In this document: positions 1 to 64,000 of the stretch, in pieces
Layout of the letters: the number at the start of each line of letters is the position of its first letter
Numbering within the stretch: position 1 is the first letter of the stretch
Assembly: GCF_016433145.1 (NCBI RefSeq)
Contig: NC_058133.1
Span: 405,124,911-405,188,910 of the forward strand
Reading direction: 5' to 3'
Origin: Gracilinanus agilis
Taxonomy: Eukaryota
Length of the DNA: 64,000 nt
Notes under the pieces: model-generated
The model's input: only the letters and a program-made list of their open reading frames with translations
The model's database searches: none
What the model was told of the DNA's origin: nothing
Position numbers and translations under genes: made by a program

Positions 1-1072
1 TCCATTATTGTAAACATTGTGTGTGTATTGATCTTTTGGGTCTGCTTACTTTGTCATGTTTTTTATATCTTAAGTCAACTTTGTCAACTTACATTGTCAT
101 GTTTTCTATATCTTCCTCAAATTATAACCTCTAATTTAAGAAACAAGTAGGCCCATAGACATATAAAGTACAAGTATAATAAGAATAGCTTTATAATAAG
201 AAAATATTTAGATTTTGGGCCAAAATGAATTACTTTCAGCTTCTACTAGCTCTATATAGAGAGGTAGACAAATGACCCTTATTCCCTGACAGCATTTGGA
301 CTCTGTAGAGATGGACCTTGTGTATGTGCCCATATGAAAATCGTTGAAAGCTGAGGGCACAGCAAGTGCCAAGGGAAAGAGGCAGAAATACAGAGACAGA
401 AAGAGAATGTTCTTACATGCAAGCAATCACGAAGAATACAAATACTAAATTTTTGTTCTTTTTCCCCTATTAATCTTTGGAAACTTCTGTTTATAGATTC
501 AGCTATTCAGGGTACCTTTATTAATTAGTTAGAGATATAACTATCTGTGTGATTCAGAGACCAGGTAATTAGAGGAGATAGATAGTATGGCACTCCATCT
601 GTATCACTAAAATGATGAGAAACTGATAATTGCCATCAATCTTCTACTTCTGCAGTGTTTTTGTAACACTTAGCTTGAGAATTTAAAATTTTTTAAATGA
701 TTCATATTTGAAAATGTGGCATATCATAATAGTTTCTCAATATTCTGCAGTTTTGAAATAAAATCACTTCTACCCCTTCCTTTTAAATCTTTAAAATTAG
801 AAATTCATAAAATATGAATTTTACATTTACATTTTTAGTTTTAAAAATATCACCACCTCTTCGTCTCTTTCCTTTTTCCCCCATACTATGCAAACAAGTA
901 AAATAATGATTTCAATAATCAGACAATGTGAAGTTAGGGCATAGTTTCTTCCTCTTTGGTTCATGTTCAGTACTTCTCCTGACTATTCTAAAGTATTTGA
1001 GCTAGTCTTCTGTTGGAATAAGTAAAATAAAAAATTTAGAGAACTGTATTTTTGTCTAAATATACTATAGGT

Positions 1073-1288
1073 CCATGTTGCCAAACCTATGGAAGATATG
1101 CCAGAGGGAACTGCTCCTCTTCCTGTCTCCACTCATGCCTAAGGACATTTCTCTCATCACCCACCCCTTTGCCCTGCAGCTCAATGGGAATGCTTCCCCT
1201 CTCCCCTGTCTGGGGTAAGGGGACAGCACACATGCAGTATGAGGGTAGCAGTTTGGGTACTTAGTCTCTAAAAGGTTTGCCATCACTG
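1073..1288. mobile_element. Non-autonomous hAT-type DNA transposon (MITE), degenerate
   Basis: Left end CCATGTTGCCAAACCT and right end AGGTTTGCCATCACTG (reverse complement CAGTGATGGCAAACCT) are imperfect TIRs. The 8-bp flanks CTATAGGT / TCATAGGT match 6/8. Confidence 0.65.
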
Positions 1289-2745
1289 TCATAGGTGAAA
1301 GTTCAGCAATGAACTCCTTTTTCCATATCTCTTTGTAATATAAGACTGACCTCATTTTTTTGAGTAGGTTTATGCCAGCAGAACTCAAGTTCTACCTAGT
1401 CCTACCTACCTGGAAAAGTTTTGAGTAGGATCTTAGGGTGGAGTTCATGTCTTTTGAAAACCAGCTTACTACTTACATTTGGAGAGATTCATCACCAGAG
1501 GTTTATAAAGAAGTTATAGTCTTCACTAGACTTCGTATGACTTTGCCTAACTAGAATCTAATTCACTTATACCCTGTGATATCATTGGTCATCTTCAAAA
1601 ATGAAGGATGAACACCAAGAAGACAATAGAAGGTAGAAAGAGCACCTAAAGAATGGAAATAAGAAAAATTTTATGTATTGACTGTAACTTAGTGTAGGCA
1701 AATTATAGTGTATTTACAAATGGTTACACTTTCAAATTATGGTATAATTTGTTTGATGCTCGGGGGAAACTTAAGAATTCTTTTTTTTTTTTCTCCATCA
1801 AAATTTTAAAGGTTTTCTCATTTGCCAATTTATAAAAATATTCTGGGAAATTGTATGGATTTATTTGTTAGAACAGTGGCACTTCAAAATTAAATCTTTA
1901 TCTTTGCTTTCAATAGTGCAAAAATAGTGTTTCTCTTTACACAGATTTTTCTCATTTCTGTTGGTCATATCTTTTCCTTCATTTACATGCTCTTTAATGA
2001 AAATCAATTTTAACAACTTAGGTTTTTCTCATTAAATTTTCTGTCTCAACTAATGCCTCCACTTCTCCCAATGTTCCAGTGCTTCTATCAGCTTAAACTT
2101 AAAACTATGAGCTTAAACTTCTATCAAATTAAACTTAAGTATTTCATGTGTGCAAAGTACTATTCCAGCTATGGAAAATACAGATAATATATAAAATATA
2201 GACAAGGTCCAGTTTTGTCCCAATGGCACTTTACAATCTAGGAAGGGGTAAGATGTAAACAAAATAGTTACAATTTGGAATATTGAATGCATTAGGTGGT
2301 TGTGAAATTAAATTTAACAGATATTTTTTTAAAAAGTTCCTGTTATTTTCAAAGATCCGGGGAGTCAAGTATTTTTAAATATTATATTTCCTGCCCTTTA
2401 GTTTGCATCCCATTGAGATGTGAGTGAGACTGGGTACTAATGTGGCATGATACTTCAAGATCTTGGATGTTAGAAAAAAAGAGGACTGATGAGCTTTAAA
2501 ATTCTGAAGAGAAAGAGGAAACTTTTACAGCTAGGAGAAGAAATAAAGTAGCATTAAGTAAGCATTCAGGCATGTTTTTTCCCCATTGACCATTTTTAAT
2601 CCTAAAATATCAACTTTTGTCAGAGATTGGTTTTACTCATTATTTTGATTTCTATAGATAAATTATATTGATTCAAACTCCCTCTGCTAGTACATAGTGA
2701 AGCCAATCCATGTCTTTTTTTAAATTGACATAATTATTTAAATAA

Positions 2746-2983
2746 GGGCAGCTAGATAGCACCACGGATATAATGATGGACCTACAGTCACAAAGACCTG
2801 AATTCAAATTTGACTTCAGATACTTTCTAGGGGTATGATCCTGGACAAGTCACTTTACCTGTTGGCCTCTGTTTCCTCATCTGAAAAATGAGCAGGAAGA
2901 GGAAATGGCAAACTACTCTAATATCTCTGCCAAGAAACTCCCAAATTGGGTCACAAAGAGTTGGACATGACTGAACAACAACA
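2746..2983 (+). mobile_element. MAR1-like CORE-SINE with RTE-derived tail
   Basis: gggcagctag head, CORE, tail ggaaatggcaaactactcta...ttggacatgactgaacaacaaca. Confidence 0.8.
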
Positions 2984-5317
2984 CAATTCTTTATCTAAAT
3001 CCCCAATATAATGGTCTCTCTTTAATCCTTATACTATGTTGTGGTCACCAATACAAAATAATTTCTTTCCAGTTTTTTCTTGTTCTGGAAGTGCACACCC
3101 ATATTTTATTTTATTTCATTGTCTATTTTATTTTATTCTTATTTTCAGTTCCAAATTCTCTCCTTCCTTCTACCCTTCTGCTATTCATTGAGAAGGCAAG
3201 AAATATAATACTCATATATATGAAGTCATGTAAAACATATTTCTGCAGTAACTATGTTCAAAGTGGGGAGGATGGTAAAGAAAAAGAAAACAAAATGCTT
3301 CAATCTGTGCTCTTGTATCCATCATTTCTCTATCTAGAGGTAGATAGCATCATTAGACTTCTGAAATTGTGATAAATCTTCATATTGATCAGTTACTAAG
3401 TCTTTCACAGTTGATCATTATTATAGTGCTACTGTGTATATTGTTCTTGTTCTACAGTTTTCATTTTGCATCTTTAAAAAGCAAAGAGCTGAGACCCAGA
3501 GAGGTAGAAAAGCTTCTCCATTCCTTAGTACAACTAATTAAGAGTCTGATAAAAGATCACAAAAGTAAATAATTTGTGTGATGTAACATTTGTGTCAGAC
3601 TTGCCTTCCAGTGTTAAAAGTCTAAGGACCCTTTGAAGACTTCTCACTACTTTGACTCACTGACCTTACCCAAGAAATTGGAAGAACTTGAGTGTATTCA
3701 GTAACAATGTAACAATCAGATTATTTTAAAGATTTAATAGGTTTATAAAGTTTCAAAATATAGAACATTTATTTGCACTGAGCCTGTAGAATCAAGAGCT
3801 AATATTGACTCCACCAACTCATTATCTTCTCAGGCTCCCAGTTTCTAGAACATGTGTCTGTAACTTGAATGAACAAATGAATGAATGAAAATGAATTTAT
3901 TAAGTGCTTATTATTTACCAGTCACTATGCTAAATGCTATATGGACAAATGCAAATAAATAATATAATACCTGCTTTCAAGGAGCTTACATTCTAAAAGG
4001 AGGACATGTTCTATATTGGTTTATTTGTAAATGTGTTCTCCTTGAGACCAGAGACTGTTTTTTTTTTTTTTCTGTCAGTGTTTAGCTCCAAGCATAGCAC
4101 ATAGTAGGTGCTTAATAGATGATAGTTGACTAAAATGGTTTATTCATCTGCTTCTAGCCATCATTAGTTGCAGTCTGAGCTATCAAAGCTCCATATCCCA
4201 GGGTCAGAATCTGAATTCTATTTGGAGAAGTAGAAGACCTACAATAGTTAGATAACGGATAAGTTTTGGACCTGTGCTCAGAATTAGCCAAATGATCTAG
4301 GGCTGTTTCTTCTTGTTCTCCAAAATATAGACGGAGGAGAAGGAGAGTCTGTGACAGTTGCTTTGCTTTAATATTTCACCTCTTTTCACTTCCTTGGAAC
4401 TAATTGACTTAGCTTTGATAATACTAAGGTACATGAAAGTTTAGTCTATGTTCTTTAAACTCCTATATTTAACTTGGTCAGGTATATGTAGGTAGTTCCA
4501 TTTCTATACCATATTAGCTATCTTAATCTTGATATGTAGAAGACAAAAATTTTCCTGTACTTTCTTATAGCTGTGGAGACAAATACTAGACAAATACTAA
4601 TGTTACTTTTCTTCATCATGATTGAACAGTAATTCTTTTTATTTAAAATTACTATAGTACTTGGTTAAGAGTTTGGCCTTTTGTTGTTGTTGCCCAAAAT
4701 ATGTTTGTGAAAATATTCAATCAGTCAATCAAAAAACATTTATTAAGCATCTATTTATGTGAGACACTAGCTAAGCTCCTTGAGGGCAGGGAATATCTTT
4801 TGCCTCCCTCCGCCACCCCTGCTTTTTAGTATATTAATCAATGTTTATTGACAATCAAATCTCAATTTTTGATGATTCTAGTTAAGGAAAAAAACCATGA
4901 ATCAAAAAGGTCTGTTAATTCTACTTCACATGTGTAATTGATGGCATTAATGCTAATTGGGTTTCATTTACAAAGAGTTCATTGTTCACTCAAACTGACT
5001 CCATTCCAAGGAAACAAACTTTATAAGAGAATATAGTAATAGAGTAGCTAGTATAGTAAGTAATTAATTAAGTTAAGGTAAGTAGGTATGGTAAGTAAAG
5101 GTGAGAGAGAATAAAAGTAAGAGGGACTGTGTATAGGGGTTGTCAGGAATGCATTTTATCTAGATTAGTTACTAAGAAAGGGAGCATTTGTTTGGGCAGT
5201 TATCTTGGGTCTCCAGGAAAGGGATATCATTTTATCCATGATTCACTCTGTTTGCCCACTGCAGGGAGCAAACTGTAGTGTAAATGGATGCTAATGATAT
5301 GTTAAATGCCCTGGGGT

Positions 5318-5490
5318 GGGGGCAGCTGGGTGGCTCAGTGAATTGAGAGCCAGGCCCAGAGATGGGAGGTCCTGGGTTTAAATGTGGCCTCAGACACTTC
5401 CCAGCTCTGTGACCCTGGGCAAGCCACTTAATTCCATTGCCTAGCCAATTGGTTCTAACATGGAAGGCAAAGGCTCTAAATAAATAAAAA
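5318..5490 (+). mobile_element. SINE1_Mdo-like tRNA-derived CORE-SINE
   Basis: GGGGCAGCTGGGTGGCTCAGTG head, GGTTTAAAT B-box variant, CORE segment gaccctgggcaagccactt. The tail expands into a microsatellite. Confidence 0.85.
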
Positions 5491-5640
5491 AATGAATGAA
5501 TGAATGAATGAATGAATGAATGAATGAATGAACAGACAAATAAATAAATGAATAAGCAACTAAATAAATAATTGAATGAATAAATGAATAAACAAGTAAA
5601 TAAATAAACAAATAAATAAGTAAATGGATTAATGAACAAA
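5478..5640 (+). repeat. Compound (TAAA)/(TGAA)n tetranucleotide array
   Basis: A pure TGAA run at about 5492-5530 grades into degenerate TAAA/TGAA/CAAA units. Confidence 0.9.
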
Positions 5641-7820
5641 CGCCCTAGGGCAATTTTAGGTCACTTTTGCCTTATTCTGCACAGACTCCAAGAAAGGCAC
5701 AGAGTATGGAATTGAGCATTTTTTGAACCTAGTCTTGTGTGACTTAGAAACTGAATCACCTGTACTTGCTGGCCAGAGACCCTAAACAAGGACTTAGATT
5801 ATGTCTAAAGATTGATGTGAGGAATTTTCTCATAATTTTGATCTAAGCAACTCATGTGTCTTATTTGAAAGTAGTCCTATTCTAATCAACTACTTATTAT
5901 TTCTAAGTTCTTTTGGTTGTGCACAGCTACTTAGCAGGGTTTGTGGGACTTATCAACCCACATCATAATCAATATTATATTGCTTGCCTTGTCAAGAGGT
6001 GGGAGAGAATTGAGGAGGGAGAGAATTTGTATTTCAAAAAATTTTTAAATGAATTAAATTTTTTCCCCTCTACTTGGGAAATATATGAAATAAATAAGAA
6101 ATTTAAAAGATCCATTAATTCTACATATAATATTTTTCACAGTATTCAATCGATGAAAATATAAATTTTCTACATTACTCCATGCATCCTACCCCTCTCC
6201 CTAAATATAGAAAGAAAGACAAATGCTACAAATATGTATGATCAAACGAAACAAATTCCTACATTGGCCATATCCTATCCTTGCCACATAAAATAAGTAT
6301 CTCAATCTGTTTTTTTTTAGTACATCAACATCTCTATTAGGATTTGGGTAACGTGTTTCATCATGAGTTCAGAATCATAGTGGTTGTTCATTGTGTTGAT
6401 CAGAATCCCAAAGATTTTTAAAGTTGACCAATATAAATTTTTAACCAGCAGTTTCTTCCTCACTTCTCACTAAATTTCTTTTAGGAGATAATAAAACATA
6501 CTGACAAAATGGAATTTTTAGCATTTTAAAAGTTGATCTTTTCAAGTCCTACCAGGGAAACTGTCAAATGACCAAAAAGCTAAGAATAAGGTCCTTAAGA
6601 GTCTGCCTTATATGGAATTAATCAAGAGTAAAGTATGTAAATAGAGGATGCCATCATCCAAAACAGTTCAAATTTCAAGAAGAATTCTGTAGATTCTCAA
6701 TTGCTATGTAAAGAATCTGAAATGTCTTTCAGAAATAAAAATAGTTTCCCCCCAAATTCATTCCTTGTTATTGTTATGAAGAAAGACACTACAGCAAAGT
6801 TTTTTTTTTAAAAAGGGAGATAAAACCTTAAAATGATCTATTAAAATCTTTTGCAAACTATTTTACTCCAGAAAGAACTCTTCTGAATTACTAGAAGTGC
6901 ATGAGATTTTAAGAGGATAGCAAAACATTAAAAGTAATTTTCATTTAGTTGATGAAAACGTTTTTATTCAGATCTTTTGCTATGGTTATTTAATGATTTT
7001 AGAGCTTTAAAAATTCCTTGCAGACAAATGTGGGCTCAGTAAAGTAGCTAGCATGGCCTGTGGTCCTTTAGTGTCTTAATCACTATCCATTTTTATAGGT
7101 GCAGGGGTTAAAGTTTAACTCTACTTGAAAGAACAAAAGTGTTAAAGACCAACTGTGCTGAGAATCATAAATTTGCATTGAAAAAGCCTGGCAAGGGAAA
7201 AATTGCATTTGCCTCAGTGTGAGTTAGAACATATTTTAAGATAATTGGAGACTGTGTTTTTTAATGTATTCTCTTTAGTTTAGTTTAAATTTTGTGTAGT
7301 TTAATTTGTTTCTACCTCTTAATTTTTTTCTTTTACTTAATGTATTCTAAAGGATGTAAAATGCTTCTGGAGATCTCATTACCACTTGTGAAATTGCCTT
7401 CTTCTATTCCATTGGATGTAATTTTTTTGTCATTCTGTATAACCAAAAAAAAGTATGCTAAAATAGGCTATTATATTTTTTGCAATCTCACAGTTAGAAA
7501 TGAAGACTGTAAAAGTGCATTTTATATAAATTTCAGTACAGTACAATAATATCTGTTAGGTGAATATCTTAAACACATCATCATTTTTCTTATGTTTTGA
7601 CATTTACATCCTATAGGAGTCATTTTTTTAGCCCAAGTTCTTTTTTTTCTCATTTCTCTGATTTGTAAAATTTACATTTTCACTTGTAAACTGAATTAAA
7701 TTCTGGCTATTAGTCACTCCCGGCAGGTATGGGCATAGGTGGTAAAAATGAAGAGGATGCTCCATTTTCTTCTGTACACAACATTAAGTTCTAACAAGAT
7801 TCTTGTTTTATTTTGCAAAG

Positions 7821-7950
7821 GCACTGAGACGTGAATTGAAAGAAAAAGAACATTCTATATTGAATGCTGTAGACCAAGCTCGAGTCTTTCTTGCTGACCA
7901 GCCAATTGAGGCTCCTGATGAACCAAGACGTAACCTGCAGTCTAAAATAG
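7821..7950 (+). CDS. UTRN: Utrophin internal coding exon (homologue of DMD exon 58), 130 bp, phase 0 to 1; [43 protein letters not shown]
   Basis: Acceptor ttttattttgcaaag|GCA, donor ATAG|gtgagt. The translation closely matches the utrophin rod sequence as recalled (human [42 protein letters not shown]). Confidence 0.96.
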
Positions 7951-8224
7951 GTGAGTTTGGCTTTTTAAAAAGTGATTTTTATCAAAGAGCTGTTGGAAAT
8001 TAATAAAATTAGTATAATTAATTGAAGGAATAAAATCTAATAATAGAGTTCCTAAAACATTTCCTTTTCCACTAGTTTTAGGCAGATAACTATTTATTCC
8101 TAAATAAATAATCTAAATATTAAAAAAATGATGGATGAGATGAGATCTGAGTTGAGCCTTGAGAGATGGACAAGATTTCCACTGACAAAGGAGAAAGAAG
8201 GGTGTTACAGATTGAAAATCAGTT

Positions 8225-8460
8225 AGATGTGGTGCATGTAGATAGAATGCTGAACTTGGAATCAGAAAGAACTGAGTTTATGGCCTACCTCAGTTACTTA
8301 ATCACTATTTGACCCTTAGGCAAGTCATTTTTCCTCTGCCTCAGTTTTTCATCTTTAAATTTGGGATAATAATAGTGCCTATCTAACAAAGTTGTTCTAA
8401 GGATTAAATGAATTAGCACAGGAAAAGTGCTTTGCCATTCTTAAAGTGCAATATAAATGA
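8225..8460 (+). mobile_element. MIR-type CORE-SINE ending in (GAT)n
   Basis: CORE ggcaagtcattt...gcctcagtttttcatctttaaatttgggataataatag and MIR tail gttgttctaaggattaaatga. Confidence 0.7.
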
Positions 8461-8468
8461 GATGATGG

Positions 8469-8501
<33 letters not shown>

Positions 8502-8502
8502 C
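8459..8502 (+). repeat. (GAT)n microsatellite
   Basis: Direct reading. Confidence 0.95.
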
Positions 8503-9334
8503 GACAGTTACAACATTTGTCAAACAGTGTAAAGATTGGTCTTTTTTTATTTTTATTTTTTAAAAGTCTGATCTAAGTGAGGGAAGTGTTCCAGAGTAGT
8601 GGAAAAGAAGATTGGGTGGGTGGAATGTGGTCACAATTTCAAGAGACTTGAAAAATAAGTAGAGGAATCAGTCTTTGTTATTCACATTATCTCACATCAT
8701 GAAATTTTAATGCCTATCTCAGGTTTACCTCTATCATTATCATACCATCTCCCTAGAAAATATGAACATAATTTTTTATAGTTACTGTGTATAAAAATCT
8801 TGATGTTTTCATGGAGCTGAAATTTTACTGTTATTTCCCCCAAGTACAGAGGTACATATATAATGGTTCTTCGCTTAATATTTGCTGTTGATGACAAGGA
8901 TTGAAATTTACCCCCAAAAATATAGAATATAAGCATGCATTTTATTAGACTATGACATTTTTAGGTGTGATGCTTATATTGATTGATAAACTAGACGCTA
9001 ATTTAGCATTTGGAACCTTTGACTTTTCTTTATAATTATTAATTTTCATATTCCTCCAATTAGTTTCTTATTATTCTTGTTCTTTGCTTATTTCCTTATT
9101 TCCCATTGGCTTTTATGAGCAGAGAACGTTATATTTTAATTATGTTGTATGATGCTGTGTATGAGGCTTGAGGGTTTAAGGAGGAAGGAAGACCTAGGAG
9201 AAATAGCATTTTGGATCCTCGTCTTTTTTGGCTAATTCCTTTTCTCTTCTCCTCAGTGGGTATAAACCACTCAGAATGTATATGTTTGCTACTCAGAGTT
9301 TTGGGCAGAATTTCTGTGCTAATGGCTCACAACC

Positions 9335-10200
9335 AGTCAGCTAATCAGCAATTATTTATTAAGATATTGTTCTGTGCTCAGCCCTGGATACAGAAATTAA
9401 AAAAATAAAACATTTTCTATTTGAATTGAATTTATATTCTAATGTGACAGAGAACAATTAAATATAAAGAAAATATCATATATCTGAAGAATATAAACAC
9501 AAATACATTCAAAATACTTAAATATCAGTCTGTTTGGAAGGTAGATTCTTCACAATTGAAGGATTAGGGAAGGTTGCATGTAGAAGGGACTGCTATGCTC
9601 TCTTGAATCAAGAGCTGGCATTCAATGATGCAGAATTAAAGAGGAACTGAATTCTAAGCAATCAGTCATTTAACATTTTTAAAATACACACGTTAGCCAG
9701 ACAACAAAATAGAATCTTATGAAGAACCAAGAAGGCCAGCTTGGCTGGAATGCAGAATTTGGGAGGAGCCATACTATTTAGTATGTTTAGACAGGTAGTT
9801 GGGGGCAGGTTTTAGAAGCATTAGAAATCCATTGTAGTTGGTTGAGTAATGGAAGCAACTAATCAGATATGTAATGAAGGAAAATTATGTTGGTAGCTGT
9901 GTGTAAAGTAGATTGGAGTAGTAAGAAATTTGAGGCAGACAAACCACTTAGGTGGCTATTGTAATAATCGAGCCTAGAGAGTAGTGAAGGCTTGAAATAA
10001 TGTATTAGTTAAGTATGTGAAGAGAGAGAAGGTTGAATGAGAGAAATGTGAAGATAAAAATGTGAAGATTTGACTCTTCGTTGCATAGGTGGGGTAAGGG
10101 AGAATGAGGAGTCAGTTATATTGATGAGGTTATGAATTTAAGAGAGTGGAAGTATTTTTTACAGAAATAGGGAAGTTTGGACAAGGAGGGGGTTTAAAAA
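9335..10200 (-). mobile_element. L2 fragment, antisense; boundaries approximate
   Basis: Starts with an L2 3'-end-like motif (aatcagcaattatttattaagatattgttctgtgctcagccctggataca), followed by purine-rich antisense L2-like text. Confidence 0.5.
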
Positions 10201-10207
10201 AGATAAA

Positions 10208-10470
10208 TGGTTCAATTTTGTTGTTCTTTAAGTCATTTCAGTTTTGCCCAGATCTTTGTAACCCATTCTGGGGTTTTATTAACAAAGCTATTGGCAAGGT
10301 TTGTTATATCTTTCTCCAGCTCATTTTATAGATGAGGAAACTGAGGCCAACAGGATTAAGTGACTTGCCCATGGTCACATAGCTAATAAATGATGAGGTT
10401 GGATTTGAACTCAGTTTTCCTGACTACTGGCCAGGGGCTCTATCCTCTATTGCACCTAGCCACCTCTGGT
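10208..10470 (-). mobile_element. MAR1-like SINE, antisense
   Basis: Reverse-complement head, CORE and tail (ttgttgtt...gatgaggaaactgaggcc...cacctagccacc). Confidence 0.7.
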
Positions 10471-10933
10471 TCAATTTTAGACAAGTTGAGTTCAAAATAA
10501 TTATAGGACATTGGACTACATATGTAAATCTGAGAGTTAGTAGCATAGAAATCATAGTTAAATCTTTGACAGTTTGTGAGGTTACCAAGAAAATATATCA
10601 TGGGAAAAGAGGGCCCAGGAGAGAACCTTGAGGAGAACTCACATGTAGAAGTTTCAGCATGCGTGATGTGCCATCAGATTGAGCATAGGGCATCTCTACT
10701 TGGATATCCTTTTGTCCCCATAAACTCAATGCATCCAAAATGGAACTACTGAGATTCCTTTCCTAAACCTTTCTCCCTTTCCAGTATTTCTGATTGTGGC
10801 ACCAAATCACTCACTAGAATAACCCATTTTGGTGTCATGTTTTCCTATCTCTGCAGTTTTGTTCATAAAACTTCTTTCACCTGAATTGTCTCTTCAGTTT
10901 CTATGCTTTGTTTCTATCTATTAAAACCTATAA

Positions 10934-11131
10934 GGGCAGCTAGGTAGCTCAGTGGATTGAGATTCAGGCCTAGAGATGGGAGGTCCTAGGTTCAAATCCG
11001 GCCTGAGATACTTCCCAGCTGTGTGACCCTGGGCATGTCACTTGACCCCCATTGCCCACCCTTACCACTCTTCCACCTAGGAGCCAATACAAAGAATTTA
11101 AGGGTTTATAAAAAAACAAAAAACAAAAAAA
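10934..11131 (+). mobile_element. SINE1_Mdo-like SINE (short 3' variant)
   Basis: Full head and CORE, A-rich tail, flanked by an imperfect (a)aacctataa repeat. Confidence 0.9.
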
Positions 11132-11227
11132 CCCTATAACAATTCTTCAAAGTCCAGTGTAAATTATGGATTCTCCATGAAATCTTACCTAATCCTTCTA
11201 GATGGAATTTTTTTTTTTTTAATTCTA

Positions 11228-11432
11228 GGGGGCAGCTGGGTAGCTCAGTGGATTGAGAGTCAGGCCTAGAGACAGGAGGTCCTAAGTTCAAATCTGGCCT
11301 CAGACACTTACTAGCTGTTTGACCATGGACAAGTCACTTAACCCTCATTGCCTAGCCCTTAATGCTCTTCTGTCTTAGAACCATTACAAAGTATTGATTC
11401 TAAGGTTGAAGGTAAGAGTTTAAAAAAAAAAA
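11228..11432 (+). mobile_element. SINE1_Mdo-like SINE (long 3' variant)
   Basis: Full head and CORE, 3' end ...gtattgattctaaggttgaaggtaagagttt, then poly-A. Confidence 0.9.
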
Positions 11433-13399
11433 ATCTCATACTTGTACCACATTCTAACATTGTATTCTGTAGTTGTGTGGTTTTCTTATCATCAGAATTG
11501 GAGTATAAACTTCTTGAAAGCCCTACCCTTCTTTCATTCAGCCTTTATCCAATCCCAGACACTCATTGAATGCCTAGTAAGTGTACAATTGAATTAAAAT
11601 GTGAAATTATTATCAGAATTAGTAGATTAATTATTACAATTATGTTTTAGATAATTCTGCATTGGGACATATGTATCAGTACCAAATAAACATAATATGT
11701 AGTTTCAAGTATTTTTAATAGATAGAATTCTCTTTTTCTTCATTGCTTATGTTAATTGCTATCATCAATATTCCTAGCCACAGGGTACAGGTAGACCTTT
11801 TTTCATTTGCATTTCTGTTTATTGTCCTAATTCCTTGAAAGATGAGGAGTAGCTACATAGGGGATGCCTGGCTTTTTTGGTAATCTTTTCTCTATTTAAA
11901 ATCCAAACTTTAATATATGTTACATTTATACACCACCAGGACAATTGATGATCTTTTTTGTTTTAGTCATGCTCTGAATGAAGGTTTTTCCAATGTGCTA
12001 TTATTTGAGGCTTCTTTTATCATATAGAACTTAGAAAATAATTACCTTCTTTCGAATCTATATGACATAATTACAGAAAATTGCTCTTATAGAGGAAAAT
12101 TATAGGGCATGAAAAGCACAGTAAAGTAAAAAGCTATTTTCTTTCCCAGGAGTTCTATCTACAGATCAACAATATGTCCTTTCTGAAATAAAGAAGTCTC
12201 TTGTTAATATAATGTCATAATCTTGTCTACAACTTTTATGAAAACTACTGTCTCCTCAGAAAACTACTTGATTGAGCAAAAATTTCCAAAATTTTTTTTG
12301 TCATTTTTGTGAATCATATAGTAGAGATCTCTTTAAATAAGTAGATCAAGAGTCTAGATGAGCAATTGCTTGATAGCAAAGGTTAGTTTAATGGACACAT
12401 CACTTTAAATTAATTGTTCACCATCTGGTGTGTCTTCTAATTACTATAGCAACTCCAGCCTCATAAATCACATTGTCTCATAAAAAAGATGGCAGTAATT
12501 TACATGTATGTTTCTTATTGTAGTCAACATCTGGTATGTTACTTCTTGATTCAGGCATAAAGAATAAAAGGATAATGTGCTCCCTTAATGTGATGGCATG
12601 AACTCCTAAATAATTGTATTTTTCTCATGTACAAAGCATGAATTTATAATAGCAAACTCTACGGGTTTTACCCTTATTCTAAAATGCTCTTTTGGTGCAG
12701 TTGTAAAGTCTTCTTTTCACTTAGATTCCTCCTTTAGTGACCATACAACATCAGTCATAAAACTAGCCAATGGCTAAGAGAATAGCTTAGTTTATGTAGA
12801 GGTGAAATGAATATTTCTATTTGAGTGAGCATTTTTCCCTTCTAAGGTCCAGTGATATTGGGTAAGATGAAAGAAACAAATATTAGAATCAAGTGGTCAA
12901 AAGAAAGTCAAGGATAAGAGAAACTCCTCAAACATTCCAATGAGCAGATCCCTCCTTGTATTCAAATACTCTAGGTATACCTCCTACACCTATTACCTTA
13001 GGATTGAAATGGCAGTGTTTTCCCTAGGTCAAAACCATTTCTAGATTTGAAATGAAAAAAATGTTTTCAAAAATTTGAAATGAAAAAAAAAAAAAAAGTC
13101 TTTCCTTCTAGCTATACTCCAGTGCCTTATCAAAGTGTAAGGGTAACACTGGGTCCTTAAAGGCAATGTCAGCATTGCACAAGCTTTTATTTATTCATTT
13201 TTTTGAGGTTCCAATAAGCTTGGGACACTTTGAATGTGATCCTCAAAAGCAAATTGTTTTTTGAATGCCATAGTATTTAGTAAGTACTCTGGACTATATC
13301 TGTGAATGTGCCACATGGTGCTGAATCTTTTTGCCATGATACCTTATTAAAAAAAAAATAAAATTATAAAAAATAAAAATATAAAGTGGCTTTCAGTCC

Positions 13400-13860
13400 T
13401 TTAGAGCTTTCTTTTATTTATCTAATTACATTGGTCCATAAACAATGATTTGAGCCCAGAATTGAAAAGGAAAGAAGACAAGTCTACATTCTCTTTGGGA
13501 AACTGCACAGTGGTTTTAATGACTATAATCTCCCAGAAGCAAAAGTCCATCTGGTGATAGTCTGTGCCCAAGGGTCATAGAATACCAGTGTCTCAACAAG
13601 ATAAAATTGAGGGTCAGCCAAAGGACAGTGGAAAAGCACTATTTATTCCAACCAAAAATTATATAGATAAAGCTATGTAAAGGATATAACCTGAGAGGTC
13701 TGACCATAAAAGAAGGGTACAAAGGTAGACCAAAGAATATTCATTAAGTGACCTATATACTCCTCTAGTCTCCAAGCAATATCCAAAAAGCTAGAGTTAA
13801 GTAGAGTCAGAGGCTGAGGCCTGGAGTAATTGGAGTCAAATTTGTGAAGGGATTTAAATG
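13400..13860 (+). mobile_element. RTE-type LINE fragment, decayed
   Basis: aacaatgatttgagcccagaattgaaaagg...ctttgggaaactgc...ttgagggtcagccaaaggacagtggaa resembles the 3' part of marsupial RTE ORF as recalled. Confidence 0.5.
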
Positions 13861-14625
13861 TGTAAAATGGAAGAGCTTGTCCTGTATTGAATCTTAGAGA
13901 TAGTAGGAAGCCACTAGAATTTATCGAATGACATCATCAGACACATATATTCTTATTTTGACATAGTGTTAAAGCTTTAAATAGTTCCAAATGCTCTTTC
14001 TTATCATTTATGTTTTTAAATCCTCCAATCTTTGACCCTTAAGGTTAAGATTTGTAAATATGTAGTTTTCTTCCACACTGAAGGCCAAAGAAAGACTGAT
14101 TTCCTTTTTATCTCCCTTTTGGTCTCTGGTGTGGCAAGATTTTTGAATTGTCTGGAGCCTTCATCTACTTTTGTTCCCTTTATTTCTTCACTTAAGAAAC
14201 AAATCTCTCTACTTTCTCATATTTTTTTTTGTTTCTTTTCTCTTATATTTACTGTCCCTATTCAGTATTTTCTTTGTTGTTATTTTTCCCACCCTCAAAA
14301 GGAAAAAAAAATCCTTTTAAAAAAACACACCACAGTTCTATTCCTTTCCATCTTCTCTCAGATATCTCTTCCCCATAAGTCATAAATTATTATAAACTCA
14401 ACCATATTTAAGAATTCTCTGTACTTGTGGTCACTATACACTATGTAGTCCTATTCCTTACATTATACATTTTAAAAGACTTTAGGATTACATTTTAAAA
14501 TGTTAAACCATCGTCCCTCACTTGAGGAATCTTCTCCTAGTCAACAGATTTTCTTTTTTTTTTAGAGGAAATGAAAATTTTGTTGTTTTTCTTGGTTTGG
14601 TTTGTTTTGAGTAAAATCAGTAGGG

Positions 14626-14809
14626 GGGGCAGCTGGGTAGCTCAGTGGAGTGAGAGTCAGGCCTAGGGACAGGAGGTCCTAGGTTCAAACCCGGCCTCAG
14701 CCACTTCCCAGCTGTGTGATCCTGGGCAAGTCACTTGACCCCCATTGCCCACCCTTACTAATCTTCCACCTATGAGACAATACACCGAAGTACAAGGGTT
14801 AAAAAAAAA
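14626..14809 (+). mobile_element. SINE1_Mdo-like SINE, young
   Basis: Perfect TSD AAAATCAGTAGGG (14613-14625, 14810-14822). The CpG in aaacccggcc is retained. Confidence 0.93.
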
Positions 14810-14926
14810 AAAATCAGTAGGGCAGCAGAGATTGCTTAGGAGACAGTGCTTTTCTCCTGAGTCTTTTCCAGTCTGATTTCTAAAATCACAAGTAGTATTT
14901 CTGAGTTTTAAAATTTATAGAGATAA

Positions 14927-15118
14927 GGGTGGCAACTAGGTAATTCAGTGGATTGAAAGCCAGGCTTAAAGATAAGGTCCTGGGTACAAATTTGAATTCA
15001 GACACTTCATATCTGTTTGATCCTAGGTAAGTCACTTAACTTTCATTGCTTACCCCATACCACTTTTTTGCATTAGAATCAGTACATAATATTGATTCTA
15101 ATATGCAAGGAAAGGGTA
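14927..15118 (+). mobile_element. SINE1_Mdo-like SINE, older, with tail-associated (GATA)n
   Basis: Diverged head ggtggcaactaggtaattcagtggattg, with CORE and long 3' variant. Confidence 0.8.
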
Positions 15119-15120
15119 TT

Positions 15121-15162
<42 letters not shown>

Positions 15163-15180
15163 CAGATAGGTTGATAGACA
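15118..15180 (+). repeat. (GATA)n microsatellite
   Basis: Direct reading; degenerates to GACA units. Confidence 0.95.
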
Positions 15181-15189
15181 GATTGTTAG

Positions 15190-15750
15190 TGTAAGGGGGA
15201 AAAGGGGATTTGGGGCTGAATATATTAAAAGGTTAGGTCACCAAGGAATTGAATAATTATCAACCCCCAAAATGATTTTATTGATTTATTTACAAAATAT
15301 AGGAGAGAGTGGAAGTAGGGAGATGAGAAGGGTAGAGTAAGAGATTGTATGGAAGTCTTGGCTTTACTCTGGCAGGGCTCCAGAGGCTCAGCCAGCCTAA
15401 AAGTCAGTTAACAAGGAGTTTAGCCACAAGGGCTTCTCCCAATTTAGGGAGCCTCCTGGAGGCTAGTACCTTCTGGTAGGTTAAAGGAGTCATTCACCAT
15501 GTGTAGTTCTAAGAGAGATTTAAGAGCAATCTCACCAAGGTCTCAGGGTCCCAGGTCCAGGGCTCCTCTGGGTCCCAGCAATGAACAAGACACCTCTGGC
15601 TCACTCAACTCTCTCTTTTTAAAGGGGCCTATCTTGCGTCACTTCCTGTGACCTTCTCTTAGTTTACATGTCCACTCACAACAGACGCTTTTCTTAGAAT
15701 TGCCTATGAGGCAGTCAGTAAATTCTGATTTGTCACTTGTTCTAATATAT
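15190..15750 (-). mobile_element. Probable solo LTR (ERV-type), antisense to UTRN; right boundary approximate
   Basis: GC-richer 560-bp block starting TGTAAGGGG (minus-strand end ...TTACA). On the minus strand the order is ETS/CRE-half motif (15637-15648), TATA-like TTTAAA (15618-15623), then two AATAAA (15285-15290, 15277-15282). No clear TSD found. Confidence 0.55.
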
Positions 15751-15799
15751 AATGGAAATATTGAAGAATGACAATGAGTGGGTTGGACAAAGTGAATTG

Positions 15800-16550
15800 A
15801 TTCAATAAGAGTTTCTTATGTAGCTAATAAGTTTTAAGACACTATGCTAGGCACTGAGAATACAAAAAATAAAATTAAAAACATATTGTTCTCAAGATAC
15901 TTAAATTCATTTCAGAGGAAATGGCATTCATATGAACAAAATAAGTAAGATTCTTTTGAAGATTCGACAAAACACTAGCAAATAAGGGGAGGAGAAGCTT
16001 TTCTGAGGAAGTGACACCCAAGTTGAGAAGGCAGAAATATTGGACGGTCTTTCTAAATGTACAGAGAAAGACGATAGAATGCCAAGTTTAGAGAACAGCT
16101 TTCAGGGTAATTTTAGAGAACAGAAGAATGTGAATACATGAGGGTAATATGAAGTAAGTCTAGAAAACAAAACTGAAGTCAGTTTGAAGAACTTTAAATT
16201 CCATTGTGAGGTGAGATGGTAATCTTAAAGACCATAGAGTACCACTGAATAATTTTTTAATAAGAAAATGACATGCCTTATGAAGATTACTTTGTCATCT
16301 TGCAACCTGAATGAGAAAAGAAACAAGTAACAATGAGTTCAATTGGGAAGTTCTTATAATAGTCCAATTGAAAGGTGAGGAAGGCCTATATGGGATTGGG
16401 AGTAGAGAGAAGCAGTTGGAGGGAACACAAATTTTTTGGAGTTAAAATTAACAAGGAAGTTAGAAGTCATGTTTTTGATACTTTTGTAAAATGTAATGCA
16501 AAGGCAAGTGATTACACACAGGGAGAAAGGAGAGTAAAGAGTTAACAATT
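15800..16550 (-). mobile_element. L2 fragment, antisense; boundaries approximate
   Basis: L2 3'-end-like motif (actatgctaggcactgagaatacaaa...ttctcaagatacttaaattc), followed by purine-rich antisense text. Confidence 0.5.
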
Positions 16551-16557
16551 ATTCTAA

Positions 16558-16720
16558 GGTGGCCCAGTGCATTTAGAGGCAGGCCTGCAGTTGGAAGGAC
16601 CTGGGTTCTAACCTGGCCTCTGACACTTCCTTGTATGACTCTTGGCAAGTCACTTAACCCCCATTTGCCTAGCCCTTCTGACTGAGAATTGTTACTAAGA
16701 TAGAAAGTAAGTATTAAAGG
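16558..16720 (+). mobile_element. SINE1_Mdo-like SINE, diverged
   Basis: gacctgggttctaacctggcctctgacacttcc...ggcaagtcacttaacccccatttgcctagccctt. Confidence 0.7.
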
Positions 16721-19700
16721 AAACGAATAGCCCTAAACTTGAGAAACCTGACCAATTAGGATGGTGGTTCCCAATAGAAATAGAAGGGCTAAGGGAGAAA
16801 ATATAATGTTGCGTTGAAAACATTATTAATGTGTGTCAGATCTCCAGTTGGAGATTTTGATCCCCTAATCTGGTTGTTGCCCTAGACTTCCTTGTTATCA
16901 CTCATGAAATGTCAGCTCTTCAGCTACTCTTAATGCTTTTTAGACTCAAGCCTGGGAAGATATTATTTCTGAGTTGATTTACCAAAGGATCTCAGTAAAA
17001 AAGGGACTTAAATAGTACTTTGAGCAGGAACAGCCAAGGATTAGGAATGGAAGTATTCTCATCCTTCCTCAAGGGACTTAGAAATAATCTTGGAATATGT
17101 TTACAGAAAATTTAATTTGAATTCTATTATTTGAAAAGATAGTAACTCCCTTTTCCTTTAAGTTTAAACTACAGAGTTCTTTTATCTTTTACCTTTGTTT
17201 CTTTCATATTTTTTTCCATTTATTTTTATTTTCCATCAATAAAGTAATGGTGTCTGACTAGATTTCTAAAGGCCTGTCTAGCCCTTGATCTATGAACCTA
17301 TGGTCATTCTTTAGAAGTCATATTTGAATTATTTCTTATTACTATTATACAAAAGTGTTAAACAATTTTTACCTAACTTTATATGTTCTTGCCTAAAGTT
17401 CCTTATTCTGATGAAGCTATTACTACAATTTTAGTTCCATCTGTCTGTCACTTTCTCTAAATCCATTATTAGTCTTCCTTTTTTGTAAGCAGATGGTTTT
17501 GTTGAATGCAGATTCCTCCCCACAACCCCTTTCTGAATAGCTGCTGGAGTGGAGATAATGCAATAAATTGTAAAAGAAAGAACCTTTTGAACAAAAAAAA
17601 ATTCATATTAAGCAAAGACAATAAGAGTAATGGACAGTGTAGAATGTTTTGTCACATTATAAAGAAATTGTGTGTTTCAATGCCAAATTACTTAATGATT
17701 GATTTTTGAAAGTTCTCCTAATCTGAGAAAGATCAATTAAGCACTGAAATTTTACACTAGTCAAAAAAATATTAGCATGTAAAATATCCCTTAAAGAATT
17801 AATTGGATTGTAAACATACACAGATATCAAAGAACTAAAAAGTATCTCTATCTTACAGGGGACTTTTAAGAGCTATTTTATGGCTTATCTAGTGTCATTT
17901 TCATTTGATAAATATAAGTAAGATAATAAAGTTTACATTTTAGCAACATGAATTTTAACATAAGATTAATTCTCAAAGATTAAGATCTTGAAAGAATTAG
18001 ATTTTATTTTCTTCCATATACTTTGTTCTCTTTACCTTCACTACTCTTCCCACTGTTCAGAATTTCTCCAGCATGCTCATTTTCTTTATATATCTTTAAC
18101 TGAAATCTCCGTCACAGTGTTTTTCAATAAGTTGTTTCAGGAGTTTTTTAGGGACTGTGGTAAAAACACAAGTCCATCAGAATGTGGGCTATCAGAATAG
18201 TGGGAACGACTTGGATTTGAGGTCAAGAAAATCTAAATGTGAGTCTGCTTCTGACACTTTGTAGTTCTTAGACTGTAAACAAAGTATTCAACACCTCTGA
18301 GCTTCGGTTCTCACCGAAGCTCATATTTACTTCACTTAATTATTATAATACTCAAGAAGATAAAATATGTAAAATGCTCTATCTTATTGTAAGCTATTGT
18401 TATTACAGCCAAACTAAACTATATTTCCTTAAACAACAATTAAGTATGGCATAATAGAAATCTCAGTGACCTTGGAATCACCAGATCTGAGTTTCAGTTG
18501 TACTATTTATTAATAATGTGATCTAACTCGAGTCACTTAATCCAAGTCTCATTGTTCTCATATATAAAATGGGAATGCTAATATTTGAATAATCTGAATT
18601 TGAGAATTGCTGTGATAATAAAATATAATTGCATACATTGAGCAGTTTGTAATTATGAAGCCCAATATAAATGTAAGTGATTGTTATCATTTCTTCTGCT
18701 GAAGAGATAAAGATAGGGTTTCCTTTTGAAAACACATGTGCCTCAATTTGTAATTTTTGTGCGGTCTCAAAAGTTTTGTTGCATACTTTTGCTACTAACC
18801 ATGCCTGAGGCATTAAATATGCCTAATATACTTAGGTTTATAACTACAATTTTCTGGAAAATCCAGAAACCCAAAAGTTGTTTATTTTTCCTCAAAATAT
18901 TGTGATTATAGTAAGGATCTGACTTTGGATAGATGCTAAGAAATTAAACTGCCTCTAAAACATTATGTATGAGCCCCATTGTGGAACTGGCTGGCAACTA
19001 ATCATTTACAATATGAAGGTCGGGTAGTGACCTAAAATGACCTAAATCACAGCTTTATGGCTAAAAAAAAAAATTCCCATATTTTTGAAAATTAAAATAA
19101 GCAGAGCTAGATTAATTTGAACAAATTGAAGGACATGATTTAGTTTGGAAAAGCATCTTTTAGCTTATTGTTGCTCATGACTAGAAATTGGGAATGAAAT
19201 ATAAAATTACTAACATTTTATTTACTTGTATTCACTTACCCGTGATTGTTATAATAAGGATTATGTCAAGTAGTTTTAAAATTCTCATCTAGTTATGTAA
19301 ACAAGTAGTTATAGTTCACAGATTCATAGATTGAAAATTGGAAAGACTGGAAGTACCCTAAGAAGTAGACTAGTCCAACCATGCTCATTGTATAGATGAG
19401 GAAACTGAACCATAGAAAAGTTTAGTTACTTCTTGGATTTGACCCATTTTGCTTGACCATAGGTTCACTTTTTTCCATTTTCCATTTTTGAATTTTGACC
19501 CCTTTGTATTTCAGAGGGCTTTAGTCATGCTGATTCCTGAATCAGTCCACCTATAGCTCCTCAGAATGAGAAGAGTGGATTCTGTCTGAAACTGTGGGGT
19601 AGAAAGGGATATTTCTGGTTGACTTGCTCTTTTTCACTGCTTTGACTACTTTCTCTTTAAATGCCTTCTAGAGTGTAGTGGAAAGAATGATATTTCGTAA

Positions 19701-20866
19701 TGAACCACAGAAGAGATTGCACAATAGGTTAATGGACTTGTAGATGCCAGAAATATCATAAAAGTATGGGAACTCTATAGTTGAGGAAGAGATCAGAAAT
19801 TATTTTGAATGCAAAATCTTCTGTTCAGTTTTCTTAAAAAAAGGGGGGGGGTTGTGTTTTTTTTTTTGAGTTTCCTACATGCTGTACTGCCATTTTAGGA
19901 AAATTAATTTTTTCCATTTGGTCATTATGGCAAAGTTGATGGTATTAGCAGTTTAAATTTCTTTAAAGATAAATACAATTTTCATGGGTTTTCCTGTTAC
20001 ATTTAAATGAAGACATTTTTCGAGCTGCTAAATATTGAAATATTTCTTTGGGTTCTTCTATTACATTTAAAATAATGATATTTATATAGTGTTTTGAGGT
20101 TTACAAAGTGCTTTACATTAGTTATTTCATTTGATACAATTTCCCTAGGAGGTAGGTGCTATTATCTCCACTTGTACAGATGAATAAAAATACAAACAAT
20201 AATCTAAAATGGTTTATTGAATCCATTTAAGTATGTAAATTTTTTTCTCAATATAATAAAATTCTGAAGTCATCATAGACTCCCCGCAATTTAATGATCT
20301 AAGTAATCTTCTCACTCTAAAAAAGGATACTTCTTGATTTAGCCCAGAGTTCAGATTAAAGGAAGAAATATCAAGGAGATTCTTTTTGCTCTTGTCATTT
20401 GCTCTTGCCCCTCCAAGAAAGCAGATACTCTTTGAAGGCTGATGTCAGTCATTTCTATTTCAGCTACTTTTTAGGGATCATCTAATCCACTCTCCTCATG
20501 CTTAAATGAAAGAAAGATTAGACTCGTTTTTCATGTCCTCAGGAGGCCAATAGGTACAAGGGGTAGAGTGGCAAATTTCCATCTGATCTAAAGAAAACTT
20601 TCTTAATTGTTAAAGCTATCCAAATTTGAAATGAACTCCCTCAAGAGATTGTGAGTTCTTTTTTGCTTGAGGTAAAACAAAAGCTCATTATGTTTGCTGG
20701 ACATGTTCTGGAGATATAGTTTTTAAAAGATTTATTTAAAACTTGATGATCTCTATGTTCCATTTGAACTCTGAGATTCTGATCTCCAGATGTACATATT
20801 GAGGTAAGCCAGTCCAACTATCAGCAATATCCTTTCCCTTATAATGCATAGTATTTCTCGTCATAG

Positions 20867-21135
20867 AATTGACTCCTGAAGAAAAAGCCCAAAAGATTGC
20901 AAAAGCCATGCGCAAACAGTCTTCAGAAGTGAAAGAGAAGTGGGAGAACCTCAATGCTGTTACTAGTAGTTGGCAAAAGCAAGTCGATAAGGCACTGGAG
21001 AAACTAAGAGACCTTCAAGGAGCCATGGATGACCTGGATGCTGACCTGAAAGAAGCTGAGACTGTACGGAATGGATGGAAACCAGTGGGAGATTTACTTA
21101 TTGACTCATTGCAGGATCACATTGAAAAAACTACA
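20867..21135 (+). CDS. UTRN: Utrophin internal coding exon (homologue of DMD exon 59), 269 bp; (E)[89 protein letters not shown]
   Basis: Acceptor tttctcgtcatag|AA, donor ACA|gtaagt. G+AA completes a Glu codon with the previous exon. The 269 bp length equals DMD exon 59, and the sequence is spectrin repeat. Confidence 0.97.
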
Positions 21136-21824
21136 GTAAGTGTCTCAGGGTACAATGATAATCTAGGTGTTATTGTCTTTTCTCACTTATACTTGTCTAA
21201 CTATGTGACTCTAAGAAAATCTGTGCAAGATTTAGGGCTGTCCTTGAAAACTCTAGATTTTGATTTGGGGATATGGAATTTCCTAGTCTCTTTCCTTCTT
21301 AGAACATGGCCAGAAAACAGCTAAGTATTCAAAAATGATAACAGTTTTGCCTTCCATTTACATACTTCTTAGGGAAATTATGCATATGCCAAATAGTAGT
21401 GATTTGAACTTTAATGATTCAGGACCAACATTGGGAATTGCAAGAAAATCCATTAAACGGCCAATAAAAAAAAGTGAAATTTGCAGTAGTACAAAATAAA
21501 TAGTACAAAAGGGACAGGATTTAGAATGTATATGATTTTATTTTGGCAAAAGATCTCTACAATTTAGACTTTTTTAAATCTACCTTCTTACCTGCATTTT
21601 CTCAGTGGTTGAATAGGGATGGGCTAATGACCCAGAATGTATTTCTTCTCTAGGGAGAAAAAGGTATGTCTAAGGCAGCTCCTCAGGACAATGGCCTCTA
21701 AATTTGCTTGATCACCCTCAGGAAAACAATTCTAATCATTCAGTTATAATGTGTGTATTATTTGCAATGTATGTCAGTGTGTAACATTTATAATATTTAC
21801 AAATTAAATATATGCGTATATACA

Positions 21825-22081
21825 GGGCACCTACATTGCACAGTGGATAGAGTGCCAAGCATGGAGTCAGGAAGACTCATCTTCCTCAATTCATATCTGG
21901 TCTTGGAACCATATTAACTATGTGACCCTGGGCAAGACACTTAACCCTGATTCTTGAGGTTTTCTTAACTATGAAGTGAACAGGTGTAGGAAATGGCAAA
22001 CTAGCCCAGTATCTTTTCCAAGTAAAACACAAATGGTTTCAAGAAGAATTGGACATGACTGAAATGACTGAACAACAACAA
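21825..22081 (+). mobile_element. MAR1-like SINE
   Basis: Head, CORE and RTE-type tail ending actgaacaacaaca. Confidence 0.8.
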
Positions 22082-22455
22082 TACTACTATGTTACATCTA
22101 TTGAAATGCTTACACAAAAATAGATATTAACAATAAGTATTAAAAGTAAATATGAAGTGATAGTTGATCCTAGAGCCAAGTCACTAGGAAATCAATGAAT
22201 TATATTGAGTAGAGACATAATATGGTCAGCCCAGCCCTTTAAGAAAATCATTTTGACAGCTGTGAAGAGGATGGGTTAGAGTGGGGAGAGAGTTCAGACA
22301 GGAATATCAATTGGGAGACTATTGCAATAGTGTACATGGGAACAGATACAGGCCTAAACTAAGGTAGTTTCTATATGGGTCTGGGCAATTGTGAGAAATA
22401 ATTATAATAGTTAGCATTTACATAGTGATTTGAGGTTTGCAAAATGCTTTGCAGA

Positions 22456-22490
22456 TATTATTATTATTATTATTATTACTACTACTATAA
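22456..22490 (+). repeat. (ATT)n/(ACT)n microsatellite
   Basis: Direct reading. Confidence 0.9.
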
Positions 22491-24557
22491 CCATAGAAGA
22501 TAGGTAGTCTTTTACAGTTGTGAAAACTGAGGCAGACTTGCCCAGCTAGTAAATTTCAGAGTCTGAATCTGAACTCAGGTCTTGACTGTGTGACCTAGTG
22601 GTTGGATATGTTGATGTGAGTTGAAAGAAAGTGAGGGATTAAAGATGGGACTGGGTTTGAAGAAATCATAACAATTAGAAGATTGGTACAATAATAAAAA
22701 AAAAAGTCTGGAAGAATAATAGGCTTTGAAGTAGATTTTGAATCATATTGTAATGATTTTTGAACAATATTAGGATTCAACCATTTCAATTTATCACCAA
22801 AAAATGAACTCAACTTTTGAAGATTGCCAACAGGTGATGAAAAGGGGATCAGGGAAGTACTTTGGAATTTTCCTAATGGCACCTGCAAATCTTCTATGGG
22901 TAATGGGTAGATTAGGTAGGTTTTTTTCCCCAGAGGTGTATAGAAATAAAAATTTGGGAAGGTAAGGAATTATCCTAGCAAAGGGAACAAAGAGGAATGT
23001 TAAGTGATAAATATAGGTATGTTATGTTGAAGACAAGTTCCATTCCCTATCTCAGTGGTGAAGGTGAGAATGATGAGAATGCCACCTGTCTTGCAGCCCT
23101 CCAATTGGTCGATCTTTCTTCCCCAACCTTCATTGGAGGTGACAAAACAACTTTCCAAGGGGGTGGTACCTCTTTTTTTGAGGTTGCTGACTTAAGGCAT
23201 GAGAACTTAACTAAAAAATTCTGTTTAAAACCATTTACTTATAAACTGAGTAGGCAGTTGTGGTGTGAGATTAGGTGGTAGTAGTATGATTTAGACGCCA
23301 TTAAAAAAGACCTCTCTGCCCCAATTTATTTTCCACTCTGACCCTGTAAATGGTAGTTGGAATTCCCTAAATCCTTGCAGATTTTATTTGTATTATTAAA
23401 CTTTACTGTTAAAAGCATAAATGTCTTGGTAGATAGGATACATATATAATTAATCATCAATAATTTATCTCACGTTGCTTTAGCTAACTAGAGAATGAAA
23501 CAAACTAAGTTTTAATTGTTGAAAGAAGTCAGGAAAGGTCCAGAAGGTGAATTGACAACCCTGCTGGGAAAGATAAAAGTTAATCAGTTAGAGTTTAGCA
23601 GTGGCCAATCATCTGGTCATGAGCATTTTTTAACTTATGCTGGAGACATCTCCTTGGATGACACAAGTTTGTTTCATTACTGAACCCCAAGCCAATGTCT
23701 CATTAACTTGTTAGAAACTTTGTGAGTCTGTGCTCCCCTGCCATAATCTGCTTACACTCTAAAAAAGTGACACAGAGTAGAAATTCAGTGAAGGTAATTT
23801 TAACATCTCCTCATTTGCCTTTTTATGTTACCTACCACGTATGATTAAGAATAAGAGCCAAATTTTCTTGAAAACCTTGATTCACTTCCAGAATAATCAC
23901 TTTCTCAAGGCCCAAAACATTTCTGTGGTTGTAGTTTGAATTAGCCCTATTTTTTTGGAAAAAAACTTAATGTCTAAGAATTCAATTCTTATATAGAACT
24001 TTGGCATTTTTTTTGAATTTCAATATATTCTTAGTTTTAAAAAATGACAACTGACAACTAGTTATAATTTGGAAAATGTATTTTAGGTTTATGAGATTGT
24101 TACTATAGGTGACATGGTTTTTCCACTTATTTTCCAAAATAAGATTTTTTTCTACAAATATTAATCTTTGTTGCTATATGTGTATATCTTTTATATCTTA
24201 TTGCATGTATAATATGTAATATTTGTGTATCCGTTATATGTATATGTACATATGTTATGCAAATAATCATTAATGATTTCTTTCATATACTGTCAGAAAT
24301 GTTGCACTGGGGAAAGAGATATTGAGAAAAGAATTGGGGGTATTATTTATTTTGTGGAAAAGGGATATTCATCTCCTTTTCAAGATGGTTATGGTTGCTT
24401 TTATATACCTATCTCCAAAAGCTTCTTTTTAAAGCTTGACATTTAAGTGGGTTCTAAACAAACTGATATGAATAGTTCTTTGTTCTGGTATTAAGAAGCC
24501 ATTTGTCTTATCTCAGGGACATTTTTGATAGAATAAAATTCTATTAACTTTTGTTAC

Positions 24558-24560
<3 letters not shown>

Positions 24561-24626
<66 letters not shown>

Positions 24627-24636
24627 ACACACACAC
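24561..24636 (+). repeat. (TC)n followed by (CA)n, ending at a contig break
   Basis: Direct reading; a single N follows at 24637. Confidence 0.95.
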
Positions 24637-24637
24637 N

Positions 24638-24942
24638 TATGTATATGTACATATGTTATGCAAATAATCATTAATGATTTCTTTCATATACTGTCAGAAA
24701 TGTTGCACTGGGGAAAGGGATATTGAGAAAAGAATTGGGGGTATTATTTATTTTGTGGAAAAGGGATATTCATCTCCTTTTCAAGATGGTTATGGTTGCT
24801 TTTATATACCTATCTCCAAAAGCTTCTTTTTAAAGCTTGACATTTAAGTGGGTTCTAAACAAACTGATATGAATAGTTCTTTGTTCTGGTATTAAGAAGC
24901 CATTTGTCTTATCTCGGGGACATTTTTGATAGAATAAAATTC
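24638..24942 (+). repeat. 305-bp near-identical copy of 24237-24541 (probable assembly artefact)
   Basis: Bounded by a single N (24637) and the N gap. I found two A/G differences from the first copy. Confidence 0.85.
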
Positions 24943-25092
24943 NNNNNNNNNNNNNNNNNNNNNNNNNNNNNNNNNNNNNNNNNNNNNNNNNNNNNNNNNN
25001 NNNNNNNNNNNNNNNNNNNNNNNNNNNNNNNNNNNNNNNNNNNNNNNNNNNNNNNNNNNNNNNNNNNNNNNNNNNNNNNNNNNNNNNNNNNN
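24943..25092. other. Assembly gap (150 N)
   Basis: Direct reading. Confidence 1.
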
Positions 25093-25224
25093 AGGTAGAT
25101 CTGAATGTAAAATGCTGCTCTTCTCAGGAGTCCATTCTTCTAAATACTACTGATTATAGGGGATTTCAGGAGAAACTGGAATAATTGGATTGTCCAGAAA
25201 GACTCCATTTTTTTCCAATCACTT

Positions 25225-25425
25225 TTTTTTAAACCCCTTACCTTCTGTCTTAGAATCAATACTGTGTATTGGTTCCAAGGCAGAAGAGTGGTAAGGGCTA
25301 GGCAATGGGGGTGAAGTGACTTGCCCAGGGTCACACAATTAGGAAGTATCTGAGGTCAAATTTGAAACTTGGACTTCCTGTCTCTAGGCCTGGCTCTCAA
25401 TCCACTGAGCCATCTAGCTGCCCCC
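25225..25425 (-). mobile_element. SINE1_Mdo-like SINE (long 3' variant), antisense
   Basis: Reverse complement of the SINE1 pattern, with perfect TSD TTTCCAATCACTT (25212-25224, 25426-25438). Confidence 0.93.
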
Positions 25426-27095
25426 TTTCCAATCACTTCTGACTTGTTTTAATAATATTTAGTAACAATCTAAGTCACAGCAGGCAGTTACTTTCATATG
25501 CTTATAAATACAAATTGTTTGATACATCCTTTCAATTACCAATAAAACAACTTTTATTTTAAAGTAATGTTTTAAAGGTTTAGTTGGAGTTAAATTTCTC
25601 TTCAGTAAAATATTTAATTGAGTAATTGTAATTCATATCATATTCCTTTGTCTTGAAAATTAGTTTATGGTATGTCCTTACTTCCAAAGAGAGATGTTGA
25701 AAGTTTTGTTTAAACTGAGATTTTAACAAAAGTTTAGGGATAAAAAGGCCACTTTTATTAAATGATGTATTACTGAATCTCATAGGGCTAAATAATCTTT
25801 AGATAGATTTTTTTTCATTTTTCCCCATCATAGTCTGCCTACAGTAGACTTTGATTGCCAAGAAATTATCAGAGCTATAATAGTAATTCTCTCAATAACT
25901 CATTAGTTACTCATTTGTGCTCCTGCAAGAATTTTGTAGCATTACCTTTGAACTGAATTTCTAATGGGTACTAATTGGGGCTATGAAAGTAAGTAGGTGA
26001 TGATCTTCTCCCTTCCTCACATAGTTATGATATTTCTAGATTTAAGGAGGAAAATTTCTATTACCACTTGAAGATAGTTGTACCACTTATAAATCCTGCC
26101 TAGTAATCATCTAGATTAATATTAGACTCTTATTACTTATGCAGCACTACCTATAATAAGGAAATTCCCTACTTTTAAATAGATTATATCCTTGATATTT
26201 TATTCTAAGTTATTTCTTTGGGATTTTGAACACATTTCCTGTATTAACAGTGGTATAAATGATAACAGCTTCCCAGTACTACCCCACAAAAATTTGTTTA
26301 ACTTACTACTTAACTGAATTACTATTTGTTAGTAACTTAAGTGGTAGAAAAAATACAATTATAATAATATAAATTTTGTATATATACATATAATATCCTA
26401 AGTATATGCTCTCTTCAAAATAGAAATAATCTCTCATTTTTCTATGATGTAAAAGCATTTATCACAGTTCTGCCTTATGGTGTTATTTTTTACCTTCTCT
26501 CCTGTTATTTGGATTGCCCTCTGAAGATAGCATTCATCTTTATTTAGAAAAGTCAATAAACATTCATTAATTCTCTACTATGTGCCTGGCACTTTGGGAA
26601 GTGCTTGTTATATAAAAAGAGGCAAAAGACAGTCCTTTCCCTCAAGGAGCTCCCAATAATGTCCTGCATAGTACTTTGTTCATAGTTATTGTTAAAAAAT
26701 ATATGGCACATTAAGTTAAGGATAATTAGACCTAATTAGAAAACAGTGTAGATGTCAATAGAAACTCTGGCATATTAGAATTCTTGTAAAATTGAACTGT
26801 TTTGAAGACTACAAAGAAGAAGGGGAAAATTAATGAAACAAAGAATAGAAGAGAGCAATGTTCAAGGTAGAATCTAATCGAAGTTATATTTTAAATATGG
26901 ATTATACAAAAATATCCATTGAGTTAGCAGCCCCATTCAGCACAGGGCTATATTTGTCATGCCTTTTTTGAGTGTACCACTATAACATTTTTTTCCTCTT
27001 AAAAATTCCCTTCCCCTTTGGGGAAATAGAAATATGATGTTACATACTTTTATAGTCTTTTCAAATGGTCTTCACCTTTTTATTTTTAATTCCAG

Positions 27096-27242
27096 GCATT
27101 TAGGGAAGAGATTGCACCAATCAACCTAAAAGTTAAAACAGTGAATGATTTATCCAGCCAGCTGTCCCCTCTTGACTTGCATCCATCTTTAAAGATGTCT
27201 CGGCAGCTAGATGATCTTAATATGCGATGGAAACTTTTACAG
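27096..27242 (+). CDS. UTRN: Utrophin internal coding exon (homologue of DMD exon 60), 147 bp; [49 protein letters not shown]
   Basis: Acceptor ttttaattccag|GCA, donor CAG|gtatga. Phase 0-0, and the length matches DMD exon 60. The ORF track misses it in the correct frame. Confidence 0.97.
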
Positions 27243-28454
27243 GTATGACTTCATTTCTTTTCCTTTTGGAAAGATATTCCTTGGACTTCTCTCCCTTTCT
27301 CCTCTTTTTCTCCAAGTATTTTTTCCTTTTCCTCTTTTCTATTATTTTACTGATTGTCTTTGTCAATAATTTCAGCATGGAATCAAATGAATTATTTTTT
27401 AAGTCAAGAAAAGTTCATGTAGCCTTTGCTGTGTAGCACTTTTAGCAAGTGCTAAAGATGCAATGAAAGGCAAAAAAATAATCTCCCCTGACCACAGAAT
27501 TCACAGTCTTATAGAGGAAAAAATACTTGAAAATACATACATATATAATTCACAAGTGAATGTTTTATATATAAATATATAGATAAACATAACACATGCA
27601 TGAATAATAAGTTGGAGATTATCTCAGAGGAAAGGTGCAATCCATAAGGGACCCAGTAAAGGCTTCTTTCTAAAGCTATAGAGTGGGACAACCACTGACT
27701 ATTCATTTGTGTGCTGATTGCCTCATTTCCAGTGTGTCATGTGTTAAAAGGTAAAGGACCCCAACAATGTTAAGCGCAGTAAAGATTTCTAAAACCCAGC
27801 AGGAAAGTGACGTGAAATATTGGGGAATTTATTTGTGTGTCACACTGTGTTTTAAAGCTAAAAATTGTGACTAAATGAACAAAATAGATGTTTCCCAAGA
27901 AAAAATTTCATGATAAATTGGACTTTCTGAATTTATTTGAAGATATTGACAAAATAAGGGTGGAAATGTACAAATATTCTTACATAGTTGGTGGATATGA
28001 TAGTTAATTCATGCCGAAATTACTTGGGGATAGTAAGAAAATATTTAAGCTGCCATATATACTTTCTTTGGGAATAAATACTAAAAACAAAAAACTTAAA
28101 AACAAAAATGCTTTTTTTCATTGGATAGACATTCTTATAGTCCAATCTGATTTCCTTCCCATTCTCTTTTTCTTGCTTCTCATCTTAAAAGATAAGAAAT
28201 GAGGGAATATGTAATTTTTGATAGAAAAAACATTCTGTCACCTTTGTCTCAAATGCTGGTACACAACTCAGGTGTGAACTTCTAAGTGGATATTGGAGAG
28301 AAATCTGCGTTAGGAGGCAAAGTTGTTAACACTACAGAAACAGCTTTTTTTTGTTATTGTTTCTCCAAATATAATGAATGGTTCGTGGATGGTTTCAAGT
28401 CATAGTGTAATTTAATTAGCCCTTGAGGATGAAGCCGGACCCATCAAAATTCAG

Positions 28455-28530
28455 AGAAACACATGTTCTCAAATGTTTCCCTCTTAGAAAGGCAGCTGTG
28501 AAACTGATGATCTAAATATAACCAGCTGAG
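28455..28530. promoter_or_regulatory. Candidate myogenic enhancer motif cluster (E-box / MEF2 / E-box)
   Basis: CAGCTG 28493-28498, CTAAATATAA (YTAWWWWTAR) 28512-28521, CAGCTG 28523-28528. Motif match only. Confidence 0.3.
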
Positions 28531-29003
28531 TACAGATATTTAAACTAAGATAGGAAATTCTCATGAAAAGAATTGCCATTTCACTTGCTCCCTGAAACTA
28601 AAATGGAATGCAAAGTATAATTGATATAAAGGCAAGAGACCTGGATTCTAGGTTTCAGCTCTGCCCCTAACTATCTGCCTTCTGATGAGTTTCTTAACTT
28701 CTACAGTCTCCAACTTCTTAATCTGTAAAATGAGAGAGTTAAACTATATCCTCTCTAAAGTCTTTTGCTGCTCTATAATTCCTCTACCTCTCACTGGCTT
28801 CCTCTTTTACTTCTGTGAAGTGAATTATCTATCCTAGTAGATATGATAAAGTTGTTGAGGCAGAATCTGTAGAACCATAAGGATATCCTGTTTTGCCAGA
28901 TTTATATCTAAGGTTGTGATTATAGTTTTTAATTTTTTCTTCGTAATAAAGAGAATTCTGTTTCAAAACATGTATTTTGTTTTTCTTGCATTGATCTTTA
29001 TAG

Positions 29004-29082
29004 GTTTCTGTAGAAGACCGCCTTAAGCAGCTTCAAGAAGCCCATCGAGATTTTGGACCATCTTCTCAGCATTTTCTCTCCA
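29004..29082 (+). CDS. UTRN: Utrophin internal coding exon (homologue of DMD exon 61), 79 bp; VSVEDRLKQLQEAHRDFGPSSQHFLS(T)
   Basis: Acceptor tgatctttatag|GTT, donor CCA|gtaagt. The 79 bp length equals DMD exon 61. Covers the end of the last spectrin repeat and hinge 4. Confidence 0.97.
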
Positions 29083-29438
29083 GTAAGTAGTATTAAGGAT
29101 GATAGAACTCATAATTTTACTATTAAATTCTTGTTTTCTTTCACTTAGAAATTCTTCTATAGCTACTTAATTCCTTAATAATACAATTAATATCTAAAAG
29201 ATTCAGTATAGAAAAAATAATAATCTCACTATTCTTTAAACTTTCTTTTAAGCAAACTATTCTTCTCTTTCCCCTTTTCTTATTTACTCCAAAGCTTACT
29301 ATGGAGCCTGGAAATCCCTGGGAAGATTTTTTTTCCCCAGAAAGGTTATCCTTTTCCCTTCCTGGTAACTGACTTTCTCCCATATCCTTACCCTTGCTGG
29401 AGGGAACCACAATCTTTGCTCTACTCCAGTATTTAGAC

Positions 29439-29630
29439 CAGCGGTTCCCAAACTTTTTTGGCCTACCACCCCCTTTTCAGAAAAAAAAATATTACTTAGC
29501 GCCCCCTGGAAATTATGAAACTATTTATTGAACTCAGAATAGAATGTAATACCAAAAAAAAAAAGTGTGGCCTCCCTGGTTTGCTGCAGCACCCATCAGG
29601 GGGCAGTAGCGCCCACTTTGGCAATCACTG
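29439..29630. mobile_element. Non-autonomous hAT/Charlie-type MITE, 192 bp
   Basis: Perfect 8-bp TSD ATTTAGAC (29431-29438, 29631-29638). TIRs CAGCGGTTCCCAAACT and CAGTGATTGCCAAAGT (reverse complement of the right end) match 12/16. Confidence 0.85.
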
Positions 29631-30212
29631 ATTTAGACCTTCTTCACCCTTTCCCTTCGATCTTTGCTTCTATGCTTCCTGAGTTATGGGATAGACACTG
29701 TAATGAAACTTAGCATTTACCTTAACATTGAAAGAACCCTTATAACTTTTTGACTTTCCATTCTTTCTGCTCCTGAAGCCTCCAATACATTTCATTTTTA
29801 CCATTTGTAATGTGAAGTCTTTGAATACAGGAATGAAAGTAAGAACTGTCTTCTTTTTCTGATTATTTCCTTTGTGCTTAGCATCATTAAGCTCCTATTG
29901 AGTGCTCCATTCATTCATTTATTAATTTATTTTGGCTGATACATTAGCTTACACAAAAGTCACTCAACATTTCTTTCATCTAATAGCTTATGGACAGAAA
30001 CCAAAACTCACATGGATTAGCATTATGAACTTTTGCCACCGAAAAAATAATTTTCCTATTTCACCTTTTCTACCTAAGAATAGCTATCATTAATTATCAT
30101 GTAACTGACCATATGATTTCACAGTTACAAATCATTATTATTTCAGAAATAAAATCCAAACCTCACAAATCTCTTTTTAAACAACTTTCCCATTAAGAAT
30201 GGAGAAAATGGG

Positions 30213-30408
30213 GGCAGCTGGGTGGCTCAGTGGATTGATAGCCAGGCCTAGAGATGGGAGGTCCTAGATTCAAATCTGGCCTCAGACACTTCCTATCTGT
30301 GTGACCCTGGGCAAGTAGCTTGACCCCCATTGCCTACCCTTACCACTCTTCTGCCTTGGAGCCAATACACATTGCTCCAAGACAGAAGGTAAGAGTTTAA
30401 AAAAAAAT
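30213..30408 (+). mobile_element. SINE1_Mdo-like SINE
   Basis: Perfect TSD GAATGGAGAAAATGGG (30197-30212, 30409-30424). Confidence 0.93.
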
Positions 30409-32626
30409 GAATGGAGAAAATGGGCATATTCAGCCTCGAAAAGTGAAAGAGATAGACATTCAGAATAGCTGTCCTCTGATTCAATTTAGCAATCATTTGA
30501 TATTGTTCACTATGTGTTAGGCATCATACAATACAGAAATATAGTTATAAAAACAATTAATATTTTTAAAAAGCTTTCATGATACTATCAATATATTTAG
30601 GAAAATGGAATTGTATTATTGTTTGTATAATCTGTTTAATTCACGTTTTGTTAGGTAAAGTTTCAAACTTTTGGCATGGCTTGTTGTCATGTTATGAAAA
30701 ACTTGTCATGTTGTGACTTCATTTCTTGCCTTTTCATGATTTTTAATACTGTTTTGGTTATAGCCTATATCTTTAAATCAGTATTTATTTTCTCAGTTGT
30801 TATCACTAATTAGAATTCAATATTTTTAAAGTACAACCTAGGTTCTACCCTTTTCTACCACTTGTGTATTTCTCATCATTGTGACTTATTTTATTTGGAT
30901 TTTCCCTAGTTTATTGATCTAGCATGGTTGTCAGTAAATTATACGAGAATATATTAATATTAACAATTTTCTGCTTGTATTCTTTTACCTTAATCTTCTA
31001 TTATGGAATTCAGCTAACTTATATGAAGATTAGGGCATTTTTTGTTGCTTGAGTACTGAAACGTAAGATTATTGTCTAAATTCAATCTTGCTTATCTTGA
31101 TAAAGAAAACCATGTGCTAATTTTTATTGCTTTTAGTTTAAATTTTTACTATTTACATAAGCTCAAAGTATGCTAGCATTTAAATAAAATTTAATTTTTC
31201 CAAAAGGAATATATTTCATAATTAAATATTAAAGAAGAAAATAATAAACTAACAAGTATTAGAGTCTGGGTTATAGTTCTTTATATAAAAATTATTTAAT
31301 CACTTGAATGGATCTCTAAGCTTTGATTGACCTGTCATTTGTGAAGACAGTGAGCAAATCTGAATTCAGGGGTGATCAAGAATGAGATTATGAAATTCCC
31401 TGTGAATTTACTTGTGAAAATTCAGCTCATTACCTTTTACTGCCTAAAACTAGAGATACTAATTGAGGCTGAGGAAGTTAGTTCATTCAAACAAATAATT
31501 AAAGTTGAAAAAGGAGTATAAATAGGACCTTAATTAATTTACTAATTGATCTCCCCTGCCGCTTACAGTCTTTAGCTGCGTTATTATTTGGACTTGAGCC
31601 ATAGGTTATGTAAAAGTCTCATTTGGTTAAACTTTGGAATTAACACTAATCCATTAGTCCTGTGCCAAAAAGAAATCAAATGGTTTTATGAGTAATTTAA
31701 TTTCCAATCTACTACACTCTTGCTTTCTGTTCTGTTCCCTTTTTGGTGTTTTTTTTTTTAATAATAAGGTTATTTTCTGATGAAGGGAATTGTCACTACA
31801 GTTTTTTATAGACTACTACTTATAATGTGAAAGGAAAATGTAGTGAACATAATATGGTAAGAGCTTCAATGGTAAGAGCTTTTAAAAAGTATCCCATACA
31901 ATTTTAATGAAATAGCATTTTCAAGAGAGTATTTGACTGCCACTTGTAGTTTCTTGCCTTCTTAAAATTACTTGAAATATAGAAGCATACAGCATTCTCT
32001 CAAAACCAGGCTAAGTAAAGCAATAAACAATTATATACTTCAAAAAATGTGCCAGACTTCAGACTAATTTACTAAAGTGTAAATTATGAGGTTATAATTT
32101 GTTAATATTTCATTTAAAACTGTTTGAGACCTAAAAGATCTAATTAATTACTTTTGTTTTAAAAAAACCATCAAGTTAATTTGTTTATTTCAATTTTTAC
32201 TTTTTGATTTCATATTAATATTTTTAAGAACTGTATTTTCATCTGTAGGAGTATTCTAATTCAGACTATGTTTCCTCCTATAATTCACTAGAGTTATAGG
32301 ACTTCTTGTGACCAAACTCTACCAAAAACATCACTCTTTTTATCACCAGGTAATAACGATTTTCCTTTGACCTAGCTAGGTTAGTCTTCTGATAAAAGAG
32401 AGCCAGCGTACCACTGGGGGAGTACTCAGAGCTTTTTCAGCTTGAGAAGCTCAGAGCTTATAAGTATAATCTTCCAGTATCTAGAGTCATCTTCACACCA
32501 TGATGGGGCATCAGAGTAGAATTTCAGGAGTTTTTAATTTCCATTATTATATAATTGGTTGGTGCTCCCTATGTTGAAATACTCCTGCACTCCTTAAGCT
32601 CACATACGGTCAAATAGGTAATGTAG

Positions 32627-32886
32627 AATTTAGTTCAGTCATTTTCACTCATGTTTGACTCTTCTTGAAACCATTTGGGATTTTCGTGGCAAACATACTA
32701 AAGTGTTTTGCCATTTCCTTCTCCAGCTCATTTTATAGATAAGGAAACTGAGACAAACAAGGCCAATTAACATGCCCAGGTTCATACAGCTAGTAACTGT
32801 CTGAGACCAGATTTGAATTCAGGAAGAGAAATAAGCCTTTCTGACTCCAGGCCTAGCACTCTATCCATTGTGCCACCTAGCAGCCT
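32627..32886 (-). mobile_element. MAR1-like SINE, antisense
   Basis: ttgccatttccttctccagctcattttatagataaggaaactgag...gtgccacctagcagcc. Confidence 0.8.
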
Positions 32887-33348
32887 AGATAATATAGACA
32901 GCCTGAAAAATTATGACCACAAAAATCTAGTTGAGTATTTCTCACAAAGATATAGTTGGTTTTAATTTCATCATTACCTTGCATATTCTGGGAACAACAT
33001 ACTTCATCATAATTTCTCAAAATATACATGCTATTCGTTTTTTCAGATTGGAAACCAGAAACATTTTTTTTCAGCTTTCAGTTAATTATAGCATGTCTAC
33101 TCCCTCTTTGGGGTAATAAAGTATAAATTGTTTGTTTTTGAATTACCTCAAATAAATCTTTGACACCATACACTGTATCACGCTTTAATCTAGCTGATTT
33201 TACAATTACAGTTACAGAATTATACACAACTACAGAAACCTTGCAATGGGAGCACTCTCAAATTTGATATAAAAATCAGATCAGTTGCTTTGAGTGATCT
33301 GTAGAGTTTTTAAGCTCAGTGTTATAATGTCTTCTTTTGTTTCCTCAG

Positions 33349-33409
33349 CTTCCGTCCAGCTTCCGTGGCAGAGGTCTGTTTCACATAACAAAGTACCATA
33401 CTACATCAA
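33349..33409 (+). CDS. UTRN: Utrophin internal coding exon (homologue of DMD exon 62), 61 bp; (T)[19 protein letters not shown](N), first half of the WW domain
   Basis: Acceptor ttttgtttcctcag|CT, donor CAA|gtaagt. Phase 1 to 2. Contains the first WW tryptophan and the YY motif. Confidence 0.97.
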
Positions 33410-34429
33410 GTAAGTTTCCTTTGGTTCTCTTTAATGGTAGTGTGAAAACTTCATGGCTTTAACTGCCAAGATTCAGTTGTACTATCTTGAAGGAAAACGA
33501 ATTTCTAAAAATGTGAAAGAAATGGGTGTAAACATCACACTGACTATTCTCCATCATTGCATCAAAAATGTTTTTTTTTTCCCGTTAATGAGTAAAATTT
33601 TATACCTTCCCCATAAAAGATATGAGTTCAAAATTCTCCTGTATGGATTATAGATCATATCTTGCTATCATGATAATATTAACTATGATAACAATTATAA
33701 TAGATAGTATCTTCAAGATTTCCAAGTGCTTTATATACATTGTTTCTTCTGCAAAATGTTTCTTCTGCAAAATGCAAAAATGTATAAATTTTAAAGTTCC
33801 TTATAAATATCAATTATTAATCTCCCTACCTATGGCGATTACATAAGCAACTCTCATCTATCCCCTCCCTTTGTCTTAGTGCCCCAGCTTCTCTCCAACA
33901 CACACAAATATATATGATTTCCAGCTAAACTCATTCTCTAGACTCTCCTCCATTGCACTCTGGCGCCACTGGACAACTCTCCTAATTTCCTTCATTTTGT
34001 CTTTGCTTAATAGAATGTAAACTCTTTTTCAGTAGAGACTGTCTTGTTTTCTTATGGTTATGTCTTCAGTGCTTAGCATAGTGCCTGGCACATATTAAGG
34101 ACTTAATAAATGTTCTGTCTCTTTTTGATAGCAAATAAGAATTTACTTTTAAGTAAATTTTAGGCAGGGATATTTTAATTAATGCTTTTATTTCTGGGAA
34201 ATTGGTTAAGCAACATTTTTTTAGGGCAGTCAGAAAAATGAACATTTCTTTGAAAATTCGGAGACAACATGATTGCACTATTTTTATTTTCACATCCACA
34301 ACTTTTTATCATGGCATATTTCAGTAGAAAAATTTTGTTCTGGAAAGGCGTGTCTTTGCCTTATCTGATGAATATGTTTCATCACTTTATTGTCTAGATT
34401 TGCCAAAGCTTCTAAAAAAGCTTTCTTCT

Positions 34430-34614
34430 GGGGGCAGCTGGGTAGCTCAGTGGATTGAGAGCCAGGCCTACAGACGGGAGGGCCTAGGTTCAAAGCCGGC
34501 CTCAGACACTTTCCAGCTGTGTGACCCTGGGCAAGTCACTTGACCCCCATTGCCCACCCTTACCACTCTTCCACCAAGGAGCCAATACACAGAAGTTAAG
34601 GGTTTTTTAAAAAA
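34430..34614 (+). mobile_element. SINE1_Mdo-like SINE, young
   Basis: Perfect TSD AAAAAAGCTTTCTTCT (34414-34429, 34615-34630). CpGs are retained. Confidence 0.93.
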
Positions 34615-35694
34615 AAAAAAGCTTTCTTCTTCCATAAAATTCTGAAATTCTGGAGTTCTTAGTAGCAAATGCCTCTTGCATGATTAATTTGAGATATCAT
34701 ATGATTTAGAATACCTGATTTCATTGTTCTCACTTTGCCAGGTATCAGTTGAACTATCTTGAGCAAGTCACTTAAAATCTCAGGGTCCCTAGACAACTCT
34801 CTAACAGTACTACAAATTACAGGGTAGTGGGCAGAAATTATTGGTCCAAATAATAAAAATGGTTTTCCCCTTATGTTTGGGCAATTAAAAGTGAGATATA
34901 ATTGACAATACGCATTCTGCTAAAATTTTAAATATTTTATTATTAATTAATTGTTAATTAATATTTTCGACAAGATGTTGACCAATTTTGACAATCACCC
35001 TCTCCCTCACTTTTTTTTAAATTATCAAATCCAACCTTGTTTTCATTTTCTCATTCTTCCTTGTCTGCAAAATGGACATAGATGATAGTTATACTATCTC
35101 CTTATCAAGGCTATTTGAAGGATCAGATGTGATATTTGGCACATCTTTACCTCTTTAGGCTTCCAGAAAACTGAGATAATGTATGTAAAGAGCTTTTTGT
35201 ATAAATGCCAGCTTTTTAAAAAATGAATTTTCATAATGTATCTCACTTTCTGAACTGTAAAATCTTATAGAAATTTGATATTTTAAAAATTATGTATTAA
35301 AGAAAAGGTTAAAGGTTTGCTTAACAGATTTGATCTCAAGATCTTCTAGTTGTCTGCATTTTATCTTTCAACATAGTTCCATGGTTTAAGTGTTGAAACC
35401 AGAAGAGTAGATATTTGCCTATAATTAGTTGATCCTGTATTCCTACCTCAAAATTCCATTAATTTCAATGAAAAAAGAAAGTGAATTTGTTCAAGTACTG
35501 GATAATCATTGTTTCTTGTATTTTTTACAATTACCTGACGTGGTAATAGAACATTCCTGTTTGGGAAAGCTTAGTACTTAAATTTTTTATGCAGTACAAG
35601 TTTAATTGTAATGTCATTAAGAGTTGGTGGTAATTTGAATAAACTGGGTTTGCAGAATCTTCATTTGATTTTTCACAGTATAAAAGAATATAAA

Positions 35695-35871
35695 GGGGCA
35701 GCTGGGTAGCTCAGTGGATTGAGAGGCCTAGAGACAGGAGGTCCTAGGTTCAAATCCGGCCTCAGACACTTCCCAGCTGTGTGACCCTAGGCAAGTCACT
35801 TGACCCCCATTGCCCACCTTTACCACTCTTCCTCCTAGGAGCAATACACAGAAGTTAAGGGTTTAAAAAAG
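35695..35871 (+). mobile_element. SINE1_Mdo-like SINE, young
   Basis: TSD AAAAGAATATAAA (35682-35694, 35872-35884). Confidence 0.93.
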
Positions 35872-38800
35872 AAAAGAATATAAAAGCCAGTCTATTCTAT
35901 ATCATATTACCCACAGCTCTTAAATTTTTCTTTTATAATTTGTCTCTCTCTCTTTTTTTTTAATTTAGGCCAGTATGGTAACATAGAATTACACATCAAT
36001 TCTATTGGTGGGTTATATTATATAAAGGGTGAATTATGTATGATTTATTTCCATTACAGAGGAATACTACTCAGTCTTTCCCCTGGCATTTAGAGATTAA
36101 ATAGGTATCATGGCAAAAACAAAAAACAACAACAACAAAACCAAAAACCCCAAACCCAACAATTTGGGTATTCTGAGTAAGATTCAGGAGGTCAAAAAAG
36201 ATCTATAGGTGATGCTGACAAGATCCTGCCTTAGAGAAGCCAAAAGTGGAGGTTTGGGAGAGTGACCCACACCACACCCTCCTTTCTCCACTATTAGTTA
36301 TTTCCTTACTGAGCTTACCCTGGACATACTCCAGGAAAAGAGTTTTTATGTTCTGTCCCATGAACTTGGTTTTAATAATATTTTGATAACTGTATTTCAA
36401 TATAATTAAATTTTATGAAGTCCTGTGCATTTTTAAGAAATAGTTTTATTTTTAATTAGTTTTTTCAACCTTTTTGTTTTCTCTTCATCTTTCTAGTCCT
36501 AGCTCAGTAGGATAAAAGACAAAGACAAAGGCAAATTCCCTGTAAGAAATATGATTAGTCAAGCAAAATAAATTTCCTTATTGACAAGAGTTCAAAAAAT
36601 ACATCTTGTTCTGGACCCTGACTCCATCATCTCTCTGCCAGGGTCGATTTTATTTTACAATATAAAAACATGTCTATAAACTTAGCCAGTTTGTGTGTGT
36701 GCGTGTGTGGTGAGAGAGACATATGGAGGCAGAGGCAGAGATTTGTATGTGAGTGGAGATGGGGTGGGGATATTAAATGCCCCTACTGTTGTGTAAAGTG
36801 AGAATTGGGGACAGGGTAGATGACCAAGCTCAAGCAGCAGGTACCAAAGAAAGAGGAGAAAGAAAAACTGGATGTGACCTTGAGCAGTTCAATTAATTTC
36901 TCTTTCCTCTCAGAAACTCTAAAGACGGTATATGAATTTCAGAAAAGGTGCCAACTTGCATTGCTAGAAATTTCCTCCTCCCTGTATCAATTAAATCATA
37001 GTTCCAGTCTTTCCCTGTATCTCTATTATGCTATACATACCTTACCTAAAAATTTGTGCTTGGTTACATAAAATAAAAGTATTACAGTGGAATTCTTAAA
37101 TTATATTTCTGTATATAGTATTTCTTTGAGACTATTTATAATACATTATCCAAGCACGGATTGATGCCACCCTCAGATTATACTAGATTTCTCTCCCTAG
37201 GAAAGCAAATATTTGTGTGCTTAGAGATGGTGAGGAAGATGAGAAAAAGATTAAAAACATGGAATCTTTGGGCAAATCTATATCGTATGAGTGCCCTCTT
37301 TTCTTTGTTATGTGCTTTGCGTTTTCTTCCTATTCATTTTCTTTTTTTACTCATTTAATATAATATAATCAATCCATATCATATACATGAATTAATGTAT
37401 ATATGTGATAAATGTCACCTCTTCTCCCCTCATTTTGTACCTAACCACACTTCGAATTGAGATCAAGATCTTTTGTGGTATTTCCTTTGGAAATGAATTG
37501 GGTAGTTGTTAAGGGGTTAGGAGTTGGCTGGTCTCTTAAAAATTCTTTTAAATTACTTTTATTTTGTAGTCATTTGCTGATAAAGACTTTGACTAGACAA
37601 AGTCATTGCAACCAATAGAAATTTATTATAAAATACTCTATAACTTTGCTATATTCTGCCAATTCAGTTAGGTTTCATCCTTGATTAATATATACATAGA
37701 CAATAAATCCATTTTATGTAATAAAAGGAATATAGTTAAAGTAATACTGATCAGAGATGAAAGGCAAAGGCAACATTCTTGCCCACTGTTCTCCCTTCCT
37801 TTACCAAAATGAATTATATGTATTTTATCATTTTCCTCTAAAACCAAGTGGGATAATTGTATTTAAAGCTTTGCTTTCCCTAGAATTAAGATCTACCTGA
37901 AGACCTGCCATACTTGCTGATGTGACACTACTTCTTCCATCATTTCTTTTTGGTTTCCTATAGATAGTGGAACTACGTAAAGATTTACTATTTGCTATTC
38001 ATCCAATTTTATTCACTTCTTGTGTTCTATGAAAACTTTGATTAATATTAATCTAATATCTATTGATCTTTTCATAAGAACCTATTAATAGAAAATATAT
38101 TTCAGTTGGATAGGTTTTTTTAATCAAGCTCATTTTAAGAGTTGTTAGGAAAATGATATTCAAATCATAAATTAATAAAAAGTCAATAAACTAAAATATT
38201 TTAATAGGATTCACCTTATGAAAAATTGTACATGAAACTAGGTTATAAATCATAACATTCAAACAATAATAAGGCTTTTCCAACTCACCTTAATTCTAGA
38301 CTTCCCTCCTCTGTTAACTATTTTCTCTATATCCTGTAGTTTGTCTGTACAATAGTTCTTTGCATTTTTTTTCCCTATTAGATTTTGAGCACCTTGAGAG
38401 CAGGGATTGGTTGGTTTTGGGCTCCCCAGAACTTAGCACAGTGCCTAGCACATAGTAGTTGCCGCAATTTGGCTTGTTAAATATGGAAGTTACCGAACTG
38501 ATGTTGATCTGTATTTACTGAGTAAGCTTTGTCATCAAGAGTTGCCTATGCCAATGAAATCCCAAATTTGGACCATACATGTGCAGGGAAATGGACCAAT
38601 GGTGAGATGAGTCAATGTAGATAAAAGATTGGCCTTCAAGTTAAGAAAAATTGGGTTATATCATGCTTCTGATTCATACTGGCTAAACAATTGAATGTGA
38701 GAGTAGGGACTTTTTATTTTATTTTTTTAATTTTTATACCCTGGCCCCTAGGATGGAGTCTTCCAGAGAGTATACTGATTCATTGGGTGATCACAGGCTA

Positions 38801-39690
38801 GTGACTTTATCTTTCAATGCCTCAGGCATCTCTTTACATCTATTGTTAGAGATAAAGTTGATTTCTTTTAATTGCAAAGAATCCCCAAGCATTGATGAAA
38901 TCATATGTCTTACATCTCTACACACAAAGAGCACCCCACTCCTCACAAATAAAATAAAAAAACAGTGAACTGTTAGGTTCAAAGAATGAAAATGTGAACA
39001 CCTTCCTGGACTCTGCTCTCTAGGCAGTCTGGGGAGGGGATCGAGGGAAACATAATATGCATCAATTAAATGTAGTTATCAATCCTTGTACTAGATGCCA
39101 TCCTGTCTCTTTTATCCCTCCATCCTTCTCTTTGAGAATACTCCCTATCTACCCTAAATATAGGTTGTATAGACATTGTTTACATTCCATTTCCCCCATG
39201 AAAATGTGAGATCCATGAGGGCAGCAAACACATTTTTGCTTCTCTTCCTTCCCCCGCACACACTGTTTTTATATCCTCAGTGCTTAGCATGCCACATGGT
39301 ACATAGTAAGAATTTTATAAATGCTTTTTGCCTGACTGGCTGTTTAGAATGTGACAGGAGTAATGGAGAAATTGAGGTAGAGTATTCTTGCAAAAGTGTT
39401 TTTCTTTTTTGATTTAAGGTCTTGTCTCCCGTGGAGTTTTGTGAAGATTGAGAAATGAGAATGTTTTGGCTCAAATTGTCCTAATCCTGTATATTGATCA
39501 GCTAATTAGTCAATAAATATTTCTTAAGAACTGACTTCGTACCAAGCATTATGCTAAACTCTGTGACCTACTGCCTCTGCCCCTTCCTTTGCCCCACAAA
39601 CCCCAAAGATGGGGTAGGATTATAATCCCTGTCCAGGAAGTATTTACTTTTTTAGAGGGAAATAAGAAAATAACTAAGGACATGGGCTAT

Positions 39691-39938
39691 GGGCAGCTGG
39701 ATGGGACAGTGGATTGAGCACCAGGCCAAGAGTCAGGAAACCTGAGTTGAAATTTGGCCACAGACAATTACTACTTGTGTGACCCTGGGCAAATCACTTA
39801 CCACTGTTTATCTGTTTCCTTATCTGTAAAATGAGCTGGAAAAGGAAGTAGCAAACCATTCTAGAACCTTTGCCAACAACAATAACAACAACAAAAACAA
39901 ATAGATTCAGAAAGAGTCAGAAACAACTGAATGACAAA
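39691..39938 (+). mobile_element. MAR1-like SINE
   Basis: Head, CORE and tail, with an (AAC)n insert in the tail. Confidence 0.75.
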
Positions 39939-41224
39939 CACAGTCTATACACACTGGGTAAATACAAGGTAGTCCTAGAGAAGAAAGCACAAGGCAGGGT
40001 GAGGATGTGCTACTCATCCTTATCTAGATCTACTATCTTCAAAGCCATTATTGGAAATATCTGGTGACTAGGGTTCGGAGGTGGCATATATAGAACTATG
40101 AATAGGAATAGAGAGTTTGAGAAATGGAAAAATTGAAAGATTCAGTATGTGATAAGTTTAAGTTTTCCAAAATCTGAATTAATATTAAACAATGAATTCA
40201 GGACTCTGAAAATTCCTTTTCCCCTATTATATACTCCTGAAGGATGATTATTCTTTGATAATAACCACATGGTTCATTTGCCTGGATTACGAATATTGTT
40301 AGTATTTGTGAAAAAAACCTCCTTGACATAAGCAGAGCTTATAAGTTAGCTTAGATTGTGAAAGGAAGAATTACTTTTTTAGTTCTCCTTGTTATTTTCC
40401 TAATGAGACCAAGCACAGTAGCTGCATCTCTTTCATATATTCGTGGCAGAAGGAGCTGCAGGAGAAAATACTTGATTTTCTGTAACTATGTCTAACTAGC
40501 TAACAATGGTCAGAATGCAAGTTGTCAATGTAAAGCCATTTGATTCTCTAAAATGCATAGAAGTCCAATGCTAAAACATAACATCCATAACAAAATGTTA
40601 TGGTACATTGAATGGTCAGAGCACAAGTTCTGAAGTTGGAAGACTTAGGACCAATGCCCACCTCTGACACTTGCTAGCTCTATGACCTTGAATAAATTAT
40701 TTAACTTTTCTGGACCTCAGTTCCCTCATTTATAATATGAGGAGATTAGACTAATGACCTCAGAGAACCCTTCCATCTCTTAGTCTATGATCCTATGTAA
40801 TGATCAGTGAAGGACAAAGTTAATTGTCTCCAGAAGGGCACTTGAGAAGCTCTTCAACACCTTTCTATTTCAATTGGAGTTACTGAACAGTCTTTTTGAT
40901 TGCTCCAGCTCAATGCAGGAGTGTCTTCCCTACAAAATTATCTCCATTTATCTCATTTGGATCCCTTCCTAGTTGTTTCCATGTTATCCCCTATTGATGT
41001 TTAAGCTCCTTAAAGGGTAGGGTTATCTTTGCCTTTGTTTATTTCTGCATACTGCTGGGTGCTTGGCATGCAGCATATGTTTAGTAAATGCCTGTTGACT
41101 TTACAAATAGAGAATGTTAAGAGTTTGGTAACATCTTTAGAGTTAGATTAAGGTAAAACACATAAAAGAATACAAGGATTTAGTCTTAAAGCTTTGATGT
41201 AATTTTCAGGTAAGAGGTCTGTTT

Positions 41225-41296
41225 TCTAGCTTTTTAGAATTCAGATTTTGGCCCTTTCTCCCTTCCATCTCCTCCCCAAGGCAGTAAATAGTGTTT

Positions 41297-41344
<48 letters not shown>

Positions 41345-43378
41345 ACCAGTGCTTTCATGCAATAAATATTTCCATATTGATTATGCTATGATAAAAGACT
41401 CATATAACACATATAATAAAAAAAAAACTCATGAAGTAAATAAAGTGGATGATGCTTTGATCTGCCACCAGACTACAACAGGTCCTTCTTTGGCTGTGGG
41501 AAGCATATTTAAAATAACATTTGAACATTATGGATATCTTTGGAACTTGCTTTGCTCATAATAATTTAGTCCTTCACAAATGATCATTGGTATAATATAT
41601 CTGTTACTGTATATATTGTTCTCCAGCTTCTGCTCACTTCATTTTGTATCAGTCCTTTCCAGGTTTTTCTGAACTCATTCTGCTCAAAGTACAATAGTAT
41701 TCAGTTACAACCATATGCCACAACTTGTTCATCCATTCCATAAGTGATAGACAATCCCTTAGTTTTCGATTCTTTGCCACTACAAAAAGATCTGCTAAAA
41801 ATATTTGGGTACAGGTAGGTCCTTTTCCCTTATCTCTGATCTCTTTGTGATACAGACCAAAGAGTGTTACTAGTATCAATTGATGCTAATATGGATAGTG
41901 GTATCAGTTTAGCTCCACCAACAGTGTATTAACATCCCAATTTTCCTATATCCCCTCTAAAATGTATAATTTTCCTTTTTCATCATGTTAGCCAATCTGA
42001 TAAATATGAGATATGAGATGGTATCTCAGAGTTGTTTTAATTTGCATTTCTCTAATCAATAGTAATTTGGAGCATTTTTTCATATTACTATAGTTTTAAT
42101 TTCTTCCTCTTAGAGCTGCCTGTTTATATCCTTTGATTATTTTGGGATTTGGGAATGCTTTATATTCTTATAAATTTGAGTCAATTCTTTATATATTTGA
42201 GAAATTAGGCCTTTTTCAGAGATATTTATTATAACCCTCATTTTGTTGTTTCCTTTCTAATCTTGGTTTATACAAAAACTTAAATTTAATGTAATCAAAG
42301 TTTTCCATTTCATTTTTTGTAATGTTTTATATGCCTTGTTTGTTTATAAATTCTTCCAATATCCACAAACATGACAGGTAAAGTTTTTCTATGTTCCACT
42401 AATTTTTTTATGTTATCTCCTTGAATTTCAAGATCAAATGCTCATTTCAACTTTATTCTGGTGTTTGAGATGTTGGTCTATGCCTAGTTTCTGCCATATT
42501 GTAGGATTGTCATTTTCACTACATTGGCCTAGCTTATCTATGAGCAATAATGTTTTTTCCAATTGTTTTGGCCTGACTTTATTTGTGTGAAGTGTTTTGA
42601 AATTGTGTTCATATAGTTTTTGGCTTTGTTTTCGTAGATATATCCTTAGTTATTTTATGTTGTCTAGAGTTATTTTGAATGAAATTTCTTTTTTTTTTCT
42701 ATCTCTCTTGCTGTTGGACTTTGTTAGTGGTAAATAGAAATGCTGATGATTTATATGAGTTTATTTTATATCCTGTGACTTCTAAAGTTGTTAATTATTT
42801 CTGTTAGTTTTTTGGTTAATTCTCTGGGCATACCATCATATCATCTGCAAAAATTGATAGTTTTGTTTCCTCACTACATATTTTAATTCCTTAAGTTCTT
42901 TTTCTGCTCTTATTGCTATAGCTAGCATTTCTCATATTATATTAAATAGTAATGATGATATATAATATCTATCTGTAATAGTAATGAACGAAAATAAAAT
43001 CCCTGATCTTATTAGGAATGGTTTAGTTTATCCCTATTACAGATAATGCTTACTGATGATTTTAAATAAATATCATTTAGCACTTTAAATATTTTCTCAT
43101 TTTTTTAAAGTTAGGAATATGTGTTATGTTTTTTCAAAAGTTTTTTTCTGCATTTATTGAAGTAATCATATGGTTTCTATTGGTTTTGTTATTGATATGT
43201 TCAATTATGTTGACAGTTTTTCTAATATTTAACTATTCTTGCGTTCCTGGTATCAAACACACCAGATCGTGGTGTATGATTTTTGTGATAATCATGCTAT
43301 AATCTCCTTGCTAATATTTTAGTAAAATTTTTTGCATCAATATTCCTTAGGGAAATTTGTCTATATTTTTCTTTTTCT
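41225..43378 (-). mobile_element. Old 5'-truncated L1 fragment (3' ORF2 and 3' UTR), with internal deletions
   Basis: T-rich antisense L1 ORF2-like text (e.g. gttgttttaatttgcatttctctaat, catcatatcatctgcaaaa, cctggtatcaaacacaccagatcgtggtgtatgat). No intact ORF. A (TG)n tract lies in the 3' UTR part. Confidence 0.85.
41298..41341 (+). repeat. (TA)n(TG)n microsatellite
   Basis: Direct reading. Confidence 0.95.
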
Positions 43379-44811
43379 AGCCAACACAGTGTCTAATCTT
43401 AAAGAACATTAAAGTTAGAATTTATCTTATCAATGAGTTGAGACTGTAATGAGTGATGCGATATACCTAAGGTTATTCAAGTGCTAAGTGGTAGGACCAG
43501 AATTCAAAGCCAGATTTTCTGATTTAAAAATCTGTTCATTCCCCATTACTTTATTTAGCCCGGGATTGATACACTGATGCCCAAAACTGTTCAATTTACT
43601 TTGAATGCAAATTTACTTTCTTTTTCTTTTTTTTTCAAGATGCAAAGGGACTTTATTGTCTTAGTTTAAACCAAGGGTCTCACATCAAAATGTGTGACCC
43701 CTTACTTTCTTTTAAGTAATAGAATTAGGTCTATTACATCACAACTACAATATTTCTGCTTTCAACTGAATTCAGAAAACATCAATTAAGTCCCTGTTTC
43801 ATGCAAGACACTATCCTTGGCATTAGGGATATTAAAGACAGGTGTGATCTAAAGACCTTGTTCTTAAAGAACTTGCAACCTAATAGGCATAATATGGCAT
43901 ATAAATAAGTAATGATAGTATATGCAAGTGGGTGGGTAGGGAAAAAGACTATCCAATGTACATACTATGAAAAAAAGTAGAAGTCAGAATGATTATGTTC
44001 TTCTGAATGGTGAGAGAATGTTTCCTGGACACCCACTTTGGACTTTTAAGGAAGAGAAAGATTTCAAGAAACTAGAAGCCAAACGTTTTATTGTAGGAAT
44101 AAGGGCCATGTGATCCAAACATAAAGGTAAATTTGACTTTGAGCAATTTAATAATAAAATAACAACATGAATACAGTGCTTACTCCCTGCCAGACCCCAT
44201 AAATAAAGCACTTCTCATAAACCTGGAAGATCTGTGACAGGTGGAGAGAGTAAATATTTTCCAACTGAAGCTTATCTATAGGGAAAGACAAGTATTTTCA
44301 GTGAAGTTTACCTTTTGAAAATCCGATGCTTTACTCCAGCATTATACTAGCATTTTAAAAAATCTCTTGAAAAAGATTCTTTTCTTGTTCACAGACTATA
44401 TATTTTAAGAATTTTCTCCCTTGAAAAATGTTTGCTAATTAAAGTTTACCTACTAATTATTTAGATGACTTTTGGTTCTTTTCATGTTCTATTTGTTAAT
44501 CTGTGTCCTGAACACTGTCTCTGAGAGAAAATCAGATATCATGAATGAGTGATGTGGAGATTTAATTTAAAGCGGAGGGAAAACAAAGGCCATGGGACCT
44601 TGGCTCAGCAGTGACAATGACCTCTGTTTGTATATATAGTAGCTTTTAACATCCTAACCCTGAAGAACTCTGAATCTCAGCAGGTATTAGGAGGTAACGA
44701 CATTGAGGTGCTTAATAAACATAACAGGATTTATGCTTCTAAGAGAGCAGTGTCTCTATGCCGACTAGTCATCTCGGAGCCTGTAAGCCAATTGTTATAA
44801 TTATAATCATG

Positions 44812-45056
44812 GCTTTGGTCAGTTGTTTCAATGATGTCCAACTGTTCATGACCCCTTTGAAGGATTTCTTAGCCAAGATACTGGAGTGGTTTGCCATTTC
44901 CTTCTCTAGTTCATTTAAACATGAGGTAAATTTAGGAGGCAAACAGGGTTAAGTGACTTGCCCAGAATGACCTAGCTACTAAGTATCTAAGGTTGAATTT
45001 TGAAATTAGGTCATTCTTGACTCTAGGGTTGGTCCTTTATGCACTGAACCACCCAG
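44812..45056 (-). mobile_element. MAR1-like SINE, antisense
   Basis: gccaagatactggagtggtttgccatttccttctc...aagtgacttgcccag. Confidence 0.75.
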
Positions 45057-45173
45057 AAACCAGATATGGTAAATCTGATAATATTTTGCAAATTATTGTT
45101 TTCATAAATATTACCTCAGTCTCTCTTCACAGCAACCCTGTAAGGAAAGTTGGGCAGTGATCCCTATCCATAT

Positions 45174-45342
45174 TGGCAACTAGGTGGTACAATGGATAGA
45201 GCCCTGGACATCGAGTCCGGAATATCTGAGTTCAGATGTGATCTCAGACCCTTACACACTGTGTGACTTCTGGCTAATCACTCCAACTCGTTTGTCTCAA
45301 TTTCTTCAATTTTCAAATGGGGATATTAGCCTGCCTGCCCAC

Positions 45343-45382
<40 letters not shown>

Positions 45383-45470
45383 TGTGTGTGTGTGAAAGAC
45401 CAAATAAGATAATATTTAAGTGCTTTCTTAGCATAGTGTTTAACATTTGCTAGCTACTATATAAATGCTT
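45174..45470 (+). mobile_element. MIR-type CORE-SINE interrupted by (TG)n
   Basis: Head ggcaactaggtggtacaatggatagagccctggac, CORE, MIR-like tail aagtgctttcttagcatagtg. Confidence 0.65.
45345..45393 (+). repeat. (TG)n microsatellite
   Basis: Direct reading. Confidence 0.95.
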
Positions 45471-45651
45471 ATTCTCTTTCTCCTCCCATTTGAAGATAAG
45501 GAAACATAGGCTTAGAGAAATCTAACAACTTCATTAGATTACATCTCTTTAACCAGGTGGAGCTTGTACTCTTACTTTATGTGCCTTTAACATATTTTTG
45601 TAACTATTCCCAGGGGTAACAATTTCCCTTTGAGAGCAACATAATTTTTTT

Positions 45652-45840
45652 GTTTGTTTTTTTTTAACCCTTAACTTCTGTGTATTGACTTATAGGTGGA
45701 AGATTGGTAAGGGTAGGCAATGGGGGTCAAGTGACTTGCCCAGGGTCACACAGCCGGGAAGTGTCTGAGGTCAGATTTGAACCTAGAACCTCCTGTCTCT
45801 AGGCCTGACTCTCAATCCACTGAGCTACCCAGCTGCCCCC
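45652..45840 (-). mobile_element. SINE1_Mdo-like SINE (short 3' variant), antisense
   Basis: TSD AGCAACATAATTTTTTT (45635-45651, 45841-45857). Confidence 0.93.
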
Positions 45841-47102
45841 AGCAACATAATTTTTTTAACAGTTAAAAATTATTCAGAATGAAGGAGCATTAGATTAATG
45901 AGTAAGCTGAATATTACAATCCAAGATCAAAGATCTAATCTGCTTCTGAAGGGAAATTCCAACAAGGAATTCCAAAAATATTTTTTATCATTGATATGGG
46001 GAAAATTTAAACATACACATATATACAAATACACACTACCAATCTATTCTGAAATTGAAAAATTCATCTACATATGTAAATTCTAATTTATTAATTAAAA
46101 TCTAATCTTGAGTCTTGTAACTTTGTCTCAGATTTCTGAATTCTGCCAAACTAATTCACTTTTCTCTACTGAGGTTAGTTTCCATATAGTGAATGTTGTT
46201 CTTCCAAGTCATGAGATTCTGTGATTCTTTAACAGGACTAGTAGCTAGAATTTTTATTGTACTTTAAGGTTTACAAGGCACTACATGATCTCTCTTGATC
46301 TCATTCTATTACTGAACTCACAGGGTTGTTAAAATGTGAAACATTTTTATCAACATATGGAATGTTGGCTTTGAAGATTATTTGTAGTAACCTGAAGCCT
46401 TATTTTCAACTGGCATCCAGCCAGTATATAGTACTAGATGTATGGTGATTTGTTTCTGTCTGATAATGTGGCTTGCTGACTCTCCAAAGTGTTTTTGTCT
46501 GGATTTCAAAATCAGACCTAAATGCTTTGGTATTATTTGTTGGTTCTTGTGGTGGTCTTTTTGTTCTTTATTATGGAAAGTTGACTACATTTATTGGTTT
46601 AAAAGGTTTCTCCTCTATTTTCTCTAACTTCAGAGGATTTGATTTAACTTTTGATTAACAATAAAAATTATTTTTTATCATAATGTTTAAGTAAATTCAA
46701 GTGTTTTTAACTTTTGCCTTAAATGTGTATTATTAAAATGTATATGTAGTATTTTACTTTAAAGGTTTCTAAGAATATCTTTAAGGGGCCTTCTTGAGGT
46801 AGAATTGACTCTTCTGTGAATTTTCCATGCTACTCTCATATTTCCTATGTATGTAATAATTTTTCAACTTATTTGTATTTGTAATTTATATAAACAAGTG
46901 GTTCCACTGTTAGACTGTATTGTCTTTGAGAAAGGTATTATATTTTCCTTTACCTTTGTTACCCCAGGGCCTAAAATGGAGTCTTGAATAACAAGAAATG
47001 TTAAGTGCTTAATTTTTTTTTTTTTGCTTTAACAAAGGATGTTTGTGTGATTAAAAAAAAGACTCAGGAGAGAAGGAGCTATTATAAAGTTAAAATCAAC
47101 AT

Positions 47103-47302
47103 GGAGCTACTACATAGTCTAGTAGATAGAGAGCAAGGCCTGGAGATGAGAGATCCTGAGTTCAAATTTGACCTCAGACACTTCCTACCTCTTTGACCCT
47201 GGTTAAGTCACTTAACCCCAACTGCCTAGCCTTTACTGCTGTGCTGCATTGAAATAATATCTGTCTCTAAGAAAGAGGCTAAAGGTTTTAAAAATAAAAA
47301 AA
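47103..47302 (+). mobile_element. SINE1_Mdo-like SINE, diverged
   Basis: ggcctggagatgagagatcctgagttcaaatttgacctcagacacttcc, then CORE and A-rich tail. Confidence 0.75.
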
Positions 47303-47329
47303 TAAGACTGAGCAACTGGTCTGTTAAGA

Positions 47330-48030
47330 GAGAGAGATGAAATCATGAAGTCATGGAAGAATTGGGATGTGAATCTAGGTGATTGGAAGTATGATGGTGC
47401 TTTTAATTAGAAAAAGGGAAGTTTGGAGAAGGAGTTGATTTAATGGAGAAAATAATTAATGCCATTTTGGAAATAGTGAGTTTGAGATGCCTGAGAGACA
47501 TTGAATTGTAGATCCATGTGACCTTCAACAAATAATTTAATCTCTTTTCTTTAAGAATTATGAGAGTATTAGACTATTAAGTCATTTCTAAAACTGTCAT
47601 ATTATATCTAGCAGATAGTGAATGATTAGTACTCAAGAGAGACAATAGCACTGAATAAATGATCTAGAAGTCTCCTGCAAAGAGATGATTGAATTCATGG
47701 GAACTAATATGATCTTTAGAAGGGTAGAGAGAGAGAGATGAAGAGAGCAGTGGGAATAAAGCATTGGATGGGTGAGTGATATGGATGGAAAACAAAAAAG
47801 TTAAGAGGCTATAAATCAGTGATATTCATGAAAAGGATTCTTGTCTAGTTGGGAAGTAGAAATAGGAGAGAGAAATGTTAAAAAAGTGAATAAAGGACCA
47901 AATAAACAGGAGGGAGAATATTCAACTCCGTCACGGTAAATAAAGATGAAGAATGAGAATTATTGGATTTAAAAATTAAGAGAAAACAGTTTCAGTTCAG
48001 TAAGAGAACATTTCCAGTTGCATGATGAAG
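47330..48030 (-). mobile_element. L2 fragment, antisense; boundaries approximate
   Basis: gatggtgctttttaattagaaaaagggaagtttggagaaggagttgat...ttttggaaatagtgagtttgagatgcctg resembles antisense L2. Confidence 0.5.
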
Positions 48031-48463
48031 TTAGGAGCCACCACCATCCCTATCTTTGTATATGCATGACTCCAAGCATTCTTTATGTTGGTGGGGTATA
48101 AAGTCTGACTTTAGGTATGAAGTGACACAGAGTCAACTTTAGGCACTCACTTCTATTTCCAATTCTTGAGGAGACTCAGCTTCAAATGAAAAAGACCTTT
48201 GAGAGGAAAGGGAAGGATTCTTCCAGATCTGATCAAATGACCCTTCCAGTCCCATATAGCTCGTCTTGTCCTCTCTTCTGACTGGTACTTAGCCTATACC
48301 TTCTACCATGTAGTGGGTGAGACTGGAATCAGGACTGGTATAGTTCCTGTAACCAAAGAAGTCTTGAGAACCTTCCACAAAACCTTAATGGTAGAGTAAA
48401 TCTAGGGTTTCTTCCCCTCCTCTTTTCTCTCCTTTTCTTCAGGTATTCAGCTCATTCTTTGAA

Positions 48464-48689
48464 GGGCGGTTATGTGATGCAGTTGATAGAGTACTAGGCT
48501 TGGAGTCAGGAAGAAATGACTTCATATGTGGCTGTAGCCACTTCCTAGCTGTGTGACTGGGCAAGTCTGTTTGCCTCAGTTTCCTCATCTGTCAAATGAG
48601 CTGGAGAAGCAAACCACCCCAGTATTTTTTCCAAGAAAACCTAAATTGAGTCACATAGAGTTGGACATGACTAAAAAACAACAAAACAT
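48464..48689 (+). mobile_element. MAR1-like SINE
   Basis: Head, CORE and tail ending gagttggacatgactaaaaaacaacaaaaca. Confidence 0.8.
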
Positions 48690-51600
48690 TCCTCAAAAGG
48701 ATAGGGGCTGTCCACATCCCCATCTCCCTGTTCCTTTATATCATTGGCTTACATGGGAGGCTTCCTGGATGCTAGTGGTCCAACAGCCTGAAGGAAGGAA
48801 ATAGTCCTGGGGGAGATGTGGACAAGAGCATTCTTTTTTTTCTTGGTTTGGTATCTGAGTTCCCTCAGTCTCCATTTAAAAGTGTCTTTGGGCTTACCTT
48901 AGACTTGTTTACAACTTTGATGCTGTTTATAGTTATCTGCACATTTGTCTCATCCTCTATAATAGAATGAAGCTTCTTGAAGGTAAGACTATTTCATTCT
49001 CTGGAATAAATTATAAACTCATATACTAGGACTATGTTTTACTCATTGCTTTGTTGTGCAGATCAATCATATAACATTTAAAGCCCTTTCTTATCAAATA
49101 GCACTGCAAATATAGAGATGATGGATTTGGAGTCAGGAAGACCTGTATTCAAATGCTGCCCCACCTTAGGCATATTATTTAATATTTCATCTTCAGTTTC
49201 CTAATCTGTAAGATGGGAATAATAGGCCTTTCTTCACTGGATTGTTGTGAAAACCTTAATGCACTTTATAAAAGCTAGCTGTTACTATTCATATTTTAGC
49301 CCACTATAACCTAATGACACTTTTCAGGTTACCAATCCTTCATTCTCCAAACCCCATCCCCCAACCAAAAAACCTCTACATGCATAACTACATCTACGAC
49401 TTTGGCTTAAAATTAATGTTAATTGTTTTGTTAAAGTGAATGAGGGATAATTGCTAAAAGTATCTTAAGAGGAAATCTCCAACTGGAGTACCATGGTGAT
49501 GTTTTGTCTGCTTGCCTCAATTTATTTTCTTCTCAGTTTTCTAGTTATAAAAAAAAAAAAAAAACAAAACTACTTATTACCACCTGGCTCTAGAGTTAAA
49601 TAGGTGTGAGTTCCATACTGCTGAGTTTAACTGTTATTAGCACTTCTAAAAGGTGTTGAGGCCTGGAGAAGGTGTTTGGGCTAAAAACTGCCTCAGTATA
49701 GTCTGGCTTCTCTGGAGACTTATGGGAAGGAGGTTTTAGGTGGGACCTGAGAGTTTGGTTTTGGGTTTTATGATTTTTAAAATTTTAATTTCGTCTATTT
49801 TTTGGTAATTCCCAGAGTTGAGTGGTATCTTTAAATCATTATCTTTGGTGTTTCTTAATGTGAAAAGATGACATTTTTGGTCACCAAAACATTGTCATTC
49901 TAAAACCTCAGTCCCCCCCCCCCATTTCTTTCTAGTAACTCTAAAACTGTGGAGATCCAACAACTTATTTATGAACAAACTTTTACATTGTGCAAAGATT
50001 GCTACCCCTTGGAGTGGTCAAATGATTTAAAATTACACTCTATCTTTATCTTTCCATTGGGCTCTAACTAATTTCTTTATTTTATGTAATTATACCATTG
50101 TATAATGAAATTTGAAATGCATGGGATTCAGTGTTAGTCCTATGTGAGACCTAGCTGTGTATAAATATTAGATGATGGACTTCTTGGCTCCTTGAGGGCA
50201 GGAAGTGTGTCTTATACTTCTGAATGATCTCCCATAGCAAAGCACTCTGCCAGTGAACATGAAGTTGGTTGTCATGCACATAGCAGCTGCATGTTAGAAG
50301 TTTGTTGACATAATAGGGTTTCTCACCCCAACTCAGCTCTCACCCAGCACCTTCCTTTCTAAAATTATCTTCTATTTCTTCATATGTATCTTGTATGTAC
50401 CTATTTGTACACAGATTTTATCCAAGATAAGGATATAAATTCATTAAAGGCAAAGACCATTTTTTCTTGTTCTTTATAGCAGTGGCATTTAGCACATAGT
50501 AATAACAAACTAAATGCCTATTGATTCATTGGACATAACATAGCTTTGTCATTATCTTTTATATGTACACAAATAGGAGATGCTTTTTGTTTTAGACATT
50601 GAATATGACTATCATCAAAGAAGTTAAAAGTGGCAAGGTGTATGGAGCACCAGAAATGTTAATGAATAATATGATAATTAAAAAGTATTTGTAAACAGTT
50701 ATGTGAAAGATTGATCATGAGATAGTCAAATTACTTTTACTTAGCTAACATATGCTATTTAATTAAAAAAAAATGAATGTAAAATTCCTGTGCTTATTTA
50801 GATGTTTAGAGTGAAAAGAAACTAGGCAAGATAAAGAGAAGAATTAACCCATCACATGAAGTCCAAAGTCGGGTATTTTTCTAAGGATATTGTTGTTTTC
50901 TAATACACACAGAGATAATGTACTGAACAGGCTCCAGCTATCCTCTGTTGGAAGGACATAATAAGGTCAAGCACCATTTTACAAATCTCTCATCTCCTTC
51001 TCTAGTATATAACTTTACATTGTAAAGAATAAACATCTGTGCTTCTATGACATGCAAGTCTTACCCGAGGGACATCAATCTGCTTTTCTAAAGTCTACAT
51101 CATCTTTAAAAAATTAGCCCACTGACCTGCAAAAATCTTTTCTTCCTGTCTTTTCATATTCACTTGTTGAATGAAAGGGGGAAATCACCATTTGCTATAA
51201 AATAGGCTTCAAATGTGAAGTCGTGTCCACATAAATTCGTATAATGATTATTACAACTAATAATCAAAAACATGAAAAGAGAATATTAATTTCAGAGATA
51301 TACCCCACACATAAGTATTTGGCCCAATTTCCTTTGTAAGAATATTAAGTGTTTTCTGATAGATCTTTGAACTACATAAGGGAACAGTAAGAAAATTATT
51401 AATAGATAAAATTGGTTAAAATAATAACTACTTCTATAAAGGATTATTTTGTGCAGCTGTCATGTAAAGTTGCTTCTTAAATAAACATTATGAAATTATA
51501 GACATAAAGACATTGTTTTTTGTGCTTGACAAAGATGTGGCCTTACATTGTGTAAAAAAACTAGATTACCATGGGGAGAAGCAAATGGGCATTATGAGTG

Positions 51601-52542
51601 TTTCTTGCATTATATTCCTATTCTGCACCTGATCCACTTAACTATCCACATGCTACCTATTACTTCCTAAGGGTGTATGCTAATGTTATTTCAGTGGTAC
51701 AGCTTAGGCATGCCTTGATTATTATCATTTCTGTTGTTTAATATTTGCAGATTTGCCCACCATATGTTAGGTGCTCTAAAGTGTTGTTTGTGTGCTTAAC
51801 GAGTTTTTGTGTTTAGTGTTAATTGCTGCTCTGCTGGAATTATTTATTTTATTTTATTTTAGTCTTATATCTATCTCCCTTCTTAAAACTAGCATTAGTT
51901 CCACTTTAAATGGATTTCTTTTCCATCATTTTTAAAAGCTTTTCAAGCTGAATAATCTGATGGATTTCAATTTAAGATCTGAGATGCTGAAACTGACTGT
52001 TCCTGCTCTGAAGGAAAGGGAATCGTTTTGGCCGAAGGGAAAAGTGCTTCACAGCTGCTCTGATAAGGCTGATGGTTGGATTGATATTTTTCATTAGAAA
52101 AAAAAAATCGGCTACAGCCAAGAGCCTTGATTACTTTTAAAATGTTCTGTATTAAACTGCAGTTGCACTTTTGTAACCAGAGACTGTGTTTATTTTCAGC
52201 ACTGGCAATTCTGCCTAATGAATCAACTGGTGTTGAATTCACAAAGGGATATGCGGTTTTCTTTCTTCCATCTGGTTGCCAAATGAGCATGTTCTTTCTG
52301 TTTTTGTTAGTACTATACTAGCTTTCAAGGACCAACTGCATAGTAATGTTGATGCCATGACTAGAATGTTTGACTCCTGAGATCTTCCTTGGTCTTCTGC
52401 CTGCCATAGATTTTGTTTTTTTCTTTGAAGTAGAAGGTATAAATTGAATCACCAAGAAGGGAAAGGATATTCTTTTTACAATACCTAAGCTCTGGGAAAG
52501 GTGCTTTTCCAAGGTGCTTTTTACTTAGCTAAAAAGAAAATT

Positions 52543-52726
52543 GGTGGGGTAGCTCAATAGATTGAGAGCCAGGTCTATGAGCAGGAGGTCTTGGATTCAA
52601 ATATGGCCTCAGACATTTCCTTGCTGTGTGACCTTGGGTAAGTCAGTTAAATCAGTTGACTAGCCCTTGAAACCAATACACAATATTGGTTCTAAAACAG
52701 AAGATAAGGGTTTTTAAAAAAAAAAT
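52543..52726 (+). mobile_element. SINE1_Mdo-like SINE, diverged
   Basis: ggggtagctcaatagattgagagccagg...aagggtttttaaaaaa. Confidence 0.8.
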
Positions 52727-53280
52727 AATTGAGGATATAAATTTGTAGTGAATCTAGCTAGCCTATTTTCATTACTTTCTCCAACATGTAAAGTATATTT
52801 TAAGGGTTATTGAAGATTGGTGAAAGATAGAGTGGGAGCAGCAGAAAGATATTAAGCAAGGTAGAGAGAGTACCATTTTGAAATGCTTCATTGTAGGTCC
52901 AAGGGAGCAAAATAACCCCAAAACAGGGAAGGATCTAGGACTTGAAGGTTATCATGAAAATTAAGAACAGGATAAATAAGAATAAACAGTGAGAAAAGTT
53001 CAAATACACAAGATTATGATCATACAGTTTTTCAGTTCCCTGGAGATAATGGTACAGTTATTTTTTTTTAATTAAGTTATGTGGGCAGATGGGGAATACT
53101 CTGTGTGTCTGTGTGTGTGTGATCATCTCTACAATATTCCATCTATAGATAGAACTAAACTGACAGACACAAAGCCACTATCATAGTTAGAAGTTGCTAG
53201 AATAAATGGATGGAATTAAGACTTAAAAGGTAGAAAATAGAGATAGATGAAAATCACTCTTTAAAAAAATAGTCCTCTTA

Positions 53281-53465
53281 GGGGCAGCTGGGTAGCTCAG
53301 TGGATTGAGAGCCAGGCCTAGAGACAGGAGGTCCTAGGTTCAAATCCGGCCTCAGACACTTCCCAGCTGTGTGACCCTGGGCAAGTCACTTGACCCCCAT
53401 TGCCTACCCTTGCCAATCTTCCACCTATAAATCAATACACAGAAGTTAAGGGTTTAAAATTTTAA
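53281..53465 (+). mobile_element. SINE1_Mdo-like SINE, young
   Basis: Near-consensus sequence with TSD AAAAAAATAGTCCTCT (53263-53278, 53466-53481). Confidence 0.93.
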
Positions 53466-56400
53466 AAAAAAATAGTCCTCTCCCTGTTTGGAGCCTAGAA
53501 ATAGAATGAAGAAAACAACTTGATCTTCTTTAGCCCAAGAGAAATTCGAATATAGAAAGTTATTTGGAAAAGTCAAAACTTGCAGAAACACTGGGGTAGA
53601 GAGTGAAGTTGATGAAAGGTGTGATTTGTCAATGAGTTCCCCAGTTCCTCCTTCAACCTATGGGTGGTTAAGGTAGAAGAGAGATAGTATTCTTGAGCTG
53701 AAGTGGCTCATTAAGTGAGAGATCAGGGTGTCAGAAAAGTCATTAAGAAAAACCTTTCGAAGGCAGTCATTATTTTGTTGATCCCCAAGGCTCAGGGACA
53801 TTGCCTTACATATAGTATGTGCTTCATACTATTTTTATTTATTAAACTGACCTAGGATGATGGCAATGATTGAATTGAAGAGATGAGACTTCTTAGCCAG
53901 ATTCTTAAGTCATTATGGAAAAGAAAGATGGCAGCACTGAGCATTTGCACATAGTGAAGGCAGGTGCTTCAGAGGAAGAGAGGTTGTGAATGTCTTAAAG
54001 AGAGTCTGGAAGTGGCATTGGGGAGCAAGAGTACTTTGACTTCTCTTGGCACTGTTTGGAAATGAGGTAAGGAGAATATGAGGCTTCCAGCACCGAAAGG
54101 GAGTGGTCAGAGCAATTGTCAAAAGAAACCATGAAAACTGACTTTGGCTTTAGCTTTCTTTCCTTATCAAAGAAATTTCTTGTTTGAATCATCTAAGGAA
54201 CAGTTTTTCAGTTTGGGGATTAACTGAATTTTGTTTCCTCTTGCCTTGGGTAAAGTAGGCCTTTATAAGAAGTGTTACTGTAATTGATTTGAGTGGAATT
54301 GAGTTAAAGAGCTTGTAGTTCAAGAGACCTCTTTCATTACCATGATTTCCCAAAATATACATAAAGCTACAGAGACTTTTTGACCTGTTTTCCAAGGAGG
54401 GATTATGATTACTAGCCTGGGGCACAGAATTTATCAGTCAACAAGCACTTACTAAGGTCCTACTGTGTGCCATTCTGAGGATACCAGGAAAAAAAAGGAA
54501 TCCTCCTTTATAACTAGAAGACCTCGATTCTACTCTCAGCTCTGCAATGCACTATTTTGGGGCAGATCAGTTAACTTCTTTTGAGCTCAGTTTCCTTATG
54601 TCTAAAATGGGTGAGGGTAAAGGGTATGCTAGATAATTATTAAATGGTTTAACAATTCTAAACATTCTCTACATTTTCTTGTTTTGTGTCTTCCCTAGAG
54701 TCATTCTCAAGTTTAATAGGTTAAAATGTTGCTCTTTAGAAAATTCCTTCTGACTGAGTTCTTGCCTAAGTAGCAGTCTAGATACTTAAATCAGGCAAAT
54801 TCTAAATTCTTAGGAGATCCTAACCTGTTCATATTTTTAAACCTTGTCCACATCCTTCCTTGGCTTGTCCTCTTTTTACAGTTTGGCTTCTGGTTCCTCT
54901 TAGAGCCATCAGAATAGTTTTCTCCTTAGTAAACACCCAAGTTGTTGCTGTTTCACTTTTTCCTTTGAATGGGACATTTCAGTATTGGCTTGTACCGATG
55001 GCTGCTTTGTTGCCAACTGTTATTAAACTTTCCTTTCTGTATGTAACCTATCTTCCTCCTATGTCCCTTTCCATCTAATATGAACAGTTTTATACATTCC
55101 AGCAATGCTCAGCATGATGCCGTGCCCATTTGTTATGTGCTGTAAACAAGCTATAACAGAACCAACTTAGCCAAATTTCATTTAATGAGCATTCCTTAGT
55201 GCTGGAAAAATAATTACACTTCCTTGGAAACTCTGAATTCCTTCATTGTTCTATAGGTCCTTGATGCTGAGTAAGGAATTCCTTTGCCAAAGTATATTTT
55301 TATATGTTTTTTTAGGTGGGATGGGTAGGTAGGAGTGACAGAGAATGGGAAAAGATACTCTTGTCCCTTTTTTAATTAGAGGGTTTACTTAGGAGGCCTT
55401 TGCTTATTTAACTTCTTTGCAGCCAGTTTTTTTCCAAAACCTACATATGAGAAAATAAAAATGCTTTTTAGTGTCTCTTTTGATCTCTTAAAAAAGAGAT
55501 TTTTCTATGTTATAAAATAGAGAAGTAATTTCACCACCAATCTTTGCTCTACTTCTTAAAAGTTTATAGTTAACTAGCAATAATTTGAATTGTAATTTGT
55601 CTAAGGCAAATCTTGCTTTGCTTAACTATAGGTGATAAAGTTCTTCATTTAAAAAATTCATTATTCTCCTTGACTTTTATTTTTCCCACTCAAGTATTTT
55701 AGATCCAGACCCTTAATTTTTCTCTTTCCTTCTTGCGAAATCAAAGGCAGGGTAACCAGAGTATAGGTTTGATGTTGTTCATTAATTTCTAACTCAGAAG
55801 GAGAGAACACAAGAGCTCTAGTGAGGAGTCGAGACAAATTTTCAGTTCCCCTACAGAAAGATTTCGACAATGTGATTTATTTGTTTATTCATTCATTCAA
55901 TCAATCAATCAATCAATCTCTTTACTCTCTTTTAAAAATTGGATATTATGGATGGAGAGGTAATTTCCCCATGAATCGCCACTCTCTTGCTAGTGGAGGG
56001 AGGAAGGTAAGGGAACTCCCTCTGTCTTTGCAGATGGGCAGCTACTCAGCACCTGGTAGTCCTAGGGACTTGCTTGGATCATTGAGAAGTAAGATGTCTG
56101 GCCTGAGGTCACAAAGCTATCATGTTTGAAGTGAGATTTGGACTTGGCTCTTCTTATCTAGGAAGTTTACAGTAAACCTGCCTGCCTTTCATTGTATATA
56201 TACATAATAGGTATATGTTTATGTGCATACACATAAGTATATGCTGGGTTAAAAAATATTAGTGTTGTTTTAACTTTGGAAGCTGAACATTTTTTGTAGG
56301 AGGTATACCCCTTGTATGTACATATATTTATCTAATATTTACTTATATAATATTCATACAATATTTAATGATTCTGGTAACTGACATTTTCTAATTAACT

Positions 56401-56469
56401 TATTCTGACTACTAACAAATTTACCTTCTTTTAAACTGTTTCCAATTTATCTTTTTTGAAACAATTTCT

Positions 56470-56737
56470 GGGTAGCTAAGTGGCACATTGGTGGCACATT
56501 GGATAGGGTACTGGACCTAGAATCAGAAAGACTCATCTTCTTGAGTTCAAATCTGGCCTCAGATACTTCCTTGCTGTGTGACCCTGGACAAGTCACTTAG
56601 CCCTTTTTGCCTCAGTCTCCTCATCTGTCAGATGAGCTGGAGAAGGAAATGGCAAACCACTCTAGTATCTTTGCCAAGGAAACACCAAATTAGGTTGTGA
56701 TGTGTCAGGTAATACTGAAAAACTACTGGACAAAAAC
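56470..56737 (+). mobile_element. MAR1-like SINE with an 11-bp tandem duplication in the head
   Basis: GTGGCACATTG twice (56480-56501), then CORE and ggagaaggaaatggcaaaccactctagtatctttgccaag tail. Confidence 0.8.
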
Positions 56738-57469
56738 TCTTTCTAGATTATAGTTACAAATCTCCCAAATGGAGCAAAATAAACCTTAATAGATAATCTG
56801 AATTCCAATTGCCAACACAATAAAGTTGCATTCTTAATTAATTTCCATGCACTTTTCTGTATAAACTCTGGAAAACTCATAGTTTAGAGGTTTGTCTAAC
56901 AATTGATTATATCTTGTTCCTATTCGTGATATTTAATTTCAGCTGGGCATACATATTAATGAATATATTCTTGATGCTGGATATTTATCAGTATCTTTCT
57001 GGAAACACTTTTTAAGCATTTCTTTCATCTGATGTTTTAATTCCAAAAAGTGTTAATGTCAATTTACCATCAACATTCATTAAGGTTCTTGTAGGGTATT
57101 CTGTGCTAGGTACAGAAGACAAAAAAAAAAAAAAAAAATTAAAAAAAAATCCAGCGACCCTTAAGGAACTCATTACAAATTTAGACCTACATGGTATACA
57201 AATTTTATGAGTGCTAACACATTTTATTATTCAACTTTTCCACCTATTCAACATATTTATGGAAATGATTTACATTCTCAATGAGGAAAGGTTTTTTTGA
57301 AAGGATCAATGAAAGGGAATAAGCAGGTTATCAAAAAAGTATTACTCCATACCTGGGTACTCTAAGATTTAAGTTAATGTCCAGTTCTTCAGGTATTATA
57401 TTTATAAGGTTTATTATCTGACAAAACAAAACCATGTGACTAAGTTTTTTTACCTGCTTGAAAAAGCCC

Positions 57470-57610
57470 GATTTGCCAAAGCCGCCAATAGGAAGGAAAA
57501 GAGAGCTAGACGTGGAACTCCACCCAATTTATATCCTGTCTATGTCAGCACGTAAGGACAGGAAGTGAGTAGGGTTCTGGGAATCATAGTTTTACTGGGG
57601 GATTATAGTT
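57470..57610 (+). promoter_or_regulatory. Promoter-like motif cluster with a candidate alternative first exon (Up71/Dp71-type); coding part 57542-57564 (MSARKDR+AA)
   Basis: CCAAT 57485-57489, four CpGs in about 90 bp, ACAGGAAGTG ETS site, and two ZNF143/SBS-like motifs (57577-57590, 57595-57609). ATG at 57542 is followed by AA|GTGAGT in phase 2, matching the phase of exon 59556. Inferred from motifs only. Confidence 0.45.
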
Positions 57611-57770
57611 TTTAGGGTAACAGATTCTAATTTCACAGTACCTGGGTATCTTCACAACTGATCATAAGGTATAGAGAATATAAGCTTCTGCCTTGTTTAT
57701 TGTTTGTTGGCTAAACCGATTCACTAGTAGAATCATTCAGTAGAGTCAAATGTCACATTCAAGGTCCTTT

Positions 57771-57970
57771 GTGGCTCAGTGGATTGAGAGCTAGACCAGA
57801 GACATGAGGTCCTGGATTCGGTCTGACCTCAGACACTTCCTAGCTCTGTGACCCCAGTAAGTCATTTACCCTCCATTGCCTAGCTCTTACTGCTTTCTGC
57901 CTTAGAACCAATATACAGTGTTGATACTAAGACAAGAGGGTAAGGATTTAAAAAATTAAAATAAAAAAAA
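57771..57970 (+). mobile_element. SINE1_Mdo-like SINE (long 3' variant), head clipped
   Basis: gtggctcagtggattgagag...gtaaggatttaaaaaattaaaataaaaaaaa. Confidence 0.8.
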
Positions 57971-58029
57971 ATGCAAAATACCTTCCAGGATTGAACTAAA
58001 GGACTAATTGCTAAGATCAAGGAAAGCTT

Positions 58030-58700
58030 AAAAATGAAGACATTTGCTTATTGAAGGTATTTGCCACTATCTTAAAGGAGGTCCTGTTCAGAATCCAAGT
58101 CAAGATGGGCCTCTAGATGATTCTGATTATGGATGGTACTGTATCCATTGCATCAAAAGCTGGGAACACTGCCTTCTCAGTGTATTATTCAAAAGAGTTT
58201 GGCCACTGAATAGAATTAAAAAGATAAAGACTCATTATTGTCCAGAGTATGATATGCAGTTGGATAGGTGATATTCATCCATCAGAACATATTTATATGA
58301 TTTAGAGTTATATTGACTTATAACTATATAATACTGCAAGCCACGAAGAATATCTAGGCTCCAAAGAATTGAGTTTGAGGATCCACCAAAGGGCAATGGC
58401 AGAGTAGTAGTATATGGTGGACATAATCAGGCAGCTACTAAAGCAAGAAATTAGACAGTATGAAGGATTGTACTGGAAAAAAAGTATGACTGGGGAAAAG
58501 AATTAACTAGTTACTTAGTGAAAGCTAGAGCTATATAATGAATAACCTATACACTTCATTGATATCCATGCACATGCCAGGAAAATGAGATTTTCTCAGC
58601 TTGGTATGTGGAGCTCTTTGGGCAAATTTATGGTAGGACATGGATAAGAGCTGCACAGGTCATCTGTCATGGGTAGCTGATAGTTTGCATTGTTGGCAGG
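58030..58700 (+). mobile_element. RTE-type LINE fragment, decayed
   Basis: Shares the ...tgaggatccaccaaagggcaatggcagag motif with the 13.4-kb fragment, plus atgcagttggata and a 3' region of RTE-like character. Confidence 0.5.
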
Positions 58701-59555
58701 AAAACCTGAATTTGATGAGAATACAGATCACTGGATCCTTGGTGTACCACATGACTTTGCTTATAGGTGAAGAATTTGTGTATCAGAAACACGAATTCAT
58801 CCTAGTATTCACATAGTAATAGTAATAAGAGATTTAAATGAGAGACAAAAGGGAGGGATCGAGGTTTGGAGTTCTGCTTAGGATAAAGAAAATATGAAAC
58901 ATTTACTTTTTATGTAAAAGCAAGGAAATAGAAAATAATTCAATAAATATAGTGCCATCAAGATTATATCTGAAGGACAGAGAAGAAATGGAAGGAAAAA
59001 GAAGCAAAATTAGGCAAAGGAGCAAAGAAAGACAAAAACACAAAGGACCTGAGATAGATACAAAGGGAAAGACATGAGCTGGGGCAGAAAAAAAGATTTA
59101 TAATATTCTGAGATAAGTAATTTAGGTCTGGTAACTGATCTGGATATTTATCACTGAAACTGAAATTCAAAGACCAAAAATTTAGGTTTTAATATCTAAT
59201 ACCTAGTTTTGGAAACTGGAATTTTCTCAAGTGGTTGAAGTAAATCCTTCCATTGTTTCTTTCAAATGAATCATCAAATTCCCAAATGCTCAACAGCAGT
59301 TAGAGCATCAGGTTTCTTCATGACACTGTGGTTTTGTCCAGTTTCTCAACACTTTATTTAATGAACTGTAAATAATTATGAAATAGCACATTGGAAATAA
59401 TAAACCATTCTTTTTGTCTTTTAAATTATGGCCATCTTGGGAGGGCTTTACTATTTGGGAACTTGATGCAAAGACATTTTGGAAATAAATTTTTCTTGCC
59501 ACATAACTTTGTTTAAACTTTTGCATATTTCTAAAAATATATCTATTTATTTCAG

Positions 59556-59617
59556 TCACCAAACACAGACAACATGTTGGGATCATCCTAAAATGACAGA
59601 ACTCTTTCAGTCCCTTG
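59556..59617 (+). CDS. UTRN: Utrophin internal coding exon (homologue of DMD exon 63), 62 bp; (N)[20 protein letters not shown], second half of the WW domain
   Basis: Acceptor tatttatttcag|T, donor TTG|gtgagt. AA+T gives Asn with the previous exon, and the 62 bp length equals DMD exon 63. Confidence 0.97.
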
Positions 59618-59751
59618 GTGAGTATGATTTTATTGAATAGTAGTTACTCAAGGAATTTTATTAAACTACTGAGCTCTGTGTTCTCTTCATTGGGTGAAAT
59701 TCTTTGCCAGCATATCAGATATCATGTGGTATGGTGAAAAGTCACCTACTT

Positions 59752-59960
59752 AGGGCAGCTAGTTTGCTCAGTTGATAAATAATGGTCCTGTAGACTGAAG
59801 ATCCTAAATTCAAATGTGACCTCAGACATTTCCTAGCTGTGTGACCCTGGGCAAGTCACTTAGCCCCCATTGCCCAGCCTATACCACTTTTTCCACCTTA
59901 GAACTAATGTTTAGTATTGATTCTAAGATGGAAGGTAAGAGTTTTTTTTTAAAGAAAATA
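59752..59960 (+). mobile_element. SINE1_Mdo-like SINE (long 3' variant)
   Basis: Head and CORE present, imperfect flanking repeat aaaag(t/g)cacct. Lies about 135 bp downstream of the last exon. Confidence 0.85.
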
Positions 59961-61255
59961 AAAAGGCACCTGCTCTGCTTTATCCACAAAGAATTCAATG
60001 TCAGGAAATAGATAGAAGCTATGAATTTATCGTGTGTTCATTTCTAAGAACAATGTAATATCAAAAGAATTTCTACTATATCGGCTTAACCTCTCTTCTG
60101 AGTGTTAATCATAGCTTGCATTTGAGTGAGTCTAAAAGAAATTTCAAGACACCAGTAGCCCTCAGTTTCCTTTCTACAAGAATTTACTTCTGTTAATCTG
60201 ATTGCTATACAGGGCAGTTTCTTCTATTCTATTGAGCCTACCTATGTTAAGCATAAAAGATTTTTATTCTATATACCCTTACTTTTATTTTTAACTAAGG
60301 TCTACCAGGAAGAATGCTAGCTTTGGAGCCAAGAAAGATCTGGATTCAAATTCTTGTTATTCTTTGTGCAACCTTGGGCATGATGTTCTCTCCTCATGAG
60401 AAAATATGAAATAATACTAGTTGCATACTCTACTTCAGAAGATTGTTGTGAAGATATCATAATCATACCTTCCATTTATAGAACACTTTAAGGTTTATGA
60501 AACATCCATGTCCTCTTTGCATCTCAAGCCCCATCCAGTCCTTGTGGGCAGGAACTCTATATAAGATAGTGCCTCTCACATAACAGGTGCTTAATAAATA
60601 TTATTTGACTTCACTTAACCCTATTAGGTATGTAGTAGAAAGATAAATATTTCCATTTTACAGGTGAGAAAACTAAGACTCAAAAAGATTAAGTAACTTG
60701 CTCAATTGACATACAACGATTAAGTACCAGAAAAAAGATTCTATCTCTGCATATTCTGGCACTATTTCTACTTTACTAATGCTACATCAGCTATGCATAA
60801 AAGTATAATTAAGGGTAAAAGTTAAAGGTATGCTCCATAAAAGGTTGGCCTTTGAGATAATTTAGGCATGGCTGTTATGACTCTCAAACTCTAGATAGAT
60901 GTCATTTCTTATTATTCCATACTATTCATTCATTCATTAAATAAAAATGCATTTCTTTGAAAATTCCCTGAGAAAATTCAGAAGATGAGTTCTGCTCCCA
61001 AATGACTTTTGATAATAAAATGTGACCTTGTATTTAGATAGCTAAAAAGATAGTCAATAACCTTGAGTGCTTACTATGGACCAAGCACTGTATTAAATGC
61101 TGAGAATACAAAGAAAGTTTTAAAAAACAGTCTTCTTGCATTCAAGGAGCTTAAAAGTCTAATGGGAGAGACAACATGTATAGGGATGTACAAGATATAT
61201 AGAGAAAATGCCTCCCTGTCCTGAAAGAATCTTATCTTCAGTTGATTATCATCCT

Positions 61256-61257
61256 CT

Positions 61258-61289
<32 letters not shown>

Positions 61290-61302
61290 TCTCTCTTTCT
61301 CT
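61256..61302 (+). repeat. (TC)n microsatellite
   Basis: Direct reading. Confidence 0.9.
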
Positions 61303-61676
61303 TCCTATTTCTTCTGCTCTTTATTGCTGAACTCCAATTGTACCATTCCACTGAAGCTGCTTTCTCCAAAGTTTTTAATGTTCTCTTAATTGCAATTCTT
61401 CATTCTCCCTGACATCTTTGCAGCCTTTGACATTGTTGATTGCTCTCTCTTCAATTTTTAAAACTTGCTTTCTAGCAAACAACTCTCTCCTGCTTCTCTT
61501 ACTACCTATCAGATTGTAACTTCTTAGTTTTCCTTGCTAGATGGTCATCCAGATCCTTCTAACTGTACTGCCCCAAAAGGATCTAATTTGGGCCTTCTTC
61601 TCTTTTCCCTCTATATTGCTTCATCTAATGATCTCATCAGTTCCCATGGATTTAATTGCCATCTCTGTGCTAAGGA

Positions 61677-61862
61677 TGGGGAGCTAAGTGGTGCTGTGGA
61701 TACATGAGTATTCAATAATATGGAATCAGGAGGACCTGAGTTCAAATATGATCTCACATACTGGGTGATCTTGGGAAAGTCACTTAACTTTGTTTACCCT
61801 AGTCCTTCTGTAAAGTGAACTGGAGAAGAAAATAGTAAACCACACCAGCAATCTTTGCCATA

Positions 61863-61893
<31 letters not shown>

Positions 61894-61972
61894 CAAAACA
61901 AAACAAAAAAACACCTGAATGGAGTCATGAAGAATGAAGAGTTAGACAACTAAAAAAAATTGAACAACAAAA
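61677..61972 (+). mobile_element. MAR1-like SINE inserted in L2, itself containing (CAAAA)n
   Basis: Head, CORE and tail split by (CAAAA)n at about 61864-61909. Confidence 0.75.
61864..61909 (+). repeat. (CAAAA)n pentanucleotide repeat
   Basis: Direct reading. Confidence 0.95.
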
Positions 61973-62099
61973 ATACTGAAGAATCTCAAATCTACCCTAT
62001 CCTGCCTCACTCTTTCTTCTAACCTTCAGTCTTGTGTCTTCACCATCCTTTCAGACATCTCATACTGGTTCCCTTAGACCTGTATTTCTCAAAGGCAAC

Positions 62100-62415
62100 T
62101 GATTGTGAGATAAAACTATTCCTTTTGCTAATGATAAGATGGTTTACTTATAAAATTCCAGGGAATTGTCAATGATACTAATCAAGATAATTAGCTTGAA
62201 TGATGTTACAGGCTACAAAATAAATGCTTAAAACTTAACTGTATTTCTTTTATATTAATGATAAAAATGAAGAAGCCACAGTAGAAAGGGAAATACCATT
62301 CCAAATAACTACAAAATATATGAAGCATTTGGGAATCAATCAACTGAAGCATACAAAAGACTTGTAGAGATTAAATTACCTTAATGAAATCAAGAACAAC
62401 TTAAAAAGCTGTATA
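62100..62415 (+). mobile_element. L1 ORF2 reverse-transcriptase fragment, decayed
   Basis: aaactattccttttgctaatgataagatggtttactta resembles KLFLFADDMMVYL, followed by AGYKIN-like and KYLGI-like segments with frameshifts. Confidence 0.75.
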
Positions 62416-62964
62416 GAATGAACCTCATGAGGATGTGTTACTGAGTGATCCTGGTAGGAACAAAGTATATAAGTGCCTTTGGGGAACAAGGAGCATTCTA
62501 ACTCATTTATTATGACTAGTAAGTGATTCACAGGGTATGAGTGAAAGTACTGCCAGTACCAGAATGAGTGGCCAGGGACATAATCTTTAGGAGACTTTAG
62601 TGATTGCCAGTTGATGGATGAGAGTAAAGAAATGAAAAGATTTAGGATGAAAGAAAGTTTTTTCATTACTGAGGCATACATTGCACAGGACTCAGTGGAA
62701 GGGGTATGGAAATATAGAGTAGGATACTGTATTGAAAGAGTCTAAACAAATGAGATTGAATGAAATAGGAGCCTCAGTCATTCAACAGTTATTTATTCCA
62801 AATCCATTTTGTTCAGAAAAAAATTTCTCAAGTGTTTTAGTGGATATTTAGATAATATATTTGCAGTTCCTGCTCTTATGCACTTTGCAATCTTAAAAGG
62901 GAAACAAGACAAGCATATAAGGAAGTATAATACAAATTGGAATTCCATTAGAAAAAAGATAACT

Positions 62965-63179
62965 GGGGGCAGCTGGGTAGCTCAGTGGATTGAGAGCAAG
63001 GCCTAGAGATGGGAGATCCTAGGTTCAAATCTGACACTTCCTCAGACACTTCCCAGCTGTGTGACCCTGGGCAAGTCACTTGACCCACATTGCCTACCCT
63101 TACCACCCTTCTGCCTTGGAGCCAATACACAGAATTGACTCCAAGATGGAAGGTAAGAGTTTAAAAAAAAAAGAAAGAA
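62965..63179 (+). mobile_element. SINE1_Mdo-like SINE with a small internal duplication
   Basis: TSD AGAAAAAAGATA (62950-62961, 63180-63191). Internal GACACTTCC is duplicated. Confidence 0.92.
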
Positions 63180-63609
63180 AGAAAAAAGATACTAATAATA
63201 ACTCACATTTACCTGACATTTTAACATTCACAAATTGTCTCACAACCACCTTATAATGTATGCATTCAAATGGTTGTCTTCCTCCAAGTCTATTGGTCTT
63301 TCCACTCTACAGACCTTGGGGTGATTGAAAGGAGATCTTGTACAACATGGAAGGATCAAAGAAATCTTCATAGAGAAGGAAGCTCTCAAGGAAAGTTTGA
63401 AAGGATGAATAATTTATAGAGATGAAGATATGAGTGTTCCATTTGGTGGGGATATTATGAACCATAATGCAGAGGCAGGGAATTTTGTCTAGGAAATTTG
63501 ATTAGTTTGTCTGAAACAGAAGAGTACTTTTAGAATAAATGAGAATTAAGATAGAAAAGACAATGTGGAGCCAGGGAATTGAATGCTGAATTTTACTTTG
63601 AGAAGCCTA

Positions 63610-63950
63610 TCAACTCCTGATATGTCTTCCCAGCTGTAATCTCAAATCATCAACTGTTTTTTGTACACCTTGAACTTGATTTCTCTTTGGCATTATATCC
63701 AAATCAGAATTTAATATCTTTCTCCCTAACCCATCCCCTCTTCCCAAATTCCTAAATTAGAGAATTTAGCTATCTTCTTAATCACCCAATTTTGTGTCAT
63801 CTTTTCTTTATCATTACTTATCTATTTTATAAAGAGCATTGCCATATATTATAATTTTTACGTTCATATCATCTCTCATATTTGTCCCCTTCTCTCTGCT
63901 CACAGCTACTATTGTAGTTTAGACTACAGTCACCTTTCTCTGGAAAAGAG
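63610..63950 (+). mobile_element. L2 3' region fragment
   Basis: Pyrimidine-rich L2-like text (ctcaaatcatcaac, atatccaaatcagaatttaatatctttctccctaac, gtccccttctctctgctcacagctacta). Confidence 0.55.
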
Positions 63951-64000
63951 TTTCTATTTCAAGAATTTTCTGGTTGATTCCCCTTCTTCAAATTTCTCCA

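What the first reader, a model, noticed from the sequence alone, without database searches (positions are those of the whole stretch)
57470..57610. Candidate Up71/Dp71-type alternative promoter and first exon in the 26-kb intron that splits the WW domain
Seen: ATG at 57542, then TCA GCA CGT AAG GAC AGG AA|GTGAGT. This is a 6/6 intronic donor consensus in phase 2, the phase needed by exon 59556 (T CAC CAA...). It would give [20 protein letters not shown]. The ATG is the first in frame after a TGA at 57437. Around it are CCAAT (57485), four CpGs within about 90 bp of otherwise CpG-poor DNA, an ETS/GABPA-type ACAGGAAGTG overlapping the donor, and two tandem ZNF143/SBS-like motifs (minus-strand ACTATGATTCCCAG and ACTATAATCCCCCAG). 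Known: dystrophin Dp71 starts in intron 62 with a short phase-2 first exon (MREQLKG) joined to exon 63, and a utrophin counterpart, Up71, has been reported. Inference: this is the marsupial short-isoform first exon, giving a product with a half WW domain. Weak points: poor Kozak context (T at -3 and +4) and a competing phase-1 donor C|GTAAGG at 57552.
Basis: partly seen in the sequence, partly recalled or inferred. Interest (0 to 1): 0.72.

Follow-up and report, generated by a model that had tools for sequence, protein, structure and literature searches.

The report
Unproven candidate short-utrophin first exon
A start codon and a splice signal inside an opossum utrophin intron could in principle start a short utrophin like the known Up71, but such pairs arise by chance about four times in this intron, and I could obtain no expression or conservation evidence.

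Summary
Every letter-level claim checks out. There is an ATG at 57542 and a GTGAGT donor at 57565. The phase fits the utrophin exon at 59556-59617, which encodes the second half of the WW domain.

Taken one by one, none of these features exceeds chance:
- The plus strand of the intron has 7 GTRAGT sites, and 4 of them carry a phase-2 ATG reading frame.
- The ZNF143-like motif scores 1 hit against 0.61 expected.
- There is no CpG island.

The one suggestive point is that this spot is the densest CpG spot in the whole 64 kb (rough p 0.02-0.04 for the coincidence).

The peptide MSARKDRN does not resemble the N-termini of short-utrophin gene models from tortoise, bear or elephant shark. Those models resemble each other and Dp71.

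No other marsupial DNA was reachable.

I put chance at about 0.45, a true Up71-like first exon at about 0.3, and another regulatory or antisense element at about 0.15. Even if true, it would be a lineage version of a known isoform, so interest is low.

The parts
33349..33409 (+). Utrophin exon equivalent to exon 62 (first half of the WW domain, ends ...VPYYI plus AA), with donor GTAAGT at 33410
57437..57439 (+). In-frame TGA upstream of the candidate ATG
57469..57552 (.). Four CpGs in 84 bp. This is the only place in the 64-kb window with 4 CpG per 100 bp. Local observed/expected CpG is 0.49 against 0.10 for the window, and GC is only 40%, so it is not a CpG island.
57485..57489 (+). CCAAT pentamer (149 such in the window, both strands)
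57542..57564 (+). Candidate coding part of a first exon: ATG plus 6 codons plus AA (MSARKDR, with the split codon giving N). Kozak context is weak (T at -3, T at +4).
57552..57557 (+). Competing donor CAC|GTAAGG. It is in phase 1, so it would be out of frame with exon 63.
   Evidence: matrix score about 3.2 computed by hand, against 4.1 for the candidate donor
57565..57570 (+). Candidate donor GAA|GTGAGT in phase 2. Consensus-matrix score is 4.1 bits. The donor of the neighbouring real exon 62 scores 5.3.
57558..57567 (+). ETS-like ACAGGAAGTG overlapping the donor
57577..57609 (-). Two adjacent ZNF143/SBS-like motifs, which look like a local tandem duplication of a unit of about 19 nt. Only the first matches the 14-mer within 2 mismatches.
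57527..57533 (-). TATAAAT on the minus strand, downstream of the SBS-like and ETS-like motifs when read on that strand
57452..57456 (-). Minus-strand CAG|GT (donor-like CAG|GTAAAA), about 45 nt beyond the start site that the minus-strand TATA box would imply
59556..59617 (+). Utrophin exon equivalent to exon 63 (62 nt; [20 protein letters not shown], the second half of the WW domain). It contains the in-frame internal ATG of KMTELF, which has A at -3.

Best explanation
Most likely this is ordinary intronic DNA in which a start codon and a consensus donor happen to fall in the phase that the next utrophin exon needs. It would then be a cryptic, unused (or at most rarely used) pseudo-exon rather than the marsupial Up71 first exon. 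The surrounding motifs would be post-hoc matches of the kind found in any 140-bp stretch. The CpG cluster would be a local fluctuation in very CpG-poor DNA. Shown: the sequence features and their chance rates. Inferred: lack of function.
For: - The intron's plus strand has 14 donors at least as good as this one, 4 of them with a phase-2 ATG reading frame. Of 7 GTRAGT sites, 4 have one.
- The donor has A at -1, and a second donor 13 nt upstream is out of frame.
- Kozak context is weak.
- There is no CpG island: GC is 40% and there are only 4 CpGs.
- A 4-CpG cluster appears somewhere in 40% of random placements.
- The SBS-like motif gives 1 hit against 0.61 expected.
- MSARKDRN is no closer to the short-utrophin N-termini of tortoise (MSFHVKGGIH), bear (FSAHVKGLL, KNKHHRKN) or elephant shark (MRQEITG) than background intron is. 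Those models resemble each other and Dp71. On a frame-free comparison with back-translated patterns, the candidate ranks 39th to 194th of 653 blocks.
- No marsupial model with this N-terminus appeared among the returned hits, although Sarcophilus has G-utrophin-type models.
Against: - The densest CpG spot in the whole 64-kb window lies exactly on this candidate. The rough chance that it falls within 100 bp of any of the 4 candidates is 0.02-0.04.
- The stretch 57300-57760 is unique in the window and is not a copy of an abundant repeat.
- Short utrophin models that start in this same intron exist from shark to bear, so a first exon somewhere in this intron is expected. No better candidate was found.
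- The absence of RNA evidence reflects a test that failed to run, not a negative result.
Confidence: 0.45

Rival explanations
1. A weak internal promoter that is not a CpG island lies at about 57470-57540. It drives a first exon that ends at 57564 and splices to exon 63, giving an Up71-like utrophin that lacks the first half of the WW domain. Translation would start either at the weak ATG at 57542 (unique peptide MSARKDRN) or, by leaky scanning, at the better internal ATG of KMTELF in exon 63.
For: - Right intron, right strand and right phase, 1,991 bp upstream of exon 63.
- The intron side of the donor is 6/6 consensus.
- It coincides with the CpG maximum of the window.
- The DNA is unique in the window.
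- Short utrophin models that join exon 63 directly exist in tortoise, bear and elephant shark. Up71 is reported for human and mouse (Wilson et al. 1999, as cited in PMC1790709 and PMC8518368).
- The N-terminus MSA resembles MSF (tortoise) and FSA (bear), but that is only three residues.
Against: - The coding signature arises about 4 times per intron by chance.
- There is no significant similarity to the conserved S-[AF]-H-V-K-G peptide shared by tortoise and bear.
- Weak Kozak context, A at -1 of the donor, and a competing out-of-frame donor.
- No CpG island.
- No RNA or cross-species support obtained.
Confidence: 0.3
2. The spot is a functional, germline-hypomethylated regulatory element, but not a coding first exon of utrophin. 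It could be an intronic enhancer, or a promoter that fires on the minus strand or in both directions. Read on the minus strand, the order is two SBS-like motifs, an ETS core, TATAAAT (57533-57527), an implied start near 57500, and a donor-like CAG|GT at 57453.
For: - The minus-strand order of the motifs is the classical upstream-to-downstream promoter layout.
- It is the CpG maximum of the window.
- The DNA is unique in the window.
Against: - All of this is motif spotting at chance-level counts.
- AATAAA lies only about 85 nt beyond the implied minus-strand start, so any such transcript would be short.
- No expression data.
Confidence: 0.15
3. The motif and CpG cluster is a relic of an old inserted element, for example an LTR-like promoter fragment, which would explain TATA, CCAAT and CpGs lying together without any present function.
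For: - A 10-nt direct repeat, TACCTGGGTA, flanks 57360-57638 (family D4).
- Repeats border the stretch: an A-run at 57121-57149 and a SINE from about 57760.
Against: - A 10-nt repeat at that spacing is expected about once by chance in 2 kb.
- There are no terminal TG..CA ends, no poly(A) tail, and no second copy in the window.
- No repeat library was available.
Confidence: 0.05

Closest known systems
Dystrophin Dp71 first exon (intron 62 of DMD; unique peptide MREQLKG joined to exon 63)
   Same: Same intron position between the two WW-coding exons, same phase-2 join to the 62-nt exon, and a unique peptide of 7-8 residues (PMC1790709; Dp71-type models P0207, P0217 and P0069).
   Different: By my own knowledge, Dp71 has a housekeeping-type, GC-rich promoter, and its peptide is conserved from mammals to cartilaginous fish (PMC1790709). 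Here there is no CpG island and no similarity to M-R-E-Q-[LV]-K-G.
Utrophin Up71 (Wilson et al. 1999, Hum Mol Genet 8:1271; the paper is not held, so it is known here only from citations in PMC1790709 and PMC8518368)
   Same: A short utrophin from an internal promoter, the counterpart of Dp71. From memory, its first exon lies in intron 62.
   Different: I could not read the published first-exon sequence or its position, so orthology is untested. Opossum expression is unknown.
Predicted short utrophin models that join exon 63 directly: Gopherus agassizii P0191/P0277 (MSFHVKGGIH), Ursus maritimus P0153 (FSAHVKGLL, no start codon) and P0150 (KNKHHRKN), Callorhinchus milii P0163/P0298 (MRQEITG)
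   Same: Same join to [12 protein letters not shown] and the same kind of short unique N-terminus. The first three residues, MSA, resemble MSF and FSA.
   Different: Tortoise and bear share S-x-H-V-K-G, and the shark model resembles Dp71. The opossum candidate has RKDRN there and scores at background level.
G-utrophin / Up113 (internal promoter in intron 55)
   Same: Another internal-promoter utrophin isoform. Marsupial models of this type exist (Sarcophilus X6 and X7, 957 and 944 aa).
   Different: It uses a different intron, keeps the whole WW domain, and its first exon is strongly conserved across vertebrates (PMC1790709). It is not in this window.

Membership tests
Dp71/Up71-type short-isoform first exon | Lies in the intron between the two WW-coding exons, upstream of exon 63, on the gene's strand | tested here: met
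   Exon 62 equivalent at 33349-33409, exon 63 equivalent at 59556-59617, candidate at 57542-57564 on the + strand
Dp71/Up71-type short-isoform first exon | The donor phase keeps the reading frame into exon 63, with an in-frame ATG and no intervening stop | tested here: met
   Phase 2, AA+T gives Asn, upstream stop at 57437. However, 4 such sites occur in this intron by chance.
Dp71/Up71-type short-isoform first exon | Actually spliced to exon 63 in RNA | not testable with these tools
No holder on record as RNA.
Dp71/Up71-type short-isoform first exon | Transcription starts just upstream (promoter activity) | not testable with these tools
   No CAGE, 5' RACE or chromatin data are available here
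Dp71/Up71-type short-isoform first exon | The first-exon peptide or DNA is orthologous to those of other vertebrates (M-[RS]-x-x-[LIV]-[KT]-G; S-[AF]-H-V-K-G in tortoise and bear) | tested here: not met
   BLOSUM scan and frame-free scan with back-translated patterns. The candidate ranks 39th to 194th of 653 blocks, and only MSA is shared.
Dp71/Up71-type short-isoform first exon | Conserved ATG and donor in other marsupials | not testable with these tools
   No marsupial genomic DNA for this intron could be fetched. Logan contigs L001-L004 come from distant, unnamed species and align only at the exon.
CpG-island (housekeeping-type) promoter as described for Dp71 | High GC and a CpG observed/expected ratio above about 0.6 over 200 bp or more | tested here: not met
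   GC 0.40 and CpG observed/expected 0.49 over 200 bp with only 4 CpGs
ZNF143 binding site (SBS) | Match to the ACTACAATTCCCAG core beyond chance | tested here: inconclusive
   1 match at up to 2 mismatches against 0.61 expected; 45 of 100 shuffles reach 1 match. The 3' half of the full motif is not matched (read by eye).

The most novel reading that the evidence does not exclude
Marsupials, or at least opossums, have replaced the ancestral Up71 first exon. The opossum intron shows no recognisable copy of the S-[AF]-H-V-K-G exon shared by tortoise and bear. Instead a new, weak promoter that is not a CpG island, 2 kb upstream of exon 63, supplies a lineage-specific first exon (MSARKDRN). This would be a case of first-exon turnover in an otherwise ancient internal-promoter isoform.
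Probability: 0.25. Interest if true: 0.35.

Novelty: not a real feature. Interest (0 to 1): 0.2.

Why it matters
If real, it would extend the Up71 isoform to marsupials. It would also show that the first exon of this isoform can turn over while its join to exon 63 stays fixed. That is of modest interest for the evolution of the dystrophin/utrophin internal promoters. It would not open a new kind of biology, because Dp71, Up71 and their half-WW products are known. If it is chance, it is a useful reminder that in-phase ATG-plus-donor pairs occur several times in a 26-kb intron.

Tried and rejected
I chose too wide a stretch, and that cost the decisive test.

2. Protein route to marsupial short isoforms.
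- The representative search with the exon-63 reading frame and three word searches gave tortoise, bear and shark models but no marsupial one.
- Members hidden in clusters whose representative falls outside the length window cannot be excluded.

3. Genomic comparison.
- Contigs L001-L004, fetched through reading frames spanning exon 63, align to the window only at the exon (80-90%).
- They show no Up71-like peptide in the 1.3-4.8 kb they hold upstream of the exon.
- The bear model P0153 and two window reading frames are not on record.

4. Other sites in the intron.
- MRIQITG at 58715 is the best match to the shark and Dp71 peptides, but its nearest donor at 58767 is in phase 1.
- CSCHVKLLL at 51452 and FLQHVKYIL at 52776 match the bear peptide at chance-level scores and have no donor.

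5. LTR or other inserted-element reading: no terminal structure and no second copy.

6. Rfam scan of 56700-60200: nothing.

7. Literature: no held paper gives the Up71 first-exon sequence or position, and Wilson 1999 is not held.

The exons were handled separately, by reference.

Full report
**What is there.**
The window carries two utrophin exons on the + strand.
- The first is 33349-33409. It is 61 nt, encodes ...[16 protein letters not shown], and ends with AA before a GTAAGT donor.
- The second is 59556-59617. It is 62 nt, begins with a T that completes a codon, and then encodes [20 protein letters not shown].
- The second exon matches the WW region of solved dystrophin structures (1eg3, E 1e-10). 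It carries the utrophin-type residues seen in utrophin models of many vertebrates.
I did not test that.

**The observation.**
- ATG at 57542, six codons, then AA|GTGAGT with GT at 57565, in phase 2 as exon 63 needs.
- In-frame TGA at 57437.
- CCAAT at 57485.
- CpGs at 57469, 57483, 57511 and 57551.
- ACAGGAAGTG across the donor.
- Two minus-strand ZNF143-like motifs at 57577-57590 and 57595-57609.
- A competing phase-1 donor at 57552.
- T at -3 and +4 of the ATG.

**Is it more than chance?**
- On a simple donor consensus matrix (frequencies from my own knowledge of the classical consensus), 14 plus-strand sites in the intron score at least as well as this donor. Four of them have an ATG-initiated, stop-free phase-2 reading frame.
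- Restricting to the 6/6 consensus GTRAGT gives 7 sites, again 4 with such a frame: 36749, 47476, 52638 and 57565. The coding signature is therefore what this intron gives by chance about four times.
- The 14-mer ZNF143 core at up to 2 mismatches occurs once in the window, against 0.61 expected.
- CCAAT occurs 149 times and CAGGAAGT 5 times.
- GC here is 40% and CpG observed/expected is 0.49, so there is no CpG island.
- A cluster of 4 CpG in 100 bp arises somewhere in 40% of random placements of the window's 184 CpGs.

One thing is not trivial. This is the only such cluster, so it is the CpG maximum of the whole 64 kb, and it sits on one of the four candidates. By my rough estimate, the chance that the maximum falls within 100 bp of any of the four is 0.02-0.04. 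The stretch 57300-57760 has no second copy in the window. An abundant SINE family (13 heads in the window) starts only at about 57760.

**Expression.**
- The look-up of sequencing runs found no holder on record as RNA. Twelve runs of unknown type, from three other organism labels, hold 5-8% of the words. I suspect the SINE accounts for these, but could not check.
This is a failed test, not a negative result.
Local scripts that counted short motifs over the whole window file passed over them.

**Comparison with other species.**
Searching the exon-63 reading frame against the representative library, followed by three word searches, gave short utrophin models whose N-terminus joins exon 63 directly:
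- Gopherus agassizii: MSFHVKGGIH.
- Ursus maritimus: FSAHVKGLL (a model without a start codon) and KNKHHRKN.
- Callorhinchus milii: MRQEITG.
- Several fish models.

Dp71-type models read MREQVKG, MREQPEG and MKEQLGG.

From these models:
- Tortoise and bear share S-x-H-V-K-G, and the shark peptide resembles Dp71. A first exon in this intron therefore looks old and, in those lineages, conserved.
- The opossum candidate MSARKDRN shares only MSA.
- In a BLOSUM scan of all stop-free peptides of the intron, and in a frame-free alignment to back-translated patterns, the candidate is at background level: 155th, 39th and 194th of 653 blocks for bear, tortoise and shark. It ranks 2565th of 16,183 for the second bear peptide.
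- No other site in the intron stands out either. The best hit, MRIQITG at 58715, has its nearest donor in phase 1.
- No marsupial model with a short N-terminus appeared, although Sarcophilus has G-utrophin-type models. Members hidden in clusters with long representatives cannot be excluded.
- Four Logan genomic contigs from unnamed, distant species align to the window only at the exon. They carry no Up71-like peptide in the 1.3-4.8 kb they hold upstream of the exon. I have no reason to take them for human and did not pursue them.
- Two entries named Homo sapiens appeared in a cluster list and were not used.

**Other readings of the motif cluster.**
Read on the minus strand, the order is two SBS-like motifs, an ETS core, ACGTG, TATAAAT (57533-57527), an implied start near 57500, and a donor-like CAG|GT at 57453. 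AATAAA follows about 85 nt after that start. This layout is at least as promoter-like as the plus-strand reading, so an antisense or bidirectional element is a fair rival. An LTR-like relic was considered and has little support.

**How it would work if real.**
- Transcription would start within the CpG cluster.
- The exon would end at 57564, or out of frame at 57551, and join exon 63.
- The weak ATG would give MSARKDRN followed by the second half of the WW domain and the EF-hand and ZZ regions.
- Alternatively, scanning ribosomes would pass to the better internal ATG of KMTELF. An elephant-shark utrophin entry, V9KGX7, starts there.
- Either way the product would be a Dp71-like, half-WW utrophin.

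All of this is inference.

**Verdict.**

| Reading | Probability |
|---|---|
| Chance | about 0.45 |
| True Up71-like first exon | about 0.30 |
| Other regulatory or antisense element | about 0.15 |
| Repeat relic | about 0.05 |

Even if true, it is a lineage version of a known isoform, so interest is low (0.2).

Noticed in passing
window 58715-58768: ATG-initiated reading frame MRIQITGSLVYHMTLLI. Its first seven residues are the best match in the intron to the elephant-shark short-utrophin N-terminus (MRQEITG) and to Dp71-type MREQVKG. The nearest donor (TAG|GTGAAG at 58767) is in phase 1, so it cannot join exon 63 in frame. Probably chance.
   Followed up: partly
window 51452-51478 and 52776-52802: Peptides CSCHVKLLL and FLQHVKYIL are the best matches to the bear short-utrophin N-terminus FSAHVKGLL (both contain HVK). 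Scores are at the chance level of the scan, and no GT donor follows either one.
   Followed up: partly
window 57452-57612, minus strand: Read on the minus strand, the motifs are in classical promoter order: two SBS-like motifs, ETS core, ACGTG, TATAAAT, implied start near 57500, donor-like CAG|GT at 57453, and AATAAA at about 57415. This is a possible antisense or bidirectional start.
   Followed up: partly
window 57571-57610: The two ZNF143-like motifs look like a local tandem duplication of a unit of about 19 nt (about 75% alike by eye). It is too short for Tandem Repeats Finder at score 30.
   Followed up: partly
window 57760-57900 and 12 other places (e.g. 5332, 25393, 34444, 53294, 62979): A tRNA-like SINE head (GGCTCAGTGGATTGAGAGC) is present 13 times in the window against 0 expected. 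One copy starts about 200 bp downstream of the candidate donor, and it may explain the small word shares in runs of other organisms.
   Followed up: partly
window 58300-59100: Purine-rich stretch on the + strand (GC skew up to +0.43, AT skew up to +0.48), with a degenerate GAAGGAAAAA array at 58972-59009, just upstream of exon 63.
   Followed up: no
window 61254-61312 and 61865-61908: Microsatellites: (CT)25 and a perfect (AAAAC)8.8.
   Followed up: no
window 24637 and 24943-25092: Assembly gaps or masked letters (1 N and 150 N). They lie outside the intron in question and were left untouched.
   Followed up: no
No letters from them were sent to any search tool afterwards.
   Followed up: no
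proteins P0191/P0277, P0153, P0163/P0298 (other species): Short utrophin N-termini of tortoise (MSFHVKGGIH), bear (FSAHVKGLL) and elephant shark (MRQEITG) line up with Dp71 (MREQLKG) as M-[RS]-x-x-[LIV]-[KT]-G. This suggests that the Up71 and Dp71 first exons descend from one ancestral exon, with the donor moved 6-9 nt downstream in the tortoise and bear models.
   Followed up: partly
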